64,000 bases of DNA from Octopus vulgaris (taxonomy: Eukaryota): the NCBI GenBank assembly GCA_951406725.2, contig OX597842.1, forward strand, positions 6,448,001 through 6,512,000, read 5' to 3'. The stretch's first letter is position 1, and each line of letters begins with the position of its first letter. Made by a program: the position numbers and the translations under genes. The notes under the pieces were generated by a model. The model ran no database searches and was not told the DNA's origin. It saw only the letters and a list, made by a program, of their open reading frames with translations. Shown here piece by piece: positions 1 to 64,000 of this stretch.

Positions 1-569
1 GTCCCCATTTTATTACCTTCATTACTATTCCTCTCTCTCCCACTCTCGGAGAGGCACAAGCACCTACACACAAGGCAGTAACTTCCGCCTACCAAATTCA
101 ATCACAAAGCTTCGGTCAGCCCGGGGCTGTAGCAGAAGACACTTGCTCAAAGTGCCATGCGGTGGGACTGAACCCGAAACCATGTAGTTAGGAAGCAAGC
201 TCCCTAACCATAGAGCTATGCCCAATTCTTCTTATTACTATTATTATTATTTTTTAATTAAATTCACTATCATATTATATATTTTTCATGTACATGTACT
301 CGTGTACCTCTGGATATGTATCTGTAATTTGTATGTATGTGCATTTTATGGCAATATGTACATGTATTCACATATATGTGTGTATATGCCCACACATATG
401 TTTAAGTATATGTATGTATGTATGCTTATATATCTGCAATTACTTTCATTCATATATGCATATGTATTATGTGACGATGTATGTATATATTGATGCATAT
501 ATATGTGTGCCAACATGTGTATATGTATATATACATTTGTGATGGTCTGCTTGTGCATGTATGTGTGTA

Positions 570-1033
570 CATCATCATCATCATCGTTTAACGTTCACTT
601 TCCATGATGGGTTGGATGATTTGACTGAGGCTGCACCAGACTCCAATCTGATCTGGCAGATGCCCTTCCTAATGCCAACCACTCCGAGAGTGTAGTGGGT
701 GCTTTTAGGTGTCACTGGCATGAGGGCCAGTTAGGTGGTACTGGCAACAGCCATGCTCAAATGGTGCTTTTTATGTGCCACCTGCACAGGGAGCCAGTCC
801 AGCGGCACTGGCAACGACCTCACTCGACTGTTTTTTTCACGTGCCACCAGCACAAGTGCTAGTAAGGCGACGCAGGTAACGATCATGCACAAATGGTGTT
901 TTTAACGTGCCATCGGCACAAAGGCCAGCTCGATGCTCTGGCAACGATCTTACTCGTACGGTACTCTTAGCGCTACACTAGCAACGGATGCCAGTCACCG
1001 AGTTTGATTTTGATTTCAATTTCACTTGCCTCA
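570..1033 (-). mobile_element. Older family C copy
   Basis: Same tail and diverged tandem units; similar copies at 27535-27783 and 28200-28684. Confidence 0.75.
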
Positions 1034-1153
1034 AAATATATACACACGTTTGTATACACAAAATCACCCTACTTTGTACAAACACATCTATAACTATGTG
1101 ACAAGGCTAATAAGCCAATGTGTGTCTTTAACGTAATTATATATCTTTGTGTA

Positions 1154-1448
1154 AAGGCTCATGACTCAGTGGTTACGGCATTGGACTCATAATCATGAGG
1201 TAGTGAGTTTAATTCCCATATCGAGCTGTGTGTTGTGTTCTTAAGCAAGACACTTTATTTCACATTGCTGCCAAGCTATATTGGCCTTTGCTTATCCCTT
1301 GGATAACATGAGCAGCATGGAGAGGAGAGGCTGGCATGCCTGGATGACTACTGGTCTTCTCTAAACAACCTTGCCCAGACTTTGTGTCTCAGATGGGACT
1401 TTCTAGGTATAATCCCATGGTCATTCATGATTGAAGGGAGTCTTTACT
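1154..1448 (+). mobile_element. SINE family D (tRNA-like head)
   Basis: A/B boxes and CTTGAGCAAGACACTTT motif. Other copies at 39787-40278 (+), 43010-43332 (-), 49035-49369 (-) and 63317-63637 (+). Confidence 0.82.
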
Positions 1449-1469
1449 CTGTTATATACATTTATATAT

Positions 1470-2208
1470 TTCAAAGAAGACTCCGCCGGTTACGACGACG
1501 AGGGTCCCAGCTGATACGATCAACGGAACAGCTTGCTCGTGAAATTAACGTGCAAATGGCTGAGCATTCCACAGACACGTGTACCCTTAACGTAGTTCTC
1601 GGGGATAATCAGTGTGACACAGAGAGTGACAAGGCTGACCCTTTGAAATACAAGTACAACTCATTTTTGCCAGCTGAGTGGACTGGAGCAACGTGAAATA
1701 AAGTGTCTTGCTCAAGGACACAACACGTCGCCGGGAATCGAACTCACAACCTTACGATCATGAGCCGAATGCCCTAACCACTAAGCCACGCGCCCTCACA
1801 CATTTATATATACATGTATATATATTGCACATGTGGTATTCTGTTGGTTATAACGATGAAGATTCCAGTTGATCTGATCAAAAGAACAGCCTGCTCATGA
1901 AATTAACATGCAAGTGGCTGAGCACTCCACAGACACATGTACCCCTTAATGTAGTTCTCAGGGAGATTCAGCGTGATGCAGAGTATGACAAGGCTGGCCT
2001 TTCAAAATACTGGTACAGCAGAAATAGGAAGAAAGTTGTGCTGAAAGAGTACAGCAGGGTTTGCCCCTGCCCCCCCCCCCCTGCCAGAGCCTTGTGGAGC
2101 TTTCAGTGTTTCTGCTTAATAAACACTCACAACACCCAGTCTGGGAATCGAAAACGCGATCCTACGCCCATGACTCTGCTGCCCTAACCACTGGGCCATT
2201 GCGCCTCC
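1470..2208 (-). mobile_element. Two tRNA-derived SINEs with a shared tail but different heads (1470-1799 and 1838-2208)
   Basis: Clear A/B boxes and a common 3' segment of about 170 nt. Confidence 0.82.
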
Positions 2209-2852
2209 TATATATATATATAGAGAGATAGATAGATGTTCTGCCCTTACCTTCGAAACATGCATTGAGTCGAACCAGGGGCAGCTGATGAAGGGGAATA
2301 TTCCTTGTATTGTTTGTCTTGTACTCTGTTTTTTCGTTGTTAAAAAAGTTTGTTTCCTTGTTTATTTTTATGTTTTTGCTTCTCGTTGTGTTCTACGTTT
2401 ATTTGTGGTGTCCTGTACTCACATATATATATATATATACATGTATATATACATATAGATGTAGGTATGTACATATATGTATGTATGTATGCATATGTTT
2501 TATTTGTTAAATTGTTATTATATGATTGAACGCCTCGCGTCACTTTCTTATTTCTTATTAATAATTATGATGCGCACTCTTTAACTCTTTACTTGACCAT
2601 TCCTTCCTACCTGTCTGTCTTCCTCTCTACCTGACTCTCTCCTTCTTATTTTTCACCCTTTCTGGTTTCTTTTCTTCTCTAGGGTATCTACGAGATACCA
2701 CCATGCTGAAAATAGCAGCCATGATCTGACTCTAAAACCACCTTAATTGTCCATATATCAACACGGAGAGTAAACATTTTGAACTGGCCATGATGCATAC
2801 GTGCATATATATGTAGGTATACGTTCGTATATGTAAGTATTCGTATGTTGTG

Positions 2853-2902
<50 letters not shown>

Positions 2903-2932
2903 CGTGTGTATTTATGTTCCTCTTCTGTGTGT

Positions 2933-2991
2933 ATTCTACTGACGAGGCAAAGCATTCCTAAATGCAAAGTCAGAAATCCGGGATCTAGAAT
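2933..2991 (+). ncRNA. Type I hammerhead ribozyme-like motif
   Basis: Stem I attcta/tagaat, core CUGACGA, stem II ggc/gtc plus gcatt/aatgc, one extra A, GAAA, short stem III tc/ga, cleavage triplet AUC. Confidence 0.7.
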
Positions 2992-3277
2992 TATCCAGTA
3001 ATTTTTTACTAGTTTCATCTTGTCTCTTTGTTTTCTCTCCCTGTTGATATATGGACAATTAAGGTGGTCTTAGAGTCAGATCATGGCTGCTATTTTCAAC
3101 ATGGTGGTGTCTCGTAGATACCTTAATTTATAATTTTATTAACTATTACTTTTGAAGATTATTTTTTCCATGCTGACCACTTGATAAAATCGTTATTTTA
3201 TTTTTAAATTAATGATCTTATCCTTATTTATATATACATACATACATACATGCATACATATATATATATATATATAT

Positions 3278-3740
3278 CATCATCATCATCATCGTTTAAC
3301 GTCCGCTTTCCATGCTAGCATGGGTTGGACGGTTCAACTGGGGTCTGGGGAGCCCGAAGGCTGCACCAGGCCAGTCAGATCTGGCAGTGTTTCTACAGCT
3401 GGATGCCCTTCCTAACGCCAACCACTCCGAGAGTGTAGTGGGTGATTTTATGTGCCACCGACACAGGTGCCAGACGAGGCTGGCGAACGGCCACGCTCGA
3501 ATGGTGTTTTTTTATGTGCCACCGACACAGGTGCCAGACGAGGCTGGCAGACAGCCACGCTCGGATGGTGTTTTTTATGTGCCACCGACACAGGTGCCAG
3601 ACGAGGCTGGTGAACGGCCACGATCGGATGGTGTTTGTTACGTGCCCACAGCACGGAGGCCAGTCGATGCGGTACTGGCTACGGCCACGTTCGGATGGTT
3701 TTCTTATGTGCCACCGGCACTGGTACCACAAAGTTACAAA
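3278..3740 (-). mobile_element. Family C retroposon: (GAT)n tail and internal tandem units of about 62 bp
   Basis: Near-identical to 30157-30660 and 62235-62740. Strand is assigned so that (GAT)n is the 3' tail. Confidence 0.85.
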
Positions 3741-3847
3741 TATATATATATATATGTATATATATATGTACATATATATATATATATATATATGTGTATA
3801 TATATGTATATATATATGTATAATATATATGTATATATACGTATGTT

Positions 3848-3892
<45 letters not shown>

Positions 3893-3956
3893 GTATGTAT
3901 ATATATATGTATATATATGTATGTATGTATGTATAATATATATATATATATGTATA

Positions 3957-3999
<43 letters not shown>

Positions 4000-4198
4000 G
4001 TATATATATGTATGTATATATATGTATATATATGTATGTATGTATATATATATATGTATATATATGTATGTATGTATGTATATATATATATGTATATATA
4101 TGTATGTATGTATGTATATATATATATATGTGTGTGTGTGTGTATGTATATATATATATATGTGTGTGTGTGTATACATATATATATATTATTATTAG

Positions 4199-4242
<44 letters not shown>

Positions 4243-4245
4243 ATG
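3740..4245. repeat. Compound (TA)n/(TATG)n/(TG)n microsatellite
   Basis: Directly visible. Confidence 0.97.
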
Positions 4246-4438
4246 TACGTACGTATAACAATTGCAACATGTACGGTGTTTACAAGTCATTTAAAAACAC
4301 ACAAAAACCATTAGATTCACTTCAACATTTAAATTTAATTTGCCAAAATATTTTCGTTGCTTTGAGACCACAACCAGTTCGCTGACAAAATTCTGTGCTG
4401 GGCACAGGATGTCACCAACAGTAATATACATACATAAA

Positions 4439-4486
<48 letters not shown>

Positions 4487-5034
4487 CAAAAATGAATACT
4501 GTCATGAATTGACCAGGTTCTCTCAGTTACTGAAATGTCATTCACATTTGACACAGGTCAAATATGTCATATAGGTCACACAGAAGCCATAGAGCACTTG
4601 ACTTTGACTGGAACAATTTTTATAAGGATTTCTCCTCACCCTTCCCTCTCTCACTCACTCTCTCCCCTTCTCTCCCCTTTCACTCAATCATTTAAGGTCA
4701 ACTAGGTGAAGCTCTAACTGGATACTTCATACTCAACTTAATAATGATGAAGAAGAAAGGTTCATTTGTTCCTTATCGCTGTTTGGTGCTGCTGTTTCTC
4801 TGTTTATTCTCTATTTTGACTAAGCAGTCCAAGAGCACCACTAGGTCACTGATATTGACTGATCTAAGATAAAGCTATGCTTTAGAATCTGCAGGGGTTA
4901 TCTCTCCTTGGAAGCTCCTACTAAGGAAGGCTAAGAAGCTAGAAACACATCTAGGAGTCTGCTAGTGGAGAAACACCGAGCAGAGAAGGGGTTTTGACAT
5001 ATCTTACCATACATGTTTTGACACCTTTTTTCTA

Positions 5035-5240
5035 TACTCTTTTACTCATTTACCTGTTTCAGTTATTTGACTGTGGCCATGGTGGAGCACCGCCTTTAGT
5101 CGAGCAAATCGACCCTAAGACTTATTCTTTGTAAGCCTAGTACTTCAGCCTCTTTTGCTGAACTGCTAAGTTACAGAGACGTAGACACACCAGCATCGGT
5201 TTACAAGCGATGTTGTGGGGACAAACACAGACACAAATGT

Positions 5241-5271
<31 letters not shown>

Positions 5272-5452
5272 TATATATATACATATATACGACGGGCTTC
5301 TTTCAGTTTCCGTCTACCAAATCCACTCACAAGGCTTTGGTTGGCCCAAGGCTATAGTAGAAGACACTTGCCCAAGGTGCCATGCAGTGGGACTGAACCC
5401 AGAACCATGTGGCTGGTAAACAAGCTACCTACCACCCAGCCACTCCTGTGCC
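5035..5452 (-). mobile_element. SINE family A (tRNA-like head, internal (TA)/(TG)n, GTAAAAGA tail)
   Basis: A-box-like TGGCTGTGTGG, B-box GGTTCAGTCCC and CCTTGGGCAAG motif; about 20 copies in this window. Confidence 0.9.
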
Positions 5453-5695
5453 TATAATAATAAATGTGAAATTCTGTCTGTCCTTACATCTGGGACCTCT
5501 GTATCTCAATCTATGTTTGCTCTACACTGACATATTTTACCATTTTGGAATCAGGATGATCTCAGGATTGAAAATCTGGCCTTCATTTGGTTCTTGAACA
5601 TCCAGCATTAGGATCAGGGCTGGATGAGGATTTGTTATATGCTAACAGTTGAAAATTCTAATTTTAAAAGAACTCAAAAATTTGTGAATTTACCA

Positions 5696-5866
5696 GGCAT
5701 AGGAATGGCTGAGTGGTAACTAGCTAGCTTACCAACCACATGGTTCTGGGTTCAGTCCCACTGCATGGCACCTTCGGCAAGTGGCTTCTACTATAGCCTC
5801 GGGCCAACCAAAGCCTTGTGAATGGATTTGGTAGACGGAAACTGAAAGAAGCCCACCGTATATATG

Positions 5867-5906
<40 letters not shown>

Positions 5907-6100
5907 TGTGTTTGTCCCCTCAACATCACTTGACAGCTGATGGTGGTGTGTTTACGTCCCCATAACTTAGCGGTTCGGCAAAAGAGGCTGAAGTTCTAGG
6001 CTTACAAAGAATAAGTCCTGGGGTTGATTTGCTCGACTAAAGGCGGTGCTCCAGCATGGCCGCAGTCAAATGACTGAAACAAGTAAAAGAGAAAAGAGAC
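5696..6100 (+). mobile_element. SINE family A
   Basis: Full-length match to the other copies. Confidence 0.9.
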
Positions 6101-6604
6101 AGTTACCAACTGAATTCAAAGTAATACCATATTGGTGGGGTACCAATAAATATTTTATTATTGCTTTCTTTAGTTTTGGAGGCCCAGTTAACCTTCTGCA
6201 GAAGCTAGCATAAAAGTCTGCACCATAAATGAGAATGTATTTTTAGAAGTTAAAATATGTCATGAACATATTTTAGCTAACCTAAAGTTTATACTCAATT
6301 ATTTTGAAAAATTAGGGTTAGGGTTAGAATGAACCTATAGAGTAAATCTTTTTCTCCCTTCGATTTTTTTTTATAGGGTGGTGTAAGAGTATTTGAGGTT
6401 ATGATAACAAAAACATGTTGTGTGCTAGTGGTGATCTTTCAATTAACATTTGTTTTCTTTTCAGTAGTATATTATATTAGCAATACCAGTGGAAATTCCA
6501 CAATTATTTTGAAAATTGCTTAAGGAAATTGAATATTTTTCAGAAACATTTGATTCTTGACATGTAAAAATCTACACAGCTAGTATTGAAGGAGCAATGA
6601 ATTA

Positions 6605-6661
<57 letters not shown>

Positions 6662-6662
<1 letters not shown>

Positions 6663-7040
6663 ACCGTGGTCTTTTTCGTAGGCTTTTCTTCCCACGGATA
6701 AACCTTACTTGCTTTCCCCTTTACACCATATATCATAACACTGTGATACACGATCCCTATTGATCGTTTTTTTTTTCCTCTTCCCCCTTTTTTCTTCTTT
6801 TTTCATTTCTCTTTCCTTTTGTTCCTTTTCCTTTTCTTTTTTTTCTTTTTATTCCTTTTATTTTATTCAAAAAATTTTTTTTTGTTCTTTTCTTCCCTTT
6901 TACGATCCCTCTTGATCGAAAACCTACGCCACCCCTCTTTTTTTTCTTTTGTTTTTTGTTCTCTTCATCCCCCAAAAGAAAAGCTCTACCTTGTAACTTG
7001 TCCCATCTGTGTGCAGCCCTGTGTGGCCAATAAAGAAACT
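6662..7040 (+). mobile_element. Second, shorter copy of the same LINE 3' UTR
   Basis: Homologous to 8100-8380 and flanked on both sides by (TATC)n. Confidence 0.65.
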
Positions 7041-7141
7041 TATCTATCTATCTATCCATCTCTCTGTCGGTCTGTCTCTCTATTTATTTATCTATCTATC
7101 TATCTATCTATCCATATATCTATCCATCTATCTATCTATCC

Positions 7142-7222
<81 letters not shown>

Positions 7223-7261
7223 CCTGTCTATCAATCTACCTATCTATCTATCCATCTATCC

Positions 7262-7799
7262 ATCTGGTTTATCAGCCGAGTATATCGTTAATATCGTCAC
7301 GCCTCCTTCCTTCAAACTGGAAGGAAGAGCTATTTTTATCATACTTGTGTCTATGGCGAAAGAATGTATCTGGTGGACGCACCTGAAAGGATTAGAGACA
7401 AACACTTTCCTCTCTGGTCAATCTCTCATCAACTTCTTCAAGTATCACTTGAAGAGGAAAGTGAGAGTAGAGAGGCAAGTTTTGTCTAGTGAATGTTTTA
7501 AAAAAAGATGGGTGAATGTAGCAAGGAAGGCATGAATGAATGACGAAGCCTCCTTGACTATGATCCTATGAACCATAAAAATTGATACAGAGAGTTGCTT
7601 ATTTGTAAAAAAATATAACATGCACAGGAGTGGCTGTGTAGTAAGTAGCTTGTTTACCAACCACATGGTTCTGGGTTCAGTCCCACTGTGCGGCACCTTG
7701 GGCAAGTGTCTTCTACTATAGCCTCGGGCCGACCAAAGCCTTGTGAGTGGATTTGGTAGATGGAAACTGAAAGAAGCCCATCGTATATATGTATATATA

Positions 7800-7851
<52 letters not shown>

Positions 7852-8380
7852 TGTGTGTGTTTGTGTGTCTGTGTTTGTACCCCTAGCATTGCTTGACAAC
7901 CGATGCTAGTGTGTTTATGTCCCCGTTACTTGGTGGTTCGGCAAAAGAGACCGATAGAATAAGTACTGGGCTTACAAAAGAATAAGTCCCAGGGTCGAGT
8001 TGCTCGATTAAAGGCGGTGCTCCAGCATGGCCGCAGTCAAATGACTGAAACATGTAAAAGAGTAAAAGAGTAAGAGTATGTGACATCATTGACTGAGGTT
8101 ACCGTGGTCTTTACCGTAGGCTTTTCTTTCCACGGGTAAACCTCACCTGTCCTTCCCCTTTACACTTTATATTGACATTTCTGTGATAACGATCCCTATT
8201 AATCGATTTTTTCTTTTTCCTTTTATTCTCCCCCACTTTTCTTTTTTGCTTTCCTCTTTCTTTCCTTTTACGATCCCTTTTGATCGAAAACCAAACCTCC
8301 TTTTTTTTATCCCCAAAAAGAAAAGCTCTACCTTGTAATTTGTCCCATCTGTGTGCAGCCCTGTGTGGCTAATAAAGAAA
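7262..8380 (+). mobile_element. Tx1/L1-like LINE 3' end (ORF2 C-terminus plus 3' UTR) in a (TATC)n tract, interrupted by a SINE
   Basis: AKECIWW...FKKRW C-terminal pattern; 3' UTR ends aataaagaaa; (TATC)n on both sides. Confidence 0.6.
7621..8075 (+). mobile_element. SINE family A
   Basis: Full-length copy nested in a Tx1-like LINE. Confidence 0.9.
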
Positions 8381-8423
8381 CATATCTATCTATCCATCTA
8401 TCTATCTATCCATATATCTATCA

Positions 8424-8462
<39 letters not shown>

Positions 8463-8565
8463 AATCAATTTATCAATTGATCAATCATATTCTACTAACA
8501 TTTCTGATGTATGGATAAACATTTAGATCAAATAACTCAAAAAAAAAAAAAGAAAAAATACCTAA

Positions 8566-9120
8566 GGCACAGGAGTGGCTATGTGGTAAGAAGTTTGCTT
8601 ACCAACCATATGGTTCCAGGTTCAGTCCTACTGCGTGGCACCTTGGGCAAATGTCTTCTACTATAGCCTTGGGCCGATCAAAGCCTTGTGAGTGGATTTA
8701 GTAGATGGAAACCGAAAGAAGCCTGTCGTATATATATCTGTATGTATGTGTTTGTTGTTTGTGTCTGTGTTTGTCTACCCCACCATCGCTTGACAACCGA
8801 TTCTTTGTAAACCTAGTACTTATTCTATCGATCTCTTTTTCCCGAACCGCTAAGTGAATCTGCAGGGGTTATCTCTTCTTGGAAGCTCCTACTAAGGAAG
8901 GCTAAGAAGCTAGAAACACATCTAGGAGTCTGCTAGTGGGGAAACACTGAGCAGAGATAACCCCTGCAGATTCACTTAGCAGTTTGGAAAAGAGAGATTG
9001 ATAGAATAAGTACTAGGCTTACAAAGAATAAGACCTAGGGTCGATTTTATTCAACTAAAGGTAGTGCTCCAGCATGACCGCAGTCAAATGACATAAAAGA
9101 GTAAAAGAGAGTAAAGAGTA
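8566..9120 (+). mobile_element. SINE family A with internal fold-back insertion
   Basis: Head and tail are intact; 8800-9029 is rearranged. Confidence 0.85.
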
Positions 9121-9383
9121 AATAATTGCAGTGCCCCAGCATGGGCTGCTACACATTAAAATGTAGAAGTAACATCCAAAACTATTTGCTTAGGTTATTT
9201 CACTTTGATTTAACGATATCTAAGTCATCTATTTTTCTATCTTCTATCTGTTAATGATTCTATTTATCTGCAAAGATTCATTGATGGATTGAAAATACAG
9301 AAACTGTTGAACATTAAAATCTGTCACAACAATAACATTTTAATTTTTATTGTTTCTCACACTATTCTATTATCTCTCTCTCT

Positions 9384-9915
9384 ATCCGCTCAGTCGAAGT
9401 CGACTCTCGGTTACTCGTTGGATCAGTGTCCTCCAGTCAGTTCTATCCTGGGCCGCTTCCTTCAGACTGGCCATGTCCATTCCGGTATCACTCCTGATGG
9501 TGTCGAGCCAGCAGGTTCTTGATCGGCCTCTTCCTCTCTTGCCACTGACCATTCCGAGCATGATGTCCTTCTCCAGGGATTCTCTCCGCAAAATATGACC
9601 AAAATATGTGTGTGTATATATATATATATATATACATCCGCTCAGTCGAAGCCGACTCTCGGTCACTCGTTGGATCAGTGTCCTCCAGTCAGCTCTATCC
9701 TGGGCCGCTTCCTTCAGACTGGCCATGTCCATTCTGGTATCACTCTTGCTGGTGTCAAGCCAGTGGGTTCTTGGTCGGCCTCTTCCTTTCTTGCCACTGA
9801 CCATTCCGAGCATGATGTCCTTCTCCAGGGATTCACTCCGCTTAATATGACCGAAATATGCCAATCTATGCTTGGTGATCCCAGCTTCTAGTGACATTTT
9901 CGGCCTTATCTGCTT
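9384..9915 (-). mobile_element. Two tandem RTE/BovB-like LINE 3' ends
   Basis: YFGHI.R.ESLEKDIMLG.V.GK.GRGR.R..WLD appears twice (9384-9603 and 9636-9915), separated by (TA)n. Confidence 0.88.
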
Positions 9916-10929
9916 AAGAACTATTATTATTCCGTTATTCTATGTTCAAAATCATGTAACTGCTTTCCATTCCCATATCCCTTTTGCTCAACACCCACTC
10001 TCTCACCCTCCCATGGCCTCTCATTTCAACTATACCACATGTTCCTGTACTTAACATGTTTATATCTCTCGCCTTTTACTTTCTGCCTCTTTCTTCAACA
10101 AACTAGCCACAAACATAATAGTAACATCTTTCTCTTGCCTCTCATTGCTAACATTCTTCTTTCTCTCCACCTCTTCCTTGAACTAACCAAGTGAAAGTGT
10201 CACACATTCAACCTTATAGTAATAACTATTACTTTCTCCCTACCACATATTGTCAACATTTCTCTCTCCCTCTTTTTCTCTTGCTCTTTGCCTTTCCCTC
10301 CAACTAACCAATTGACAATGCAATGCATTCGGCCTCAGCATATTAATATATAGATTTTGACTTGTAATTACACACATAACTAAACATACGTATTATCTGC
10401 TTCAAAATTCACTGTTCCAAAAAAGAATTATTTCATGTTCTTTCAAAGCTGTTAAATCCTTATGATATTAGTATCGTGTTAAGTGGGATATTCAACCACT
10501 TACCTGCAAATTCAATGAGCAGGTAATCCAGTTGTTTGAACAATTGAATTCCCATTGTGGAAACTGAGCATTTCACAGGCATGAGAACCCTTGGGCACAA
10601 TCAGCACCACACAGTATAAGAATTACAAATACAATACATCTGTCAGGTTCCTATAAAGTTTTTGTTTACTCAGGTATGAGTCGACCCAAGGTTACATAAA
10701 ATGATACTTGGCCTAGATGTCATGCAATGAGATTGAACTTGAAACATCATATCTGCAAACTGAACCTCTTAATCATTCAACCATACTCTATCATGGGGCC
10801 TTGAAACTGTAGCAACATTCAGTAAGGTCCGAAAGGTCTTGTCACCCATTTCATATACTTTATAGTTTTCAAGTTGTGGAATGAGTGTAAAGTAAGGGTT
10901 ATTTATATACATGCTTAACCCTTTCATTA

Positions 10930-12305
10930 CCAACCCAGCTTAAACCATATAAATTATTGAACAGTCATAGAGTTGATTTAGAACTTATATTCTAAATTTC
11001 TCAGTTCCTCTCAAAGAAGCACTATAACTTGTTCCATCCAAAAATTTCTTTGTAAAAATGCATCTGGAAGCTCTTTGTCTAACTTGAGGTGATATCTTCA
11101 CACAAACCATTTGCTTTCTGGTACACAGTGTGGTATCCTTTCATCTGAATTTCCTCATAGTTCTTTATCATATGAAAGAAAAGTAAAAGAATAGCTAAAG
11201 ATAATCTTCAAACACATCAAATCTCGAGATTTTCTCTTGAGAAAAACGTTAATCTGTTCTTTATTGTTATAAAGGAGAATTGAGAGATTTTTTAAAGAGC
11301 TTTACTTATAGAAAACGACTCATCCAAGACCTTGTTCAACAAGCAACAACAGGTTTTAAATGAATATAATCATCCACTTGTAAACATCTGTGGTCAGTCT
11401 TATCAAACCACATTTATGAATTGGTCAATATTTAACACATCAGGCACAGAGTCAACAATAAAACAACAGTTTTTGGTGCTTCCCTTGTTAATCTGACCCA
11501 GTTTCATCTTGCTCTAGTTTCCTCTGATTAAAAACACAGTTTTAGATAGATAAGTAGTATATACTTATTCTTTCTTAAATTTCTTGAGACGTTCATGTAA
11601 AAATGGGTCAAACTCTGCCATGAATTCTCAGGTCCCATAAAGTTCCATTAATTTAGTGAGTCCCACATTTCTCCAACCAAAATGCAAATATATGGGAAAC
11701 TACCACCTGTGTCATCTCTTGTGAAAGGTAGGAGAGTCCTTTTGCTGGACATTGTTGTAGAGCTGAACGAGGCAATTTCTACTCTTCTCCTCTGGAAGCC
11801 ATCTACTCGCAATACCAGAGGGCACACACTCTCCTACCCTGATGTAATCTCCAGGGATACAGGCATCCAGCAACAGGACCTCCTTAATGCTATGATGGAC
11901 CGTGAAGTCTAGCATTGCATGGTAAATTCCATTGTCTCAACCACGGTCGAACAATGATGATGAATGATTACTCTAAATGCCAAGCTTCTTTCACTTAAAA
12001 TCTTTATAACAGCTACAGTACTGTATGTTTATTTCTGATCTGTTTTTCCAAATTTCTGATCCCCAATGTTTTTCTTCATCTTTCTTGTTAGCCAAAACAT
12101 CATCTTCGTATGTTCCATTCTACTTTCATGATTCTCCACAGTTCTGACTACATTCAGCCAATCAGAAAACCCATCAGTTTTAAACGATGTTTTGGCATTT
12201 ATAGAAGTGTTTGCAACCAAAACAATATACACAGCCTCTGCTCTTTAAGTAAACTAACCAGCATCTCATCACTTGTTTTGCTCCTTGTAAACTCTACTGG
12301 ATTTG
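10930..12305 (-). mobile_element. hAT (ZMYM1/TTF-zinc-finger type) transposase remnant, split by an RTE piece
   Basis: Minus-strand fragments GFSDWLNVVRTVENHESRMEH, AEFDPFLHERL, YLSKTV and VDSVPDVLNIDQF occur in the expected order. Confidence 0.7.
11650..11965 (+). mobile_element. RTE-type LINE 3' remnant
   Basis: LLLWKPS..RG...Y.D.I..DTG......AMMDREV C-terminal pattern with a (TGA)n tail. Confidence 0.7.
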
Positions 12306-12314
12306 GTGTGTGTG

Positions 12315-12664
12315 CGTAGGAGGGGCTGTGTGGGAAGTAGCTTGCTTACCAACCACATGGTTCTGGGTTCAGTCCCACTGTGTGGCACCTTGGACAGGTG
12401 TCTTCTACTATAGCCATGGGCCGACCAAAGCCTTGTGAGTGGATTTGGTAGACGGAAACTGAAAGAAGCCCGTCGTATATATGTATATATAGGCACAGGA
12501 GTGGCTGTGTGGTAAGTAGCTTGCTTACCAACCACATGGTTCTGCGTTCAGTCCCACAGTGTAGCACCTTGGGCAGGTGTCTTCTACTATAGCCTTGGAC
12601 TGACCAAAGCCTTGTGAGTGGATTTGGTAGATGGAAACTGAAAGAAGTCCGTTGTATATATGCA

Positions 12665-12695
<31 letters not shown>

Positions 12696-12870
12696 TTGTG
12701 TGTCTGTGTTTGTCCCTCTAACATCGCTTGACAACTGATGCTGGTTCGGCAAAAAGAGATCGATAAAATAAGTAGTAGGCTTACAAAGAATAAGTCCTGG
12801 GGTTGATTTGCTCAACTAAAGGCGGTGCTCCAGCATGGCCACAGTCAGATGACTGATAGAAGTAAAAGAG
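12315..12870 (+). mobile_element. SINE family A, partial plus full tandem copies
   Basis: The head is repeated at about 12315 and 12491. Confidence 0.88.
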
Positions 12871-13180
12871 TGTATATTTTAGGAAGTAAAAAGTTATGAC
12901 TGGTCATAGTGTTCTCATTGGTTTTGGACCTATAAAGTGCTTAGCAGTATAAGTGATTCATCAGACTCTAAGAAGTCACCTACCAACCACAACTTTTAGT
13001 ATCCTAAAAAGTATTTTACTGTTCCAATGCCTTAGAGTGTACTTCTTTTTCAGATACATAAACTACTGATGATATACATGTCGTTGACTCCCAACCTGTC
13101 TGACTTACGATTGATTGACTTTACGACGATTGACATGCCAGCTCCCAGCAACAATAGTCCAGTTGAAATCTAATGGATTT

Positions 13181-13616
13181 AAGGTGGCAAGACTGGCAGA
13201 AACGTTAGCACGCCAGGCGAAATGCTTAGCAGTATTTCGTCTGTCTTTACGTTCTGAGTTCAAGTTCCGCCCAGGTCAACTTTGCCTTTCATCCTTTTGG
13301 GGTTGATAAATTAAGTACCAGTTACGCACTGGGATCGATGTAATTGACTTAATCGCTTTGTTTGTCCCCTCTGTGTGTACCCCTTGTGGGCAATAAAGAA
13401 ATAAGAAACGTTAGCACGCCAGGCGAAAATAGCAGTATTTCGTCTGACTTTATGTTCTGAGTTCAAATTCCGTCGAGATCGACTTTGCCTTTCATCCTTT
13501 CGGGGTCAATAAATTAAGTACCAGTTATATACTGGGGTCGATGTAATCGACTTAATCCCTTTGTCTGTCCTTGTTTGTCCCCTCATGTTTAGCCCCTTAT
13601 GGGTAATAAAGAAATA
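13181..13616 (+). mobile_element. SINE family B (Nin/Deu-like core), dimeric
   Basis: GCCTTTCATCCTTT.GGGGT..ATAAATTAAGTACC core occurs twice. 17-bp TSD tgaaatctaatggattt at 13164-13180 and 13617-13633. Confidence 0.88.
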
Positions 13617-14020
13617 TGAAATCTAATGGATTTAATTTCAGAAAAATTAACCTGTCTGTGGATGACATCAGCTAACAAACGACATCGAAGATCCACAGCC
13701 AAGCACCAGTCTACAATAAATTTTTATGTAAGTTTTGCAACTGTTTCATACTCTGCATTGTGTATTTCTTGTATTTGTATTCTTTGGTACTTTTCTATGA
13801 ATAAATAACACTGTTGTAGTAGAATACAGAATACTGTGTGTGACTTTTACCCGAGAATGTACTTTAAGAATGTAAAAATATAAAACAAAGTTATGTAGGC
13901 CTATAGGCCGACTTATGACCAGTCAACCAGAACCAGTTATAGTTGTAAGTCGTCCTGTATATGTGTGTGTGTGTGTGTGTGTATAGGTGTAGTTATGTGG
14001 TAAGAAACTTGTTTCCCAAG

Positions 14021-14413
14021 TAAGGCAGAAGTGTTAGCACGCCGGGTGAAATGCTTAGCAGTATTTTGTCTGAGTTCAAATTCCACCAAGGCCGACTTTG
14101 CCTTTCATCCTTTCGGGGTCAATTAAATAAGTACCAGTTACGCACTGGGGTCGATATAATCGACTTAATCTGTCTGTCTGTCCTTGTTTGTCCCCTCTAT
14201 GTTTAGCCCCTTGTGGGTAGTAAAGAAATAGGTATTTTGTCTGCCGTTATGTTCTGAGTTCAAATTCCGCCGAGGTCGACTTTGCCTTTCATCCTTCCAG
14301 GGTCAATAAATTAAGTACCAGTTACGCACTGGGGTTGATGTAATTGACTTAATCCCTTTGTCTGTCCTTGTTTGTTCTCTATGTGTTTAGCCCCTTGTGG
14401 GCAATAAGAAAAT
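14021..14413 (+). mobile_element. SINE family B dimer nested in a family A head
   Basis: Duplicated aagaaacttg(t/c)ttcccaag flanks. Confidence 0.85.
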
Positions 14414-15440
14414 AAGAAACTTGCTTCCCAAGCATGTGGTTCTGGGTTCAGATCCCCTCCTTGTCTATTTGGTAGACAGAAACTGAAAGAAGCCCACTGT
14501 GTGTATATATATCTACATATATTTATGTGTGTGTCTTTGTGATGTCAGTGTGCTCACATCTTCAAAACTTAGCGGATCGGCAAAAGAGACCGATAGAATA
14601 AGTACTAGGCTTACAAAGAATAAGTCCTGGGGTTGACTCTTTGACTAAAACACCCTTTAAGACAGTGCTCCAGTATGCCAAAAGTTCTCTTCTCTCTGTA
14701 ACTTTTAAGTTTTGAAATTATGACATTTTTTACATTTTTTATTTCTTTTCAAATTTACATTATTTAAATATTGAAAATATTAAAAAAATGCATCCAAACT
14801 CCACAAAATAGTTGAAAATATAATTTTTACATTGTTACATAGTCATATCTCTGATATTTTAAAAATATAAACCAGAAAAAAAATTTTTTAATATCAGAAA
14901 AAGTCATGGAAAAGTGAAGAAAGGGGCAAAATTTTTAAAAGCTATTGAGAATCTTCTTGAAATCTGAAAAAAATTCACCCTGAAAAAAAAAAAAAAGGTA
15001 AAATTCTGTTTTAAGCACCCGGCTCAGAACTTTTATTTTTTGGAATTTTCAGAAAATCTTGTGAATTTGTGTTCTATACATGAATTATTTTTTTTATTTT
15101 TCGATTTAAAAAAAAAAAAACTGTTATAATTGTTTTGAATTTTTTATAAAATAAAATTTTAAAACATAGACAGTCCGAGATTTTTGCTTAAATTCCAGAA
15201 ATAAACCATTAATTGTGTTTATGGGAAGAAAGATATTGAAAAACATCAATATGTCAGAGCGACAAAGAAACAAGGAGGGTACAAGGTACTAAAAATAGCT
15301 GCTAAAAAAACCCATAAATCACAAATTTTTTTTTTTGTCTATGCATAACCATATGAATTCCTGTGCATAGAATACAAATTCGCAAGAAAAAATAATAATA
15401 ATAAAATTCTGAAAATTCCAAAAAATAAAAAAAGTTATGA

Positions 15441-15842
15441 GGTGCAGGAGTGGCTGTGTGGTAAGAAGCTTGCTTACCAACCACATGGTTCCAGGTTCAA
15501 TAACACTGTGTGTCACCTTGAGCAAGTGTCTTCTACTATAGCCTCGGGCCGACCAAAGCCTTGTGAGTGGATTTGGTAGATGGAAACTGAAAGAAGCTCG
15601 TCGTATATATGTATATATATGTATGTGTGTGTATATGTTTGTGTGTCTGTGTTTGTCCTCCCAACATCGCTTGACAACCGATGCTGGTGTGTTTACGTCC
15701 CCGTCAATTAGCGGTTCAGCAAAAGGGTCCGATAGAATAAGTACTAGGCTTACAAAGAATAAGCTCTGGGGTTGATTTGCTCGACTATAAAGGCGGTGCT
15801 CCAGCATGGCCACAGTCAAATGACTGAAACAATTAAAAGAGG
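15441..15842 (+). mobile_element. SINE family A
   Basis: Full-length match. Confidence 0.9.
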
Positions 15843-16129
15843 GGAAAAAAATAATAAAGAGTGCTTAAAGCAGAACTCCGACAAAAGTTTTAAAATAATT
15901 CGGGAAAAGAGGGAGAACTTAAAAAAAAAACAAAAAAAAGAAGTTTCCTTCTTTCCACGCACCCGTCCATTTTTGGCACCAAACACATTAGATGTCATTT
16001 TTTTCTTTTTTTCTTTGGAGTCGGAGAATAAACATCGTGTTTGTGTGTGTATGTGTATCGATATATACTTACACACAGATACAAACACGCTTGAGTGAAT
16101 GTGTTTATCGATATATACTCACACTTTTG

Positions 16130-16293
16130 TTAAAAAAGTAAATAAAACACAAAAACACACAGTAAATAATTTTTTAAACAAAGTAAATAACACACAAAAA
16201 ACACAAAGTAAGGATCGACCAGTCATGACTAGCTGGCGCGGATGCGCGAGTACAGGAGCTAACACACCGGGACCACTGTTCACTAGTAGTACC
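16130..16293. mobile_element. Half copy of the 54053-54367 MITE
   Basis: Same TIR end (gaccactgttcactagtagtaccc) and same AT-rich subrepeats. Confidence 0.75.
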
Positions 16294-16666
16294 CTCACAC
16301 AGAAATATACACGCACGTTCGCGCACTTGTTGGCGTGCGCGCCTATGTTGATATGTACGTGCGTGTGTCTGTGTGTGATATGCCTGACATTTGTCAATTC
16401 TCAAGGAGCGACAACTTCACAAACACCACTTGTTTCGTCGTGGTAAGAAGATGTGGGTTCGGAGGAAGATGAAAATGAAATGATTTATAAGATGATGACG
16501 AGATGGAAAGGAGATGGTACCTGCTCCCTGTGACGGTAGGGATAACTTGAAAGTTTTGCTGTTGTCGTTTTTGTTGCTGACTTTTGTTTGATGTTGTTAT
16601 TAGCAGAAAAGTGTACGGACACCACTAGATGAGAGTTTATAAATATATACACAATCACACACCCAC

Positions 16667-16708
<42 letters not shown>

Positions 16709-16839
16709 TTTATTTAAAAGCAGCAGAAATTCAACAGGTTTTGTTGAATTTCTGCTGCTTTTAAATAAAGTATATTACTCTACCCCTGGTATTTGAGTAC
16801 TCTTTTTTCCACCTTGTTTCACATTTATGTGTTTACTCC

Positions 16840-16906
<67 letters not shown>

Positions 16907-17014
16907 AGATGTGTATATCATTTTTCTACACACGTTTGTGTGTGTGTGCATAGTGCTAATACAGTTTACATATTTAGATATACACGTAGGTCTGTATGAT
17001 ACATACATATGTAT

Positions 17015-17050
<36 letters not shown>

Positions 17051-18242
17051 GTGTGGTTAATAATCAGAAGTTAGTTCCCAACTCCATGGCCCCGAACTCA
17101 ACGCATCTGCGTAGCACCTTGGGCAAGTTTTTTTTCTACTGTACTCTCGGGGCAATCAAAGCGTTGCGAGCGCATTTAGTAGAAAGAAACTGAAAGAAGC
17201 CCGTCGTATGTGTTTTTGCGTGTGTTTGTCCCCCACCGTCGCCTGAAAACTGGTGTTGGTGTATTTACGTCCTCGAAATCTTGTGGTTCAGCAGAAGACC
17301 CGATGTAATAAGTTTCTGGCTTAAAAGACAATAAGTTCTAGAGTTGATTCGTTTCAAGGCGGTGCCCCAGAATGACTAATGACTAAAAGAAGCGAAAGTT
17401 GTGCCAAGATTATATATACACTCACCTTTATATGTAAACATTCATGCTAAATTAATAAAGTATATATATGGGTATATATTATTATATACGTACATATACT
17501 CGTACATGAATACGTACATTCGTACGTTAGTAGGCAAATATATTCGCTTGAAAAGTATGTATTTAATATGTTGTGTGTGTCTAAACACATCTGTTCAGAG
17601 TAAAAATTAGTGTTTTATTTCCATCAAAAGATTGAAGTGAATATTGACGGGATTATAGTATAGAGTCAGATTTTATTGGTAATTTAAAATAGTTGTTCAC
17701 CCAGCGAGTCTACGAAGTTACTGTCAATGAAATTTTCACACAAACATATTTCGTTGCTGTTATGCAAAAGTGTCGTAAGTCCAAAACTTTGCTTTTTTCA
17801 GACAACGAAAAAATAGTTTCACCATTCCATAGCAAAACCGTTCTACTACACTTTCACAATTTTCGGTATCTTGGCATTTGAAGCAGCTGGAGATACGATT
17901 CTTTGACCAAAAGAACTGGCTATTGCAAGCAAAAATAAATATTGACAAAAAAAGAAAAAAAAAACGCATTTGGCCAAATTTGGACTTACGATAGTTTAAC
18001 ATAATAGCAACGGTTTGTATTTTGGTCGTCAGTCTGTTATTCTCTAGTTTCGCCTCTGTTCGGAGGCTCGTCAGGTAAGTTATGACGAGGTTTTAAAGTA
18101 CTCATCTCTGTTATAATGTTCGTTCCCCTTTCTTCCAATATTTTTCTTTTATGTTTAATTGTTTACCTGTTTAAGTCATTGGACCACAGCCATGCCAGGG
18201 CACGGCGGCCTTGAAGTGTTTACTAGAACCAGTACGTTTTTT

Positions 18243-18661
18243 GGCGATCTTTCGTCTCTAGTAGACCTTTCCGTCGATTTCCGTAAAAATATTTTTTTTT
18301 TACATATGGGCTTGCGGGAACTTTTGAAGCAATATACATACATATACACATACACCGAGTAAAAAATTTCAGTTATCTCTTTCTTTCACACATTACTCTG
18401 TCTCTTCACACACACTAACAGAAGCACTTCACTTACACAACATACTGTCCGTCTCCCACACCCCATCAAACACACACACACACATATACATCAATGCTCC
18501 CATGCACGGTAACTTCAAAAGAACTTCCCTCGTCATACAATCGCTTTCTCTTAGTCTCTTTCGCTCTCATTATTTCAAAAGTTCCCGTAAGCCCATATGT
18601 AAAAAAACAAAATTTTTTTACGGAAATCGACGGAAAGGTCTACTAGAGACGAAAGATTGCC
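18243..18661. mobile_element. MITE with about 90-bp TIRs, inserted in a degenerate SINE
   Basis: 18243-18333 is the reverse complement of 18569-18661 with few mismatches. Confidence 0.85.
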
Positions 18662-18927
18662 CCCTTTTTTAAAGCTTGTTTCTTATATCGTTCAGTTTTA
18701 TCAAACCACTAAGCTGGGGTGGGAACACACACACACACATATACGATGGGCTTTATACTTGTGTGTGTGTGCACTCGTCAACATGTACCTCCTTTCGACA
18801 ACGTAGCTTTTAATCCAATCAAGATATCCTTGCCCTGAAGAGTAGCTGACAGTATACACCTCACTTGGATTTTGCAAGTTTCACTCGCTACGGAACATAT
18901 TTTCCATACTCCATTCCGTAACTCTTG

Positions 18928-18962
<35 letters not shown>

Positions 18963-19060
18963 GGTAAAAACGGTAAGATAACAAAAGAAAGAAAGAGACC
19001 TCAATATTATGTAAATAGAGGAATTTATCTGTAAATGTAATGTGTGACAATTATTCGGTA

Positions 19061-19128
19061 GCCAAGATAAAACTGAGTTTCGGATGCCGAGGTGGAAATC
19101 CACATTACCATCTCTTCAGTTATCCGGC
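19061..19128 (-). ncRNA. Minimal type I hammerhead ribozyme-like motif
   Basis: Minus strand reads gccggataa CUGAAGA gatg...catc c GAAA c tca g UU ttatcttggc. Stem I is about 9 bp, stem II is gatg/catc, and helix III is vestigial. Confidence 0.65.
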
Positions 19129-19856
19129 CATCGGAAAAAACCGAAGAGATTTCCACCTCGGCATCCGAAACTCAGAGTTTTATCTTGGCTACCAAATAAT
19201 TGTCACATATTATATTTACAGATATATATATACGCTCAATTAAAATAGTCTGTTGAGATGTTTTGGAAGAATAACATGTTAATAACCAAAGATATGTCTT
19301 CTCTACTTTTTTTACTCCTCTGAGATTTTGCGCCACAAAATATTTTAATCATTGGAATTTAATTCATTTGAGCAATATCGAAACAGCTGTAAGGTAACAT
19401 GTTGAATTTTTGCAGTTAGTGAATTATATTTACACTACTTCTCCCCTTTCTGGATTTTAATTTGAACATTTCTAAACAAAGTTTTATAATTAAACCTGTT
19501 ACTTTAGAGATATTACTATTCACAACAAAATAATACTTAAGGAACCAGTTGTTCATTGGATGTTTTCTATCCTTTAATATATATTCTTTTATTTGTTTCA
19601 GTCACTTGACTGCAGGCCATGCTAGAGCACCACCTTAATGGCTATCAAGTGATGGTGGGTGGAGGGACAAACACATACATAAATAAATAAATATATATGT
19701 GTGTGTGTGTGTGTGTGTGGTGGACTTCTTTCAGTTTCCGACTTTCAAATCCAGTCATAAAGCTTTGGCTGGCCTGAGGCTATAGTAGAAGACACTTGCC
19801 CAAGGTGCCACACAGTAGTTAGGAAACATAATTCTTACCACTCAGCTATGCTAGCA

Positions 19857-19898
<42 letters not shown>

Positions 19899-20157
19899 GG
19901 TGTACAGGTAGATGATGTACAGGTATTTTATATTAGAAGAAATGAGGTACTCAGAAATTCAGATGGTTTTATATTTATTTGTATATTACATGTTTTTATA
20001 TATCATATATTAGCGCTTTCGTCCATTCTAGTGGAGTTTTCAAATTGAACTTCAACCTGACCTACATTTCAGTGTATAACCCCACCTCCACTGCAACATT
20101 TGCCTGTGTTTGGCCCTTTCCTTGCACAGAGGTCCTCCTTCTTGACTCCCACCTCCA

Positions 20158-21612
20158 TTAATAATAATAATAATAAACATTGTATACAGTGCTCAGGTGC
20201 ACTACAACTCATCTAAAGTATATATATAATCAGGTGTAGTTTCGACGGATTTCGGGAAGCATGAGGGCCTTAAAGGATGCATGTCATGGCAGTCAACAAC
20301 TGACGCAGGCAGTTTATTCCATGCTTCAGCAACTCTGAGCGTGAAGAAATGTTTCCGAAAGTCATGGGAGCTGTGTTGTTTTCTGATTTTGTAGGCATGT
20401 CCACGTGTGTTAGACACATGGAGATCAAAAAGGTGTTCAGTGTTGTTATTGGTGAGGTGGTTGACAACTTTGTGGGCGTTTACCAAGTCCGTCGCCAGAC
20501 GCCAGAGCTTCAGTGAATCCATGCCCAGGGAAAGAAGGCGCTCAGAATATGGTAGGTGTCTGATGGAGGGTATGCGTTTGGTTGCACGTCTCTGAACAGA
20601 TTCCAGGAGGTGAATGTTCTGAGCAAGATAGGGGTTCCAAACTGATGATGCGAATTCCAAGTGTGGTCGTACCATAGCTGTATACAGTTTTAAATAGATG
20701 GCTGGAGAGCGGCTAACAAAAGTCTTGCTGAGTGATGCCAAGACACCCTCGGCCTTCTTGACAATTTTAGAGATATGCTTTGTCCAATGCAAATCACTGC
20801 TGACAGTGATGCCTAGGTCACGCTCGCAAGCGGATTTCTTGATATCAGTGTTGTGGAGGGAGTATGTGGACGCAGGGTTTTTCTCCCAAAATGCATGGTG
20901 GTACACTTGTCCGCAGCCAGTTTCAGTTGCCAGTCTGTGATCCATTGCTGCATTGTGTCCAGGTCTGATTGCAGGAAAGAGCTGTAGACAACAGGATCTG
21001 TCCTCTTGATTTCAAGGTACAGCTTGATGTCGTCTGCATATTTTAATACTGTGGCATTCTTTAAATTTGCATCTATGTCATTAATGTATGCCACAAACAA
21101 GAGGGGACCAAGGACAGATCCCTGTGGTACACCCGATGACATCTCATATGGTGTAGAATGCTGTCCTAGAACTGTGACTACCTCCTTTCGGTTGAGAATG
21201 AAGGATTTCAACCAGTTAAAAAGGTCATCCCTCACACCCATTGCAGAGAGTTTCACCATAAGCCTTTTGTGTGGCACAGAGTTGAAAGCCTTAGCAAAGT
21301 CAAGGTAAACAACATCCACCCATGAGCCACTGTCAGTGATCTGAGTAATGTCCTCAAGGAACTCGACAAGCTGATCACTGCAGCTGGAGTTAGGGACAAA
21401 TCCATATTGTGAGGGTCGGATGAGACTGTGTGAGCTCCAGAAGTTCCAAAGTGTTTCCCTGACACACGATTCCATCAGTTTTGCAATACAGCCAGTGAGA
21501 CTGACTGGGCGATAGTTGACAGGTGATGTGCGGTCGCCCTTTTTGAATAGAGGAATGACACTGGCAGTTTTCCACTGTTCCGGAGTAGCACCATTGTTGA
21601 GACAGTACTGGA
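20158..21612 (-). mobile_element. 5'-truncated CR1/L2-group LINE, frameshifted reverse transcriptase
   Basis: Motifs NYRPVSL, VYLDFAKAF, GVPQGSVLGPLLF, KYADD, ERDLG, RPHLE and TRGH spread over two frames, with a (TTA)n tail. Confidence 0.93.
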
Positions 21613-22329
21613 AGAAAATAGAGAGCTGGAATCTATTTTCATTGTGAGCAGGAATCTATTTTCTCCCTCTCCACCTCTGACCACAGTCCCTCATGGTCTA
21701 AATTCGTCCTCTCTTATCATACTTTAGCCACCACTCCTAAACACTTGTCATAAAACCACCTCTTTTAAGTACTACCCCCACCCACTTAGTCAAAGAGGAT
21801 TTCTCTTTTTCTTGTTCGTTTCCCATCTTGCAAGTTCCTTAGTCACCTCACTAGTACTGGTGGCATGAAAAAAAAAAACATCCACTACAAACTATAAAGT
21901 GGTTGGTTGTAGAAACCATGCCAAAAGTGACATCGGAGCTCAATACAGGCCTCAGGTTCTAGAAAACTTTCCAACCCATGCCAGCATGGAAAACAGACAT
22001 CGAATGATGATGACACATGCATACAAACAGACACACATGTAGACATATAGACATGTGCTGGGTTCAATCCCACTGCGTGGCACCCTGGGCAAGTGCTTTC
22101 TACTATAGCTTCAGTCTGACCAAAGCATTGAGAGGGGATTTGGTAGATGGAAACTGAAAGAAGCCCATCATATATGTGTGTGTATGGTGTGTTTGTATCA
22201 GTGTTTCTCACCCACCACTGCTTGACAACTGGTGTTGGTGTGTTTACATCCCTGTGACTTAGTGTTTGGCAAAAGATACTGATAGGATAAGTTCCAGGTT
22301 TAAAAATAAAATTAGAACAGGACCAAAAA

Positions 22330-24500
22330 TTAACTCTACAGGCATGAGGATTATAAATATAAGACATGATGCGGATAAAATTGAAGAAAAAGATTGCTCT
22401 TGTCTTCATGCATGTTGACTGGTAACAGATCAGAAAAAAGAGGAAAAATTTCAAGACTGAACCCATGTTATGGGTGTGGTGGTCTACATCTTATAAGTGA
22501 CTGTCCACTTAAAATTATAAAATGCTTCAAGTGTTTTAAGATAGGTCATAAAAAATCACACTGTAAAATAAAACCTAAAAAATGGTTCAACAGAAAAAAA
22601 CTTATGTAAACAAGCATCAAAGGAAATTTGTGTGTGTAAAAATGAATAATAAACATAAAGTTACAATTGGATATGGACAGTAAATATCTTGATAATTAAC
22701 AAAGATACATGGGGGAAAAAATCAGGAGACTTAGATTAAAAGAAACTTTAAAAATAGCACATGGTGTTTCAGGGAAAAAATTACATTTTATGGCCAAAAT
22801 GATAAATGACATTACATTTCATGAAAAATCCTGAGGCACTGCCTTTAGTCAAGCAAATCGACCCCAGGACTTATTCTTTGAAGCCTAGTACTTTATTTTA
22901 TCGGCCTCTTTTGCCGAATTGCTAAGTTATGGGGACGTAAACACACTAACATCGGTTGTCAAGCGATGTTGGGGGGACAAACACAGACACACAAACACAC
23001 ACACACATATATATATATACATATATACGATGGGCTTCTTTCAGTTTCCGTTTACCAAATCCACTCATAAGGCTTTGGTCAGCTCGAGACTATAGTTGAA
23101 GACACTTGCCCAAGGTGCTATGTAGTGGAACTGAACCCGGAACCGTGTGGTTGGTAAGCAAGCTACTTACCACACAGTCACTCCTGCGCCTACTGAAAAT
23201 AAAATATTTAGGACAAATCATTGACAGAAATGGACATCAACCAGATCTGTCGAGGGCAGACGCAATTAATAATGTGCCCCCTCCAACAAATATAGCAATC
23301 CTACAAGCTTTTTTGAGACTGGCAAATTATTACCAAAATTACATTCCAAATATGCATAAAGTAAGAGTTCCACTAACGAATCTATTAAAGAAAGATGTAA
23401 AGTGGAATTGATTTGAAAATTGTCAGGTGTTCAACAAAATTTTAAATATATTAACATTTGATTTGTCGTTAGCACACTTTGATCCTGTGGTGGAGATTGT
23501 AGTAACTTCAGATACCTTTCAGTACGGTATAGGAGCAGTAATGCTACATAATTATGAAGATGGTAACATGAAGGCAGTGGTTCATGCCTCACATCAGCAG
23601 AAAACAATTACAGCCAATTTGAAAAAGAGGCTATAGTGATTATTTTTGCCATAAAAAAATTTTACAGATTTCTTCATGGTAGAAGTTTTCAGTTACAAAT
23701 TATTGTCCGTTATTACCTATATATGGGATGAAGAAAGGAATCCCTACCCATACTGCTAATAGGTTGCAACACTGGGGTACTATATTATTAAGCTATGATT
23801 TTAAGATTGAGTATCTACCATCTAAGAAATAAGGACATTCTGATTGCTTATCAAGACTGATTTTTAAAAATGCTGAAATGTTTGAAGATACCATGTTTAC
23901 TGCATCGTGAGTGGAAAATGAAATTAAAAATGTTTTGTTCAATGTCATACATGAACTGTCAGTCATATTATATGGCTTAAAATTAAAACTGGGAAATGAT
24001 AAATTCATTAAAAAAATGAAGAAAATGATGAAGGCTAAAAGAGATAAAAATATGCACAACACAAATGCGAACCCATTCTTAATGTGTGATAATGTGTTGA
24101 TGCACACACAAAGGGTCATAGTGCCTGCCACACTACGAAGCAATTACTAAAGGAATTTTGCATTGGTTATCCAGGGATTTTGAGAATGAAATTGTTAATG
24201 AGAAGTTATGTATATTGACCAACAATGGGCTGTGATATTGAAGAACTAGTGAAAGCATGCAGAGGGTGTGTCGTAGCTGCAAAAGCACTTACCACTAAAT
24301 GGCATCTGTGGCCAAAAACAGATATTCCATGATCCAGACTGCATGTTGATTACACAGGTTCACATAAGGGTTCATATTACCTTGTTGTGATGGACAGTTT
24401 TTTAAAGAGGCCTGAAGTGCATAAGTGTAAAAAGCCAACATATGTGGTTACAATAAGTTTTTTATATGAATCATTTGCCAGATATGATATTCCTGATACA
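22330..24500 (+). mobile_element. Degenerate Ty3/gypsy LTR-retrotransposon internal region, interrupted by a SINE
   Basis: Two CCHC knuckles (CYGCGGLHLISDC, CFKCFKIGHKKSHC), an RT-end/RNase H segment (KYLGQII...LANYY...PLTNLLKKDVKWN) and an integrase-like zinc finger with RLHVDY. Many stops. Confidence 0.88.
22835..23191 (-). mobile_element. SINE family A nested in the gypsy remnant
   Basis: Matches the family; tail is truncated. Confidence 0.88.
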
Positions 24501-26145
24501 GCTAGGGTCATGATGAATGTCCTCCTAAAATTGGAGCGACGTGCGTGCTAATTTGTGAATGTGCATAAATTACATTCATGTACACACGTACACACACACA
24601 CACACACATCCTGCTTTTTATATATACTGATACACACACGCATATACACATATATAATACACACACATTATGCATATATATATATATATATATATATATA
24701 ATGATAAATCTCAGAGCGAGTTATAAACAGTAGCGGCAACACATCGTGACGTATATTTGCCATTTGAATATGGCTATCCCCTAAGGGTGGATGCTACTGT
24801 AGTTTGTAGCCCCAGGAAGACACATCCTTCAGCTGGCTATAGACACACTTTCTGTGCCCTAGCAGTATTTGTGAAGGGAAGTCATCCTTCCCGTCTTCAA
24901 TTTATGATACACACGGACTCGAGTTTCAAAGTATTGACCTATCATCGGCATGTGACAATCATAGTTGTCGACGAGAAAATTTGTTTTAAATGTTTGACAA
25001 CTCAACACTGTCCATTGGACGGGGGGGGGGGGGGGCTTTTTCTTGTATTATATAACATAACATAATAATATATAACATAAATAATTATAAAAAACATAAA
25101 AGGCCAACAAATTTTTTCGACTTATATATATATATTTTTTGCGCCCGTTGACGAGGGACAACAATCCCGGAACTAGTTTGAGCGTATCACTCAGGCTTGC
25201 GAGGAAGGGATGGCCTCCCTTTGCAAATACTCCAAGGACACTGATATTGTGTCTAAAGCCAGCTTGAGATGAAGATCTCTTGGGGCTATAAAGCTACAGT
25301 AACACCCCCTCCCCAACGTGGTTAGCCATGATAAGATGGCTTCTATACTTTACATTATTACAGTTATCTTATATATAAAGTCACTTCAGAGTCATGATTG
25401 AGAAAAAGACAAAATTCTGTTAAAGGATGGCTGGATTGTAAAAATTAATTCAAGTGTCTTTGTGTATGAGCATTAATTATTCAATCATACATAAATTACA
25501 ATTAAAAAAACAACAAAAGCACTTTAATGGATGATGCAATCCACAACCATTGAAATTCACTTCATTACTTCCCAGACACATACCAACTGAAAGTCTTTCA
25601 TGCCCAAGTCGCTTGTCACCACAACATACAACAATAAGATATTTGTGTATAATTAATATGTATAATTAAGTGTTTAAGTCTTCTCCTATGTATAACTGCA
25701 ACAAAAAATACATAAACAATTAAATCTTCAATACAACAACTCTTTTATCTATTTAAATTAGTTGGTATAAAAAAAAGTTCTTGTTTAAATTAACTAATAA
25801 TAATCTATATTTATTATTTTCTCTGAGGGATAATTCTATAATAAATATGAATAGAAACCTAATGAAAATTTCTGTTTTTGCTTACTTAAGCTATCGCAGG
25901 AAGAATTCCATAATAATTGTTAATATGGACTTAAGACTGTCAACACGAGAACCAAAATACCACATATATATATAGGGAGGGTTTACGAAAAAAACAAAAG
26001 CTGAAGACGGGTGGTGTACAAAACAAACAGATATATTAGTATAACGCTCAGGAATAGAAAAAGTCATTTACATTTCAAGCCTACGCTCTTCCACAGAAAG
26101 GGGACACAGAAAACAAGGAGTGAAAAAAACGTGTGTAGTGGCTAA

Positions 26146-26197
<52 letters not shown>

Positions 26198-27798
26198 ATT
26201 TTAGGTTACTGCAATTGCAATCAAATTTACTAATTTTGTAGGTTTGAAGTTACTTAAACAATGATTGTTATTCACACGCCATGGAAGGGAGAATTTAGTG
26301 AATCGACAGAAATCATCAATAGAAACCAAACAAGCAACAAGCATAGTTCTTGATGAACTAATCTGTGTTATTATATACAAAATGAGGGACCAAAATGAGG
26401 GGCCACATATGGTGTATATCCAAACTCTATCAATATTTTCAGAAGTAACAAATAACATTGTTGTAATAGGAATACAATTTATAAACTATACAATACTATA
26501 ATAATTATTAGGGGGAGCTTTTAAATTTATTTAGTAAGTCAAATGAAATTATTTTTTATCATACACACACACACACATATATATATATGCATACACACAT
26601 ATATAATACATAAACATGTACCTACACATATATACACACACACATACAGAAATACATATATACCCATGTGTGTGTGTGTGTTTGTGTGGAGGTGCAATGG
26701 CCCAGTGGTTAGGGCAGTGGACTCGCAGTCGTAGGATTACGATTTCGATTCCCAGACTGGGCGTTGTGTTTATTGATCGAAATCACCTAAAGCGGCTCCA
26801 ACAGTGGGTGGTGGTGAATGCTGCTGTACTCTTTCACCACAACTTTACATGTAAATACATATACTAACATATACATATATACATGTACATATTCATATAT
26901 ATATATGCAGATAAATACATACACACCTAGATATACATACACACACACACATATATATATATACACACACACGCATACATACATATAAACACACACATAT
27001 ATAGTTGGAATTTACAAAAAAAACAAAAGACAAAGACAGGTGTGTAAACAACAAACAGGTGTATTAGTTTAACACTCGGGAAGGTGAGAAAGTCTTTTAT
27101 GTTTTGAGCCTATGCTCTTCAGCAGAAAGGAATAAGAGAAAATAAACAGAGAGAGAATAAAAAAAGTTTTAGTCGATTGTGGTGATAGCCGGACAAAGGT
27201 TGTCAGACAGGAGAGCTAGGCAGAAGGGGAGATAATAAAGTAGTGGTGATCACAAGATGAAGGTGCACATGCGTGTGTATGTGAGAGCATGTGTGTGTGC
27301 GTGTGGATAAGGGTTGGTGACCTTGACGTGTGGGTGTATGCATGTGTAGGTGTGTGGATGATGTTGTGGGTGCTTGGAAGTGGTCAGTGCTAGTGTGTGT
27401 GGGGGGATGGGATGTATAGGGATGGTGGGGTTATACATACATACACACACACACACATATATATATATAGTAAAAGAGTATATATATGTACAAAATTTTA
27501 AATTTTGGGGGAGGGGAGAGAATATATATATATTGCCAGTGGCACGTAAAATGCACCAATCCGACCGTGGCCGATACCAGCCTCGCCTGGCACCCGTGCA
27601 GGTGGCACGTAAAAAGCACCCACTACACTTACGGAGTGGTTGGCATTAGGAAGGGCATCCAGCTGTAGAAACATTGCCAGATAAGACTGGAGCCTGGTGC
27701 AGCCTTCTGGCTTCCCAGATCCCGTCGAACCGTCCAACCCATGCTAGCATGGAGAACAAACGTTAAACGATGATGATGATGATATATATATATATCAT

Positions 27799-28183
27799 AG
27801 GCACAAGAGTGGCTGTGTGGTAAGTAGCTTGATTACCAATCACATGGTGCCAGGTTCAGTCCCACTGCATGGCACCTTGGGTAAGTGTCTTCTACTATAG
27901 CCTCGGGCCGACCAAAGCCTTGTGAGTGGATTTGGTAGATGGAAACTGGAAACAAGATCATCGTATATATGTATGTGTGTGTGTGTGTTTGTCCCCCCAA
28001 CATCGCTTGACAACTGATGCTGGTGTGTTTACGTCCTTGTAACTTAGCGGTTCAGGAAAAGAGACTGATAGAATAAGTACTAGTCTTACAAAGAATAAGC
28101 TCTGGAGTTGATTTGCTCAACTAAAGGTGGTGCTCCAGCATGACCACAGTCAAATGACTGAAATAAGTAAAAGAAGTAAAGAG
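27799..28183 (+). mobile_element. SINE family A
   Basis: Full-length match. Confidence 0.9.
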
Positions 28184-28682
28184 TATATATATATATATTG
28201 TGAAAACCTGTTGAGGCAAGTGAAATCAAAATCAAATTCAATGACTAGCGTCTGTGCTTGCGGAGTGCAAAGAGCACCATTCAAGTGTGATCGTGACCAG
28301 CGTCGCCTTACTGGCACTTGTGCCCATGCTAGTAGGGTACTAAGAGCACTATCCAAGCATGATCGTTGCCAGAGCAGCTAACTGGCTTCCATGCTGGTGG
28401 CATGTAAAAAGCACCATTCGAGCGTGATCGTTACTAGCATCGCCTTACTGGCACTTGTGCCGTTGGCATGTGTAAAAAAAAAAAATTCGAGCGAGGTCGT
28501 TGCCAGTACCACCTGACTGGCCCCCATGCTGGCAGCACGTTAAAGCACCCACTACATTCTCCGAGTGGTTGGTGTTAGGAAGGGCATCCAGCTGTAGAAA
28601 CTCTGCCAGATCAGATTAGAGTCTGGTGCAGCCATCTGGGTCACCAGCCCTTAGTCAAAATTGCCCAACCCATGCTAGCATG

Positions 28683-28885
28683 GGTTTGTAACCTCGTGTG
28701 TACTGTTGGCGATTTTTTTTCCTCTGTCTTCCCTTCTCTGGATCTTTCCTTCTCCTATGTTTCCGACGAAGAGCTCCGCTCGAAACGTTAAACCCTCCTT
28801 CTTTCCTGAGAGTCCAATAATACTATATTTGTTCCACGTCCTCGCGTTGTTGTGTTTTTTTTGTGATTTCTTGTTTGGATTAACT
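28683..28885 (+). mobile_element. Penelope-like terminal fragment with degenerate hammerhead motif
   Basis: gttt-CCGACGA-a-gagc/gctc-GAAA-cgtt-aaac at 28759-28793. The fragment ends in (TA)n, and a related copy lies at 38612-38815. Confidence 0.5.
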
Positions 28886-28999
28886 ATATATATATATATA
28901 TATATATAGTATACATATAGTATACATACATATATTTGTTATTAATAACAGCTAGAAGAAGCTGCTTCTTTTCCAGTCACCTAAGTGAATGAAGCCTGA

Positions 29000-30040
29000 C
29001 CAGAAGAAATAGATGTCATCAGACATATCAGTGGTCATTGAATGTTTTGTCTCTGAACCATAACACCCTACAGTTTGTGTGTCAGCAGTTATGGCAAAAT
29101 CACTGCTTATCTATTCCTGGCTTCCAGCTTAATTCTTTTCTCTTGCTCTGTAACCAGCAAGTGGCTCTTCACACACACATGTTTTGACTGCCCACTGGGG
29201 TCCTTTGGTATCACTTCTATTTCATATACCAAAATCTCTGTGTTCCAGTAAGCCATTAAGGGGACATGAGGTGTTGCCTCTGCATGAGACTGTCCAGTCT
29301 ATGTCCATTCTGGCCCCTAGAAATGGCTTAGGCATCATCTTTATATAAAGCAAAATTCGTTGACAAGAATTTCTTACTTAGAATGTCTAGTATAAAGAGG
29401 CCTCTGAGATCACAGATATCTATGCTGTTTATGGTTGGCCTGCTCATTTTTCTGTAACCTGGTGTAGCTGCTGTGATCTTGGTTTTTAGGGCATCCAGAG
29501 TGTGAGCTACCAGAACTTGGTGATCAGCTTTTTGTAGTTCAGACATGGCTTGGTGGCAGGCGTGGAGCCTTCTGTTGTTGGAAAAGTTGTTGAATCAAAA
29601 GCTGGGTGGATGCTGCCTTTCCTGCACAGTGATGGGGATAGAAGACCACCTGCAGCCTTCTACAACTCCTGTTTAAACACCGACAGGCTATGATTTATAC
29701 CTACCAACCACAACTTGGGTCAATGTATCTGTGTGAAAGTGGCAGAGGGGATTCGCAAATTTGGGTGAGTAACCAAACTTCCTGAGAACATCCTACAAAT
29801 GTTCCTTGATGAGTGTCAAAGTCTTTTGGCATATTCACAAATACAATGAATAAGTTTTAATGTTCCTCCCTGAATCTGCCTTGTAGTAAAATCATGTTCT
29901 GTCTGCTTTGACCACTGCCAAATTTGTCCAGTAACTCAAGTATGATGTTTTCTAGTAATGACTAGGCCAGTCTTTTGAGTATAGATTTGGACAGAACCTT
30001 CTCAGAAATGATCAGGGATGTTGAAACCCTACTGTTGGAA
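29000..30040 (-). mobile_element. Highly degraded RTE-like LINE RT remnant
   Basis: Minus-strand fragments resemble the F.D..KAFD and L.KFG...KF RT motifs. Confidence 0.5.
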
Positions 30041-30109
30041 CAAGTATTCACACATTTATGAATGTACATAAATGCACGCTTACAAATACATGTACACATG
30101 CTTACAACA

Positions 30110-30156
<47 letters not shown>

Positions 30157-30159
<3 letters not shown>

Positions 30160-30660
30160 CAAATCAAATCAAAATAGATGAACATCAATGGAATTTGTAT
30201 CCATGTGGTACCAGTGCTGGTGGCACATAAGAAAACCATCCGAACGTGACCGTAGCCAGTACCGCATCGACTGGCCTCCGTGCTGAGGGCACGTAACAAA
30301 CACCATCCGAGCGTGGCCGTTCGCCAGCCTCGTCTGGCACCTGTGTCGGTGGCACATAAAAACACCATCCGAGCGTGGCCGTCTGCCAGCCTCGTCTGGC
30401 ACCTGTGTCGGTGGCACATAAAAACACCATCCGAGCGTGGCCGTCTGCCAGCCTCGTCTGGCACCTGTGTCGGTGGCACATAAAATCACCCACTACACTC
30501 TCGGAGTGGTTGGCATTAGGAAGGGCATCCAGCTGTAGAAACACTGCCAGATCTGACTGGCTTGGTGTAGCCTTCGAGCTTGCCAGACCCCAGTTGAACC
30601 GTCCAACCCATGCTAGCATGGAAAGCGGACGTTAAATGATGATGATGATGATGATGATGA
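30157..30660 (+). mobile_element. Family C retroposon
   Basis: Same tandem units and (GAT)n tail. Confidence 0.85.
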
Positions 30661-30662
30661 TA

Positions 30663-31230
30663 TTGGGTTGTCCTGAAAGTTTGTGCCGATTTATAGTAGC
30701 TTACCTTTCGACTTATTTTAGTACATGGTTGAGTCCATAAAATAGGATTTGACTACACCTCCATTTAGAGCACAGTTTAAGCTATCTTTTCAAGGGAGAA
30801 GGTTTATGTTCCGATAACCTGTGTTAATTCTGTAACCCTTTAAAATGGAAGATAAGAAAGTTCATTTTCGGCACTTGATGCTTTGGGAACCAAACAAAAA
30901 TTGCTGCAGCTCGGCTGGGAGGTGTTACCCCTTCCCTCCATATTCACCAGATATTGCTCCTTCGGATTTCCACTTATTCAGGTCTCTGCAGAATAGTCTT
31001 AATGGTAACAATTTCAATTCCTTAGATGACATAAAAAGATACCTTGATGAATTGTTTGCCATGAAACCACCTCAATTCTGGGAAGAGGTGTATTTTCAAG
31101 TTAAAGGAAAGATGGAGATGCATTGAGCAACAAAATGGTTCATATTTGGTTGATTAAAAATGTAATGGCAAGTATTTATTGACCTTTTTCTTCCCTTTAA
31201 AAATCGGCATGAACTTTCTGGACAACCCAA
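30663..31230 (+). mobile_element. Non-autonomous mariner deletion derivative
   Basis: TIRs ttgggttgtcc..gaaagtt..tgccgattt with TA flanks. Fused transposase ends MEDKKVHFRHLML and PPYSPDIAPSDFHLFRSL. Confidence 0.93.
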
Positions 31231-31359
31231 TATATATACACACACACACACACACATACACACACACTTTGAAATATACTTACACACACACACACACACA
31301 AATACACACATAAACCTCACAGTCTACTGATTCATTGTACCTTTTTTTTCTTTTTCCAG

Positions 31360-31459
31360 ATTCCCTGTTGCTGTCCTTATATATAGCTCCAGGCCCGTCC
31401 AGTTGCAGTAGGCAGAAAGTATTTTCAGCTTTGACCTCCATCTCACCTGTTTAGGACAG
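31360..31459 (+). other. Putative non-coding (5' UTR) exon upstream of the TLR
   Basis: Strong acceptor (ttttttttctttttccag) ending at 31359 and donor CAG|GTATGT at 31459/31460. Stops occur in all three frames. A possible acceptor ctgcag ends at 31876, 6 nt before the TLR ATG. Confidence 0.5.
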
Positions 31460-31882
31460 GTATGTAGTCTTATGGGGAAATTTCAGATTCCAAGGAAACT
31501 GGTTCCAGTCCATATTGAAACAAGAATTAATTCATAGGAAGGCTTGTGGAAGATTTTAAAAAAAATTTTAATTACCACCATCAGGAGTGACTAATTGAAT
31601 GATTCAGAACCATTTTAATTCATCAGAAAGAGTAAAAGACTGAGAGATTAAATGATTGTCACTTGGGCAGAAAGTTGCCAACCAAAGGATCACTAATCTA
31701 TCTTTATTTAAGATAGTAGCATTTGTTTAAGATAATAGTATTGAAAGTAATTTAGCTGCTATTTCTTGTGGATTGAGTGACTGCATGGAGGCTCCTTTGG
31801 ATGCTGTTGTTGTCATTGTTATCATCTGTGTCACCTCTACATTAACTCAACCTATGTTTAAAAAGTCTGACTGCAGAGTGTA

Positions 31883-33982
31883 ATGTTTAATCAGAAACTG
31901 AGAAAATATACCCGATTCTTCGACCATTCTACGTATCTCATTGAATTTCCACTGTTGTTATTGTTGTTGCTACCTTTATCATTGTCAGCATCTCTGCCCA
32001 ATTGTACGTGTGTCCACACTTCCTGCAGCTGTATAACCAAAACTTATGTTCCTCAATTACCACAGAACATCACAAATATCATTTTTAAGGACTCTAATTT
32101 TAGACTGACTAAGGAATTCATGGTGAATATTTCAAGCTTGTCTCTTGTTTCGCTGAAGTTTGAAAACACATATATTTTCTCATCTAATAGTTCGGCTTTC
32201 GAAAATTTTACAACACTAAGTATTCTTGAATTCTTTGCGTGCTATTTTCAGCCCAGAATTTTGTACACAGCCTTAGCCAATGCTAAACAGCTGACCAAGT
32301 TATACATCATTTCAGCAAAAATTAAGGAGCTGTCTGAGTATTTCTTTGAGAATTTGCGTTGGACCCAGTTGACTCATTTGTCTTTGAAACGCTGTGGTTT
32401 TGATACTTTCAACGGCACACTGTTTTCAACTCTGAAATACTTGCGGGATTTAGACTTTTCTGAAAATTTTGTCAAGACTGCCATTTGGGGCATTAATCTG
32501 TCATTGAACGTCTTGAAAATTCCCCATAGCAGTGTTCAGCATTTGCCTGCTTTTGTTAGTTCCAGAGGTGAGTCTTACTATCCAAATTTAACACATTTGG
32601 AAATTGGTGTCGAAAGAATTCCTCATTTGAATGAGACTACATGCAAGGGACTGCAGCATCTGCAACATTTGTACATTTGGTGCGATCAATTAGAAAAGAT
32701 CAATTCCTTGTTCAACCCCATTCAAAATCTTCAAGCATTTCATCTTAGAGCTTCTTTATTTAGCCATCAGCCAAAACTTAGTATTACAAGTTCAAATTTT
32801 CGAAGCAAAACCCTTCAAAATCTAACTCTGGAAAATGTGCGTGTTTTTGCAGATAGCCAGATAGATTTGTTTCACTATTTTCCAAGCCTCATCAACCTTC
32901 AGTTAATTGGAACTGTTTTGTTAAGTAACCCTATATCAATCAACCAATCACTGGCCTTTCTTCCAAATTTAGTTACTTTGCAAATGAGTTTCTCCAATCT
33001 GAAAATCATTCCAAAAGTTATATGCAACATGGTTAACTTAACTTCTTTAAACTTGAAAGGCAACAGAATCCTGTGGTGGAATGATACCGATTGCTCCGTC
33101 ATGAAGAAACTAAACTTTCTCTCTTTCTCAGAAAACAGTATAAGTATTGTAGAGGATAAAACCTTTTCCCCCTTACTTATTGACAACAAAAATCTCAGAT
33201 GGGATTTGTCTGTTAACCCTTTCTTGTGTACCTGTGAAAATGCCTGGTTTAAGAGCTGGCTAGAAAAGAACCACCAACAGTTCTTATACTATCCTAAAGA
33301 CTTCAAATGTGAAACTCCAGCAGAACTGCGAGGTAAACGACTGTCAGATATCGACCTTGGAAACAACGTATGTGGAGTCAGTGTTATACCATCAGTTGGG
33401 ATCACTATTGGAATTGTGTTGGGCTCACTGATGTTTGTGTTTGTAGTGGTTGCCAGCATCTCATACTACAAGAGATGGGCTTTGCGCTACATCTGTTACT
33501 TGCTCAAGTCTCGCAAGAAGCAGGAAAGAAGCCAACAAGATGAGAAAAGTTATGTGTATGATGCATTCATCTGCTATCATAACAGTGACAGTAAATACCT
33601 TCTGGAAAAGCTGCAACCAAAACTAGAAGTGGAAAATAACTTTCGGTTGTGCATCCATGATCGAGATTTCATTCCAGGATGGGACATTGTTGATAATATT
33701 GTTGAAAGTATTGAGAAGAGTCACAAGATTGTGCTGCTTCTCTCAAACAACTTTGCCCTCAGCGAGTGGTGCCAGTTTGAATCGACAATGGCTCAGCAGC
33801 GACTCTTCGGTGAGAAAAAGAACACTTTGATCCCAATCCTTCTTGAACCAATCAAAATTAAAAATCAAACATCCCGGCTAACCATTCTCTTGAAGGAAAA
33901 GACCTACCTAGAATGGACAGATGACAAAAATGGTCAAAAGTTGTTTTGGGCACGTCTTTTAAATACCATGAGGGGTTCTTGA
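31883..33982 (+). CDS. TLR: Toll-like receptor, single-cysteine-cluster type, intronless ORF, 699 aa
   Basis: Hydrophobic signal segment (LLLLLLLPLSLSA), N-cap cysteines (CTCVHTSCSC) and multiple LxxLxLxxN repeats. LRRCT (NPFLCTCENAWF...FKCETP..LRGKRL...C), TM helix (GITIGIVLGSLMFVFVVVASISYY) and TIR motifs (YDAFICY, LCIHDRDFIPG, SEWCQFE, LFW) follow. ORF is uninterrupted. Confidence 0.96.
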   Translation: MFNQKLRKYTRFFDHSTYLIEFPLLLLLLLPLSLSASLPNCTCVHTSCSCITKTYVPQLPQNITNIIFKDSNFRLTKEFMVNISSLSLVSLKFENTYIFSSNSSAFENFTTLSILEFFACYFQPRILYTALANAKQLTKLYIISAKIKELSEYFFENLRWTQLTHLSLKRCGFDTFNGTLFSTLKYLRDLDFSENFVKTAIWGINLSLNVLKIPHSSVQHLPAFVSSRGESYYPNLTHLEIGVERIPHLNETTCKGLQHLQHLYIWCDQLEKINSLFNPIQNLQAFHLRASLFSHQPKLSITSSNFRSKTLQNLTLENVRVFADSQIDLFHYFPSLINLQLIGTVLLSNPISINQSLAFLPNLVTLQMSFSNLKIIPKVICNMVNLTSLNLKGNRILWWNDTDCSVMKKLNFLSFSENSISIVEDKTFSPLLIDNKNLRWDLSVNPFLCTCENAWFKSWLEKNHQQFLYYPKDFKCETPAELRGKRLSDIDLGNNVCGVSVIPSVGITIGIVLGSLMFVFVVVASISYYKRWALRYICYLLKSRKKQERSQQDEKSYVYDAFICYHNSDSKYLLEKLQPKLEVENNFRLCIHDRDFIPGWDIVDNIVESIEKSHKIVLLLSNNFALSEWCQFESTMAQQRLFGEKKNTLIPILLEPIKIKNQTSRLTILLKEKTYLEWTDDKNGQKLFWARLLNTMRGS

Positions 33983-34543
33983 GTGTCGTTTAAACATAAC
34001 AAAAGAATCATAAGGATTTAACCATTTCTGTGCCATTTTTGATGGTGAAATTTTCAATGCATAACATTTTAATGGTAACAATTTAACACAGGACATTATA
34101 GCTGTGATAAAGTCTAATGTTTTTCTGACATGTAAATCTTTAAAACCAGAGGTTGATAATGAAAACTAGTGGCAAAAGACCTCCACACCAAATCTTAATA
34201 CAAAAAATACAAAAAAATTACCAGCAAACATTTTCTCAGAATAAAAATTTTAATACTGAACATTTTGATGGCCAAGAATTTAACATGCACCATCTTAATA
34301 TTCTGAAGGTAAAATTTGTAATGGTACGAAGACTTACAAAAATAATACAAAAAAGAAATTTTTTACTAGCAAAAAATTTACCAGTTTAATGGATATTTTT
34401 AAATGTGAAAATTTAAAGGTAAAATATTTATTGTAAACAACCTGATACAAGGAATTTTAAAGGACATTTTGTCTTTTGTCAGGAAGAACGTTACTATTTT
34501 AATGCAGAATGTTCATAATGGCAACATAATATATATATATATA

Positions 34544-34603
<60 letters not shown>

Positions 34604-36069
34604 CATATGTCTATGTATATGCATACATACATGCATGTGTGTGTGTGTGTGTATAAATATATATATTCATATATACATACTTACATATGTATGTATGTAT
34701 ATGCATACATACGTGTGTGTGTGTGTATATATATGCTGCATATGTATAAAGGTAAAAAATTTTAATAATTTATTACCAGTGGTTCATATGCTTAATAAAA
34801 GTCATAAGACAAAATATTTTATATGAATGTATAAATTATACATGGAAAGAAGACCCTTTATACACTCATATATATATATATATTTATATTTTTAATGTCA
34901 ATGGCTCATGTACAGAAAATCTTTTTAATGTCAACCATTTTTGTTGGCAACAATTTTTTATTATTCACTTCTCAACTGCAATTTTAATGGGAGCAGTTTA
35001 ACAGGGTATAATCTAATGGTAGTGAAGGCAAGTGGCTTAGTGTTTAGGATGTTGGACTCATAATCATAAGATTATGATTTCAATTCCTGGACTAGTTGAC
35101 ACGTTGTGTTCTTGAGCAAAACGCTTCATTTCATGTTGCTCCAGTCCACTCAGTAATCCTGTGGTGTCCAGCGTCCCATCTAGGTGGGAAATATATACAC
35201 TATTGAAACTGGGAAACCAGCCCTCATGTGGATGGCATTTATTTATTTTTTTAATCTAATGGTAACACTTTAGCAGTGGACATTTTAATAGCGAACAATA
35301 TTTTTTGCCTGACCTTTGCCTGGAAAAGAAGATCAGGAAAAGACAGCTGGAAACAGTTTCTGGTCAGTGTGTGTGGCACTCTGAACTGGAAGCATCCAAG
35401 TTAGTCTTGTGGAACCCACTTCATGGTGATGCAAGAAGAGGAAAATATTGTCAGACATCGACAACTTGATTGTAAACACTGGCCTGGAATGTATCCAGAA
35501 CCTCAAAGCAGTTGTGTTGGACCAAGAGGTGTGGTGGGTGGACAGTGTAGCTGCAGCCTGGGTTGGAACACGGCCATAAAAGAAAAAAAAAAGATTTTTT
35601 TAAAAATCCCCAAGTGAAACATTAAGAGATGTCTGTTCCTAATACACAGGAAGGATACATTGAACAACTCCAGAGCTAAGTAATGACACTCAAGACTATA
35701 AAAAGAGAGTCTCCCCCCTACACTAGTCTGAAACAAAGACTTTAACCTTTTAACATTCAGATTATTCTATGAAATGTAATGCATGTTCATTTACATTGTT
35801 TTGAATTAATCATGGATTATCTCATAGCTTTGAGATTTCAATGATGTGATTGTTGAGTTTTAGAATGACATTGTATGGTAGGTATAAGAGATGAGATGTG
35901 GATAGTCTGAACATAAAACAGGTAGAATATTTGGTTCAGATGTGGCCAGTTTGACCCTTCAATATTCAGATTGCTCTGTGAAATGTAATACTTATTTATT
36001 CACATTGTTTTGAATTAATCATGGATTCAGTTCTGTATTTAAGAGATGAGGAATTATGTACATTATTTA

Positions 36070-37516
36070 TTAGGTTGGTAACTAAGTTCCTGCTATCTTT
36101 TTAAATTTAAATTTTTTAAAAGTTTTAATAAAAAATAACAACTAATTAATCAATAATGTATTCACCCTTGCTGTTTACAACTTCTTCCCAATGTTCAACA
36201 AGATTTTCAATACCTCGTTGGTAGAAATCACCCGATTTCGACTCGAAAAATTGATCCAACCAAGCTCTCAATTCTTCATCAGTATTGAACGAAACTCTAC
36301 AAATAGCATTTGAAAGAGGTGGAAATCCATTGGTGACAAATCAGGAGAGTATGGTGGGTGTGGCAGCACTTCCCAGCCATGCATTTGAATGGCTTCCTTA
36401 GTCCTATTGGTGATATGAGGGTGGCATTGTTGTGCAGCAGAAGAACTCCATGCTGCCGATCAGGTCTTTTCTCTTGAATAGCCATGTTGGGTTGTTCCAT
36501 CTGTTGAACATAGAGTTCCATGTTTAACATTTGATTCCGTTCAAGCAATTCATAATGGTAATCCCTTCCCAGTCCCACCATATGTACATCATTTTACACA
36601 GATGAAGATCTTGTTTCACACGCGGTGTCACTTGTTTACCAGGGATAAGCCATTCCTTACGCTGCTTCGTATTGATGTACAGACACCATTTTTCATCATC
36701 AGTAAATGATTCGGTAAAAAAATCGTTGCTTGTGTCCATGAATTGAGCGGTGACGAGCAAGCAAACCAGCGGAGATTGTGGCTCGTTGAGTTTTGTTGTT
36801 GTCACTTAAAGCATGCGGGACCCATGCTCCATACTTCTGAGCCTTTCCAATCGAGTGAAGATGCTTCTCTATAGCAGTGTGGGAGCATTCCATTTTCTCT
36901 GTCAATTCCCTTGTCATTTGACAATTTTCATGCAAAAGTTGGTTTAATTGCTCTTCATCGAATTCAACTGGATGGCCAGAATGAGGTGCATCTTTGAGGT
37001 CAAAATTTCCATTTTTGAACTTGGCATACAAATCACGAGCGGTTCTTTCAGCTATGGCACCCTCTCCATTCACAGCACAAATGCCGTGAGCAGCTTTTGC
37101 GGCCTTAGAACCTTGATTAAAAGCAAAAAGGAGGTGTCAAAAATGCTCATTTTTCTTAACTTTACATTCCATTTTAACTAAATATTGTCAGACATCGACA
37201 ACTTGATTGCAGACACTGGCCTGGAATGTATCCAGAACCTCAAAGCAGTTGTGTTGGACCAAGAGGTGTGGTGGGTGGACAGTGTAGCTGCAGCCTGGGT
37301 TGGAACCCGGCCATAAAAGAAAAAAAAAAGGTTTTTTTTTTTAAATCCCCAAGTGAAACATTAAGAGATGTCTGTTCCTAATACACAGGAAGGATAACTA
37401 AAATGAACTAGAAAGAAAAAAAAAAAAAAGATTCCAAAATGATCCAAAAATAGAATTCTTGAAAAAAATAGATTCCAAAATTTTAAAAACCAGCAGGAAC
37501 TTAGTTGTCAACCCAA
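36070..37516 (-). mobile_element. Full-length degraded mariner element
   Basis: TIRs ttaggttggtaactaagttcctgc / gcaggaacttagttgtcaacccaa. Frameshifted transposase with WVPHAL, TDDEKW and IWWDWEG. Confidence 0.9.
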
Positions 37517-37587
37517 TACATTCCTCTTTTCAAGTGGTAGGGTTTCTTCATGTCCCTCTTAAATACTTCTTATTTATTTTATTTATT

Positions 37588-37888
37588 TATGTGCCCTTTT
37601 CAAGCCTAGCCAGGCTCATGGGCCCGGTGTCCCGGTTTCTGTGGTGTATGTGTTCCCCCCAGCTGGACAGGACGCCAGTCCATCGCAGCGTTACTTAAGA
37701 AACAGGAAGAAAGAGAGAAAGTTGGGGCAAAAGAGTACAACAGGGGTCACCACCATACCCTGCCGGAGCCTCGTGGAGCTTTTAGGTGTTTTTGCTCAAT
37801 AAACACGCACAACGCCCGGTCTGGGAATTGAAACCATGATCCTCTGACTGTGAGTCCGCTGCCCTAACCACTGGGCCATTGCGCTTCC
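37588..37888 (-). mobile_element. tRNA-derived SINE with the head of the 1838-2208 copy and a different tail
   Basis: GCGCAATGGCCCAGTGGTTAGGGCAG head; a head-only copy lies at 26688-26845. Confidence 0.78.
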
Positions 37889-38611
37889 ACAAATACTTCT
37901 TAGACTTTGGCTGAATTTTTTGGTGTCCTGTCTGTTACAAAAATGCATTCAGTGGAATCAAATTATTGACCCTGGGAGATGCCAATAATTATGGTGGGGG
38001 GTAAAGGCAGTGAACTAGCAGAATTGTTAGCATGCCAGTCAAAATGCATTTCATCAAAATGCATTTTGTCTGTCTTTATGTTCCGAGTTCAAATTCAGCC
38101 AAGGTCGACTTTGCCTTTCATGCTTTGGGGGTCAATAAAATAAGTATTGTGGTAGTAGTAGCAGTAGCAACTTCTCCTTCATCATCGTCATCATCATCCT
38201 TCATTTTTGGAGATGGTTTGACTCTACGTCACAGAAATAGGCAGCATTTCTTAAAGGAAGCATCAGTTGCAGCTGTGAGGTCATTACTGATTGGTGCTAC
38301 TCGCATCCCCATCAGTTGTGTGCTTCAGAGATTCAAAATAATAAATAAATGATATTTTCTAATATTTATAAATTGTGTTCTTTATTTACAGGTTTTACAT
38401 TTTTTGTCAAAATTTTATAAAATAAATAGTTGCAGACATGGCTGTGTGGTAAGAAGCTTGCTTCCCAACCACATGGTTCCAGGATCAGTCCTACTGCATG
38501 GCACCTTGGGCAAGTGTCTTCTACTATAGCCTCAAGCCGACTAAAGCCTTGTGAGTGGATTTGGTAGACGGAAACTGAAAGAAGCCCGTCGTATATATAT
38601 GTGTACTTCGT

Positions 38612-38812
38612 AAACACCAGTCGCGTTTTTTTTCCCTCTGTTCGCCCACATCGGGATCTTTCTTTCTTCTTTCTTCCTTCTCTTATGTTTCCGACGAAGA
38701 GCTCCGCTCGAAACGTCATACCCTCCTTCTTCCATTTTCCTGAGCGCCTAATAATAATAATACTGTAATTGTTCCACGTGTTGTTGTTTTTTCTGTTTTC
38801 CCGTTTGGATTA

Positions 38813-38815
<3 letters not shown>
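38612..38815 (+). mobile_element. Penelope-like terminal fragment with degenerate hammerhead motif
   Basis: Same ccgacgaagagctccgctcgaaacgt motif at 38691-38716, followed by (TA)n. Confidence 0.5.
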
Positions 38816-38857
<42 letters not shown>

Positions 38858-39167
38858 GTGTGTTTGTGTTTGTTCCCCCATCACTCTTTCTGCAATCATC
38901 ACCCATTCTCTTCTATTCTCCCTCAGTTACAAGGGGGCCATGATAGGCCCCTGTCTTTGCAAGTTAGATGATGTTCACAAGTGCTAGTATCACAAAAAAA
39001 GCACCTAATACACTGTATAGTGGTTGGCAAAAGGAAGGGCATCCAACCGTAGAAATCATGCCAAAGCAGACAATTGGAACCCAGATTCTCTCAATCCATC
39101 CATGCCAGCAAGAAGATCAGGCATTAAATGATGATGATGAGGAGGAGGATGTATGCAAATTACTTTT

Positions 39168-39374
39168 TTTACTCTTTACTCTTTTACTTGTTTTAGTCAT
39201 TTGACTGTGGCCATGCTGGAGCACCGCCTTTAGTCGAGCAAATTGACCCCAGGACTTATTCTTTGTAAGCCTAGTACTTATTCTAATCGGTCTCTTTTGC
39301 CGAACCGCTAAGTAACGGGGACGTAAAGACACCAGCATCGGTTGTTAAATGAAGTTGGGAGGACAAACACACTA

Positions 39375-39438
<64 letters not shown>

Positions 39439-39586
39439 GATGGGTTTCTTTCAGTTTCTGTCAACCAAATCCACTCACAAAGCTTTGGTCGGACCGAGGC
39501 TATAGTAGAAGACACTTGCCCAAGGTGCCACGCAGTGGGACTGAACCCGGAACCATGTGGTTCGTAAGCAAGCTACTTACCACACA
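39168..39586 (-). mobile_element. SINE family A
   Basis: Near full-length match. Confidence 0.9.
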
Positions 39587-40421
39587 TCCTATCATCCTCG
39601 TCCATCTTCCATGTTGGCATAGTTTAAACAGTTTGACAGGATCATACTTCAGTGCCCACTTTAGCATGGCTTCTAAAGTTTGATGCCCTTCTAAACACCA
39701 ATCTAATACAATTATTACTCAACATATTCTTCCCAGCTTTTTTTCTGTTTTGTTTCTTTTCTTATTCAGGGTGGTAGCGTATATTAGAAGGTGCATGGCT
39801 CAGAGGTTAGAGAGTCAGGCCCACAATCATGAGGTAGTGAGTTCAACTCCCAGGCCGAGCTATGTGTTGTGTTCTTCAGCATGGCATTTTATTAACATTG
39901 CTCCAGTTCACTCAGTTGTAGAAATGAGCTGCGACGTCACTGGTGCCAAGCTGTATCGGCCCCTTTGCCTTTCTCTTGGATAACATCAGTGGCATGGAGA
40001 AGGAATGCATGGGTGACTGTTGGTCTTCCATGAACAAATTTGCCCAGACTTGTGCCTCAGAGGGTAACATTCTAGGTGCAATCCCATGGTCATTCATGAC
40101 TGAAGGGGTCCTTACCTATTACCCTATGTACATATAATGGCATGGAGAGGAGAGATTGGTATGCATGGGCAACTGCTGGACTTCCATAAACAACCTTGCC
40201 TGGGCTTGAGCCTTGGAGGGTAAATTTCTAGGTGCAATCTCATGGTCATTCATGACTGAAGGGGGTTTTTACCCTTTATTAGTGTATAATTTATGGAAGA
40301 TTTGGCTGTTATTTCTTACCAAGATTTTGGGGGTTCACACAACAAAATAGTAAAGTGGGCATCCTCAATAGTGTTTTAAGGGCCCCTGAAAAAATTTTGC
40401 TTTAGATGTACATATTGGCAT

Positions 40422-40650
40422 ACAGGGTTGGTCAAAAGTCACCTGACACTAAATCAAAATTCCATAATTATTATCTGTGATTCTGTGCTGACTTGAATGG
40501 GGAAATATATCACTCAAGAAGGACTTCAGTTTGAATAATTTTCATGATGTTTCATGTTTAAATGCTTTTATTAAATTCATTCAATTGTTTAACATAAATA
40601 AATCTTGGAATTAAATGGTTTTGATTTACTGTTGGGTGATTTTTGGCTAA
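40422..40650. mobile_element. Small Tc1/mariner-like MITE
   Basis: tacagggttggtcaaaagtcacc ... ggtgatttttggctaa degenerate inverted ends. Confidence 0.45.
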
Positions 40651-41589
40651 GAAAGTTTCTTTCTCTGATGTTTTATGTAATTCAACCCACAAGAGTTAAT
40701 ATGTGAAAAAATAAAACAGAAATGTCCATAAAACTCGTTTTTACACATTAAATGGCTAGTTGGGGTGGGAGGAGGCACTGGAATAAAATAGCAATCAAAG
40801 GGGGCCATAGATAAAAAAAATGGCTGAGAACCCCTGAAGGGATTCCTTGTTTCAATTTTTTTTATTTCTAAATTTCAAAAATATTTTCCTAAAAAGAAAG
40901 TGAAAGATGTATGTACATGCATATGAAATGGACGTGTGTGAAAGAGAGGGAGATGAAGGGGTGTGTTGTCATGTATACGTACATACATCTTTCTTGTATG
41001 TACATGTGCATGTGTGTGAGAGAGAGAGTGAGTGAGTGAACATGTGTTGTTCTCATGTATGTGTAAATGACACTCTCTCTCTCTCTCCTTCCCTCTCTCT
41101 CTTTCACACATCTATTTCATATACACGTTCATACATCTTTCACTTTAAAACAAAAGTAAATAATAAAAAAATAAATAAATAAACAAAACCAGCTGATCTG
41201 GATAACAGTTCTGAAAGATCGCCCCAAGGGAATACCATTACAAAACACTTTTTCAAGTGCATTCAACGTATCTCAGCTCCAAAGATTTGGGTGCTATTTC
41301 TAGCAACCCAGTATATTGCAAGAAACAGCTAAGTTTCTCGTCTGCCCAGTTGACTGAAACCAGTCTTCAAATGCTAAGGTCAGGCAAACCCTGATTTATT
41401 CCCTGAGGGTTTTAGACCTGTCAGCTAACCTCACCTAGTTTAGCTGGCCTGTTGAAGACTTTGCCCAGGGTGTGGCTGCTGTTGCATGCAAACAGTTAGG
41501 AGGAGCTATAGGTGAGAGCTGGGAGTCAAGTGGGTACCAAGCCTAAAAGTGCGACAATCCCCCAATTAGAAAATAGAAATATAAATATA

Positions 41590-42845
<1,256 letters not shown>

Positions 42846-43470
42846 AAAGCAAATATTCATGAATATATATTTTGTTAATGCTTATTTACTCTTTTGCTGT
42901 TGTGTGGCCTCCCCAAAAATCTCATATGGGCCCCAGTTAAGAACCACTGCTCTACATGGTGCTTGTTCTGCAAGAAATAACAGCCAAATCTTACATAAAA
43001 TATACACTTCACTCATGAATGACTATGGGATTGCATCTAGAAAGTTACCCTCTGAGGCACAAGTCTGGGCAAGGTTGTTTATGGAAGACCAGCAGTTGCC
43101 CATGCATGACCTCACCTCTCCATGCTACCAGTGTTATCCAAGGGAAAGGGCAAAGGGGCCGATACAGCTTGGCACCAGTGACGTCACAACTCATTTCTAC
43201 AGCTGAGTGAACTGGAGCAACGTGAAATAAAGTGTCTTGCTCAAGAACACAACACGCAGGTCAGCCTGGGAATTGAACTCACAACCGCATGACTGGGAGC
43301 CCGGCTCTCTAACCTCTGAGCCATGCACCTTCTAATATATACTACCACCTTGAATAAAAAAAAAAAAAAACAGAAAAAAAAAGCTGAGAAGAATATGTTG
43401 GAGTCACTTCACCATAGTTTTATGTGGTCCCAACATATGCCGAACCAATGAATATTGGGCATTATTGATT

Positions 43471-43692
43471 GTAGTAGTAGCAGTAGTAGTAGTAGTAGTA
43501 GTAGCAATATTAATAGTAGTAGTGGCAGTAGTAGTAGTAGTAGCAATAGTAGTAGCAGCAATAGTAGTAATAGTAGCAGTAGTAGTAGTAGTAGTTGTAA
43601 CAGTAGCAGCAGCAGCAGCAGTAGTAGTAGTTGTAACAGTAGTAGTAGCAGCAGCAGCAGTAGTATTAGTAGTAGCAGTAGTAGTAGTAGTC
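43471..43692. repeat. (AGT)n/(AGC)n trinucleotide microsatellite
   Basis: Directly visible. Confidence 0.95.
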
Positions 43693-44047
43693 AATGAAGT
43701 TTACTCAAATTCCTGTTTGGGTAAACAGATTCTTAAAATTGTAGGTATTGAGGAGAGTATTTAAGCAAAGACCAAATGAGCAGCCACTAAAACTAGTTCT
43801 TGCAGGCAACCAGCAGGTGAGATAAGTCACATGTCTCTCTCTCTTTCTCTTGTTGATAAAATGTAATTTGTTAACCAATCTTTTCAATTTCCCCCTCAGA
43901 TCCCACCAGCTTCATTAAAAGGAAATCCCAATGATTCTGGAATCTGCAATTACATATTCTTTTATTTGTTTCAGTCATTTGACTGTGGCCTTGCTGGAGC
44001 ACCACCTTCATGAGTTTTAGTCAAACAAATCAACCACAGGACTTATA

Positions 44048-44602
44048 TTGGGTTGTCCGGAAAGTTCATGCCGATTTATAGTAGCTTACCTTTCGACATG
44101 GTTGAGTCCATAAAATAGGATTTGATTACACCTCCATTTAGAGCACAGTTTAAGCTATCTTTTCGTGGAAGAAGGTTTATGTTCCTATAACCTGTGTTAA
44201 TTCTGTAACCCTTTAAAATGGAAGATAAGAAAAGTTCATTTTCAGCACTTGATGCTTTGGGAACCAGACAAAAATTGCTGCAGCTCGGCTGGGATGTGTT
44301 ACCCCACCCTTCATATTCACTAGATATTGCTCCTTCGGATTTCCAATTATTCAGGTCTCTGCAGAATAGTCTTAATGGTAACAATTTCAATTCCGTGGAT
44401 GAGGTAAAAAGATACCTTGATGAATTCTTTGCCATGAAACCACCTCAGTTCTGGGAAGAGGGTATTTTCAAATTAAAGGAAAGATGGAGATGCATTGTGC
44501 AACAAAATGGTTCATATTTGGTTGATTAAAAATGTAATGGCAAGTATTTATTGACCTTTTTCTTTCCTTCAAAAATCGACACAAACTTTCCGAACAACCC
44601 AA
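44048..44602 (+). mobile_element. Non-autonomous mariner deletion derivative, same family
   Basis: Same TIRs; LGWDVLPHPSYSLDIAPSDFQLFRSL. Confidence 0.92.
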
Positions 44603-44689
44603 CATTTTGAAGGGCCTTAAGATTTACTCAGCAAATAATAAGGTCCTAGTAAGCAAGAAAACAGACAGAATCTTACTCCCATCAGGTAT

Positions 44690-45712
44690 TCCTGCTCATT
44701 ATGTGTGAAATGTGTAGGCAGGAATTCCATGTGGTGTACCCAGTGTAAGCCTTGCAGTGGAATAATGGGAATGTTATCAGAAAGCAGTATATGTAGATAG
44801 AAGATGCACAAGAACCTTAAAGTGATTTTGTCAAATGCTCTGGAGGCTCTTTGGAGGTAAAGGAAGACTGTATGAGGCATGTGTACAAACAGCAATGCTA
44901 AATGGCAGTGAGACATGGGCTCTGAATGCAGAGGATGTATGAAGCCTAGAGAGGAATGAAGGTGGTATGCTCTCCTGAATGTGCAATGTCAGTGTACATG
45001 TGTGACGAAACACTACTGCTTCGGAGAGAGAAGTTGAGCATTAAGAGGAATTAGATGCAGAGTGCAAGAGAGAAGACTGTTTTGGTTTGGTTGTGAGATG
45101 CATATGAATGTGCGAAATTGCATAAAGAAGTGCCAATCACTTGAAGGGGATGGATGCTGTGGAAGAGGGAGACCCAGGAAGACATGGAATGAAGTACTGA
45201 AAGCTGATCTCAGGACACTGATCTTTATGAAGGAGATGATTAAGGACTGAGGTATCTTATTTCTTTATTGCCCACAAGGGGCTAAACATAGAGGGGACAA
45301 ACAAGGACAGACAAACGGATTAAGTCGATTAGATCGACCCCAGTGCGTAACTGGTACTTAATTTATTGACCCTGAAAGGATGAAAGCAAAGTCGACCTTG
45401 GCGGAATTTGAACTCATAAAGTAACAGCAGACTAAATACCTGTTTCTTTACTACCCTCAAGGGGCTAAACACAGAGGAGACAAACAAGGACAGACAGATG
45501 GATTAAGTCAATTATATCGACACCAGTGCACAACTGGTACTTATTTAATCGACCCCAAAAAGCAAAGTCGACCTCGGGGGAATTTGAACTCAGAACGTAA
45601 CAGCAGATGAAACACGGCTACACATTCCACCCGGCGTACTAATGTTTCTGCCAGCTCGCCACCTGAGGTATCTGGCATCTTGCTGTACTCAAGAAGACCC
45701 ATCCTAATACAT
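44690..45712 (+). mobile_element. RTE-like LINE 3' remnant with nested SINE
   Basis: SETW, RRL.WFG and GRGRPRKTW motifs; the sequence resumes after the SINE at 45663. Confidence 0.75.
45258..45662 (-). mobile_element. SINE family B dimer
   Basis: 11-bp TSD ctgaggtatct. Confidence 0.87.
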
Positions 45713-46990
45713 ACTGTAACCCCTGCCCTGAGCCTCTCCTATATTCTACTCCATCATTTATCTCAGGCATCTCTATTCTACCTATCCACCTAGGGCCAGC
45801 CTTAGCTGATGCAGGGCCCAACTGGGTGAGGTAAGGGAAGAATTTCTGAGGGTCCACTCTACCCCACCTCACTCCGATTTTTGTGGAAAAAATATCATCT
45901 GCAGCATATTAAGAAATAAGATTACTTGATAGCACAAGAAAAAAAAAACTAAGATAAAACATTATTTCCCTAGTTCCCAAAATTGAGTTGGGTGTTCAAC
46001 TGTAAATTTACCAAAAATTTTCACCATCAGTAAGTGAAACTACATCTAAACTATGCTTTTTAAAAATATTCTTGGCAAAATTGGAAAGAAATTTAACAAG
46101 ATCTCAAAGAAACTTCTATCTATTGCATGATGTTACGCTAAAAGAGATATACATAAAATGCAAATTAATAATTTGAATTTTTTGGAAGCTGGTTCTATAC
46201 TTACCTTTTGTGTTGTTTTTTCTATAATCCTGTTGCAGAAAACACAGTCCTGTCTGTGTAACAAGAAGCCTGTTTCTTAGCTAAATGGCTTTGGGTTTAG
46301 CACCATTGTGTGACACCAAATGTCTCCAACTATAGCCCCATGTGTGTGTAACGGGAGGGGTGAGGTAAATAAAGGAAGGTGGGAGAATGTTGGAAATGGA
46401 TGTAGAGAGGAGAGGTGGATAAAGAGCATTAATATTGGTGGTAGGGTTCAGCTGAGGGGGGAGTGACATTGGCGGTTGGCTGGTTATTTACGGGAGTTGT
46501 GGGGTTAATAAAAGGATGATCAGGACTAATACTGGCTGAATCTGATGGTGGAAGGGGTTGGGGAGAGATAGGGGGATACGAGTTAACCTCCCTAGAATGT
46601 GGTGGGAGCAAGAGGATGAAGGCTGGTATGGTGTGATGAAATTGTTTAACAATGCTGGTCTCATGGTTTCTCGTTGTATGGCTCAAAAATTTTTCATTTT
46701 ACTTTGTTTTTCCTCCCCTTCAACAGACCGCCAATGCAAAGTGCAACCCCACCATTGTGAAGCAGAAGTGCAATAATAGAAAAATGAGGACATTAAAGCA
46801 TTGAAGAGGAAAAATGAAACTGAAGAATTTGAGGTTTACCGAAATTCAACAGCAGAAAAAAGTAAAGAAATAAACACAAAGACACAAAAAGCAACAGAAG
46901 AAAATTACAAAAAAAGAGAGGAAAAAAAAAGGATTAGTGTGGGGAAAAGGAATAAAAATTACAAAAATTATAGAATACAAAAGCAATGTA

Positions 46991-47559
46991 TTGGGTTGTC
47001 CGGAAAGTTCATGCCGATTTTTAAAGGAAAGAAAAAGGTCAATAAGTACTTGCCATTACATTTTTAATCAACCAAATATGAATCATTTTCTTGCACAATG
47101 CATCTCCATCTTTCCGTTAACTTGAAAATACACCTCTTCCCAGAATTGAGGTGGTTTCATGGCAAACAATTCATCAAGGTATCTTTTTATGTCATCTAAG
47201 GAATTGAAATTGTTACCATTAAGACTATTCTGCAGAGACCTGAATAAGTGGAAATCCGAAGGAGCAATATCTGGTGAATATGGAGGGAAGGGGTAACACC
47301 TCCCAGCCGAGCTGCAGCAATTTTTGTTTGGTTCCCAAAGCATCAAGTGCCGAAAATGAACTTTCTTATCTTCCATTTTAAAGGGTTACAGAATTAACAC
47401 AGGTTATCGGAACATAAACCTTCTCCCTTGAAAAGATAGCTTAAACTGTGCTCTAAATGGAGGTGTAGTCAAATCCTATTTTATGGACTCAACTATATTT
47501 CTAAAATAAGTCGAAAGGTAAGCTACAATAAATCGGCACAAACTTTCCGGACAACCCAA
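46991..47559 (-). mobile_element. Non-autonomous mariner deletion derivative, near-identical to 30663-31230
   Basis: Same TIRs and TA flanks; essentially identical predicted peptide. Confidence 0.93.
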
Positions 47560-47746
47560 TATAAGCATGGACATTTACAAGCGTCACATTAGTTCTTTTT
47601 AAAACTGTTTCTTACTCTCACTCCAACCTCTGTGCTTGCAGCTCTCACCTCGGGATTTAGGCTAATCTTTGCAGCGTTTGCAAAAGATGGCAACGGAGAA
47701 TAATTTTCATCATCATTGTCAACATCAATATTATTATTATTATTAA

Positions 47747-48139
47747 CTAGCAGTATCGCCCGACGTTGCTCGGGTTTGTAAGGGAAATAACTATATAAGC
47801 ATTTTTAGAGATGTAAAGTATAATAGCCATCTCAATATGGCTAACCACAAAGGGGGGGTGTTACTGTAGCTTTTTACGTTCTGAGATTTAATAATAAATT
47901 TTTAGAGAGTTACTTCCCTTATATATGCCAAAAATGCATTAAAAATGGGAAAAATTGATGGTAAATTTTTTTTAAATCGTAGACTCATCGTAGATGCGCG
48001 CTGATACCCAGAAGGGCTCGATATGAATGACGACTATAAGATACCCAGTTTTGGTTAAACTGCACCGCAAAATGTGGGAGTAGTTAGGAATCTAAATTGT
48101 AGGAGACAGACAGCACACAACCTCTCTTATATATAAAGA
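47747..48139 (-). mobile_element. Non-autonomous Helitron
   Basis: Minus strand begins TC and ends CTAG, with a cccgagcaacgtcggg hairpin about 12 nt from the 3' end. It is inserted between A and T with no TSD. Confidence 0.8.
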
Positions 48140-49770
48140 TTTAAATACTGTGTGATTGGTGTTTGTTTAGTTTGTGAGTGACTTGTATAAACAGGGAGTG
48201 TGTATATGTGTATAGATGGAAATGTGTATGTGATTTGTACTTGTACTTATAGCACTCTTTTATAAAACCAAGGGAGACCCTAGATCTTCAAACAGAAACA
48301 GGTGACCCTAACTGAACCACCACAAAAACTGACGACCTCAAATGCACTTTCGTAATAACTATTCAAGCTCGAAACGTTGTGTTAACAACAAACAAGATGA
48401 GGACAAATATCCATCAAATGTAAATAATGTAAGATAACTAGAACCGCTATCTTCCACACATACAAGTTTGTCTTTTCAGGTGCCAGTGTGTAGTAGTAGT
48501 AGTACAGAAAGGATGGAGAGCAGCAATATAACCAAACTGCATGAGAAACAAGGATGTGATGTGCGGGTTGGTTGGGTAGAAGAATAGAAAGCCTAAGAGA
48601 GAGAGAGGAGGAGGGGAGAATTAAAATGAAACATAAGCGTGTTGTGGTTTATGAGCAAATTACTTGCAGGGCAGAAAGCATAGTAGACAGTATGAAATCA
48701 TCATCATCATTTAATGACTGTTGTCCATAGTAGCATGGGTTGGATGGTGTGACCAGAGCTGGCAAGGCAGGGGGCGACACCAGACTCCAGTCTGATTTGA
48801 CTTGGTTTCTATGGCTGGATGCCCTTCCTAACACCAACCACTTTACCGAGAGTACTGGGTGCTTTTACATGCCCCCCCCCCCCCCTCCCACGGATGCTTT
48901 ATTCACATTGTTTTGAATTAGTCATCTTATAGCCTTGGGATTTCAATGACGTGATTTTTTTTTCTCTAGTTTCAGCTCAGAGCTGTGGCCATGCTGAGGC
49001 ACCACCATTAGTAGATATATATATATATATGTCGGAGACCCCTTTCGGTCACGAATGACCATGGGATTGCACCTAGAAGTTTACCCTCCCAGGCACAAGT
49101 CCAGGCAAGGTTGTTTATGGAAGAGCAGCAGTCTCCCATGCATACCAGCCTCCCCACTCCACACCAATGTTGTTGTCTAAGGGAAAGGCAAAGGGGCCGA
49201 TACAGCTTGGCACCAGTGACGCTGCAACTTATTTCTACAGCTGAGTGAACTGGAGCAACGGAAATAAAGTGTCTTGCTCAAGAACACAACACACAGCTCG
49301 GTCCGGGATTCAAACTCACAACCTCATGGTCATAAGTTCGACGCTCTAACCACTGAGCCATACACCTTCAGGTCAGGTCTGACTTCTCACATCTACCCTA
49401 CAATGACATTGTAAGAAGCCAGACCTGGCCAATTTGAATATAAAACAGGTAAGATATTTAGGTCAGACATGGCACAATTGCTAATCACTTGGCATTCAGT
49501 TGTAATGCTTATTTATCTACATTGTTTTGAAATGTGTAAACAAAAGAGTGACAAACTTGGAAGGAGTGTCCTGATTCTGTAATGCTAATAAGGCAAGAAA
49601 GAATAGGTGCATATAAAAAAGCAGTTGATCATTTGTAATGGTCTATGTATACAAAAGCTGGTGGCTTCTGAAAAGGTTGCGTGTGCAGGCTTCCATATTT
49701 TCATCCATGTAGTTTTTGCTGGATGGCTGGTGAAATGTGTTTGCAGGCTTCTATGGTCTCCTTTCTTGTT

Positions 49771-49772
<2 letters not shown>

Positions 49773-49853
<81 letters not shown>

Positions 49854-49866
49854 TCTCTCTCTCTCT
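49773..49866. repeat. (CT)n microsatellite
   Basis: Directly visible. Confidence 0.97.
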
Positions 49867-51021
49867 GGCTGGACAACAGCAAGACACCTGTTTCTGCCTT
49901 TGTTTCTCTGTCATACTCTAACCTTTCATCATCAGAGACAAGATCACCTCCTCCAAAGTCCTCTCCCCTCTCAAAGATTCCTTGTCTTGCAAAGTTATTT
50001 GGTGACCCTGCCAGTGTTGGTGCCACTTAAAAAGCATCCAGTCTACACTGTAAATTGGCTGGCATTTGGAAAGGCATCCAGCTGTAAAAATCTTGTCAAA
50101 ACTGACTCCACCTGTACTAGTGCCATGTAAAAAGTTCTCAGCCCACTCTGTTGGTGTTAAGAAGGGCATCCAACCATAAAAACCATGCCAAAACAGACAC
50201 AGAAGTTTAAATGATGATGATGATGATGACAGCTATTTGTTTTCTAAATGTTCTGGAACTTCAGTTTCTCCCGCTATGCATTGTAGTGGAGTGCATCACA
50301 GTGGCACATTTACGCCATTAGTGGAGTGCATTCTGACACATTTACTCATGCATCTTTGCAGAGTCACATCTGTACCACTGCATGTACACATGTACACCTC
50401 CAAACTTCAACACCTACATTTCTGCACATCCAAGCATGTGCCACTGCACATGCATGCTTACACCTCCACTCTGTCATGCATGCACCACAGCACATACATG
50501 CATGCCCTCTGGGCATCCACATGTGCACCATCACACATTCAATCCCCATACACATGCGTCTGTACAGAGGTGGTCGCATGGCTGTAGGGAAGCATGGCTG
50601 TAGGTGGTCGCATGGCTAGCATAGAAGTGCAGAAGCACATGCGTGAATATGAGGTGCTGTATGCCTGAGTGTGTGGTGATGCACGCACGAGTGTGCTGTG
50701 GTGCATGCATGAATGTGTTGTGGTAGACGTATGATAGCACACTCATGCATGTGTAGTGGCATGTGAGTGGATATGCAAAGGTGCATGCACAAGCATGAAT
50801 GTTTGGAGGTGCACACATACATGCAGTGACACAGGTTTGTGTGTGCTAATCCGCTAGTATAGAGGCACTGAGGCACATTGTTGAATGTGTAGCGGCACAA
50901 GCAGTCAGCACCATATTGGATGAGATCTCCCAGCAGCCATTGCCATCTCAAAGATTGGAGCGAGACCTCACCTGCATCCATTTGCCATGTGCAAGATCAC
51001 AGCGAGGCTCGTTGTGGAGAA

Positions 51022-51462
51022 AACTGGCAGAAACATTACGTCGTTACGTTCTGAGGTCAAATTCCGCCGAGGTCGACTTTGCCTTTCATCCTTTTGGGGT
51101 CGATAAATTAAGTACCAGTTACGCACTGGGGTCGATGTAATCAACTTAATACCTATTTCTTTACTACCCACAAGGGGCTAAACACAGAGAGGACAAACAA
51201 GGACAGACAAACGGATTGAGTTGATTATATCGACCACAGTGTGTAACTGGTACTTAATTTATCGACCCCGAAAGGATGAAAGGCAAAGTCGACCTCGGCA
51301 GAATTTGAACTCAGACAAAATACGGCTACGCATTTCGCCCGGCGTGCTAACGTTTCTGCCAGCTCGCCGCCTTATAAGTTGCGAGCTCACCATAGGTATT
51401 AATCGACTTAATACCTATGTCTGTCCCCTCTGTGTTTAGCCCCTTGTGGGTAGTAAAGAAAT
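51022..51462. mobile_element. SINE family B: plus-strand copy split by a minus-strand copy
   Basis: Plus 51022-51150, minus 51150-51372, plus tail resuming at about 51400-51462. Confidence 0.8.
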
Positions 51463-52333
51463 ATATATAAAGGGAAAACCCTCTTCAAATTCCTCTTCTT
51501 CGGCGCCATTACACAGCAGCACTGGCTGAACAGCAACACTGGCAGTGGTTTTCTGCCTGTCTATCTCCAGAGGAAATGCGTCCACACTATCGGAGCTTAA
51601 GATGGCAGCTGAGAGCAGCACACTTCACCTTTCTTGTAAATAAACCAGTTGTAAATAGCATTTGCATTTGAAGTCTTTCCTCTTCACCTACCAGAAGATT
51701 GAACTACATAAAGAACAAGAAAAAAGATGATTGAAGGAGACGATATTCCCCTGATATAGTAAACCTTGCCTTCCATTATTAAAAATGTGTGGTGGGGCAT
51801 GCGTGGATGTGCGGTGACGCACATTATGACGTACAGAGGTGTATGCATGGATGGAGGGAAGCACACACGTGGATGTGAGGTGGCACATGTGTGGAGGCAT
51901 GAACATGGAAGCGTCGTGGTGCACGTGTGGATGTTTGGAGAGTCACGCGTGAATGTGTGCAGGTGCAAGCGTGACTGTGTGACAATGCGCAGTTGGATGT
52001 GCGGTGGCACAGGAGTGGATGTACAGAGGGGCATACGTGAATGTGTCATAGCGTACGCATGGCTGTGTGGAAGCGCACGAGTGGATACGCGGGGTTACAG
52101 CTGTTGATGTGTGAAGGCGCACATGTGACTGTGTGGTGAGGCAAGTGTAGATGTGCAGTGTCGTGCCAGTGAATATGTGGTGGTGCACGCGTGGCTGTAC
52201 CGAGACGCATGCTTGATAACCATTATTACTTTGTTGAGAACCACAATTTAGTGGTTCTGCAAAAGTGTCCAGGATCTTTTCCTTTTGAATGGCAGTTTTC
52301 AACACAATTTCTAGTTAACTAAGCACTTGCCCT

Positions 52334-53236
52334 TTGTGCCAATGCGAGTGGAGACTTGAAGATTAAGCCGCTCCTTGTCTACCATTCCGAAACCCCACGA
52401 GCACAAAATCCTGATAGAGAAGCTGCAGGTCATGTGCAGTGCAAACATCAAGATTTTGTAAAGGAACAGTCTGGAACAGGTTGGGTCTTTTGCACTGTTT
52501 GGGTGCAACACAATTTCCTTCTTTGTTTCCAAAAACTACCAGCGTCAGGAACAAGGAAGCAACCTTAGAAAATATGACACTTTATTTCGTTATTTACATA
52601 AAGAAGACACGTTAGTAAATTGGTAACCATTTGGTGTAGGTACAGCAAGACTGAAGTTAAACATTTGTAAAGATAAACCTCACAACAACTCCAGCAGCAA
52701 CAGAGCCGGTCAAATCCCAAGTGTCTGGGACAGGAGAATAGGCTGATAACACGTTAAACACGTCTTCTCTCTTCAACGAACGCCCTAGAAGTCTCGTTCC
52801 CAGTTTTTAGCGCATGTGAATTAGGGAACTTCCTTAGGCCTTTCCAGATGGTTCCAGCCCTGCACACGCACACTGAAGAATGACGTCACTACAATTTCGA
52901 CATGCAGTGGCGAAAACCACAAAGATCCAAAAAGTACTTTCTATAGAAAGATTTTCCTCTCAAGGCCCTCATCCTTGACAGTGCTCCAGCTCATCCGCCT
53001 AACCTGGAAGTTCTGTACCTTTTAGGCAACACCACCCCTATCTTGCAGCCCAAACTCATGTTTCATGTACACCAAACTCATGCTTCGTCGGTGCTTTGAA
53101 GTTATTGAAAATACAAGTTCAACCCTTCGTGAGCTTTGGAAGGAGCACTACAACATTGTTAACTGCCTGAAAATCATCGATATGACCTGGCAGGGTGTAA
53201 TGAAGAGAACATTGAATTCTGCATGGTGGAAGCTGT
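52334..53236 (+). mobile_element. Tigger/pogo DDE transposase remnant
   Basis: CANASGDLKIKPLLVYHSETPRA, LILDSAPAHP, NTTPILQP and LNSAWWKL motifs; interrupted internally. Confidence 0.85.
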
Positions 53237-53351
53237 AGTCTGACTTGCGAAATTCCTCCAAGCATTTTGCCCGGCGTGAATGCGTTTGAATACTGTAACG
53301 TCCAAGTTGAGAGGTTAATAAAATCAACTAAACCCTTCCCCTCAAAATATG

Positions 53352-54476
53352 GGTTAATGTTTACTTTAACACCCGGACACCAAAAGAAAAAAGAAAAACA
53401 AGTATAATAGGTGTAAAAAAAATGTGTATTAAACGAATATGAAAACAAAAATTTGCACCAATGAATCCGGGGGTAGGGAGAGGACCTTTGGAAAGTTCAC
53501 TTCTTGTGTATAGAGCAGATTGTAATATTTAAAAAATGTGACTGCTGTTTCCTCTATCAAGATGATCCGTGTGGAAAAATCTTTCAGCAACATTTCAATG
53601 TCAAGGTAAACCTCAAGTGAAAAGGTGAGGTTATAACAAGTAGTGTTTAAGATAGATAACCCTGGTTATACTATTTGACAATGTGGTAGATCGCATTCTA
53701 TTCTAGCACCCAAAAATTTTTTAGATTCTTATAATTTTCGTTTGAGTAATAGAAAAAGGTTTTAAAAAAGATCCTAACGGTGGAGATGGGCTAAAAACGA
53801 CAGCTAAATCGCCCTTGACCTTTTTTCAATGGCGAAACCCTATTCAACACCACATTTATGAATTGATTACTCTCACCATAATACATGGGATCTTTCTTAA
53901 AACCTTTTTCGGTAATTGTTTAGTTTGGTTAGATAAAAAAAAAGGGATCTTTTCCTTTTTAACGGCACTTTGTAACATAATTTCTAGTTAACTAAACACT
54001 TTTAAACTTCGTATACTGGTAGAATGTGTGGATCTATCCTCTGTTCTTTGGTGGGTTCTACTAGCGAACAGTGGTCTATGTGCGCGCACACGCGTAGTTG
54101 CGCATCCGCGCTAGCTAGTCGTGACAAGTCGATCTTTACTTTGTGTTTTTGTGTGTTATTTACTTTGTTAAAAAAAATATTTACTTTGTGTTTTATTTAC
54201 TTTGTTCAACAAAATTTATTTGCTTTGTGTAAAAAGAATTATTTTGTGTTTTATTTACTTTGCTAGGATCGACTAGTCGTTGTAGGATCGACTAGTTACG
54301 AGTAGCTAGCGCGGATGCGCCACTACGCGCGTGCGCGCACCGGGACCACTGTTCGCTAGTAGTACCCATTGGTGCATCGTTACATACACATTTTTTAAAA
54401 ACCTATAACACATTTCTTGTTTTATTTTTGTTTGTTTGTTTGTTTTGGTGGCCGGGTGTTAAAGTAAGCATTAACC
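53352..54476. mobile_element. Larger TIR element hosting the 54053 MITE
   Basis: ggttaatgtttactttaacacccggacacc and ggtggccgggtgttaaagtaagcattaacc, with degenerate inverted arms of about 110 bp. Confidence 0.65.
54053..54367. mobile_element. MITE with CpG-rich TIRs of about 85 bp
   Basis: gggttctactagcgaacagtggtc ... gaccactgttcgctagtagtaccc, with an AT-rich tandem spacer. Confidence 0.82.
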
Positions 54477-54545
54477 AAAATAATTGCTGGCCTTGCGCCT
54501 AATTCAGAAATTTATATTTATTTATTTATTTTATATAACAATATA

Positions 54546-54768
54546 CCTATTTCTTTATTACCCACAAGGGGCTAAACACGGACGGGACAAACATAGGTAT
54601 TAAGTCGATTACATCGACCCCAGTGCGTAACTGGTACTTAATTTATCGACCCCGAAAGGATGAAAGGCAAAGTCGACCTCGGCGGAATTTGAACTCACAA
54701 CGTAACGGCAGACGAAATACCGCTAAGCATTTCGCCCGGCGTGCTAACGACTCTGCCAGCTCAGCGCC
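54546..54768 (-). mobile_element. SINE family B monomer
   Basis: Matches the family core. Confidence 0.85.
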
Positions 54769-54800
54769 TAGCGAGACAGTTATCTGCCCCTGGCAGTGAG

Positions 54801-54840
54801 CCGCCAAATTTAAATTTTGGTCGTTGGAAGAAAGGTGGGT
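54801..54840 (+). promoter_or_regulatory. Candidate cell-cycle promoter (E2F-like CCGCCAAA next to CHR-like TTTAAA) and possible short first exon
   Basis: ccgccaaa-tttaaa at 54801-54814 in unique sequence about 5.3 kb upstream of the NUF2-like start. A possible donor AAG|GTGGGT lies near 54835. Confidence 0.35.
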
Positions 54841-55055
54841 CGACTTTGTATATTATATGGCAATCTTTGGTTTAAAATGCATCTAACTGCGAGATCCAGC
54901 AGCAATATGTACTTACGTCAGTTTGTTTTAGTAATCGTTAGTTGCTTCATTGACTCATGAAGTTTTAACAGTAATTGATCTTAATAGTCATTTGATAAAA
55001 AGATTATTGTTTTTGTAAATTAGGGGAACGTTATTTTCATATTCGACAACACACA

Positions 55056-55119
<64 letters not shown>

Positions 55120-57073
55120 AATATATATATATCTGTCTGTCCATCCTTTTGTTTATCTATCTGACTATCTGTCAGTCAACGTATCTCTCTTTCTCTTTCT
55201 GTGCGTGTGTGTATATATATATATTTCTTTTTGGATTTGGCTTGCAAGATTCTTTATGTGAGTTCGTGTATTGAAACATTCTGTTGTGTCTGGGAAGAAT
55301 CATTTTGTTTTAGTGCCGTATTAATTCAACACACTCACCGGTAAAAGAGTCGAAACTATCGAAAAAGTTGCAAGACGCAACGAAAATTTTAGAAAAATAA
55401 AGAAGGAAATTAGTGGAAATTTTACCGGTGAGTGTGTTTAATTATAAGGCACTAAAAGAGAATGACTCTCCCCAGACACAACAGAATATATATATATGTA
55501 TGTATTTCTGTTTAATCTGACTCTCTATATATGTGTGAGAGAAGGCGTTCAAAGAAAATTTAAAACGTCTGTCCCTGCTTCATCATCGTTTTTTTTTTCA
55601 AACACTAATCACTGCTAAAATTTTCTTTTTCTATTTTACGTCATTTTTATTATGTTCCGATATAACCTCAGTCTAAACCAACTGAAAGTTATTTACCATC
55701 TACCTGTTTCAATAAGTGTGTTGTGGCTATGTTGGGGCACTGCCTGGAACAGGCCCCGATTCTTATTGTTTTAAAATAGCCTCATATTATTTATTGGTGG
55801 CTTTTTGTCAAACAGCTAGTTACAAGACGTAAACAAACCAAGCGGTGGTGGTGCATATATATAAACACACACACACAGGCGTAGGTGTGGCTGTGATAAG
55901 AAGTTGGTCTTCTAGCTACTGTTGGGTTCAATCCCACTGCGAGGCACCCTGGGTGTCTTCTACTCGGGTCCACGAAAGCCTTACGGTTGGACTTGGTTGA
56001 CGGAAACTGAAAGAAGCCTGTTGTATGTATACTTACGGAGACGATGACAAGTGATCGAGATCTTTGACGATATACTGTGCTGGAGAAGACTCGTGAAGCC
56101 CTTGTGGTTATTGCCAATGTCATGTGAATGGCCCCGTGAAATTATAGTCGTGGCCGTTGACGGTGGCAAAATCTTTTTCCCCACGAGAGTTCCGGACCCC
56201 AGTTATGAACTCATTTGCATACAACCAATCTGAGCTCAACTATCAAAGTAAATTATGAGCGCATAACAAGTGATGGGCGATAATATAAGGTCACAACGCT
56301 TCTTCTCTCTTTTAATAATACTTCTTGTTCTTGTTTCAACCATGGCTGCGTCTGCGTAGTTATTTGTGTTGTTGTTTACTTTCTAAAACAGTAAGGGGAG
56401 AGGGTTGCTAGCACATCACCCTCTACCCAGATTTTTTCATCCACATCTTTACCATATGGGGCCCTGACAAAATCCGATAATAGGTATAGATGCAAATCTA
56501 TCTAATTACTTGTCTCCTTCTGAAATCAGGCAGAACTTGGCAATCGGTCGACTTACACCCTACCAGCAAGCAAAAATTTTTTTCCCACAAGAGTTGCAGA
56601 CCCCAGTAATGAACTCCCTTGCATACAGCAAATCAGAGCTCACCTTCACCTTGTTATCAAGTTAACAAACACACCCTACCAAGTAAACTCAAGACGAAGA
56701 ATGTTGTGTTTGTTAACTTGATAACAAGGTGAAGGTGAGCTCTGATTTGCTGTATGCAAGGGAGTTCATTACTGGGGTCTGCAACTCTCGTGGGAAAAAG
56801 AATTTTGCTTGCTGGTGTCATGTAAATGGCACGTAAAAAGCACGCATTACACTCTTGGAGTGATTGGTGTTAAGGGCATCTAGCTGTAGAAACCAAATCA
56901 GGCTGGAACCTAGTGAGGCTCTCCAGCTTACTAGTTCCAGTTAAACCATCTAACCCATGCCAGCGTGGAAAATGGACGTTAAATGATGATGAGGATTTGT
57001 GTATATGTGTGTGTGTGTATAGATTGTTTGAAGTGATGTACAAATTTTATATTTTAAGAAAAAGAAGGTAGTA

Positions 57074-57455
57074 GGCGCAGGAGTGGCTGTGTGGTATGTA
57101 GCTTGCTAACCAACCACATGGTTCCGGGTTCAGTCCCACTGTGTAGCATCTTGGGCAAGTGTCTTCTACTATAGCCTCGGGCCGACCAAAGCCTTGTGAG
57201 TGGATTTGGTAGACGGAAACTGAAAGAAGCCTGTCGTATATATGTATATATATATATATGTGTGTGTTTGTCCTCCTAGCATTGCTTGACAACCAATGCT
57301 GGTGTGTTTACATCCCTGTCACTTAGCGGTTCGGCAAAAGAGACCAATAGAATAAGTACTGGGCTTACAAAGAATAGGTCCCGGGGTCGATTTGCTCAAC
57401 TAAAGGTGGTGCTCCAGCATGGCCGCAGTCAAAAGACTGAAACAAGTAAAGAGTA
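57074..57455 (+). mobile_element. SINE family A
   Basis: Full-length match. Confidence 0.9.
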
Positions 57456-57614
57456 GTCAAGAGTTGGATAAAAACTATTTATTTAATACTTTTGTCTCTT
57501 TCAGGAATTAATCATGAATGATTTCAAAGTAAATAGTTTTTATCCAAATCCTACCTCCTTTTCCTTAATATATATACCATGAGGTAGTGAGTTCAATTCC
57601 TGGACTGACTGTAT

Positions 57615-57809
57615 ACTCTTACTCTTTTACTTGTTTCTGTCTTTTGACTGCGGTCATGCTGGAGCACTGCCTTTAATCGAGCAACTTGACCCTGGGACTT
57701 ATTCTTTTGTAAGCCTAGTACTTATTCTATTGGTCTCTTTTGCCGAACCGCTAAGTAACGGGGACATAAACACACCAGCATCGGTTGTCAAGCAATGCTA
57801 GGGGGACAA

Positions 57810-57840
<31 letters not shown>

Positions 57841-58021
57841 CATATATACGATGGGCTTCTTTTCAGTTTCCGTCTACCAAATCCACTCACAAGGCATTGG
57901 TCGGACTTATTTTTTAAAGCATGTACTTATTCTATCAGTCTCTTTTGTGAACCGCTAAGTTATGGGTACATAAACACACCAACACCAGTTGTCAAGCAGT
58001 GATGGGGGAACAAACACAAAG

Positions 58022-58066
<45 letters not shown>

Positions 58067-58219
58067 TACGACGGGCTTATTTCAGTTTCTGTCTACCAAA
58101 TCCACTCACAAGACTTTAGTCAGCTTGAGGCTATAGTAGAAGACACTTGCCCAAGGTGCCACACAGTGGGACTGAACCCGGAACCATGTGGTTGGTAAGC
58201 AAGCTACTTACCACACAGC
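57615..58219 (-). mobile_element. Two partial SINE family A copies
   Basis: 57615-57903 and 57905-58219. Confidence 0.85.
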
Positions 58220-58689
58220 TGTGTTTTTGAGCAAGACATTTGATCTCCTATTACTCCAATTCACTCATCTGTAGAAATGATTTGCAATGTCACAATTGAA
58301 GTCTTTTGTGACCGAAGGGGGTCCTTAAGTGAGTCATGATGGTAGATATGGGAGGGCATTCAGAATGATAGGAGATAAGAGAAATACTTAGAATGGAGTC
58401 TGGCAGAAGGTGGAGAGAGAGAGCAGGGGCTGAGGGCACAGAAAGGAGGGGATTGATGGAAATAGTGTGGACAAAGATGATGAGAAATGGAAGTAGATCT
58501 AGGGGCATAGGGTGGGGGACAATTTAGGAAGGAATGGGATGTAATGTGTACCAGTAATGTGCGCAGGAATGGCTGTGTGGTAAGTAGCTTGCTTACCAAC
58601 CACATGGTTCCGGGTTCAGTCCCACTGCGTGGCACCTTGGGCAAGTGTCTTCTACTATAACATCTGGAGATCATTTTCACCAGTTTGTC

Positions 58690-59955
58690 CCATGTCTTCT
58701 TCTTCGGGTTTCATCCTCATTTAGTGACCAATACTTCCTTATGCAGCTGTTCTCGTCCATATACATCACATGGCCATACCAGCAAAGTCTTTTCTCTTGC
58801 ACATTACATCCAATGCCTCTTATACTCAGTTTTTCTCTCAACACATTTACACTTTGTCATATATCCACACTAATATTGTACATCCTGTGAAGCTTGCTAA
58901 CTTCATTTCTTTCAAGCCTTCATCTGCCCTCCACATTCACAACCCATGTTTCACTATCATGTAGTGTAGCTGTTTGTATACAGGCATCATGCAGTCTGCC
59001 TTTCACTCTGTGAGAGACGCTCTTTGTTACCAACAAAGTTAATAGCTCTCTAAACTTTTCCCAGCCAGTTCTTTTTCTAGCACACGGAGTTCTGTTTTTG
59101 ATTCGACGGTCATTCGGAATGCTCACAGCAGCCATATTCCTACCGCTCTATGTCACGCTGGTGAGACCCATCTTGGAGTACGAGATTCAAGCCTCTTCTC
59201 CTTATCTCCTCAAAGACATACATCATCTCGAAAGAGTCCAGAAGCTGGCTACCCGCATGGTTCTTGGTCTCAAGCATTTGTCTTATGAAGAAAGGCTGAA
59301 GACGCTCGACCTTTATTCTCTAGAAAAACGCTGCCGCCATGGTGATCTCATTCTTGCTCACAACATCATAAGCGGAAAGTGTAACCTCTCGAAAGAGCTG
59401 TTCTTCACTCCTGCTCCAGAGCGTCGGCTGTGGGGTCACTCCGAAAAGCTCTATCTGCGACGAATTCATCTCAATCGAAGGAGAGGGGCTTTCTCCGTCT
59501 GGGTTGCGGATCCGTGGAATAAGCTGTCGGACGAGATAGTGAAGATGCCGATGACCACTCAGTTCAAAGTCTCTCTTGACCAGAAATGGCCTGAACTCTT
59601 TGCATGAACACCCTCCCTGTACATAACTCCATGTCCCCCTACATGGCCTTGCTTTTTGCTTTTTGAGCCAAAAAATTAACTTAACTTAACTAGCTACTAT
59701 ATCCCCTCTACTGCTAATTAAGTCATCTAGGTGACAGAAACCATTTACTATCCTCCTGGGCATTTGAGGAAATCTATTTCCTGTGTGTTCTCAGTCTTTA
59801 TTGTTCCTGCACATTTGCCACACCTACAGACTACTTTCTCTGTTAGCCTTCCTGTAATTCCACTACTTCTCTTATGTGTCCATATCTTGCACTTGGTACA
59901 ACCGTATGGAATTTCTGACTTCACCTTTTTTAGATATCGAGCAGGGCCGTCTCCC
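58690..59955 (-). mobile_element. RTE-like LINE remnant interrupted by a CR1-like fragment
   Basis: GWEKFRELL...KGRL.DAC....LHDSETW; reading continues across the insertion. Confidence 0.75.
59082..59689 (+). mobile_element. CR1-like LINE 3' fragment
   Basis: LVRPILEY, LERVQKLATR and YEERLKTL motifs, a (TTAAC)n tail, and a ctagc duplication at 59077-59081 and 59690-59694. Confidence 0.9.
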
Positions 59956-60185
59956 TGAAGGAATTAGTAATTTATAGATGTGATGCACACCCATAGCTCT
60001 GTTTACTCACAAAGGTATTTGTCAGCCCAAAGCTAACGAATGGTCTGACTTGGTGGAAGATGAATGCAATGAAATTCTTTCTAACATTTTAACCTTTCTT
60101 TTCTTTTCCTTTCCAGATTTTCAGCTCAGAATCCTCTGGATTTAAGACAAACAGCAGACCCCATTATTCTTCTCACCGATAAACC

Positions 60186-60275
60186 ATGTCCCAGTTCTTT
60201 TTCCCTTTGCTAAAACTCGAAGAGATTCTGGAAAATTGGGACTTTGTAAAGCGCAGCGACTATGAGAAACCAGAA
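60186..60275 (+). CDS. NUF2: Probable NUF2 first coding exon (MSQFFFPLLKLEEILENWDFVKRSDYEKPE); exon starts at 60117
   Basis: Long pyrimidine tract plus AG ends at 60116. An in-frame TAA lies just before accATG, and the donor GAA|GTAAGT is phase 0. The peptide fits the Nuf2 N-terminal pattern FP.L...EI...D..KP (recalled, not searched). Confidence 0.75.
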
Positions 60276-60574
60276 GTAAGTACAGATTTGTATTTCCCAT
60301 CTACCCCTTCACCACCCAACTGTATGACCCCTCTACTTGTGTGTGTGTGAGACTGTCAGATGGTGCAAGTTTAGCTGTCATGTCTTTCATGTCCACTTTT
60401 GCCATCAGTTGGAGAAGACTTATGCCCTTTCCCACTCATCAATGCTGAATTGCTTCTCAAGTTCGCTCTCCTTTATTTCGCCAGTCTTTACACATTGAAA
60501 CTGCCAAACTACAAGGGTGGGATGCAAAGTTAAGAAGGTTGGCTAGGAAGGAGTGATGCCAAAGCTGTAAAGTC

Positions 60575-60784
60575 TTACTCTTTACTCTTTTACTTGTTTC
60601 AGTCATTTGACTGCGGCCATGCTGGAGCACCGCCTTTACTCGAGCAAATTGACCCCGGGACTTATTCTTTTGTAAGCCCAGTACTTATTCTATCGGTCTC
60701 TTTTTGCCGAACTGCTAAGTAACGGGGACATAAACACACCAGCATCGGTTGTCAAGCAATGCTAGGGGTACAAACACAGACACA

Positions 60785-60836
<52 letters not shown>

Positions 60837-61011
60837 CATATATATACGACGGGCTTCTTTCAGTTTCCGTCTACCAAATCCACTCACAAGGCTTTGTTCG
60901 GCTCGAGGCTATAGTAGAAGACACTTGCCCAAAGTGCCACGCAGTGGGACTGAACCCGGAACCATGTGGTTGGTAAACAAGCTACTTACCACGCAGCCAC
61001 TCCTACGCCTA
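60575..61011 (-). mobile_element. SINE family A in the NUF2-like intron
   Basis: Full-length match. Confidence 0.9.
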
Positions 61012-61130
61012 TGCATTAATTGCACCTCTTCTTATTAATAACAGCTTTGGCTTTGTTTCCATCCAGGTAAACTGACATTTGACTGTTCAAAGAGCACTTC
61101 AAAAGTAACTAGTAGAGACTTCTCTTGAAA

Positions 61131-61915
61131 ATGGACAAAATTTGACATGGTATTATCAAGTACCTGCAGAAAAAGGGTTTAGCACTCCAGGACATTCATG
61201 CTGACATGCGTGCTAAGTTAGGGGATGACACTCTAGTTTTATCAACAGTGCAAAAATGTGCAGCTGAATTTAGGAGGAGAAGGGAGGGTCTGGAAGATGA
61301 CCCAAGGTCTGGACGTCCTGCAACTGCCACCACTGAGGAAAATATTGTTTGTGTTCACCACATAATGATGGATGAGAGGTGATTGACTATAAATCAAATA
61401 GATAATGCTATTAGCGTATCCCATGAGAGAGTTGAGAATATTCTGCGCAATGGACTTGGCATGATGAAGGTTTCTGCTTGGCGGGTGCCGTGTCTTTTGA
61501 CATCTAATCAAAATGGTGCCAGGCTGACCACATCCCAGGACAATCTAACATTGTTTGGAGCAGATCCAGCTCATTTCCTTGAACATTTTCTAACTCAAGA
61601 TGAATGTTGGGTTCATCACGATGAGCCAGGGACAAAGGGACAATCCATGCAGTAGAAACACCCCTCCTCACCTTCTCCAAAGAAGGCTAAGGTCATTTCA
61701 TCTGCAAGGAAGGCATTGTTTTTGTTGAATATCTTCATAAAGGTCGCACCATTAATGGAGAGTACTATACCAACTTGCTGAGGCAGTTATGAAAACCTAT
61801 CAGGACCAAACATCCAGGAAAACTGATATCAGGGGACTTGTTTCATCAGGACAGTGCTCCAGCACACAAGTCCTTACTTTCTATGGCTGCTGTGCATGTC
61901 TGTGACTTTCAACTT
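61131..61915 (+). mobile_element. Mariner transposase pseudogene fragment
   Basis: LEDDPRSGRP, KVSAWRVP and LTQDECWVHH motifs with stops; truncated by a SINE. Confidence 0.88.
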
Positions 61916-62099
61916 TGCTTAGTCAAGCAAATCGACCCCAGGACTTATTCTTTGTAAGCCTTGTACTTATTCTATCGGTCTCTCTTGCCAAACCACTAAG
62001 TGACGAGGACGTAAACACAGCAGCTTTGGTTGTCAAACGATGTTGGCTTGTGGGGACAAACACAGACACACAAACATAATACACCCACAAACATATATA

Positions 62100-62228
62100 T
62101 TATTCACTCCACAAATGTTTGGTCATCAATGCTACACTTTCCCGTTTCACCTGTTTCAACATAACTGTAATATATTATATACAAACTATGCCATTTTAAT
62201 CCTGAGCAACGCTGGGTGTCTCTGCTAG
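62100..62228 (+). mobile_element. Helitron 3' end fragment
   Basis: cctgagcaacgctggg hairpin followed by CTAG|T. Confidence 0.6.
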
Positions 62229-62234
62229 TAATAA

Positions 62235-62740
62235 TCATCATCATCGTTTAACGTCCGCTTTCCATGCTAGCATGGGTTGGACGGTTCAACTGGGGTCTGG
62301 CAAGCCCGAAGGCTGCACCAAGCCAGTCAGATCTGGCAGTGTTTCTACAGCTGGATGCCCTTCCTAACGCCAACCACTCCGAGAGTGTAGTGGGTGATTT
62401 TATGTGCCACCGACACAGGTGCCAGACGAGGCTGGCAGACGGCCACGCTCGGATGGTGTTTTTTATGTGCCACCGACACAGGTGCCAGACGAGGCTGGCA
62501 GACGGCCACGCTCGGATGGTGTTTTCTTATGTGCCACCGACACAGGTGCCAGACGAGGCTGGCGAATGGCCACGCTCGGATGGTGTTTGTTACGTGCCCT
62601 CAGCACGGAGGCCAGTCGATGTGGTACTGGCTACGGTCACGTTCGGATGGTTTTCTTATGTGCCACTGGCACTGGTACCACAAGGATACAAATTCCATTG
62701 ATGTTCATCTATTTTGATTTGGTTTGATTTGATTTGATTT
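62235..62740 (-). mobile_element. Family C retroposon
   Basis: Same structure; another partial copy at 63838-64000. Confidence 0.85.
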
Positions 62741-62756
62741 ATATTTGTCATTGCAG

Positions 62757-62831
62757 GCGATTCGCTGGTTCAGGATCTATGCTCTCCTGTTTGAATCAAT
62801 TACAGGGGTGAAACTGGACAGTGTTGAAGAA
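62757..62831 (+). CDS. NUF2: Probable NUF2 second coding exon (AIRWFRIYALLFESITGVKLDSVEE)
   Basis: ttgcag acceptor, 75 nt open in phase 0, donor GAA|GTGAGT. It joins in frame to the previous exon and resembles the vertebrate Nuf2 segment [25 protein letters not shown] (IY......I.G.+L+). Confidence 0.77.
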
Positions 62832-62984
62832 GTGAGTATGGACACCAACTGGTTCCCTTTTCTCTCTCCTCCCTAATCCCTTCCTATATTATAGTTAATT
62901 TTTCTGCACCCAACTCTCGGCATCACCTCTTAATCAACTATCTAACTCAGAGGCTCTCAAAATAAAGAAAATTTAGTTCTAGAG

Positions 62985-63163
62985 CAGTGGTTTTCAACCA
63001 GGGTTCTGCAAGAAGTTACAAAACTGCTAAAATCAGCAGTAATTTTTAAGTCTCCTGTGCAGATATGTGTGCATAGTACTATTATATTATTGCACAGGGG
63101 TTCCTCGAGCCAGTGGAATGTTTCCTTGGGGTTCCGCTCCAGCAAAAAGTTTGAAAAGCACTG
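62985..63163. mobile_element. hAT-type MITE
   Basis: TIRs cagtggttttcaa / ttgaaaagcactg with a perfect 8-bp TSD ttctagag. Confidence 0.88.
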
Positions 63164-64000
63164 TTCTAGAGAGTAAACTTGGAGATTTTTAGATTTGTGC
63201 ATATTCTTTACAATCATAATTTTAGGAATCTGAAATTGAGAAAAAAATAGGGAGTTGGCCTGTTTTCCTTTTTACCACTTTATTCTATACTTCTTGTGTT
63301 GTTAATGAAATGGCCTGAAGGCGTAGAGCGTTGGGCTCACAAGCATGAGGTAATGAGTTCAATTCCCAGGCCAGGCTGTGTGTTGTGTTCCTGAGTACAC
63401 AATCATGTTACTCTAGTTCACTCAGTTGTAAAAATGAATTACAACATCACTGGTGCCAAGCTGTATCGGCCCCTTTGCCTTTCCCTTGGATAACATCGGT
63501 GGAGTGAAAAGGGGAGATTGGTATGCATGGGTGACTGTTGGTCTTCTACAAACAACCATGCCGGACTTGTGCCTCAGAGAGTAACTTTCTAGGTCCAAAC
63601 CTGTGGTCATTCACGACTGAAGGTGGTTTTTACCCTTTTAATGAAATAGCCTAAGACTGTATTCTGTTCATTATTAGTCACAAACTGACCAAGATACTAT
63701 CATGACTAAATGATATTTATTTTTCAACATGGTCTCCCTAGCACTGCTTCTAATTTATTATTGAATTTCTTCTTATGTATCCATCATGATGACATTCCAG
63801 CTAATGGTTTTTACACTATTTGTAAATTGCCTTAATATCATCATCATGGACGGTTCAACTGGGGTCTGGGGAGCCCGAAGGCTGCACCAGGCCAGTCAGA
63901 TCTGGCAGTGTTTCTACAGCTGGATGCCCTTCCTAACGCCAACCACTCCGAGAGTGTAGTGGGTGATTTTATGTGCCACCAACACAGGTGCCAGACGAGG

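Follow-up and report, generated by a model that had tools for sequence, protein, structure and literature searches.

The DNA analyzed here, referred to as the window, is a stretch of 64,000 nucleotides from Octopus vulgaris (GenBank assembly GCA_951406725.2, contig OX597842.1, positions 6,448,001 to 6,512,000 of the forward strand). The window contains a Toll-like receptor gene, encoded on the forward strand by a single frame of 703 amino acids with leucine-rich repeats and a TIR domain (31871-33982), and broken LINE-type reverse-transcriptase frames at 20202-21655 on the reverse strand and 59014-59607 on the forward strand, as judged by eye from the translation. The feature under study is a type I hammerhead motif on the forward strand at 2933-2991, the positions of which were read from the sequence and the helices of which are backed by covariation. 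Helix I is formed by 2933-2938 and 2986-2991, and the core consists of CUGACGA (2939-2945) and GAAA (2973-2976). Helix II has an outer stem, GGC/GUC (2946-2948/2969-2971), followed by a 3x3 internal loop and an inner stem, GCAUU/AAUGC (2952-2956/2961-2965). Helix III, contained in AUCCGGGAU (2976-2984), is near-palindromic, and the cut is predicted 3' of C17 at position 2985. An extra A at position 2972, between C11.1 and G12, is invariant in the family described below. An earlier note had read a full core, three helices, an AUC triplet and this extra A here; all of them were located, and the letters that it quoted are present as given.

The type I consensus demands C3 U4 G5 A6 N7 G8 A9, G12 A13 A14, A15.1-U16.1 and H17, all of which are found in the window motif, and the core is intact in 84 of 114 copies. 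It also has a 10.1-11.1 pair that directly adjoins G12 with no insertion, but here the extra A intervenes. The motif departs from the consensus at this one point and is filed as a hammerhead variant, not as a canonical member. The Rfam model Hammerhead_1 aligns end to end at 2933-2991, skipping the long helix II, with 23.0 bits (E 7e-4, 96 nt searched), which falls below the gathering score of 34 bits. When 3 kb were searched, the motif was absent from the 93 Rfam matches, which were mostly miRNA matches driven by microsatellites and all under the cut-off. A relaxed descriptor that allows for an extra base matched the window twice, at 2939 on the forward strand and at 19119 on the reverse strand. 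Since the same descriptor matched three of 200 dinucleotide shuffles of the window, a single copy is only moderately beyond chance. By itself the motif is suggestive and not conclusive, and it is the family evidence that settles its reality.

Two other hammerhead-like sequences were seen on the reverse strand of the window. The one at 19040-19130 is part of another repeat family of Penelope type (543 first-look candidates) and reads CUGAAGA-GAUG...CAUC-C-GAAA-CUCAGAG-UU, where helix II has one additional base, or a bulge, at its 3' foot; this family also has an inverted truncated arm (19148-19230) and a TA-flanked end. The other, at 18030-18085, reads CUGACGA-GCCUC-loop-GAGGC-GAAA and contains a canonical core and helix II; neither a helix III nor a cut site is clearly recognisable in this copy.

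The motif at 2933-2991 is located in the direct arm of a two-armed insertion. This arm, on the forward strand at 2775-3234, is a 5'-truncated copy of a unit of ~495 bp that starts at about unit position 380 and continues through the hammerhead to a fixed point, here called B, at about unit position 302 (~3234), next to a TA/CATA tract. On its way it reads through a second, TA-rich fixed end point, A, at 3127-3145 on the forward strand. The inverted arm, which is also 5'-truncated, lies on the reverse strand at 2680-2776 and covers unit positions 97-192 toward point A (~205), without the final ~13 bases, at the junction with a neighbouring repeat. The two arms overlap by two bases (2775-2776), and 2680-2776 is the reverse complement of 3029-3125, with six differences in 97 positions. 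The inverted-repeat cassette described in the earlier note does exist as an inverted repeat, but it is this truncated arm of the element and no terminal repeat of fixed length. Among the other copies, the arm varies at its inner end and is constant at its outer end. Adjoining the inverted arm, and outside the element, is a piece of a different abundant repeat (2237-2680, forward strand; 2299 first-look candidates), with a unit of perhaps ~800 bp according to its spacing at two loci (L180 and L184). In this repeat, GAAAC...GUC and CUGAUGA stand in the order of a type II hammerhead, but no helix I could be formed, and it is possibly a broken or rearranged hammerhead.

A genome-wide search for copies, as suggested in the earlier note, gave 1428 first-look candidates with 2890-3030 as the query. 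The host assembly is 2.8 Gb and the copies of the family are dispersed in it. The exact pattern was found 279 times with the extra A and never without it, and a core-to-core pattern with a looser helix II gave 376 exact matches, compared to none for the reversed control. Counted by exact pattern, 376 copies is a minimum. The family was also seen in contigs from runs under four organism labels (two sets of four runs). At one locus (L031), two hammerheads are placed head-to-tail 495 bp apart, and this spacing defines the repeat unit. With the exact pattern, six tandem pairs with periods of 482-501 were identified, about two of which have both cores whole. Consecutive hammerhead units at L031/L266, L269 and L258 occur as pairs only, and no arrays longer than pairs were found by exact pattern. 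In an older subfamily, the unit measures 530 bp and shares 72% identity with the young one. The longest stop-free frames are 88 amino acids in the 495-bp unit and 70 in the 530-bp unit, also when these are read as circles, and the end of the unit joins head-to-tail to its own start, no coding frame being included. The 495- and 530-bp units are thus both short and non-coding with one type I hammerhead, as in non-LTR retrozymes, and the head-to-tail hammerhead copies of such elements are present here as pairs.

The extra A is present in all of the 114 young rows and in all 83 rows of a second alignment, which consists of 51 young copies chosen from the 114 to span the subgroups and 32 of 33 old copies, one old row with a deletion having been omitted. 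It is a family trait and not decay of the window copy. Private changes in the 114 young copies amount to 2.6% in the core and 3.0% in the stems, and such similar rates are as expected from post-insertion decay. Shared variants, which serve as tracers of the source lineages, are located at N7, in the loops, at a wobble, at CpG sites and at compensated pairs, with none at the 12 core positions and none at the extra A. Covariation among copies had been proposed as a test in the earlier note and is borne out by four helix pairs that have changed on both sides. In 78 distinct rows, the helix I pairs are 3/57 (UA in 47, CG in 25) and 5/55 (CG in 51, UA in 19), and those of the inner helix II are 21/32 (CG in 41, UA in 16, UG in 16) and 24/29 (UA in 35, AU in 27). 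Paired cells make up 94.4%, compared to 11-45% in slid controls. Variation in the outer helix II and helix III is on one side only, and the count of double-change pairs is not above that of shuffles (152/500). The covarying cells represent about four changes inherited by subfamilies, not 95 independent ones. Given four pair changes on both sides, and a core and extra A that are fixed between subfamilies ~72% identical, the hammerhead fold is likely to be under selection. The old subfamily and one young subgroup contain the perfect palindrome AUCCGGAU in helix III, and a palindromic helix III would allow for a double hammerhead.

The ends of the copies were examined with an anchor placed 3' of the motif, for which there were 294 exact matches; 98 from among the first 100 were taken and three were dropped for identical context, leaving 95. 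Of these, 46 end at unit 199-216 (point A) and 33 at unit 295-346 (point B), the latter range being blurred as the ruler ran into the TA tract. The flanks are TA-like by a simple pattern in 50 copies, and the 5' truncation points are scattered. Two diverging arms were found at 75 of 145 distinct places and a single arm at the other 70. Among the 57 two-armed places where both ends could be classified (18 loci were set aside for an end that fell in neither class), 47 have one A end and one B end, while 28.4 would be expected (p 3e-7). The window locus fits this pattern, with a direct arm that ends at B and an inverted arm that heads to A. Partial tandems, inverted 5'-truncated copies and (TA)n targets are traits of Penelope-like elements (PLEs), as described in PMC8557442, and the family has a variable 5' truncation, fixed 3' ends, an inverted 5'-truncated arm and a microsatellite target. 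Judged from the sequence, the one-A-one-B ends are a Penelope-type footprint, and from this anatomy we infer a mobiliser of the Penelope-like kind.

Taken alone, the motif has no unusual stability (z -0.25), and its predicted lowest-energy fold keeps helix I but is not a hammerhead. This fold contains a predicted inactive helix, in which CUGAC (2939-2943) is paired with GUCAG (2969-2973) and the extra A at 2972 can pair with U4. The hammerhead was the lowest-energy fold in none of six natural monomers. For dimers, nearest-neighbour folding placed the double hammerhead 0-6.5 kcal/mol above the best fold, with a difference of 6.2 kcal/mol for the window copy and a tie for a C38 copy (-33.7 vs -33.7). 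The core-blocking helix is predicted to require U38 plus the extra A: 14 window-type copies have a probability of 0.92 for this lock, compared to 0.66 and 0.39 for other U38 groups and 0.00-0.02 for C38 copies. Since the C38 copies keep the A without the lock, the lock is unsupported as the sole reason for the extra A. When the extra A was removed in silico from window-type copies, the value for the foot of helix II rose from 0.03 to 0.68. In folds of whole circles, the lock was predicted in one of three (0.27) and had values of 0.01-0.02 in the other two; the TA tract exaggerates the z-score of the circle (-5), and the linear unit without the tract has a score of -3.0. A speculative and rather doubtful idea suggested by these models is that the extra A might be obligatory in an active class of hammerheads and serve there as a built-in switch, such that a lone monomer or circle would be zipped and protected through its pairing with U4, while pairing of the palindromic helix III in a fresh tandem would free the double hammerhead. 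According to PMC7229834, it is probably not self-pairing but something else that keeps animal retrozyme circles blocked, on which view the lock is a testable but weak lead.

Several explanations were considered for the element as a whole. The 97-bp inverted repeat that encloses the motif at the window locus might be taken as the terminal inverted repeats of a MITE-like DNA transposon around a hammerhead-like sequence that arose by chance. However, the inner end of the inverted arm is different in every copy, single-armed places are almost as common as two-armed ones, the unit is found in tandem and the helices covary. With arm lengths that vary where terminal inverted repeats would have a fixed length, such a transposon is ruled out for practical purposes and has a negligible probability. 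It is less far-fetched, but still quite improbable, that the unit is the pseudo-LTR of an autonomous PLE, of which the copies are truncated remains. The insertion anatomy is identical to that of PLEs, and GIY-YIG matches number at least 150 in the genome, many of them within 781-aa frames. Two intact ORFs of 781 and 775 amino acids encode an RT as well as a C-terminal GIY-YIG with a Cys-rich linker, a motif that would place them with the Neptune/Naiad type; each ends at a TA tract with a different hammerhead-like 3' motif. At one locus (L225, 2190-7614), a long TA tract with the intact 775-aa PLE inside it lies between two converging family copies that share private variants. However, this PLE is nested within the TA tract between the two copies and has its own, different 3' repeat, with a hammerhead-like motif that contains U-U at the helix II foot, and the locus was rejected as the autonomous parent. 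Furthermore, the unit closes on itself without an ORF, and a tblastn search with one PLE protein matched just two of 168 family loci, of which one is a fragment and the other is the nested insertion at L225. No RT/GIY-YIG ORF was found in the window, nor one joined to the unit in the 168 loci, and 30 GIY-YIG loci, of the at least 150 matches, shared nothing with the unit beyond AT-rich or repetitive sequence. The locus L231 (1245-3590) and related loci represent a young Penelope-like family with many intact 781-aa ORFs, the 3' repeat of which carries a hammerhead core with U3-A8 (UUGAUAA...GAAACAUG).

A third explanation accepts the same element and mobilisation but holds that the hammerhead is dead, having been disabled long ago by the extra A, and that some other function now maintains the fold, for instance its being recognised by the Penelope protein. 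No pile-up of 5' ends is seen at the cut site, where unit 49-58 has five of the 95 and the five 10-base bins that follow have 4, 6, 7, 3 and 6. A cleavage footprint had been suggested by five hand-picked cases and was lost in this anchor-based sample. As many as 90 of the 95 copies read across the cut site, so the template was circular or uncut; the absence of a pile-up fits either and leaves no footprint of cutting. In line with a dead hammerhead, the core of the U38 copies is predicted to be sequestered, most strongly in the 14 window-type copies, and two papers can be cited: the screen in PMC3088659 discarded matches with a mispair beside the core, and PLE hammerheads are described in PMC4209133 as cutting poorly even as dimers. 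Against this, the catalytic nucleotides and a valid UH site are preserved across subfamilies ~72% identical, and helix III stays palindromic, including a change from CCGG to CUAG in several old copies (for which double CpG decay is possible). Insertions at 9a and 13a and a U-U at the helix II foot are also tolerated naturally, as described in PMC4209133 and PMC3088659. We regard the loss of function as the less likely alternative, albeit one of some weight, and catalytic competence in the source lineage as reasonably probable; the hammerhead of the family is likely a variant self-cutting RNA. A point against cutting is that eight of nine predicted Xenopus retrozyme dimers are reported to show no cleavage in vitro (10.64898/2026.07.22.740005).

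The family has the sequence features of a metazoan non-LTR retrozyme and, as far as these can tell, works like one. Similar to those described in PMC7229834 and 10.64898/2026.07.22.740005, it is ORF-less and low in GC, with one type I hammerhead per monomer. It has tandem as well as monomeric copies, and its unit length falls within the 51-972 bp given by Li et al. (10.64898/2026.07.22.740005). Its weak palindromic helix III resembles the description of HHR_Amex1 from axolotl, and the same two papers propose that animal retrozymes are mobilised by PLEs. Unlike the metazoan retrozymes, the family has almost no arrays; its copies are partial tandems scattered in the genome and insertions with two arms, one of them inverted, and two fixed ends. 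It also contains the extra A between C11.1 and G12. The U38 copies have a predicted self-pairing block of the core, while in PMC7229834 the ribozyme is predicted to be left unpaired by such a block in most animal retrozyme circles. With the PLE pseudo-LTR hammerheads, as these are presented in PMC4209133, it shares the type I topology, the long helix II, the conserved G10.1-C11.1 and a small palindromic helix III suiting dimers. However, their unpaired base is located on the 5' side, between 9 and 10.1, rather than on the 3' side as in the family, and the family unit flanks no ORF. The 5' truncation, partial tandems, inverted arm and TA sites are all similar to the EN+ (TA)n-targeting PLEs of Neptune/Naiad type covered in PMC8557442, from which the family differs in that the unit is non-coding and lacks detectable homology to the repeats of the local PLEs in the 30 GIY-YIG loci above. 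Known natural variants, some of them active, include the single-base insertions A6a, U13a and 2a/2b in or next to the hammerhead core and a U10.1-U11.1 mismatch (PMC3088659). The insertion between 11.1 and G12 is not among the variants named in the text of PMC3088659 or PMC4209133, and literature searches turned up no report of it or of the family, although Luense et al. (RNA Biol 14:1499), on PLE hammerhead variants, might contain it. The family is judged to be a non-LTR retrozyme, the core variant of which is, provisionally, apparently new to the literature.

The earlier note had left the choice between a Penelope-like element and a retrozyme, and the results narrow this to an ORF-less retrozyme unit of ~495 bp with Penelope-type insertion anatomy. 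Its identity as a Penelope-mobilised retrozyme is very probable. With good but somewhat lower confidence, we explain the motif as the hammerhead of a dispersed, protein-less non-LTR retrozyme of ~495 bases, for which an autonomous PLE likely supplies the enzyme that copies it into TA microsatellites. Two hammerheads, joined via their palindromic helix III, would slowly cut transcripts longer than the unit at the AUC, and the extra A would bulge out at the helix II foot. The monomer would then be ligated into a circle, or the uncut multimer may be used instead. A Penelope RT/GIY-YIG protein would start at the two TA-rich points, priming from both strands of the cut DNA, and reverse transcription would read across the hammerhead cut site. 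The window locus is one partial copy, a two-armed insertion with a single hammerhead, and is probably inert alone.

Standard hammerhead descriptors need a helix II that abuts GAAA and would reject this motif, yet it has persisted, with paired changes, through a long history as a transposon. Should it cut, hammerheads in animals are undercounted, and the core tolerates an insertion beside the general base G12. The two fixed ends provide genomic evidence of Penelope mobilisation. The three subfamilies may serve as natural constructs for the question, raised in PMC7229834, of how retrozyme circles avoid being cut again, and the switch, if true, would be a self-pairing answer to why animal retrozyme circles stay uncut.
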